A stretch of DNA of 64,000 nt from contig JBDOQK010000038.1 in assembly GCA_040437565.1 (NCBI GenBank), positions 1 to 64,000 of the forward strand, written 5' to 3'. The position numbers and the translations under genes are program-made. Source of the DNA: Albugo candida (taxonomy: Eukaryota). The notes beneath the pieces were generated by a model, which ran no database searches, was not told where the DNA came from, and was given only the letters and a program-made list of their open reading frames with translations. This document shows, in pieces, positions 1-64,000 of this stretch; within the stretch, counting starts at the first letter, position 1, and the number at the start of each line of letters is the position of its first letter.

Positions 1-25594: not shown

Positions 25595-26625
25595 TTTTTT
25601 CGAGGTTGAAAACATTTGCAAAGTGGCTATTGTCAGGAATAAACAATTTAGAAAAGGGATGGAAAGAAACGGGGACTGCTGACAATAACAAGCTCAATTT
25701 CGTTGACTGATGCAAACCGACTACTAGTGTTATAGTCTAAATTATTGAACGTGGTGCACGTTCACTGTTCTATCTCACTCCATGAGGTACGAACCAGAAC
25801 TGATGATCTAATTTGTTAAGGAGGTGGCTAACTATCAAAATCCCGCTGCAATCCGCGGTATGTATCGTCAAGTTTGTGTATCCATTAAAGTTCGAAGATC
25901 CCTTGTCGGCGTACATTCAGCCAATTCCTCGGAATTTAAAACATCAATTTCTCCTCTTGATATTTCATGCTGACTAAACTTCCTGACAAAGAAGCTACCT
26001 CAAGTGCGTATCACCTGGTACAAAGTTATTCATTTTGTATGAACAGACTTGCTGCTCTCCCGCCATGTTTCGTGTATAACTATGATGCTATTAATTATTG
26101 CTAGAACGTTTATATCGATTTACCTAGTACAAGCAAAGTGATAGCATACTTTCAATGCGCCAGAATGAATGAGGTATTGTCATGCAAGCGTGGACTAAAT
26201 CTGACAATTTGAATGAATTGAGAAAGAAATCGGAATTTTACAAGGCTGAGATTCTTTACTTCGTATGCAGATTCGTATGTGAGATCGTTAAAGTTGAACA
26301 TATCAAAGCTTTGCCTTTCCACCGAAGAAAAGTGTTCTCAATCGCCTTATCATGTTGTATTCTTCCTTCTTGCTCTATCGACATAGCTGTAATTTAGTTA
26401 AGTTCCGTTGGAAGTTTTTTTGTATTTCTTTGAAGGCTCCATTAAAACAACGGGTAAATCACATAAAGAAGAAAAAAGGATCAAATCAAGTTTGAATGAG
26501 TATGAAAATGAAAGTACCAGCATAGCTCCAGAAAATGGAGTCGTAAATTACGAGAGAGGATACATCGAGCACATTCAGCAACAAGTTGCGATATATTAAA
26601 ATGCCTGGAGATTTGATATAGATTC
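25595..26625 (+). repeat. Copy A of an inverted dispersed duplication (copy B at 50743-51655), carrying a decayed unknown gene
   Basis: Reverse complement of 50743-51655; about 325 bp next to the gap are identical, the rest is diverged; about 25925-26048 is missing from copy B. Confidence 0.9.
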
Positions 26626-27759
26626 NNNNNNNNNNNNNNNNNNNNNNNNNNNNNNNNNNNNNNNNNNNNNNNNNNNNNNNNNNNNNNNNNNNNNNNNNNN
26701 NNNNNNNNNNNNNNNNNNNNNNNNNATAAAAACAGCAAGGAATCACCAGCAATTCATGACCCGCTTTACAGCTACTCTGAACGATTGATGCGAGGGCATC
26801 AAACAAAGCTTCAAACAAGAATGCACGATATCAGGGGATCATCTGAGTGAATCATATCCACTGCGATGTTGTTGACCGACGTTGCTTGTGATGATGCACA
26901 TCCAGAGCAAGTGCTGGTGTGACGGAATCTTCTACACGATTCAAAAATTGTCATGTATCTTGCAATCGCTTCTCGCAGCCATTATGTGGTACCCCATCCG
27001 CGTCTCTAGAGTCTTCACGACCAGCAGGGGATCACTGAACATCACAATGACACTCGACGCGTCTTTATGTCACCTCCATCTGCTAACAAGTCATGTTTCT
27101 TCCGTCCTTACTAATACTGATGCAAACTGAGCTTTAAAGAACAAGGAAGGCTTCAAGCGAGTACCACTTTGTCTATCATCAGACGCCAGGTTTCATGAAT
27201 AAGAATGTGAAATTTTCGGCAGCGGATCTTCAGCCGATAGATAAATTCAAAAACATCTGGTGATAAACCACATTGTCTTCATCCACTGTTTGGGAGAGAC
27301 TGATGCATCGTCTATGAGTCTTACCGATCCACAAGGAAGCTCGTTTCGGCTGGAATGAAGGAATTCGGATGGTGGTTGTTGCTTAAGGTTTGCGATGAAA
27401 AAAGGCAACGTTTGGAATTGTTATGTGTGCCGGAGATAGACGCAACTACATCGAAGGCCTCGCATTAAGGGCCCTCCAAGTCCATAACATGTGGATGTGG
27501 CACGAAGGTGGCGCGTGTGTACGGATGACTACAGAATTGCACGTCAAATGTCAGTACGATTCGATGAGCTAGGAATTAGTCAGAGGGAGGGATAGTTACT
27601 GGCTGATCAGAAAATGCGAATCAGATAGAGTACCTTCAAGCCACTGGTTTTGAAGCATCAGAGACAATTGAACTCGAAAGGCAAGAAAGAAGAGCGCAAT
27701 TTTAAAAAAAAAGGAATACAAATAGAATAGAAGCCTGAAAATATATCCGGGTTTGATTT

Positions 27760-29700
27760 CGATCCGATAAATCTTCCCTTATACGCAGGTGGGGCAATTT
27801 TTACGGCTGCGATCGATCAATTCGATCCCTGATGATGATGCGTCAGCCATCTTCTCGACGGTATCAAAAGCGAGGTGGCCCAAGCGTTTGTGTAAGTTCA
27901 TCAGTGTACACTTAATTTTACCATCGACTCGGTCTCCCGGTCGTTTGAGCGCAAAGCTGCATACACCACATTACTCTTGGCTATCAAAGTGGAATCTGCC
28001 TCCACATTTATCGTCAGGACATTATTTTCTTTCACAATCTCTAACACTGTTGCTCCATCCCTAGCGCGCTTAGATTACAGTTCTCCGTCAGTGTGTGACA
28101 ACACCACACCTTCTCTTTCCAATCTACAGTATGAGAGTAAGCTGTGCGCCACGTGTTCCGCATAGTACACATTGCTGACAGTGATTTTCCGATGCTCTCA
28201 ATCAACACGCTATTGCGTGTTGACAGTCCTCATTTTGCTGACCTCGGACGATTCGTCACAGTCTTCAGGATTCACTAATATCCCCGGGTCCATTATCAGG
28301 TGCCGGCTTGCACCACTGTCTAGTATCCATGTGTGCCTCGAAGTCTCGTAGTCTCTCCCTACGCTCAGCGCGAACGCCGAGTGTGGAGCATCAGCCCTTT
28401 CCTTGCAGTCTCTTTTGAATTGGCCAATCTCGTTGCACTCGTAGCAATGTTTCTGGTTTTAGGCGTCACCGCGTTTGCAATTGTTCTGACGCCACCACGG
28501 CCTAACCCTCAGCCTTAGTTGAGTTTCTTGTCCCACTGTCTACGATCGACAAATCTTAGAATGGGCTCGCGAAATCAGCTAGTTCTCATGGTTGCCGCAA
28601 ATGATCTCCGCGAATGCCTATCCATACGAGTAAACATCGCGCGTCTCTTCGCAGATATACTGCAGCACAAATCAAGCGGAGCAATTCGCTGCTCCCGCTA
28701 TCGCGATCAGATACTGGTACTGGTCGATTCAGTTCCTATTGTCCTGCTGCTTCGCTTTCATTAGTCGTGTCGCTTGGTCGACCGTGCTTTCCTTTTCATA
28801 CACCTCAAGCATCTCAAGTGCGCAACAATACAATCTTCTGCTGCCCAGCTAGCCTTTTTTTTGGCGAAGTAATTTCTGGCTGAGCCATTCAGGTACCGTT
28901 TCAGTGTCCTCAACTTGAATTCTTCGGGCCAATCATCCCCACTGACAAGCTGTGCCGCAATCAGTTCACCCAGAGCCCGCAAACCCCATTCTTGAAGCCC
29001 GATCCTACCCCGAATATACTTCCTTGCCCGTATAACCCTCAATTGGTTGCTTCATGTCCTTAATGCTTGGGATTTTGTATCCTTAGTTCTGTAGAGGAAG
29101 AAATTCCTGCTTAACCGCCAAACCCTGCATTGGTGGAACGAATTGTTCCGGGGCTCGACCCTGCTGTGGTGGGGCCATGAACGGTGATGAGTGGTTCGCT
29201 GGTGCGATCCTTATCGCTTCTCCAACCGAGTCCACTCTTGCTCTACTTTTTCTCGCCGCCAAGAATTGAGTAAATACGCTTTCAGCAGCTGGCATGTGGA
29301 CGTTGGAGTCAGCAATAGGGTGCTTGGTACGTTTGTTTCGATCTCGCGCCAGGTCGCGGATCAAACTTGCGATGAGTCCTTCCAATCTGTCCAACCAGTG
29401 GCTCCCGTCTTTAGAGGCTCTAATATCTCTCTTTCAAGTGGGAATCGCGCCTACACTCGCTCCTGCGCTGACCTGACCTGTAGTAATATCGCCAGCATTT
29501 GTAGCGTCTTCTGCAGCGTGGATGTCTCGTGCTGTCGTTGGGCTCATAGCTTTTTGATTCGTAGTACCGAAAAGGTAGATATAGAACTAAGACTTATATT
29601 AAACGACGTTGTCCTGTCCTCTCACACTCCTATGCCATCTACGACTCCATTGTGAACGCAGCCAACAGTCGTTGTACTCTAGCAGTGACAGTCTTCATAG
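27760..29700 (-). mobile_element. Degenerate Copia-type retrotransposon remnant (gag, protease, GAG-pre-integrase)
   Basis: Minus strand gives WILDSGASRHL (about 28298-28330), LHKRLGHLAFDTVEKMA (about 27845-27900) and gag-like WPEEFKLRTLKRYLNGSARNYF (ORF 28761-29042). No LTRs confidently located. Confidence 0.8.
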
Positions 29701-29809
29701 AGTCGCATCGTTTCAACAATTGTATCGTCCACATGATGTCGATATGTGTGGAAGGTGGGAGAAGTTACGATGTACAAAATGATTAGCTAGATTGTCGATT
29801 TCCGCTATC

Positions 29810-31250
29810 CTTAAAAGCAATTTTTATGTGCGGACAGTTTTGCATAACGACAAACAGATGATATGTAGATAAGCGTTCTCATTCTAAGGAGGCAAAAATG
29901 GATGAGGCTGCATAAAAAACAGATGAGAGTCATAAAAGACAAAATCGAGAAGAAGAGGTGAAAGCTTCTAAATGAACCAAAGCGCAATTTGAAAAAAACC
30001 ACGTAATAGTCTCTAATTTGAAAAAGAATCGCAATGGAGCGCACTGACACGTACACGGTGCTCTGACATTTTAAGCCCTGCATTCGAAATAAGTTAGTCC
30101 ATGGCGACAAAGTACAGCATCGACTTGTTTGAGGGTGCCGTAAGAAGCCAAAAAAAAAAACGCCTTACTTACTGGTAGACTCTTACTTTTCTTTGTAAAA
30201 TCATCAAAATGGAGCGCATGTTGTAATCGGGAGCTGACTGCACTTTATCATGCTCAAAAGCGTATTGTCTCGAAATGATAAGATGTCGATCCTACGAGCA
30301 GGTACCATGATAATAATCGAGAAGATCGTTATAACTTATTTTTGTCAAAATTATAGCATGTTGAACCGTCTTGGTGCATTTCAAATTCAAATTAATATTA
30401 AGTTCGGATACTTGGGAATTACCTGCAGTAGTTGCATTAATTCTGCTCATCATAATCAGTGCTATCTGATACGAATTAATAATGGCTTTCCGTTGAGTTC
30501 TCTAGAGGCGTATATGCAGGAGATGTGCCATCCCTTAAGTCACTGCAATGATAAACTTAAGCGGATCGATAAGATGCAGCCCTCAGGCTGCAATGTCATA
30601 TCTACATAGATTGGACTCCTTTAACTTTATCGCTAAATAAAGTAATTGAATTGTCTTTGAGCTCATGATTTCCATTCAGATAACTGAAGATGATTTCTGG
30701 TATGCGGAAGTCGCAATACCCAAAGTGAGACACCTCCGCGTAGAGTTGCGAAGCAATGATCATTTAAAAACTACAGACGCTCACAGACTATTGTCGTTCA
30801 TCAGAAAGCAGCTACTAAGCGCACAATCAGAAAAAAAATTCATGTTTGATTCTCATTTCCGTGTGCTTCTTGAAGTCAAAGTAGTCTTGTAGGAACTAGA
30901 AGACTATTTGGTAAGATGCGAATTGCAACGAAGTACATCCATTTCAAAGTCGTAACTTGTCATTTTTTGGGTATAAAAGCATTAACTGGTCACTGTATCG
31001 GAACACGCAAGACTTCTGTGAAATGTTCTCGGCTAGTGGCTTTTCTGCCTGCGGGCTCATCGATGCACATAAAGATTTGTGGTAATCTTTTTCCTGCCTT
31101 GATTAGAACCGTATCTGATTGTTCAACTGGAAAAAAGCGTTTCTTACCACGTCAACGTCCGCTCTTTGCAAACGGAGAAGATGAGACATCTTCTCATAAT
31201 GAACTTCATTACGCAGTAATTTCCGTTTGTCGTTTACTGTTGATTTAATC
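29810..31250 (+). pseudogene. Decayed gene containing a CCG-like Cys module
   Basis: ORF 30250-30609 has INIKFGYLGIT-CSSCI-x~29-CHPLSHC, the same Cys spacing as the modules of 33265-35323; flanking ORF fragments are broken. Boundaries approximate. Confidence 0.35.
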
Positions 31251-33264
31251 CATCTCCTGGTCAGCAGGTCGTTTAGTGGCCCACAAGGTCATTGACAGTC
31301 TCATTTAACACAGAAATGACATGATTTTCAATCGTTTTTTGAGGCAGTCAATTTTATCTCTGTGTTCATGGCACATTGGAATGAAAAGTTCGGATCAGCG
31401 TCAATGGTTTTTTCAGACTTATGTCGCGCGTTCAAGCTTGATTGGTGCTGCGACGCGACTCGCTTCCAATTAAATGAACGTTTCGCGTAAGTTTTACGAA
31501 TATAGACCACTCGAAATCTCCGGTAAAGTCAATCTGATTTTATTTCATCCCCCTATGACAAACCCATTTAGGAGTCACACGGAATATCACACTTCTATTA
31601 CTCGCCATCACATTGTCAACGTTTCGGTAATGTATGCTGTCGGCTACACAGTATACTCATGGTGCTATGGCGTACTCCATGCTGTACTTTATGCCGCTTT
31701 GTTCCTCATTTCCAAACTGCAGAAACTCTGCTGACCGAAGAAAGATGCATTGCGTTGGTTAGCACTTCTCTACTGCTTCATCACCCAGAAAAGCTTTCAG
31801 ATTTAAATTTTGGTTCCTGACTGAGTTTAATAAGGTGAAAATCACATCTCTACTGATATATCAATTTCAGAGAAGTAGTAATTTGGCGTGGATACTACCT
31901 TGTTTTTGCTCGCATTTAATCATAAAGATATGACTCCGCTTTCAAGTCCAACGATTCTCCAAACGTCTGTTCCTAATGATTTTAACCGATCTCAACCCCC
32001 TGGAATCAGGTAGTTATTCATGAAACTTAATGAAACATCCCACATAATTCAGGTGGGGCGAGTTATGATAATCAACCTAATGTTTCAAGCCCTTTCGATG
32101 TGTTCCCGAAAATATCAACCCATCGATAGATCTATGAGCTGTGTCATTGCAATATGAAACGCTATAATGGGCCGAGACATGGGCACATGAATGAAGTCTG
32201 TGAGCAGGCAGAAAACATTCAAAACAAGGAAATGTGGCATCGCACATGTACAATAGAGAGTCGAAAAAAAAAGTAAAAGATATGTTGTCCTTGAATATTT
32301 TGCTAACATATACATGACACCGTCCTACTTCAAAAAAGCGATTAATTTATTTGATACTTAATGAGGCACTACAAAGCATTTTGATTAAAAATGCCATGGG
32401 TGCAAATTTACAAATTAAATTGTCTAAGAGCGAAGAGCACAAGGAGAAGGTTGTGATTCTCGAGACCTACTGGTCGCGTATCTGCTGATATTGTGTCTGA
32501 TCGTAGCCTTATGCGGTCCATGCTGCAAGTGATGACTTTCCAGCGAATCCGATGAGATATTTATCATCTAAGTATAAAATTGGATTGGGGCACTCACGTA
32601 TTCTTTCATGAAGAAGTAATCCTGTTGGACTTTCACTTATCAAATATGCCCCTTTGCGTCTGCTTGATTATTTGTACATTTTGAAGTGTGGTATATATCT
32701 AAGATATCGCTTCCTTCTTATCTCACCCAAACCTTGCTTCGATTAACTGAAAAAAACTGGCGTTGGCGATTTTCTCAAGCAAGACAATACCTATTTCGTT
32801 CGCGTGATTTGGTTCAAGTCGCAATTCGAGCAACTTCATCATGTCGCTTAAAGAAAATCTCGTTCTTCTTTATTGACTTGATATTCCAGCGAATAAATGG
32901 ATAATATGAGTATGACACGTACCGTTATAGCAATGGTTGAGGCGCGTAGATACATCGGGAAGTTGTTCTATCTCTGATGACAAATGCCTAGACTACTATG
33001 TATTGATCCGTATCATAACATTTTATCAGGATATAGCGATAGTCTTACCAGCATTCGTGCTATCCGTAACTACCAGTGCATCACATTTCAGATTATGGTG
33101 GTCGTTAAATGATGATACAACAAGTTACTCGTCCATCAAAAGGACCGATCAAATTATGTTGCTGCCGTGAGTTTGATCAATCGATTTTTGTCTTAGCAAG
33201 AGTAGACGAATTTTTCAATGTAAAATGTATTTTGCTTAAACGTTCTGTACACCTCGCCAATTTC

Positions 33265-35323
33265 TTACTCTTTCGTTTCTCGTAGGATGCGGATATCCTC
33301 TCTTATCAGTTGCCTGATCCCAACAGGACGCTCAAGTTGCATTTGATGAGCATCGTAAGATAGACCTGAGCAGCCTTTTCCGACACATGATCGCAGAACA
33401 GATGATGGTGCTTGACGCATCCAAACATATCCAGCAGAAGTAGATTCGAAATTGTAAGCGAAGAATACCTCCGTGCGCTCAAACAGACAAGCTGCACAAT
33501 CGAGAAATGTAAAACCTTTGTATTCGAATTGGACCAAAGCAATACTGCTTGCAAAGACGGGCCATAATTCTGGCGCGCGTTCTGATTCGGAATCGGACAT
33601 GACAATACGGTGTTCCTGAGAAGGCCAAACACCTACCGGTATTCTTTCTTTCGTAAATTTAATGGACTCAGCTCGTACGACTGATTGAGAATCTCCCTGA
33701 GATACGAAAATCTCATGATACATACAGAATTCGTATGGGACCGTTTGCAGCCGGATGCAATTATGCATAGTACGACATTCCAAAAGATTCTGAAATGGCC
33801 TTTTTGTTCTTTTCAAAAAAACTTTCGAGACGTCAAGTAATGACGAAGTTTTTGTGAGAACGTAAGGGTCTACAGTTGTAGGAAGATACCATTTGATGCA
33901 TTTAACACACGATTCTTCATTCGATGATGTGTAGTAAAGGACAATACAATTGCTCTTCGACGGCTGCAGTAGCTGATGATCAGATGGGCTGGGATATACC
34001 TCTATGTTTACGGCATCGTCTCCACGATATTGTTTACAAGCATCTGGCCTTAGAACTGTGACGTCACTGCATGTGGGACAATTCAATTCTTCTTCGATAC
34101 GAGACGTAAGAACAATCGCGTTCCACAACGAAGAAAGGAGCACCAATCGAGCACCTTCAATATTTTTTAGAATGCATCCGATACATGGCCATCGGTTGAG
34201 TACGGTTGCAGTGACATATATACAAAAGATCTTTTTTTGACGCAGCATTCCTAGGGTTTTCGGGAAGGTGAAGGCATCCTGAGAGGGTCCACTATACTTG
34301 CTCTTTCTTGGCATTCTTCTTTGCGCAATGAAATCAAGCACCCGTTTGATTCTTTTCAGATCCATCGCGTTCTTATTACGTGTCCAATGCAGTTGATTTG
34401 AGCTCATGCTCCTTTTGCTTCTTTTCTATCAATCCGTGATGCTTTGGAAATATCAAGTCCATAATCTGACAGTCCTTCGGATCCCAACTGACAATGGTCA
34501 AACATAGATGTTGCAAGCAGTTGGATTTTATATCACTTGTTTCGTAATTGCTGGGAAACACGAGAAGCTCGGCTGAAAGTTGTCTGTGCTTATAAAATAA
34601 TAGATAGCCCCGCACAGCAAACCATTTACTGTGCATAGCTAAGCATTCCCGACATACAGCATCATTTGTGGGACCATGGATGATCATGCATCGAATTGAT
34701 GGGTCGACATACTGATTCTCTGTGGTATTAATCATTTCTTCTTCTTTCACTACTTGCTGCATAGTGTTCCCCTTTTTTTCACGAACTTTCCGTTTCGAAT
34801 ATTCTCCAGGGAAAAGAGCAATGCCGGTCGTTTTCTTACGCATGAATCTTGACAAATAGTGCTTATGATAAACGCTTTCTTTAATCGCTCCCGGCAACAC
34901 AATTCCATGCGATATCGATTGTGCAAACAAAAAAACATCTTGCTCGATGTTTTCGTCTCTGTTCACATTCGTGCTATACTGAGATGTAGTCATTACTAAA
35001 TGATCGATATCGTAATGTGTAGGTAGCCCAGTATATAGTAGACATTTTCTCCGAGAGTGGCAATGCAATAATATCGATGGCAGAATGTCTCCATATCCCA
35101 CAAGCCAGTAAAGTCTGAACCGATATCCCACTTGACGCAGATATATTTTTTGGAAGCCCGCAGAGATTACGAGGCATTCTTGGCAAGAGGAATGATCTGA
35201 ATCGGAGAGTGCTACTAACATGGCATGTGATAACCGAGAAGTAGATTGTGACATGTTGTGCATGAAAATCAGCGCAGCGACTAATAGCGGGCACGATCTG
35301 AAACTCCACATATTTGTATTCAC
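33265..35323 (-). CDS. Albugo-type CCG (CxxCxxxxxG) secreted effector, about 685 aa if joined; split by one frameshift into 315-aa and 380-aa ORFs
   Basis: Hydrophobic N-terminus (MWSFRSCPLLVAALIFMH) followed within about 55 aa by CQECLVISAG = CxxCxxxxxG. ORFs 34376-35323 and 33265-34407 overlap in different frames; the 2059-nt span is not divisible by 3. No introns evident. Confidence 0.8.
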
Positions 35324-35921
35324 AATATTTCTGCAAAAAATACCAGCAGCGACCTACAGAATAAGATGGTTTTATAAACCAATTAGTGATTTTCTCCTGG
35401 CTTCATCGAATACCATTAACAAAGTGCGCTACTTTTTTGCATGATTGAGAATTTGGTAGAGTGAACATCTTACTAGTTTCGGAGTGCTACACAAAACTTT
35501 TTCTTGTACGTGACAGTGCGAGTTCGAAGGTACGAACGGATCGCCCACCCTTGCAAAAAGCACACTGTATCAGCACCTTTGTCTCCTAAACATCACATTG
35601 TAAGTATCAACTTATACGCTATTGTTTGTGATGTGACGTCTGAAGTTCGGAGTCAAGCATTTCACCAAATTGGTTTTCTGATTACTTACTTACGTACCAT
35701 ATCTACTGAAATTGCAACTCGACTCTTGAAATCGATCAAACGAGCTCCGAATCGAGACCGCTTGCTCTATCATCTGATCGAAGAGCACTGCATACATTCA
35801 ACATCTGTGCTATTTGCGACGAGATTTCACGATTGTTGTTCCAGCTATTGATGAATATTTGAGCATCATTCAACTACAATTGAAACATGGCAACTTTTTT
35901 TCAATTGATTGCAGTAAATGA

Positions 35922-38900
35922 TTAATTCGATGATAGAACGTTCAACAAGTCATTATTATGCATTATTACACATTCTTCTCGAACCGGTTCGAACTTCGAA
36001 GTCTGAATTAAACTGTCGATTTGAATCTCCTCGTGGTTATTTGACTCAAACATTTGAGCAATCGAAACGCTTCTTCCTTTGAGTATCAATGACTGAAAAT
36101 CAAGCATTGATACTGTATAGCTTGACTTTTGTGCTCAAGTCATGTGATCATATCAGTCTTTCTGCGACGCGACATTTTGATTGTCGTCCCCGAAAATCGC
36201 GTATTTTATAGACGCGTTTCCTCCACCAGTATTTTGAAAAAGATTCCATTTGTCTATACGACTCCAGCGCCAGTTAATTAGTTCTACTCAACGATGCCAA
36301 ATAAAACGAGATTTACGATCAACTTGAATATATTACCATAGACACAAGAGGATCGCTGCATTGATTCATCATATTACTGAAGGTTCGAGTACAATTAATT
36401 GCTTTAAGGTACCCCACGACCTGGCAATTATTCGAGATCTTCTTTCTATCCAGTTTACAACTCGTTGTGGTCATCCGATTGATATATATACTGATCTACA
36501 AGTTATCACGCCAGAATAAGTGGGCTTTCTTCCAATCAAGTTGAACTACTCTATGGCTGATCTTTCAAGCTTCCACCAATCCCAACTAATGTATTATGCA
36601 AAGAATTGATGCCAATGCATCCATCATGTGGTTCTGCAGGGTGCAATTTGGACATATCATTATGTTCCGCATAAACACACGACCCCTCTGAACTCTGAAC
36701 CCAAGACACTTGCACGAATTCTCATTTTGTTTCTTTGTGCCAAATCGGCTTTTCTCAATATTCCATAACAAGATATGAACCTCCTCTGCGAGCTCGATAA
36801 GTTAGACCACTGCAATTTCAAAGCAAACTAATCTATTTTATTTCACATTCTCTCCGGCATGATCTGCAAACTGTATCTAGGCAAGTCGAAACGGACCATA
36901 CGCGGTTGCAGCACGCATTTTCTTTTTTACCATTTCTTGATAGCGATTCTCTNNNNNNNNNNNNNNNNNNNNNNNNNNNNNNNNNNNNNNNNNNNNNNNN
37001 NNNNNNNNNNNNNNNNNNNNNNNNNNNNNNNNNNNNNNNNNNNNNNNNNNNNAACGTTCAACAAGTCATTATTATGCATTATTACACATTCTTCTCGAAC
37101 CGGTTCGAACTTCGAAGTCTGAATTAAACTGTCGATTTGAATCTCCTCGTGGTTATTTGACTCAAACATTTGAGCAATCGAAACGCTTCTTCCTTTGAGT
37201 ATCAATGACTGAAAATCAAGCATTGATACTGTATAGCTTGACTTTTGTGCTCAAGTCATGTGATCATATCAGTCTTTCTGCGACGCGACATTTTGATTGT
37301 CGTCCCCGAAAATCGCGTATTTTATAGACGCGTTTCCTCCACCAGTATTTTGAAAAAGATTCCATTTGTCTATACGACTCCAGCGCCAGTTAATTAGTTC
37401 TACTCAACGATGCCAAATAAAACGAGATTTACGATCAACTTGAATATATTACCATAGACACAAGAGGATCGCTGCATTGATTCATCATATTACTGAAGGT
37501 TCGAGTACAATTAATTGCTTTAAGGTACCCCACGACCTGGCAATTATTCGAGATCTTCTTTCTATCCAGTTTACAACTCGTTGTGGTCATCCGATTGATA
37601 TATATACTGATCTACAAGTTATCACGCCAGAATAAGTGGGCTTTCTTCCAATCAAGTTGAACTACTCTATGGCTGATCTTTCAAGCTTCCACCAATCCCA
37701 ACTAATGTATTATGCAAAGAATTGATGCCAATGCATCCATCATGTGGTTCTGCAGGGTGCAATTTGGACATATCATTATGTTCCGCATAAACACACGACC
37801 CCTCTGAACTCTGAACCCAAGACACTTGCACGAATTCTCATTTTGTTTCTTTGTGCCAAATCGGCTTTTCTCAATATTCCATAACAAGATATGAACCTCC
37901 TCTGCGAGCTCGATAAGTTAGACCACTGCAATTTCAAAGCAAACTAATCTATTTTATTTCACATTCTCTCCGGCATGATCTGCAAACTGTATCTAGGCAA
38001 GTCGAAACGGACCATACGCGGTTGCAGCACGCATTTTCTTTTTTACCATTTCTTGATAGCGATTCTCTTAAGCTTTTCGGAAGTACATGTTCTTTAGTCT
38101 GCCCGTATTGCATAGAGATGAGAAGACTATCTTGGAACTAGAATTTGAGTTGAGTCTTTCCAAGCCAGGAATTCTAGTCTCTTCGCAATTCTCCATGAGA
38201 AATCACTGATTGTCGCTACATACTAAGTTCCGAGGTCTTCCTTCAAAACAAGACTTACTTCTATCTTTGCAGATTTTACGTAAATACAAGCCGTTTATTT
38301 CCGATGATATCCTCTCGACTGATAAGACTTTCATAATTACCACAACATAAGAGATTGTACTAGGCTTCTTCGACTTGAGAGGTATGATCTGAGTGTTTAC
38401 ACCCGTATGATCATCAAATGCAGCAACTTCCCAGCAGCTTTAAAGCCCGAATATAAGCTTTTTTTGGTCACAGGTAATAGATGAATATGCATCATAGCAG
38501 CTTGCCGACGCATTTATAAAAGCGGTATGAAACCTGCAATTTCATTATACACGGCTGAGGTCGATATCTTCTTCTGATGCTTTTATTTTAAAAGTTATTT
38601 TGAGCCTCTTTCTGCTGATCCCAATCAAGCATTAAGTACGGTTCGGATTTTGTGATCCTTCTCCAAATACTTTCTCATACCCAAAAGCCGGCAAATCAAG
38701 TGTGCTATTTGTAATATTTCTGGAGCTAAACCCGTCTTCGCTTTGTCATCACAATTTTATCGTTCTGTTTATAGTGATCACTTTAAACTGACGAAATATC
38801 TTTTATTTTATCTTCTAAAGGTGACTATTCTCCAATATCAAATGAAATGCTTTCGTGCTGATCTTAACTTTATTGGAGCGGGTTTTCAGAAACACGTCCA

Positions 38901-40485
38901 AAAATAATGGGAATGGTCGACATTGCAGTTAAGAGATAAATATAGGATTCGGTACATTGACATCTCGGTGCAAATACTAGGGTGGCACGCATTAGTGATC
39001 TTGGATAGATTCTGTCGAGATATGGCAAAGGCATCTTCTATAAAGAATAAGGATTATATTTTCGAAAAAATCACCATCGAACATAATTGGAAGAAAAAAC
39101 GAATACCGAAGTCACTTCAACTTTGAACTGCTCGTTTCACGCTAGCATATTAACGCTAAGAGATTCATTTATTGATCGCAAAGCTTTTTCGGGGATGATA
39201 GACGCATCATCATTATTCACAAGTTCACATTTGCGTCTAATTGCCAGATACCTACATTTCCCATTTAGCACATTCATTGAATCAAAAATCAAAACAAAGA
39301 CGACCGCACCACAGTCCACCTGTTAAGCAGTATACAAAAATGCTCATAAATCGCAAATGCTTAAAAGATCATTCCTTCCGTGATGTACATGCTCTCAATG
39401 CTACAGTTGGAATTTGACCTCATTTATTTCTAGTATAAGCAATTTGTACTTGCGTAAAGCCGTCTGATACTTGAATTTCAAATGGGATGAGTAATATGGC
39501 TATATACCCACATTCAAGTGAATTTATCACGCTAGGATAAAAATTGTACATCAAAGGAAAGGATGAAGAATACGGGTGCCTGGTAAACCATATCTTAATC
39601 AATTTAGGGGCAGATTTGATGCAATTTCGTCATGACATGACAAAACGTCGTGTCGTTTGAGATAAAGAAAATATCACGCACGTTTAGCTTATCATATTGT
39701 GTAACTTCTAGATCCTCTATTGTGATGGTATCATCGTGCGGTAGTGTTCCCGCTTCAAGAAGTCTTTGATAAGAGTTTGTATTCCGTCTCTGTCTTCTAC
39801 AGTTTTACTCTGTGATTTCGTTTTAAACGGATAGTTATGGAATTGACTGATTTCGTGCACCTCTATCGTATATCATAGTCTCAGTTTCAACATTCAATGA
39901 AGCAAAGACACATCGTACTAGGGGCTATAACCTGACTTATTCTCACGCGTTTTATCGTACCAGTGATCCATCATGCATGGTCCTTTAGTACAGTATAAGA
40001 ACAGTCGATATCACAGTACCGTACATTGAAGCAAACGTTTTCAAGTGTATCTAACCTTTTTTAGCAAATCTCTTCTACAGTCCTATTCTGCAATGTTGAG
40101 CAGCTTCTGACTCCGTGTGATTGAATAGAGGTTGTGCGTGAGTATCGACAAGATATGTAAACTTATCTTGAAGCGCTCATATGCTAAAATATGCGCAAAT
40201 TCTCTCATGTGTAATCCTTTTAGGTGCCTAAATAAATTACTGCCTAAGCAGATGCATGGAGAGGTTAAATGAGCTCGTTACATCAACTTTATTGATATGA
40301 CATGCCAACATACCTATTTGGGGTAATGTACCGTAAAAGAACATAGTAATGTTTGAATGAATGTCTTTTCCTTCTACCATTACCAATAAGCATGATGATA
40401 ACATGGTAGAGGAAAACATTAGGCGACCATTTTTGGGTCAGCATACAGCAAGAAAGAGATAATGTTGGAAAGGTAAACGGAGCAT
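35922..40485 (-). pseudogene. Long, heavily decayed CCG-like effector pseudogene (putative)
   Basis: ATG at 40485: MLRLPFQHYLFLAVC*.. (signal-like), then C-Y-(shift)-SCLLVMVEG..FFYGTLPQIGMLACH, similar to CQECLVISAG..GYGDILPSILLHCH. Further coding-like fragments on the same strand down to about 35920. About 1 kb is duplicated across the 36953-37052 gap. Confidence 0.4.
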
Positions 40486-43400
40486 GCAATAAAACGTTGT
40501 AGCAATCAGAAGTCTCGCTAGAATTTGTGCTTTTCTCATAGAAAGACTATTTTGATCACGTAGTGGTTTTTTATTGCTCTATTACAGTTCAAGGTGTTTC
40601 TCTTTATCCATTTCGTGTCACATTTGCGAGGACACTGATTTATTAACAAGCTTGCTTATGAGTGAAAACAGTGCACAATGATCTTGAACTATACGAAAAT
40701 CATGCGTTTAAGAAAAATGGAATCGCGTGCTACCATAAAACTCATCGCACTGTTCTACAGTCTCGTGATGCCCAACAGTAATGCATCTCCTCAGTGCGCA
40801 TATCGTGTTGAAGTTATTTGTGAAAGCTCCATCCATCTATACGGTGCGCAGAGACGAGCAAGAAGAAATATTGAAAGAGCGGAAGTCGAAAAATATATTT
40901 ACCCATGCTTCGAATTCAATAACTCTCTTCCGGTCAAGTTCTTCTTGTTCCTTTCGTTAACAAGACGTTCTAGATATAGGATTTGAAAATAGCTCCGGGA
41001 AGGCTTTATCTTGTCATTTAATTTCAGAATAACTATGTATGCTAATAGGTCCTAAACAGTCGAAGGATATACTAATTAACATTATATAGACAAAAAAAGA
41101 TCCGTCATCAGTTTCAGCAGCAAGGAACCTAGACACTGGAGACAACTATCAAAGATGTACGGACCCAGTGAAAGAGAAAAATCCCTACATTCGCAAAATT
41201 AGCTCCTGTGTCGTTTCCCATTCGTAATACCAAATACTTTCATCTCTAGCGTTCTGATACAGCATCTATGACGCAAGTTCTAGCGTTTTGTTTATTTTCG
41301 AAAGCGCATGACAGTATCATTTCTCTTTTTTTCTTCGTAGAAACGGACCGTTGATCAGATTCGTAATTTCAGGCAGAACTGGTGTGGATCTTCATCTTGT
41401 AAATCTGACGTCTTCCTCTTTTTACTTTACGTTTTTCGTGCCTTTGTTTGCTCTCCGTACAATTTTTTGAAAGCATCCAGTGATGTGCCACACATCATGT
41501 ATTGAGCGAGAGTTTCTTTTCAATCTACCACGGAGGTTGGTGTTCGCAACACCAAACGATTCATATTAGATTGAGAAAATCTAAGCTTTCGTGTCCCTTT
41601 AGTCGAAGTGATCATTTCCTATTCATATCATAGCGATCGCACACCGGATTCTTTTGCTTGTTCTTACATCTCCTTTCTACTTCCCTGTGCTTCTCGAGCT
41701 ACGCGTTATTCAATGGTCGTCATATACCACCATTGATTTTAATTTTCACTTTTGTATGAATTGGACTCAGGCAGCACGATTTGAAAAAAGCTTTTTTTCC
41801 ACGCCAAAGATTTCATTGGGTAGTCAACAAGTATAAGCAGAGTTTGAATCAAATCACAACTCCATCATTTACCAAATCGCTACATACTAGATGAGAAAGT
41901 CTTTGAATCTCCCCGCACGACCTCTCCAACAGTAAGTATATAGACGTTGTATATTTCTATGTACAATACATTGTCATATGATAGGCTTCCACACGGATGT
42001 AGACGATTGTCGGATATATGAGCAGTGCTATTTATGTAAAAAGTGACAGCCTAGGCATAGAAAAATAACACCCATTAGCCTATAATCTCAGCAAGATGAA
42101 TTGTGGTTTTGGGACATCGAAGATCTCTTCCATAAAGACCTTTTTCTATATCCCCAGTCCTGTACCTATCTACTATAACACGGTAAGAACCAAGTCGCCT
42201 ACGATCTGGTTTGAGCTATAAACTCTCCTCAAGCACATGTTTAGTAATTGCTAAAACGTTTGTGAAGTGGCAACGTAGATAAGTGAGGTATAAGAACATT
42301 TCTTCAACTTTTATCTTCGGAGTCATGATAATTCTGGAGGAATGAAAGCATCCTAGTCCAATTCTACTTGCTCCCTTCATCATCTGTATCGTATACATGT
42401 ATCTTTTTGCTTGCGTGATACTACGACTTACAATAAATTTTAGTCGTCTCATTCTGTATCGATCTTGTCGTGTTCTCTTTTTTTTTTACCATTGTTACGA
42501 TTTTTGGTGATACTACGAGGACTGTTTTTGAATGCCCTTGGTTCCTTTCTTAAAGTCATCATCCCTTCTTGATTGACAGAAAGGAAGCCTAATTATATCC
42601 ACACCGCATTTATAAAAGGAGATGCGGCGATACAACGCGCATGTAAAAGCGATTCTGTTTCCATCATGTAACATTCCAATTCATCCTCATAGCCCAAATT
42701 TCGTGTTATAAAGGACTATGTGAAGGAGCTTCTCATTCGTAGTGAGTGATCTACAAACAATCAGCGTCTACTCTATTGTCTTCTACTTGATAATATTGAT
42801 GTATTGCTTCAATTGTTGGTGTTAAGCTTCATTTAGCAAAACATCCGTTTCGTTGAGAACAGACCTAGCAGATTCAATTAAGGGTCGAAGGAATGGATAT
42901 TTAAAGCCACCAGGTGTTACCTCCAAGAAGAACAAGCAAAATTGATCAGCGGATCATTGATTAAAGCACTCACTAAATAATTACTGATACTCCTTATGCA
43001 TTGTAGTCTTTCAAACCTTTCATCCCCGCATCAATCAGCAATTTTTTAGTCAGAGAATAATCTAGATGATGGATGCGTACCGTATAACGTCAAAATGGGC
43101 TGTCCTCACGTTGAAGTCACTAGCGAAAAGTCAGCACGTTTATACTCTGCATACATCAGTCTAATCTCCAAGCTTAGCCGCATGAAATTGAAGCTTTTTA
43201 CTGCCCTCCTTCTTATAGCATTGCATCAGGGTTTGGTACGGCGCTCGCTCGACTATACACTACGTCACATCATCACCGGATTTGCTCGGTCAATTTTGTG
43301 TATGCATTTAAAGTGTCGAAATCAAAACGGTGGGAATTCTTGACTCTTCCTCCATGAATAGAAAATATTTTTGACGCTGGAATAATTTTGATTTGGTTGC

Positions 43401-46400
43401 CCACTTTTTGCGGGGTTTGAACGCTTGCATCGATTGAGAAGGTAAATGGAAGATTCTGCAAGTTCCCATGACCTGGATACTTTCTTGTCTGATAGTAGGA
43501 AGTTTTCTTCGCTGGAAGGGTACTGATCTGGCAACGCTCTATCCTTCATTTCTGAATGTGTGACAGCACATGAAGTACGTTTTCACGAATAAGGAAGCAT
43601 TCAATGCTGTTGTCACACCTCATGCTTTGATGGCAGTGAGGAAGCGAGAGGCAGGACCTATACAATTCTATTGAGATTTTATTAAGTCAAATGGCTACCA
43701 AACTACTTACTACTACAATTCAATATAAAGAAGAGGTTACGTTTTTTGCAATCAACAGAATCTGAAAGCGGTACACCGGAGAGATCTCAGCCAGCTTTTC
43801 GATAGTAACGCGCTTTCATCAGAGGAAAAATTGTGACGCGAGACTTGGAACTTTCTTTGCTGAGTATTCGTTACCATGATTGAAGGAAGTCCTAAAGTTC
43901 CGTTTTTCCAGCCAAAACCTTCTTAGTCTGAGTTTCACCATCGCCACAATCGCTCTTTAAATAATCGTGAGAGCGATCTTGTATGAATACTAGGGAGAAA
44001 TAACGTCAAATCTATTGGAGTTGCTGATTTAAGATAGGTACGATGCTTCAATGCTATCAGCCGGGAAATAGTCTTTTTATTTGAAATCGATTTATGCTAG
44101 TGATAGAGGTATGTTTGGAAATAATGAAAGACACAAGCTCGAGAATGCTGCACTAGATTTACACAACGAGCACGTTTCTTCGAGTACTTCAGCATTTTTG
44201 ATTCCAGCTGTCGAGAACAATTTCCATGGAGAGTATACTAAGAAAGGACGAATGCCAGAAGAATTCACAGTGTCGTTACTGCGAATCTTTCAGCTTCATA
44301 CGTTTTAGAAACATACTTAAAAGTACCGCAGTCACAATATGTACTGAACAAGCGTCATGGTTGGGAAGGGTTGCAGGGTCTTATGTTTGGTATTTCGTAA
44401 GCCATAATATCACCAGCAAAACAAAACTATAAGGTTTTTCGTAGCCTCCGAGTTTGCATGAATCATAGTTGTTGCAATAAGGTAATCTGTGCAAGCTCAG
44501 ATACTCATGTATAAGATAAAGCAGAATAATACAGAAGTACGAAATGTTGATTCAGCTTGACTAGAGATTAGGGTGTCAGAACAAGACCGCGAGGAGCATA
44601 TTTCTATACAGTCACATTGAAAGTAAACCAGATTTACATCAGATTAGAAAATTTATGATATCAACAATCGGTTACATATAATAAAGCCATGTTTGCAAAT
44701 CGATAATCAATATGAATGAGGAGTGGTCACCTGTTAGTTCACCTTAGGATATTAAAATGTAGAACTAATAGCCTAAGTTTGCCTCCACGATAAGATTTGG
44801 TACACTTATAAGAAGTATTGACGATTTAAATTGAGTTATACCGGATGCATTGCCAACACTACTGTAATAAAAGACCTGTTGAGGATTCAGGCTGCAATAA
44901 TAATGCGTAGATATAAAAAAAATGATCCTTGTTTGGTTTTGAAACGTTGCTTCGCCCAACCGTGTGATGCGAGCGCTATAAAGTCCTAAAGGATCGTGAG
45001 TTTGTGCCGCTGTGTCACAATCTCAAGCCCTAATAATTCTACAATGTCTTCTTCTGGTACGATGGATGAAAGACATTGTAAAATCCAAATTCTCTGGTTG
45101 ACATGAAGACGTGCTACTTTAGTCAACGTTACGTTACTCCATACTTGTTATGACCAAAATTTTTTTTGAATTAGAGAAGTAAGTGTCGTCATCAGATTTT
45201 CTATCCTCGGATCTTTGAATGAGCAAGCGACTGCTTAGTTATAGAGAGCTTTTTATCTGAATTATATATTATTCATCTGCTAAAATTTGTATCTCAATTT
45301 GATTCGATACACACAGAAAGTCAATTGTTACATACTTGCGCGTCGTGCGGATGAGACTAAAGACTTCTAAAAAGGCCAATCCTCTCAATTATCATCAACA
45401 GACGAAAGAGAAACAACTTTTTTCAACGTCGGAAATCCGTTATATTATTCGATAGATTAGTCGTTCAACGCTTTTATACCGTGAACGTGCTCACTTATAA
45501 GCGCAGGTAAAATAGAGCCAAAGATTTTAATAACAAATGGATAGCTTGGACGTGATCTCTTGATCTGTTCTTGCCTTCTATTGCAGAACTGTGTGGGGCT
45601 ATCTTATATATTCTACGGATGGATCTTTTCTTACAGTTACGCTGGCTGCAGGCGATTGCCACTACATTGAAACCGATAGGACATAAACTTCGTCGGGTAT
45701 TGTGAGAAATACAAGTCGATTATGAAACTTTCTTGCAGAGACTATAAGTCTTCAGTTCTTACTGATAGAATACAACTTTGCGTTTGCATGGAAAGTATTG
45801 ATAAAATTTGATACTTTAAAGCACTTTAAAGCGGTTTAAAGCTCTGTACATAACGATTCAAGCGTGCGTTAAGGAAATTCGGACAATGGCGTACGTAGAA
45901 AGCTCAGAATAAAATACACCTCAATGAGATATTCAGGTCTAATTACACTTGTCAGAGGTTGTAGAAAAGGTTAGGAGTGCTGTATCGAGCTTCTCAAACT
46001 GGATATATGCTTCCGTTATCTGATCGAACGTGTAGTGCAAATTCATTTAGCACATCGACCACAATCGAATTTGTTTGCGGAACAAGAACGTCAAGCTTCA
46101 CTTCGGATCGTTCAGAACAAGAACACTTCACTAGGCATGATACGATTCATAAGATTCGATTGTTCTTTCGTAATTCTGTTGGATGCACTGCTGACTATCA
46201 CAGAAGCCATTCGGTCTGCATACATCATCTGCGCAGTTGATGGCGTGTGTGCAAACAACTTACCGTGACCTATTTCTATATTTTCAAAATCTGTATGCAA
46301 CTGGAAAGATAAGCAATTAAGAAGACCGGCTTCTGGGTTTGGATTAACAGCATAAAGATTAGCACTGAGATAATTCGTTTAAATGATATTACTGCAAACC

Positions 46401-46764
46401 AGCAAGTTCTTTGTTGCTATTGGATTTATATAGTCGGATTTTTGAAGATGAGCGACATTTATATTCCCATTTGTGCACCTTGGCCGACGTACCGCACATC
46501 GGCGCACTGATGAGAATAAATCATAAGGATCACCTCAGCATTGCGCTTTTTATTGTGGGTCTTGGGAAACAATTGAAGATTGATCAGTTGGAATATTGCA
46601 TGGTTGGTGATGAAAGAGATGGTTTGAGCATGACAGTTGTCGCTCGCAATTGTATGAATAGTGTTAACAATAATGCGAGTATCTTTTTGGCTTAAAACAT
46701 GCTCTTTCAAATGCTGTTGACATTTAGCTCAATCAAATTCTTCTATTCAAACACTATATATAAA

Positions 46765-48721
46765 GGGAATTGCTATTTCCACCCAGTTTTTTGCTATTTC
46801 CACCCACCAATGAGCTTTTTTGACCAATCAGATTACGGCGTTATTACTTACCAATTTTTACTATTTCCACCCACCTTTTTATTATATGATTGGGCAAGAT
46901 TACAATATGCAAATTCAGTATAGCATTGATGTAATGCAATCCTCACATCGAACAAGTTGTGTGGCATGTGCAGATCATACTGATCCTTATTATGATATTT
47001 CCAAATCTCAAACGTCCAAACTTACGACATGTGGCGCATAGACTATGTGCAATTCTTGTGAGGATGGAAATTGTTGAATTGAACAAGTATGAGATCTGAT
47101 TGGAGTTCCGCAATCAACACAGCATCACGTTTTTGTGTAAAGCTACTCCGATGGAAGCTTTTGGAGTGGTGTGTTAGTCGAAGATCTAGTTTGGGTAGCT
47201 TCTCCAAAAAGCGTTAATACGGGATCGTTGAGCGGTGTCATCGAGAAGTTTGGCTTTCCAATGAGATTTACATGTGAAACTTCTGAGAGTAGAATTTTTT
47301 CTCAGCAAATGGAGAATGGTGTTTTGGGTCTTGATCGAAGCAACCGCACTATCCTCAATTTCATGGTAGAAGCCAGACGGATCCAACACAGGAGTTTTTT
47401 TCTTACTGCTTGAATGAAACGGGTTGCACATTTGTGCTTGGGAGATTTGACTCGGTGCATCACACTTCTGGCGTAATGTATACCAGAAGCGTGGTTAGTA
47501 AAAATGACGCGTTTCACGGAGTCAATTTGAAGGACATTCGTATCAACAACCGGTCAATTGGAGTTGACGAAAAGCAATACAACAGGTATTTTCACTAAGC
47601 TACCAATCAATCTAATCTGACGAAAAAGTGCGGGTAGCGGTCGTGGAATGGTGATCGCTAGTAGCTCAGTCGAAAGTTTTTTCCCCATCTATGCCAGGGG
47701 AGGCATTTCAAAAAGTATTCAAAAGCATCACAGGCTTTAACTATGAGCAAGAAGGCGACATGATTTTCGACAAGAATACAAAAGATGCCTTGCCTACCAT
47801 CACATAAGTATTTTCTGGAGTAAATGAAGAAAGTGATTTGCAATTGACCATTCCAGCAAGTAGCTACTTGATTCCAACCGGAAAAGATACTTATTCCGCT
47901 GGAATCCAGTTTACCGAGCGCACAGGGGGAGGTTGGCTGTACGTCAGATTTCTTGTCAATTATTTGATTGTGACATCGATTGTAGTCTTTGGAAGTCGCA
48001 TATTCGCAGACTACAATGTTATTTTTGACCTCGATCAAGATGTCATTGGCTTTGCTCATGCAAGCTGCGGTACTTTCACATACAGCGTTCTCATTCCTGA
48101 TCCTAATGCATCGATGCAATATAGCAAAGTATGACACAGCCTCACCTAATAAACGCAAAGTCACCACAAAACATCGGCAATCTACAATGAAAACGCTAGC
48201 AATGCTTGGAAAGGAAGGGCAAACGAAAGCAACCAGCTCAAGTTTTCAGATTGTAATTCACTCGTTGCTTTGCATTGGAATCGGGACTTTTGCATGGAAA
48301 CGAGTATCTAAAACTTCATGGCTCCCACTAAGCGACACAGAGGTCACAGAAAGTGATCGACACGCGCTTGATACGAAACAAGGTGCTCATCGGGAAAATG
48401 GTCGAGCTGTAGCCTCTCCGGGCGGTACCCTACACGAGGAATCAACCTCCTTGAATTCATCTAGAGATCAAGCGACAACACAGCAATCACTCACACCTCG
48501 CTTTGTGATTGGCGAAGTTGAAGACGATGAAGACTGACCACTGACAGATGAACAAACGCATGAGGTGCACGCCGGAAGGAGATATAGAGTATGTTTGCAT
48601 ATACTAATTTTGCCCAATCATATAATAAAAGGTGGGTGGAAATAGTAAAAATTGGTGTGGTAATAACGCCATAATCTGATTGGACAAAAAATCACATTGG
48701 TGGGTGGAAATAGCAATTCCC
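46765..48721. mobile_element. Pack-MULE-like non-autonomous element with a captured aspartic protease gene fragment
   Basis: Left TIR 46765-46913 (gggaattgctatttccaccca..gattgggcaagattacaatatgcaaa) and right TIR 48594-48721 (tttgcatatactaattttgcccaatc..tgggtggaaatagcaattccc) are clear inverted copies. Flanks tatataaa(g) and tattaaag are an imperfect TSD candidate. The interior is host-gene sequence with no transposase. Confidence 0.85.
46957..48537 (+). pseudogene. A1-family aspartic protease (plasmepsin V/nepenthesin-like, C-terminal TM helix), 5'-truncated pseudogene with four introns
   Basis: CVACADHTDPYYDISKSQTS, YSDGSFWSGVLVEDLVWV, FTCETSESRIFSQQMENGVLGL, FVLG, LPTIT, FGSRIFADYNVIFDLDQDVIGFAHASC, then TM IVIHSLLCIGIGTFAW. 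GT..AG introns at about 47087-47142, 47586-47637, 47932-47985 and 48070-48124. Stops at 47039, 47075 and about 47805; frameshifts near 47400 and 47685. Confidence 0.9.
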
Positions 48722-48731
48722 TATTAAAGAT

Positions 48732-49187
48732 GAAAACCGTAAAAATCCCCTCAGTCCATTTAGTAAAATCCCCTCAGTTTGATCTGTGATTGGCTACTTT
48801 CCGAGACTGAGAATTCAACCATATCGACTGCAAAAGAGTCTATCATTCTCACCCGGAAACCATCTTTAAAGACCAAACATATAGAACATAAGATTCTTGT
48901 GTCATGAATGACCCGTACACACTAAAATATTAGGACTCAGTTTACAGCATAGAAAGATTTTGTCTTATTAACAAACCATGAACTGCGAAATAGTCTAACA
49001 ATATTCAGCTACACGTACAAACGCGAACGCTAACTGAACTGAGTGATTCCAAAATTGAGCGCGAAATAGTTCACGTCGAAAAGTAGCGGACAGTGCTATC
49101 ATATTGTCCCTTACCTAAGCGTACGTTAGCACTATGCAAGCATAAAATTAGCCAATCATATTAAACTGAAGGGATTTGAACGGTTCC
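48732..49187. mobile_element. MULE-type MITE-like element (about 456 bp) beside the Pack-MULE
   Basis: Left gaaaaccgtaaaaatcccctcagt..aaaatcccctcagtttgatctgtgattggcta versus the reverse complement of the right end, ggaaccgttcaaatcccttcagtttaatatgattggcta. TSD not convincing. Confidence 0.65.
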
Positions 49188-49384
49188 TTAAAAAAGTAGT
49201 AATCCGAATACGTTGGTGCAATCCATATTGATTGCTAGCAGTCTCGTGCAGCTCACAAGAGTAATAAATGATTTATTGTGCCTTCGTCTCGGATAAGCAA
49301 GCTGAAAATGCTCGTATTTTTTTTCCGAAATAGGCTGATCCCTAATGAAGGATCAGCTTTTGGATCAGTGGACCCGACGTGTTC

Positions 49385-50060
49385 TTAAAATTTCTCGTGT
49401 GAAGTCTTTACGAAACATATTTTTTTTGATTTTGTCAGTGCTTTGCCAAAAATACCATTTTCTTGACGCGAATTAACACCAATGCACTTTCCGGGCATGC
49501 TTACCAAGGTGAGTGACTGGCAACCATGAGGTGATCTGCCTTGGATGAACGTAAATTCGTGTTCAGTATCTTGTCTGCGTTGAACAAGTATTGCAGGTAC
49601 CACAATCCTTGGTTCGTCAAAATTGAAAAAAAGCTACCATAAAACTGTAATGGAGTCGCGTCTACGGTCGTGTTGCTATTTTTATGCTTAATTCGATATC
49701 TAGCAATATCAAACATGATACTCCTACCGTGCTTACGCTTGTTAGCCCCTTATACTCGGTTGGGTACGCGGGTTCGGGATCTGTCGACATGACTATTTCA
49801 TCGCCATTAAAATAGTACTGAAACGTTTCAAAATTCGCGCCTGATCCTTCTGGGGTAAGATCGTATTCATTCAGAACGTTTGGTTTGCATTCATAATATG
49901 ACTCTGCAAATCGATTGAGTAGGAACCGGACCCTCACTGCGTCGACCATCCCCGTTCTCACGCATTTTGTTTCTTCCTTGAAGGAACAATTATTACCTTG
50001 AAACCTTACAATCAGAATCTGCCAAATAACCACATGGAATCCATGTAGAACACACTTCAT
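49385..50060 (-). pseudogene. Putative secreted protein pseudogene, two frameshifts
   Basis: MKCVLHGFHVVIWQILIVRFQG (signal-like) in ORF 49662-50060 continues through overlapping ORFs 49501-49716 and 49385-49603. Confidence 0.45.
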
Positions 50061-50742
50061 ATTGGCGACGATGGAACCTGGTAAGTAGAAAAGGAATTGT
50101 AAAATGAGAAGAATGAATATTTAAACGATTGACGTTATTTAGAGACAATGATGCTTCTATGTGTACTTTCCTATATGTCCGACTTTATTGTCGCATTCAT
50201 TTCGCATGATAAAGAAAAAACGCAACAAAGTCAAAAGTTGGGCGTTTTCGTGATCAAAGACTTGTATTTGGTACTTTCTATCGTGAGTACCGTCACGTCG
50301 TCCAAGAAATCCTGCGCGACATAAAATGGAACAAGTACGCTCGCGAATCGCTTATGCGACACACTAGACTTGATTCAATAACGATCGTGCAGCACGAGAC
50401 GGCTGTACAAGAGGACAATGTTGTTGCATCGTCTATTTCCTAAGCAGACATATTTTGAGATCAGATTACACGCTGTGGATGTCCGATATACTTGATCTCC
50501 CAAGTAACTGAAATCTTGTTGCACATAAATGACAGAAGAGCAAGCGATATGGCGAGTCTTCTCATATGTATATATTTGCTGTCATGATTCGATTTCAGAA
50601 CTGATTTTACAGTATCTTTTACGATTACAGAAAGATTACCTTNNNNNNNNNNNNNNNNNNNNNNNNNNNNNNNNNNNNNNNNNNNNNNNNNNNNNNNNNN
50701 NNNNNNNNNNNNNNNNNNNNNNNNNNNNNNNNNNNNNNNNNN

Positions 50743-51655
50743 GAATCTATATCAAATCTCCAGGCATTTTAATATATCGCAACTTGTTGCTGAATGTGCT
50801 CGATGTATCCTCTCTCGTAATTTACGACTCCATTTTCTGGAGCTATGCTGGTACTTTCATTTTCATACTCATTCAAACTTGATTTGATCCTTTTTTCTTC
50901 TTTATGTGATTTACCCGTTGTTTTAATGGAGCCTTCAAAGAAATACAAAAAAACTTCCAACGGAACTTAACTAAATTACAGCTATGTCGATAGAGCAAGA
51001 AGGAAGAATACAACATGATAAGGCGATTGAGAACACTTTTCTTCGGTGGAAAGGCAAAGCTTTGATATGCCAAACTTTCACGATCTCACATACGAATCTG
51101 CATATGAAAGAAAAGATCACAGCCTTGTAAAATTCCGATTACTCTCTCAACTCATTCAAATTGTCAGATTCAGTCCACGCTTGCATGACAATACCTCCTT
51201 CATTTTGGCGCATTGAAAGTATGCTATCACTTTGCTTGTACTAGGTAAATCGATATAAACGTTCTAGCAATAATTAATAGCATCATAATTATACACGAAA
51301 CATGGCGGGAGACCAACAAGTTGGCTGGATGTACCCCGACTAGGTATCTTCCAAGTTTGATGGATACACAAACTTGACGAATCATGCCGCGGATTGCAGC
51401 GGAATGTTGATAGTCAAGCACCTACTTATCTAATTAGATCATCAGGTCTGGTTCTCGTATCTTTTTGAGTGAGATAAATAGTGAATGTGCACGATTGATA
51501 ATTTCACTATAACACTATTAGCCAGTTTGCATCAGTCAACGAAATTGAGCTTGTTATGGTCAGCAGCCCTTGTTTTCTTTCCGCCCTTTTTCTAAATTGT
51601 TTTGTTCATTCCTGACGATAGCCACTTTGCAAATGTTTCAATATCGAGAAAATGG
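50743..51655 (-). repeat. Copy B of the inverted dispersed duplication (copy A at 25595-26625)
   Basis: The ORF track gives the identical peptide MEVFLYFFEGSIKTTG.. at 26408+ and 50960-; both copies stop at an N gap at the same nucleotide. Confidence 0.9.
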
Positions 51656-53519
51656 TCGAAATCGCGTTTCATTCCTTAGAATCACTCTTTAGACTTTGGT
51701 GATTCCGTCCACATCCTGCAGGACTGGCGAGTCTCAAACCTTTCATGGAGATAGCATTTTACTCCTACCGACATGGAAGAGTTGGCCGTCACGCCTCCGC
51801 TAATTCTATCAGACCCGGAAATGTCGTGAGACACGAGCGAAACAATGCACTTCCATGGTTGATGGTAACCTCGTTCACAGTTCAGCTTGTATTACATTGC
51901 TTTGGTTATCGCTCGCATCTCCAACTGCATGCAAAACCTTCTTGTGATAATTTAAACCTCCTAATTCTTACTAGTGGATGTTCCTTGAATTTGATATACA
52001 AATGCAACAAGTTCAGATTGAAGAAAATTTACCCATGCCGAGATGTGCGACAAATTTTCAAATATCTAAGACAAGGTGGTTCTGATGCACACAAACTCGC
52101 GTTACACCTCTTGAGACAAAGTCGACCAAGGGTTTGAGACAGCACTTCATGTACATTGATTTTATCACTGAACGATCCAGTCAGATGAGTACCGTGCTTG
52201 CAAATCCATTGCTGAAGTGTAAACCGAAATATGTACCTTCAATTTGGAAAGGAAGGCCCACTGCATCAAACTTAATTTTTAGTGCAATCATAGATGTTGC
52301 AATCGAAAGCTGTCAATACCTTAGGAATCTGCTACTAAAAACGTACTGCTTACACTTCTATGCATGAAAACTCCTCCAGATAAAACCGAGGTTGCTACCC
52401 ATCTCAGTCAGGGCGATTAGTCAATGCTCTGAGATACACAAGACGGTAGGCCATGATCAGAGCACCTAGCAACAGAAAATAGTAGCTCTCCTGTGATCAT
52501 CAACACTCTCAAGCGTTACAAAAATCCATCATACGATTGCTCTTCCATGTACTGTGTGATGAAACGTTTTCATATTCCACATCGAGCATGAGCTCCGGAG
52601 TGTCATACTTTAGACTATTGATTGTGAAGCTCTTTTTTTTGTGCAGAGCTTTGGATCATCTGAGTTTCAAGCCACTACATGCGACAGGAGATCAGAAAAA
52701 ATTGTCTCGTATACATAGTCGATCATCATGTAGAATTACATTGCATCCTCGTGGGAGGTAGTAATTGCCTGTGGCGCCCATTAAATGAGCGGAATGCAGA
52801 CGAATATCAACATTTTGATGTGAAGGGTGATCCGTAGTCGCCTGTTTCCAGATGCAATGAACAGCAGTCGTCTAGCCGTTGACTGAAGCGACATAGAGCT
52901 CAACACTCGTAGAGTGGAGAATTTCCACAACATATGAAAAGCGCCAGAGTATCAAGTTACCTATAAGTTACCACGCTGTTGTTTCAGGACACACTATAAG
53001 ATAGATATTATAATATATATTTTATAAGTGCATGAGGTGTACTAGGTGAAGGAATCCGCATTTTGTCAGCATACTGGTCGGTGCAAAAAGACTGAAAATA
53101 GACTACGTCCAATTTCTCTAGATTCATTTTATCATATTCAACAATGTGTATTATTTCTTTTGCATATATTTCTTTTGCATATTATAGTACAAACTCCTCA
53201 AGTATCAGATCTTGTGCGAGCCGTTTTTTACTCACCTCAGCGCCGACCCTCTATTCTTCTGCAGAACCTGTAAGACGCGATAGCAAATCAACTTAGAGGT
53301 ATGTCTGAAGGTCTATTAGGCATTCGATTTCAAATGTTACGCCGGAAAAATGACTTCGTCAACGAATACAATCGCACACTACTGCACAAGAACTAGTCGA
53401 TTATCGCATGCACCTAGTCCTTAACTCCTTTCGATAATATTTTGAATACAATCATTGATATGCAGCTGGCAGAAGATTTCTGTCCCACTCACATATTGTT
53501 TGGTGTAGCGGAGCCAGTG

Positions 53520-54498
53520 GAGTAAATTTCACTGTCAAATTTACCATCTACTACAATGCTAGGGGCAAAGAAAGTTGTTTGGCTTATTTTAGCATTCCAT
53601 TATTTGGATGCGTTCGACATCCTCCTCTTTCTCAAACTTTCACGCAAGAAAATCGGAGTTTTACGGTGAAGGTAATAGTACCACAAATTGAACAGATATC
53701 TAGTAATTCGATGGAAGGCACTCGGCTTTCAATGACTGAGAGCGAAGCAGAAATATTCAAGACACTCAAACACGAAGATCTACTGAAAAATGTCAAGTAC
53801 GAATTGCTCAGCTTTGGACTGATTAAGGGTCTTTTGGATGAAATGGAAGATTCAGCTATCACTATTACTTGGGATGACACATTTCAGTTGCAGGTCCGGT
53901 GAAAATGTTACTCACTAAAAAAAATAGCATGTTGAAGTCCTGAAGACACCCTCCGCTAGTAGAGACGGAATCAACTAGTAAGCTACAGATCTGTGCAGTT
54001 TCGTATAATATCCAATATGGCGGTATCAATGCCTTCATCAACAAACGAGTCGTGTTTTTTTACTTTCAAAATGTTGCCATCCAGTTCCCACGTTTGGCAT
54101 TCGACCAACTAATGCAAGAAATCCCTGGGATGAACGATCTATCAGCCAATTTAATCAAGAGTGATGAAACCACCAGCGTGAAGCTTACGAAATTCAAGTT
54201 CAGCGATCAATTTGGTAAGGAATCAGTCACGCTTTCAAAGTAGAATTATTCTGTGCAGGTACACGACAACAATTGCTTTCTTTCCGTTCGCCCTAGTCGC
54301 AGCGGTTTTTGGGTCATTGGCGCTGCGCTTGCAAAGACTCACCCTATCGTGTTTGAAAACGAACACATATACATTTTTGACTTTACCCGAAAACATGATC
54401 ATCCTTTGCATCATCCAGTTAAACAAGTCATCAAAACGTTGAAAAAAGTGAGATTTGATTTTCCCTGTCGAAAAAAAGGATTCTATCTTCACTTATAG
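53520..54498 (+). pseudogene. Decayed protein-coding gene of unknown function
   Basis: Protein-like ORFs 53579-53902, 54052-54243 and 54253-54498; the last two are in the same frame and separated by a single stop. No recognisable motif. Confidence 0.4.
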
Positions 54499-57297
54499 TA
54501 TGATATGATTTTTTGTGTGCAGAAACTTTGCGGTCAAGTAATAAACATTTCATATATAGACACGGACTTGACGCTGAACTGAAGACCGCTTTGCATTTCT
54601 TTTAAGCCAATTTACTAATCTATTTATCACCATCACCGCATGCGTTCATTAGATGTGATAAAAATATTACAGTTATCATGTTGTGCTTTTCATTACCATG
54701 GCGTACCAGTTATCAATCGTCTCTGCACGCGTTCCACACTTGTCATTGCACTTGCCACATTTGTGTCAAAGGGGTAATCTGATGGCGCCATACAGTTGTC
54801 GGTCTCGCTTCGCGTGCAACAGCTCAAATTCGAATCTAATAATAGCCGAATGAAAGAAGCTCGATCCCGGGGGATCGTACCGCGACTTGGGAAAGATGAA
54901 GTATAAACGTTTAAATTTGACCAGCCTCGCAAGGCTTTGGAGTCGGAGAGAAAGTGTAGTAAGACAATAGCGAGCAGCTGGATGTTGATATCAATGTGAA
55001 TTCCATTTCTGTTCGCTTTAGCTAGATCAACATACTCTCCCCAAGATTCAAACCGAACTTATCCATTGCAGACACAGAACACTTCTCAGAGTTGTCGCGC
55101 TAAATGTAGCCTTTGACATACTCTACATCAGCATTCTGAACGTGCAGAAAACGCAAGAAAGCCTTCCCAGCAGTTGCTCTGGCTCGACTGGACTTTCCAG
55201 GCTGCCGATCGGCCAAGGTCATCTGAAGTCGTATAGTGCGCAAATATGCAAACGATACACCCGTGACTTGGTATTTGTATTGACATACACATATCTGGCG
55301 ATCTCTTCCAAACGGATACGTAAGATAGGCTGGCCTACCGGACCTACCTACCCTTAAGTGTTTATATTGGCCAAAAACATTCAAATATACTCTGTGATTG
55401 GATAACAATATGTTGATATGATTCTATTCGCTCGTCCCTCGCTCATAAATATTAATTTAGGTCGGATAAGTGGCNNNNNNNNNNNNNNNNNNNNNNNNNN
55501 NNNNNNNNNNNNNNNNNNNNNNNNNNNNNNNNNNNNNNNNNNNNNNNNNNNNNNNNNNNNNNNNNNNNNNNNNNTGACTTGGTATTTGTATTGACATACA
55601 CATATCTGGCGATCTCTTCCAAACGGATACGTAAGATAGGCTGGCCTACCGGACCTACCTACCCTTAAGTGTTTATATTGGCCAAAAACATTCAAATATA
55701 CTCTGTGATTGGATAACAATATGTTGATATGATTCTATTCGCTCGTCCCTCGCTCATAAATATTAATTTAGGTCGGATAAGTGGCAATATTCATCCATAC
55801 AGCCATCGTATCGAGAATCGTTTCACGTGCTTCTATCGATACATTGATAAATGTTGCGCGTGCAGGTAATACATCAAAAGTAGACGGAATGTGTTGCAGA
55901 TACAAGAGATTTGAAGAGACCTTAAGACCTTACTTGGAACGATTTGATCGTTAACTTATAGCGCATGGCTGCTTTCGTGCGCATAATCATCGGAAACGAG
56001 AAACAAAACGTACGTTATCTGGCTAATGTTTTGACACGTAAAAATACAACACGTCACTGAGGTCGTTCGGACTTGTCTACAGTTCTGCGATGATATGTCT
56101 CAGTACTTAGTGGCCACACGCCTCTCGTTGAAACGTATACATTCACCTACTTTTATATGGAAAGTCAAGTACTGAAGCCTTCTAGAGCACGTATACAGTA
56201 TTCTTCATTCTCTAAAACGACGTTTGCTGTCGTGCTCTGACGACTCGACGCAAAAAACTCCTGAACATGATACAAAGCTTTAACTTAGCATGTATGATTA
56301 ATTCCATTGCTCAAACGCTTTGGTTATTCTAGCAACTTCCAAGGTCGCAATTATTTCAAGCACAATGCGCAGTATGTGGGACGAAAAGACTCCAACCTTG
56401 ACCCTATTTTTATCGCTCGCTTTTAGTTTCACTTTGAGAAATTTTTAATTGAATCAACTTCCGTATTACGACATTCACGCGTACATTGACATCGAACATT
56501 TAGACGAGAGGGTGCCATCGCATTTTAATTATTGTTTCTTGGATGCCGGCGAAACTTCGTGAATGATAATGTTCGTTCTTGATATAGGAACCGCGTCAGC
56601 AGAACACTACATATGAGTAATAAAACGCATAGGCTCGGAATTAATTGTTTCTCGTTTTGAAGCATTTTGGGAAGCTAGAAATTGTTTGATGAGACTAGTG
56701 CTGGGTATAAAAAAACGACTTTTATCTGATCCAAAAATTAAATTTTTTTTTTTGCGGCTTCTATTTGAATTTTATTGAGCAAAGTAAAGTTCTGGAAGCT
56801 TGCGATTTAGAGCAATAAAGTTATAGCAGACAGTTTGAAGAACTCAGATACAACGGGCGAGAAGAGGAGACCGTCCGTGAAGTCTTACTATTTGATTCTT
56901 GAACTAACTTTCTAGAATTGTCTTGAATCAATCGACAAGTCCGGCTAATCCGTTGTTAGAGTATGATGTTTTCTGGAGCAGTGAAGCGGAGTGACATTTT
57001 ATAGTACAAAAACCGATCAAATGAGTAGGTTGGTCATGTGAGAGCTTCTGTGGCGAATGACAGGATTGTGAAGTAAACGCAAACTTTGCCTCTAAAACTT
57101 GTGTACTGGTAATATTTGAGCATGTCTCGTACTGATACAGTGACCAACTCTGTCAACATAGACGAAGCGGCGCGAAAGTGGTGAATATACTTGTTCATAT
57201 CGAGCCCTCCGAATGAGAAGAACTTCGCTCACGGGGAATGATTGTTTTCATGCGCATGAAGATTCCAAAAAAAGGAAATGAAAACATGATATGTCTG

Positions 57298-57948
57298 TCA
57301 ATTTGTCTCATTTTCAATAGTACAACAGGCCAATGAGTCCGCGTTGTCAAAATAAGCCCGGATAAGAATCCAGTATCCATAGTGATTGCCCCAGTCTTGT
57401 TGGTTGAATGCAAGACATAACTTTGTGTAAATGTCGAAAGTGAAGTATAGAGCGGACTCGGTACTAAAACAATCTGATACGTCGGGCACTGTTTTGGATG
57501 TGGTATCAATATGATCCGCTGGAATTAGGTTCACTTTCAAAAGCAATGGACCATAAGCACGGCATTCAATCCCGGGTTGATTAAATTCTCCAGGCTTTAC
57601 ATATCAGCACCACAACCATAGGATCCATAATTAAACGTACAATCATCTTTATAAATGCTGCGAACGGCCCCTGCTTCATATCATACATCGTTCGTATTGA
57701 CGGTGAAGTATTGGCACATGACCGTAGTTTTTTTACTATGATGTGACGTCGACGTAGGCACTGGCACCGCACAGCCTTATCAAAAGGTCATTGTCACATT
57801 GGTAGATATTGTCTGCCGTTATTGTAACTTGAATAGGTGCGAATTGACCATTGATAAGGGTCAGGTCAACTGAACGCCTGACAATGACAGACGTGCTGTG
57901 CATTAGCGAAAGTATGAGAAAAATAAAGTGATTGGATCGGCTGTACAT
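57298..57948 (-). pseudogene. Secreted Cys-rich protein family member 1, pseudogene
   Basis: MYSRSNHFIFLILSLMHSTS signal; ITADNIYQCDNDLLIRLCGASAYV; CRAYGPLLLKVNL; VSDCFSTESALYFTFDI. Stops and frameshifts at about 57580-57740. Aligns with 59318-59956. Confidence 0.75.
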
Positions 57949-59317
57949 TGTTGCAGTAGCTCTTGGTCTTAACGGCATATTGGAGAAGGATATAACGTTG
58001 TGTGAGCATAGTGCGTGGTGGCTGAACAAACAGAAGTTTGCAATATTTTAGTCGATGGCATAGAGATTTGAATTGGTGACTCACAAAGGCATGGATANNN
58101 NNNNNNNNNNNNNNNNNNNNNNNNNNNNNNNNNNNNNNNNNNNNNNNNNNNNNNNNNNNNNNNNNNNNNNNNNNNNNNNNNNNNNNNNNNNNNNNNNTCT
58201 TGGTCTTAACGGCATATTGGAGAAGGATATAACGTTGTGTGAGCATAGTGCGTGGTGGCTGAACAAACAGAAGTTTGCAATATTTTAGTCGATGGCATAG
58301 AGATTTGAATTGGTGACTCACAAAGGCATGGATATAAGAAACAATGTGACACTTAGCACGTGGTATCGAGCATGGTCGCCAAACAGTGCTGTAAGATAGT
58401 TTACCTATTGCTAGTAATTTGGATTGCTGGTAATGCTTACGCGATTTGGGTTGGTATTCCTATTTTGATTTGGTTTCAATTATCTGCACCGTTCACAATC
58501 AAGCCTTTTGCGCGAAGGTGCACAGAACTAGGATGTGTTTTTTCCTCATATTGGATGAGAAGTTCTGTTGGATGCCGAAAGGAATTCTACATATATGGAA
58601 ATAATTCTGACTTGCGGTTTGTTCCTTTTTTCCGTATCATAGAGGATAAAAAGCATAAGAAAGAGAAATACGAATTGTTATTTTGTTCACTAATGTCCTA
58701 CAGAAAGTATCGCCTCATATTAGCTTATGCGTTTCATTGAACTTAGGATTCGAGTAAAATACACTCTCGAAACGATTGGTTTCAAAGCGTATAAAGGCTT
58801 CACGTGTAGAGCTGTAACCTTTCATGCATAAGCCGCATGGGCTGAGTGAATTTCAAGCATTCGAGGAAGAGAAACGAACGTTTGTCTGAAGAAATTGCTG
58901 TACGGATGCGTAAGGATAGAAACGAAAACAAGATTTCAGGCAAATGATTATATTTGCAGAGTTACGACACGTTACTAAATTCTTTTGGCTGTTTGGCACT
59001 TTCCAGATGTAGAGTTTGTTGCTTCGAAGGCTCTGACGATTTCTGTCATCTCCTCNNNNNNNNNNNNNNNNNNNNNNNNNNNNNNNNNNNNNNNNNNNNN
59101 NNNNNNNNNNNNNNNNNNNNNNNNNNNNNNNNNNNNNNNNNNNNNNNNNNNNNNNTGTAACCTTTCATGCATAAGCCGCATGGGCTGAGTGAATTTCAAG
59201 CATTCGAGGAAGAGAAACGAACGTTTGTCTGAAGAAATTGCTGTACGGATGCGTAAGGATAGAAACGAAAACAAGATTTCAGGCAAATGATTATATTTGC
59301 AGAGTTACGACACGTTA

Positions 59318-59956
59318 CTAAATTCTTTTGGCTGTTTGGCACTTTCCAGATGTAGAGTTTGTTGCTTCGAAGGCTCTGACGATTTCTGTCATCTCCTCAC
59401 ATGTGCCACCTGACATACCGTCCAACTGGAAAGTAAAGAACTTGTTTCCTGCAGAGCACTTGCTACAATCTTCAGATCTTTTCTGTTCTGATTCTGTACT
59501 CAACGTGGATTCAAATCTCATGTTCAAAAGGTAATCCCCTCCATACTGGCAACTACTACGACCAGGAGTAGAAGTAGAAGTAGTAGTAGCAGTACCCACA
59601 CACTGATTCCTGCTGCAGCACCACGATTCAGCTGAACATTCATAAATTGCGCATTCCTCATATCTTGTGGTAAAAATAGTGGTATCGTAGCCGTTTATGA
59701 ATGTTACATTCCGTGTGTCATGTACGTATATAAACTTGCATGTTCGCAACCCATCGCTTCCAGGGAGTACGATAAATGCATTAGCGTCGAGTACATTCGA
59801 CGCAATGACATTTTCGCAAAGTCTAGGGCTTCCTTCAATGAACGTTAATACATGGGTGTAGAGTTGTGGTTCTTGTCCCATACGAGTTTCAAATTCGGCG
59901 AAGGCATTCGAGAGAAGCGTGTGGAGAAGGATAAATTGAAAGGGTGAGATCTTCAT
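59318..59956 (-). CDS. Secreted Cys-rich protein, 212 aa, intact (candidate effector), family member 2
   Basis: ATG at 59956; clear signal peptide MKISPFQFILLHTLLSNAFA|EFE; 12 Cys; Thr/Ser linker TATTTSTSTP between two Cys-containing halves; uninterrupted to the stop at 59318. Confidence 0.88.
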   Translation of the reverse strand: MKISPFQFILLHTLLSNAFAEFETRMGQEPQLYTHVLTFIEGSPRLCENVIASNVLDANAFIVLPGSDGLRTCKFIYVHDTRNVTFINGYDTTIFTTRYEECAIYECSAESWCCSRNQCVGTATTTSTSTPGRSSCQYGGDYLLNMRFESTLSTESEQKRSEDCSKCSAGNKFFTFQLDGMSGGTCEEMTEIVRAFEATNSTSGKCQTAKRI

Positions 59957-62697
59957 GTCGTCGTTGTTGTTGGTTTTGTGAGAAAGCTGGATAATGAGAG
60001 TATAATACGTCAGAATAGTGCGAGGTGAATGCAAATAGATGCAGCNNNNNNNNNNNNNNNNNNNNNNNNNNNNNNNNNNNNNNNNNNNNNNNNNNNNNNN
60101 NNNNNNNNNNNNNNNNNNNNNNNNNNNNNNNNNNNNNNNNNNNNNTCGACGCAATGACATTTTCGCAAAGTCTAGGGCTTCCTTCAATGAACGTTAATAC
60201 ATGGGTGTAGAGTTGTGGTTCTTGTCCCATACGAGTTTCAAATTCGGCGAAGGCATTCGAGAGAAGCGTGTGGAGAAGGATAAATTGAAAGGGTGAGATC
60301 TTCATGTCGTCGTTGTTGTTGGTTTTGTGAGAAAGCTGGATAATGAGAGTATAATACGTCAGAATAGTGCGAGGTGAATGCAAATAGATGCAGCATGAAA
60401 ATTTCAAGCTCTCGGTATAGAACATCAAATCTGTGACTCACAAATGTCTGTATACAAGAGACGGTATGTAATCATATAAGTGGGATGAGTGTGCTCGCCC
60501 AAATATCTCATATGCTCCGTGTAAAATGCATGATCGTTATTTATGTCACTATTAAAACGCCTAGCAATAAGAGACGGTAAACGAGAAGAAACGATAGGAT
60601 TGTAAACGCTGAAGACATTTTCTTCTCTAGCGTATCGGTACACAGAAGACTTGGTGATGGTTACGCTTTTATTGGTAATGGGCATGCTCTTTTTTTTGGT
60701 GTGTAATCATTTGCACCGTATACTATCTGACATTTCATGGCAAGTAACGAAAAATAGGACCAGTACGGTAGTAGTCGTTAGTACAAGTATGCAAATCGAT
60801 TCTGGCTGTTCTACACGTAGCGCCCTTCTATCTTTTATCATAAAAATGTGAAGCACTAAAGACGACTATATTAATGTCGAAGGGAGCCAAAGTCCCCAAC
60901 TGATTTATTCATATATGAAGCGCAAGAAGAACGAATAGTATGCGATGAAAGCATAAAAGATGTTATCGTTTTTGAAGTGAGAAGGATCTCGTTATGTAAA
61001 TATCGTCAACATCTGATACTGCTGGTAGAATTCAAAGTACGAGATGTGGTGTGTCTGCTTGGTTGTAATTACGAGTCCAAGAACGTCACTTAATGCAGAA
61101 GGAAAATAGCGCGTGCTAAAGCAAGAGCAGCGATGATTTCTTCTGTTATGTCTGTCTTTATTGGTATCATGTTCGTATGAAAAACATCCGTTGAGCTCCT
61201 TTAGGTTATGGTCTCGCCAACTGATTTATTTTCTAATCCGAAAAGCGGGAGCCGATGACAAGAAATAAAGCTATTCTATCGGCTGAACACTGATATATTA
61301 TCGCACCAGTACAAACTCAGTCGATGCAGATAGAATTGATCTAATGCGCATTATAATGATTCGGACCTATCAGCATTCTTCAATAGTTTGATCCCAAGAA
61401 AGGAAAAGCAACTCACAGCTCGCAAACAAAACACTGAGTGTCTCTGCCGTGGTATATCTTTGACACTAGGACTAGGATCGACAGTCAAATGAAGCCGTTC
61501 CTTTTCTCTTTTCTTTATCTATCATTCTTTACCCAATGCGGACCGAAGCTATCGATGTTTTCTATAATCTGAGATGCTCATGTCATGAATCAAACAGAGT
61601 GAAACAGAAGCAACGTTGATGTGACAGCTGTATTAGAAACTAGTTTCAGAATTGGAACGTCGCTCTGCTTATACAAAGTGACAAGGATAGCAATACAGAT
61701 TTGCTTTCGTCAGTGGCTAAGAAAAATATAAAAGGTCGTCGACATAGTAACACGTTTGCATGGACCAGAACCATGTGTTCTGACCCATAAAATGAATGCA
61801 ATAAATGAGAGAAAAGTACTGTTAGTCCACATCTCGAAGCAGTGAAGAGAAGGTAAGAAAGCTCGAACCAGGTCCTTAGGATAACCTATAGTGCCCTATA
61901 AGCAATGCTAGCAAGAGGTCCATAGAATAGATTGCCATTACCATCGCATTCTGACACCTAGTGAGGATTCCAGCCGCAAAAATGAGATAGGAGGATGGAA
62001 AGCTGTCCGTTTTCTTTTTTCACTGAAGAAGTGTGTAATTCCTTTCGGCCACGCATCATATTCGGATAGCAACGTACATTATCTTCTTCCAACTGAGAGG
62101 AATATAACGACTGATAGCAGCCCCTACAAGAATACCGAACCAACAAAAGAAGATGCTATGTTGTGTTCCACTACAAGTTTTGATTCTTTTGAGCGTATTA
62201 TTATCGTGAAACCGTTTCGTATGTAAAGGCTAACATTTGGGGTGGGAGATAAAATAGTTTAGAATTGACTTGGGTTATTAGACGACTGGCTTCTACCGTT
62301 CTTAAATGCTGGTCGTTTATGACACAATGAGAGTCTGAGTGTCATTTCATACCTCAAGAACTGCTTTCGTGCTCTAGCTTTGGAGAGCGCCACTGTGTTG
62401 GAAACGAGGGCAAATAAGTGCTGTGAGACGCTGTCAATACGAGTCGATAGTTTTTTGCTGAAAACTGTGCTACGGAGACTATCGTCCAACGCCTTCTACT
62501 GGTACATTGAACAATACTCCGTGTGCAGAAGCAACAAACGTGGATATACGTGTGTATATATCTGTTTACTCGATCCCAGAGCGGAGAAGAAGAACATTCG
62601 TCATGGAAAGTGGTTGGTCGCGTGCGTAAAGGGACTTCATACAATAAAAGACATGATGTTTCTTGGCAAATTGTTTCATTTGCAAAAGCAAGACACC

Positions 62698-63295
62698 TCA
62701 CTTCTTAAATCTACCTGTACGATTCCCAGCTGTGACTTTATGAGACGCCATGATGTAATGGAATTTGTCCATTCCACTACAATGATTCGAGTTGTACTCG
62801 TACATGAAGTATGGACCGTTCGTTTCAGCAATACAATTTTCACTAGACTGAAACATGGTAAAATTGATTTGAGGATCGTCTGCAGGAAGAAATGTCACAT
62901 TCTGGAGCAGTTCTCCTTTATTCAAGCAAATAAGAGCCTTTTTTCAGATTGCTCACACTGTTGTTCAGTGTAACATCCTTCTGTTGCCATGATACTAGGA
63001 TGTTCCATAAATGCTGTTTCCAGCCTCATCAGTAAACTCTGCCGTGTCAATCTTCACATTAAAGAATTCGCATGTGACTTTTGGGGGTGAGCTATGTTCC
63101 ATGACGTTGTATGAATTTGCATCAAATAACGCCATCGAAAGGGCAGTGTCGCACATGAAGGGGTTGTCTGCAATTATCTACGCGTAATTCCAGTGATCGG
63201 GATATTGATCGCGCTACCCGGGTAACGAGTGCCATGTTTCGGTGTAGTGCCAATTAGCGAAAGGATGCTATGATATGGAAATATGGGTTCGACAT
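62698..63295 (-). pseudogene. Secreted Cys-rich protein family member 3, pseudogene
   Basis: Minus-strand reading IIADNPFMCDTALSMALFDANSYNV..KVTCEFFNV and CLNKGELLQNVTF..SENCIAETNGPYFMYEY aligns with FIEGSPRLCENVIASNVLDANAFIV..LRTCKFIYV and CQYGGDYLLNMRF..SEDCSKCSAGNKFFTFQL. Several stops and shifts. A (aac)n run precedes the ATG, as in member 2. Confidence 0.8.
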
Positions 63296-64000
63296 TTAGA
63301 TGGTTGTTGTTGTTGATCTTGAGAGAATCTTGAAGAGCGAGGTAACATTGTCTAGACATTGTGCGCATTGGGTGAGCAATAAAAAGGTCTGGAACATTGA
63401 CGTTGTCAGTATAGAAAATTGAATTCGTGGGTTACAAATGTATGAAATGCAAAGTAAAGTGAATACGTACTCAAATGGTATAGAGCATGCTCACCTAAAT
63501 ATTGCTGGAATCTAGTTTTATCAAGTGATTACTCAAAATGCTCTGTATAAGTCATGAGTGATGTTATTACTTGTAACAACAACCAATAAGAGCTGGTAAA
63601 ATGGGAAGGAAGAATCGGATTGTGAATATGCGAATTTTGATCTTTTATATGGTATGCGTACGTAATTGGGCTGGTATTGGGTATGCATTTTCGTTGGTAT
63701 AGATAATACCGTAAACAAAATGGCTTTTCGTCCGTAAGTACACGGAAATGGGCTCATTTTTTCTTCAAGTTGAGGGGGAAGTAACACAGCTACGTAATAT
63801 TACATATGTTCATAGAGTATTTGATATATATATATACGTTGCTCCCTTTTCTCTTTTACCGTAAAGAAGGAAAGTTATGTGAGAAGAGAAATGTTGGAAG
63901 CGTTTCGTATTTGTAGCGAAGGAAGATGACATCTCCGAGTGTATTCAAAGTAATAAGTACCAGACGACGATAAGTAAGCGAAGAAATCATTAGAGGTGGT

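Follow-up and report, generated by a model that had tools for sequence, protein, structure and literature searches.

A Pack-type capture of an intron-containing aspartic protease gene fragment between terminal inverted repeats in Albugo candida

Introduction

How does a truncated host gene fragment, complete with introns, come to lie almost exactly between two long inverted repeats? The question is raised by a locus in a 64,000-nt stretch of Albugo candida DNA (assembly GCA_040437565.1, contig JBDOQK010000038.1, positions 1 to 64,000; hereafter the window). That DNA transposons pick up pieces of host genes is well documented for plants, and there are reports from some fungi. The Pack-MULEs of plants were reportedly described by Jiang et al. 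in 2004 (Nature 431:569); we use the term as it is defined in the corresponding passage of PMC6446971. In the part of PMC4040989 that touches on gene capture in oomycetes, the idea appears as speculation only. Among the titles and abstracts returned by our literature searches, none reports a Pack-type element for oomycetes, and supplementary transposable element tables of the Albugo and Phytophthora genome papers may list some. The locus described here is a real Pack-type capture, the superfamily of which we leave unassigned. It is very probably a non-autonomous cut-and-paste transposon of Albugo with terminal inverted repeats (TIRs), whose former interior has given way to DNA copied from the 3' four-fifths of a host gene; such an element is called Pack-type, or a transduplicate.

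Results

The element spans 46765-48721 (1.96 kb) and consists of two inverted arms bracketing 1,680 nt (Table 1). The inverted alignment of the arms (46791-46913 against 48594-48716) covers 124 columns at 91.1% identity (E 4e-44), and their outermost 21-22 nt match perfectly (46764-46785 and 48701-48722), with GGG at 46765 and CCC at 48721 as the ends of the element. A first-pass annotation of this DNA had given TIRs of 149 and 128 bp with GGG termini, and both lengths are borne out; the difference between them equals one 21-nt subterminal repeat unit, of which the left arm has two copies and the right arm one. Each arm has a single terminus and no second end of its own, both termini point outward, and the arms are mirror images of each other. 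Besides these two, the 64-kb window contains no further copies of the arm.

Table 1. Features of the element, its cargo and its left flank, in window coordinates
Feature	Position	Strand	Remarks
Left flank	46757..46764	.	compared with 48722-48729: at best a decayed target-site duplication
Left TIR	46765..46913	+	149 nt; GGG terminus; three subterminal TATTTCCACCC repeats at 46774, 46795 and 46862
Stretch from TIR to first exon fragment	46914..46956	+	43 nt, last letters AG; probable 3' portion of an intron of the parent
Exon fragment	46957..47086	+	parent residues about 111/112-155; in-frame stops at 47039-47041 and 47075-47077
Retained intron 1	47087..47140	+	54 nt, GT..AA here; joint 47084->47139 in spliced contigs of X15 and X18
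Exon	47141..47585	+	2-nt insertion relative to parent at about 47394, frameshift
Retained intron 2	47586..47637	+	52 nt, GT..AG; parent genomic ORFs P0010, P0012 and P0014 run into a homologous intron
Exon	47638..47931	+	1-nt insertion at about 47683; in-frame stop at 47805-47807
Retained intron 3	47932..47985	+	54 nt, GT..AG
Exon	47986..48069	+	placed by tblastn and spliced parent contigs
Retained intron 4	48070..48124	+	55 nt, GT..AG
Last exon	48125..48537	+	membrane-anchor-like hydrophobic stretch and tail; stop 48535-48537
Parent 3' untranslated sequence	48538..48593	+	56 nt; parent transcript aligns to 48578, loose end from 48595
Right TIR	48594..48721	-	128 nt; CCC terminus; one subterminal repeat unit less than the left arm

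No transposase ORF lies between the arms. The identity of the cargo was established by searching a 159-residue read-through translation, with X at the stop codon, against the protein collection. In a tblastn search, residues 112-583 of P0001, an A. candida protein of 583 aa, fall at 46955-48534, the last exon retaining 138 of 153 residues identical to P0001, while residues 1-111 have no match anywhere in the 64-kb window. Homology to the parent gene or its transcript is continuous over 46957-48593. Pfam and PDB searches with single exon-sized pieces of the cargo gave no match because the pieces are too short. The spliced contigs of the parent, placed on the window, bear out all four introns, so that the expectation of four retained GT-AG introns stands as to their number, but not as to the boundaries of intron 1, which reads GT..AA when placed by the parent transcript. 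The cargo also ends where the first-pass annotation had put its end, 56 bp past the stop codon and directly before the right arm.

Public reads contain two versions of the interior: the TIR-flanked copy and a variant that has diverged from it by 4-6%. The variant is spliced in cDNA-like contigs, and it runs upstream into 5' exons and downstream into non-TIR sequence; none of the listed read runs with interior sequence is recorded as RNA. This variant is the parent gene, intact and expressed, located elsewhere and lacking TIRs. The contigs of X15 and X18 carry variant letters only and skip all four introns; upstream of 46957 their letters translate to the residues of P0001 just before 112, and downstream of 48595 they continue in letters unrelated to the TIR. 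An intact parent gene with additional 5' exons and no TIRs had been proposed as a check on the capture reading, and this second version extends past the cargo on both sides. X15 and X18 differ from the window by 57 substitutions in 1,322 aligned exon nucleotides (4.3%). In X1, contig depth is 66.3 for the window version, 58.5 for the variant and 63.3 for the left flank, as for two loci of equal depth, and the variant departs from the window in 14 of 251 positions and in 11 of 221. The contigs of X15 and X18 show parent-type letters alone, an observation of little weight for expression of the cargo since contigs drop rare variants.

As the cargo keeps all four introns that the spliced parent contigs skip, the capture took place at the DNA level. 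Intron-retaining parent models and ORFs translate almost like the introns of the window, and for intron 3 these models include a near-identical translation of 18 residues. With the introns retained and the parent locus separate, the proposed DNA-level transduction of a host gene piece between the TIRs of a non-autonomous element is upheld. Among database proteins the 159-residue query is closest to one from A. candida (72% over the query), ahead of the A. laibachii orthologue (61%), which makes the parent ancestral and places the capture within the candida lineage.

Both breakpoints can be placed with an accuracy of a few bases. The parent transcript begins to match at 46957, immediately past the AG at 46955-46956 and 43 nt inward from the left arm, in agreement with the acceptor-like AG noted earlier at about that distance from the TIR; the match ends at about 48578-48594, where the right arm starts. 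Two of the five full-length A. candida models (P0003 and P0006) lack exactly the three residues preceding residue 112. Such isoforms fit alternative donors of an intron with an acceptor equivalent to 46956/46957. Together with the AG, the isoforms indicate that the capture began at or inside a parent intron, as the first-pass annotation had supposed, and the 43 nt preceding the first exon fragment would then derive from that intron.

The parent P0001 is a plasmepsin-V-like, membrane-anchored A1 protein with 111 N-terminal residues beyond the captured part. The model P0004 matches plasmepsin V chains (E 5e-25), and the precomputed Pfam families of the parent are PF00026, PF14541 and PF14543. 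By match and by Pfam the parent thus resembles plasmepsin V and BACE-like A1 peptidases, but it differs from them at the motif residues. The column of the plasmepsin V motif D-T-G-S is occupied by E-T-T-S in the A. candida parent and by D-T-T-S in A. laibachii. In what we take to be the place of the second catalytic motif, the A. candida protein reads A-S-S-S. Judging by these residues, the A. candida parent is probably not catalytic.

The captured copy is dead. It has three in-frame stops (47039-41, 47075-77 and 47805-07), two frameshifting insertions (+2 at about 47394 and +1 at about 47683) and no 5' exons. An active A1 aspartic peptidase has two catalytic Asp motifs in an intact frame; the cargo does not, and the region of the first motif is missing from it. 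About half of the X23 raw reads show the window letters at the stop and indel sites, with 20 of 40 reads lacking the 2 nt at about 47394, so the lesions are real. The interior occurs in just two versions, the TIR-flanked copy and the parent, in the reads of four runs, and in X23 both are at about half of the flank depth. The cargo-bearing element is therefore single-copy, and transposition after the capture is without support. An empty-site allele had been suggested as a means of defining a 9-bp target-site duplication (TSD), but the corresponding joint (46764->48722) is absent among the 15 of 60 joints listed for the four read runs.

The arms behave differently from the cargo. In X23 raw reads, the bin 46760-46858 reaches 17.6 times the flank depth and the bin 48641-48739 reaches 5.8 times; 235 loose-ended reads diverge exactly before 46765, where the agreement of the flank consensus is 0.48. 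The outer ~100 nt of the arm are thus about 17 times deeper than the single-copy flank and adjoin many different flanks. High depth and heterogeneous flanks make the arm part of a multi-copy mobile family, in keeping with which a related terminus occupies two different sites in metagenome contigs, and the prediction that the TIR would have more copies in the genome is confirmed.

Two readings dispense with capture altogether, and we consider both highly improbable. One holds that a native protease gene is flanked by two unrelated MITEs or MITE halves. The region is indeed MITE-rich, and the right end of the element lies 14 nt from the start of another high-copy repeat, but a second, complete and expressed locus exists, the copy in the window is dead and lacks residues 1-111, and the stretch homologous to the parent goes no further than the inner edge of each arm. 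Independent MITEs are further contradicted by the single-ended, mirror-image arms with their outward termini. The other reading, for which we see just as little chance, is an assembly chimera in which a scaffold with 12 N gaps joined repeats of the TIR family to a diverged protease allele. The window does contain twelve 100-N gaps and at least one block duplicated across a gap. There is, however, no gap within 46265-49221. An X1 contig of 12,360 nt spans the left flank and reaches 125 nt into the element with 0 differences, although X1 is possibly the source sample of the window assembly and so does not lend independent support to the junctions. X23 comes from another sample: its raw reads cover every bin, with the window letters in about half of the interior reads.

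Pack-type capture being the preferred reading, the affiliation of the element is a separate matter. In architecture it resembles Mutator-like elements: its arms exceed 100 nt, end in GGG and contain tandem subterminal repeats, and there is no fixed target dinucleotide; its membership in Mutator appears roughly balanced between yes and no, and is unproven. Compared at every length from 2 to 11 nt, the flanks yield no clean TSD (matches of 5/8, 4/9, 5/10 and 4/11); with one 1-nt gap, they agree over 7 nt. A match of 5/8 turns up in 4% of random 8-mer pairs from the flank. Decay together with a 1-nt indel could hide an 8-nt duplication. The only transposase remnant of a candidate superfamily in the window is one of the MULE domain (PF10551, 7584-8255), but there is no TIR similarity near it, and no autonomous or transposase-bearing copy with these ends was seen. 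The inverted repeats near the MULE remnant belong to a separate 572-bp MITE (9914-10485). The assignment to MULEs made in the first-pass annotation is thus not sustained, with 4/9 as the match at 9 nt and no autonomous partner seen, and neither is the link to the MULE remnant, which is present but has no likeness to the TIR in its vicinity.

A true Pack-MULE, with an autonomous family member encoding a MURA-type (PF10551) transposase elsewhere and flanks representing a decayed 8-9-bp TSD, is a serious candidate that we place slightly on the doubtful side. It would account for arms over 100 nt with tandem subterminal repeats, and the MULE-domain remnant attests to the superfamily in this genome. 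The four termini available (the window, L001, L002 and the X23 flank consensus) have different preceding letters and therefore no fixed TA, TTAA or TWA target, and the nearby MITE at 9914-10485 has a like architecture with 8-nt flanks matching 7/8. Against a Pack-MULE are the 9-nt flanks, matching at only 4 positions, the lack of any resemblance to the TIR in the rest of the window (the region of the MULE remnant included) and of any transposase-bearing copy seen. In its favour, MULEs with 9-bp TSDs are described from Phytophthora, but with shorter TIRs of 40-81 bp, in the part of PMC6446971 that lists them. Conceivably the element is Pack-type but belongs to a different superfamily with variable targets, for instance a hAT-like one with 8-bp TSDs or a less well-known family, and is MULE-like by its long arms only; we regard this as the more tentative proposal. 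The flanks match best at 8 nt, or 7/7 with one 1-nt gap, and the architecturally similar MITE has an 8-nt duplication (7/8); here, too, no transposase was seen. For hAT in particular the fit is poor: hAT arms are usually far shorter than those of this element, and their termini are usually not GGG. That TIR elements other than Mutator capture genes in fungi is indicated by the summary of PMC3538342.

Discussion

How the capture took place may be sketched from the structure of the element. The most likely route, which is that of the accepted Pack-MULE model, would be the repair of a gap or break in a resident element, during which synthesis switched to the protease gene as template. Copying would have begun inside an intron, 43 nt before its acceptor, and stopped 56 nt past the stop codon, after which synthesis would have returned to the element, leaving both arms intact. 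The copied piece includes the four introns, but no promoter, signal-peptide exons or first motif region. Since then the cargo has decayed as neutral DNA, with three stops and two frameshifts, and has come to differ from the parent by about 4-6%. The divergence between the two arms is about 9% and that between cargo and parent about 4-6% of nucleotides; the two values are roughly concordant and bracket the age of the capture.

The element shares with the Pack-MULEs of plants its non-autonomous nature, long TIRs, absence of a transposase and low copy number, as well as an interior made up of a genomic, intron-containing host gene fragment that is truncated and not functional. It differs in its oomycete host, the absence of a clean 9-bp TSD, the lack of an autonomous partner among the sequences seen, and in carrying one fragment of one gene. 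Mutator-like elements of Phytophthora (MuDRx-Phytophthora, MULE-Phytophthora_1 and _2; TIRs of 40-81 bp and 9-bp TSDs) have oomycete hosts and TIR bounds in common with it, and the MULE domain also occurs in the window; the part of PMC6446971 devoted to these groups makes no mention of gene-carrying derivatives. Transduplication in fungal pathogens likewise places host gene sequence inside DNA transposons of filamentous plant pathogens, according to the summaries for Pyrenophora tritici-repentis (PMC3538342) and for Zymoseptoria and others (PMC6710886); Albugo belongs to a different kingdom. Giant non-autonomous DNA transposons with a stramenopile host share the host group and the carriage of non-transposase genes, but those genes are transcribed accessory genes, whereas the Albugo element measures 1.96 kb and carries a dead fragment of known parentage.

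The locus is a clear but modest example of a mechanism known mainly from plants operating in Albugo. It is also a clean and checkable one, with breakpoints placed to a few bases, an identified and expressed parent and a bracketed age. The first-pass annotation had gone on to suggest that such capture could move secreted-protein genes into effector regions. This suggestion finds no footing here: the fragment has no signal-peptide exons, is full of stops and is present only once, and six neighbouring ORFs scanned at 40.6-55.1 kb have no Pfam match. Two long ORFs at 33-35 kb gave no Pfam match either; among two more distant ORFs, only the retrotransposon ORF at 1222-3270 did. From a dead, single-copy fragment no influence of capture on the repertoire of effectors or secreted proteins can be read.

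The 149-nt arm can serve as a query for a census of captured genes in the genomes of white rusts and other oomycetes. An exact scan with the 20-nt terminus returned 0 matches in viral sequences and one match in prokaryote genomes, inside ordinary bacterial sequence and at the rate expected by chance. In metagenomes it returned two contigs of one related family, in which the terminus lies at the edge of a repeat and the flanks differ. The end of the metagenome repeat is identical to the element over the first 20 nt and similar over the first ~46 nt, with two subterminal repeats at the same 21-nt spacing. That the gene-capturing TIR family of the element has crossed kingdoms, between oomycetes and fungi, is an unlikely explanation. 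If true, it would mean that a gene-capturing transposon family passes between oomycetes and fungi that live in or near plants; Albugo would then gain new or regulatory sequences from Pack-type capture repeatedly, and not as a one-off. In one of the two metagenome contigs, a fungal-type Zn2Cys6 ORF adjoins the repeat.

Capture of an aspartic protease gene fragment

For the element at 46765-48721 the core reading holds: a TIR transposon captured a gene fragment as DNA, and the copied stretch begins at an intron. When a 159-residue read-through of 47655-48134 (X at the stop) is used as protein query, two of 150 candidates score above threshold. P0001 of A. candida (583 aa, 'Peptidase A1 domain-containing protein') shares 72% identity over the query, 18 residues of which are intron-encoded, and P0002 of A. 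laibachii ('aspartyl protease family A01B') shares 61%. In tblastn, residues 112-583 of P0001 align to 46955-48534, with 138 of 153 residues matching in the last cargo exon, and residues 1-111 have no match anywhere in the window. Together with the in-frame stops and insertions (see table), this absence marks the cargo as a 5'-truncated pseudogene, a state missing from the first-pass annotation. At the stop at 47805-47807 all three adjacent letters are changed relative to the parent, a cluster and not a single substitution.

The stretch is at least partly present in 20 of the 23 public read runs listed, and four runs were compared in detail. Contigs of X1, the run with the best coverage and possibly the source sample of the window, contain two interior versions, one that matches the window letter for letter (depth 66.3) and a variant that differs from it at 14/251 and 11/221 positions (depths 58.5 and 55.4). 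With the left-flank contig at depth 63.3, these are three single-copy sequences and hence two loci. Contigs of two further runs, X15 and X18, carry variant letters only and skip four short segments, three of which are GT..AG once the allowed shift is applied, so that these contigs represent the variant locus in spliced, cDNA-like form. They run on upstream of 46957 with 30 letters translating to the P0001 residues immediately before 112; at the downstream end the alignment extends to 48578, and the contig letters from 48595 onward are unlike the arm. The variant is thus the intact, expressed parent, with extra 5' exons and without TIRs, which is the gene that the first-pass annotation had proposed to look for. 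Parent and window copy share exactly the stretch between the arms, and their exons differ at 57 of 1,322 nt (4.3%). Spliced parent contigs reach depths of 67-110 in two runs, and public gene models of the parent keep intron 3 and/or intron 4.

Among solved structures, plasmepsin V chains come closest to the parent (E 5e-25). The first catalytic motif column reads E-T-T-S in the A. candida parent proteins (P0001/P0004) and D-T-T-S in P0002, and at what we take to be the position of the second catalytic motif the parent proteins read A-S-S-S; on these motifs, the parent is probably a plasmepsin-V-like pseudoprotease.

Breakpoints and history of the capture

On the right, the captured stretch ends where the arm begins (48594), 56 nt past the stop codon. 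On the left, transcript homology begins at 46957, right after an AG (46955-46956) and 43 nt inside the left arm; these are the limits that had been read from the window. In the parent's cluster, two (P0003 and P0006) of five full-length A. candida models omit precisely the three residues that precede 112, and the nine letters coding them, at the loose end of the parent contigs, start with GT. Such a pattern would result from a choice between 5' donors in a single parent intron with its acceptor at the equivalent of 46956/46957. The other four introns measure 52-55 nt; if the intron at the left breakpoint belonged to this size class, only about 10 nt of its 5' end would have been lost. Of the proposed mid-intron start, the placement at an intron stands on the isoforms and the AG, and the start within it, with the 43 nt as a candidate intron remnant, is strongly suggested but not proven.

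All four introns are present in the window copy, and translations of parent models or ORFs extending into introns 2, 3 and 4 are almost the same as in the window, so capture at the DNA level is certain, as had been proposed. The four introns had all been described as GT-AG; intron 1 of the window copy, placed by transcript, ends in AA, which leaves three.

Only two interior versions occur in the reads of the four runs, and the cargo-bearing element is therefore single-copy. No empty-site joint is found among the 15 of 60 joints listed from these reads. The arms are about 9% apart and cargo and parent about 4-6%, as a single event with subsequent neutral decay of the element could give, provided that the parent changed little. 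X23 is a different sample of this organism; its raw reads cover the interior at a total depth of 40.7, close to the left-flank mean of 43.8, and about half of the interior reads are parent-type (e.g., 21/37 at 47033), so each version lies at about half the flank depth. Over 46265-48593, per-version depth is thus about half that of the left flank in X23 raw reads versus equal to the flank in X1 contigs; depth dips in such read comparisons are not findings by themselves.

Pack-MULEs are defined in PMC6446971; the MULE groups that it lists for Phytophthora have 9-bp TSDs and TIRs of 40-81 bp. Mutators, hATs and MITEs are among the P. infestans repeats (PMC3429519), TE transduplication is merely suggested as a possible source of small Phytophthora duplications (PMC4040989), giant non-autonomous Ectocarpus families are called analogous to Pack-MULEs (PMC12477816), and transduplication papers exist for fungi. 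No report of an oomycete Pack-type element appears among the titles and abstracts retrieved from openly accessible literature, which is not proof of absence. The Albugo element is a well-documented case of an already known kind of capture and of moderate interest.

The arms as a mobile multi-copy family

In BLASTN the two arms align in inverted orientation over 124 columns with 91.1% identity (E 4e-44), and the left arm has no further match in the 64-kb window. The arms measure 149 nt (left) and 128 nt (right), their outermost 21-22 nt match perfectly, and the element ends in GGG at 46765 and CCC at 48721; coordinates and arm lengths had been given correctly. A 21-nt unit with TATTTCCACCC occurs in two tandem copies in the left arm and one in the right, and both arms contain an additional, more internal copy of the TATTTCCACCC motif.

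Further TIR copies, a check set by the first-pass annotation, exist at many sites in X23, where depth over the left terminus reaches 17.6x that of the left flank. There, 235 reads match inward from 46765 and are preceded by unrelated, mutually different letters (consensus agreement 0.48), which makes GGG a true end of the element at many sites. The number of subterminal repeats varies among copies in these reads, as seen from joints that go back within 46774-46874.

An exact scan of metagenome contigs with the 20-nt terminus finds two 1-kb contigs, L001 (908-927) and L002 (867-886), near-identical inward of GGG and unrelated outward. Over the first ~46 nt they are similar to the left arm and share with it two equally spaced repeats. 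Run on prokaryote genomes, the scan gives one match, in ordinary bacterial sequence, which gauges the chance rate; the metagenome match is placed exactly at the repeat boundary and hence is not chance. One flank encodes a fungal Zn2Cys6 domain (PF00172, E 1.8e-7), which points to a related transposon family in a fungus-like organism. The interiors of both contigs hold long arrays of GGTTCAAATTGAACC-like palindromic repeats.

Superfamily and neighbourhood

The first reading is weakest in its superfamily. The length of the arms, the GGG ends and the variable targets are in keeping with Mutator-like elements, and the letters preceding four termini differ, making fixed-target families (TA, TTAA, TWA) unlikely. 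However, the flanks contain no clean TSD at 2 to 11 nt (5/8, 4/9, 5/10), and 5/8 agreement is reached by 4% of random 8-mer pairs drawn from the flank; if one 1-nt gap is allowed the agreement is 7 nt, compatible with an old 8-9-nt duplication but not evidence for one. Nor does anything around the window's MULE transposase domain (7584-8255, PF10551, E 2.3e-9) resemble the arm, and the proposed link to a remnant at 7.5-10.5 kb finds no support in these comparisons. The Mutator label, which an autonomous partner would define, likewise finds no support in them; Mutator is given slightly less than even odds, another superfamily with variable targets is a less probable though still substantial candidate, and the rest is left undecided.

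Inverted repeats near the MULE domain are part of a separate 572-bp MITE at 9914-10485 (left end also at 9045). Built like the arms, this MITE ends in GGGAGCC and has two subterminal TATTCACTCACC repeats; its 8-nt flanks match at 7/8. The block 8370-9157 recurs at 9239-10026 on the other side of an N gap, probably a scaffolding artefact.

Coordinates of features and read depths
Feature	Position	Strand	Value	Basis
Left arm, outer part	46760-46858		17.6x left-flank depth	X23 raw reads
Left arm, inner part, to cargo start	46859-46957		4.5x left-flank depth	X23 raw reads
Right arm and adjacent flank	48641-48739		5.8x left-flank depth	X23 raw reads
Segments skipped by X15/X18 contigs	47085-47138, 47584-47635, 47930-47983, 48069-48123		as printed, before shift	contigs vs window
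In-frame stops in captured copy	47039-41, 47075-77, 47805-07			tblastn of P0001
Insertion vs parent	~47394		2 nt	reads vs window
Insertion vs parent	~47683		1 nt	reads vs window
Retrotransposon pol with integrase domains	296-3535			Pfam matches in 1222-3270
Further long ORF	20654-21355	minus		without Pfam match

The element sits in a repeat-rich, gene-poor stretch, as the retrotransposon pol, the MULE remnant and the scarcity of long ORFs indicate for the window overall; none of six neighbouring ORFs tested has a Pfam match. The suggestion that such capture shuffles secreted-protein genes into effector regions finds nothing in support, the signal-peptide exons lying outside the captured part. 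Twelve gaps of 100 N interrupt the window. Close to the element's right end, 14 nt away, begins a second MITE-like repeat unrelated to it (48736-49183), which ends in ACCGT...ACGGT, contains internal AAAATCCCCTCAGT repeats and reaches about 8-16x flank depth in raw reads.
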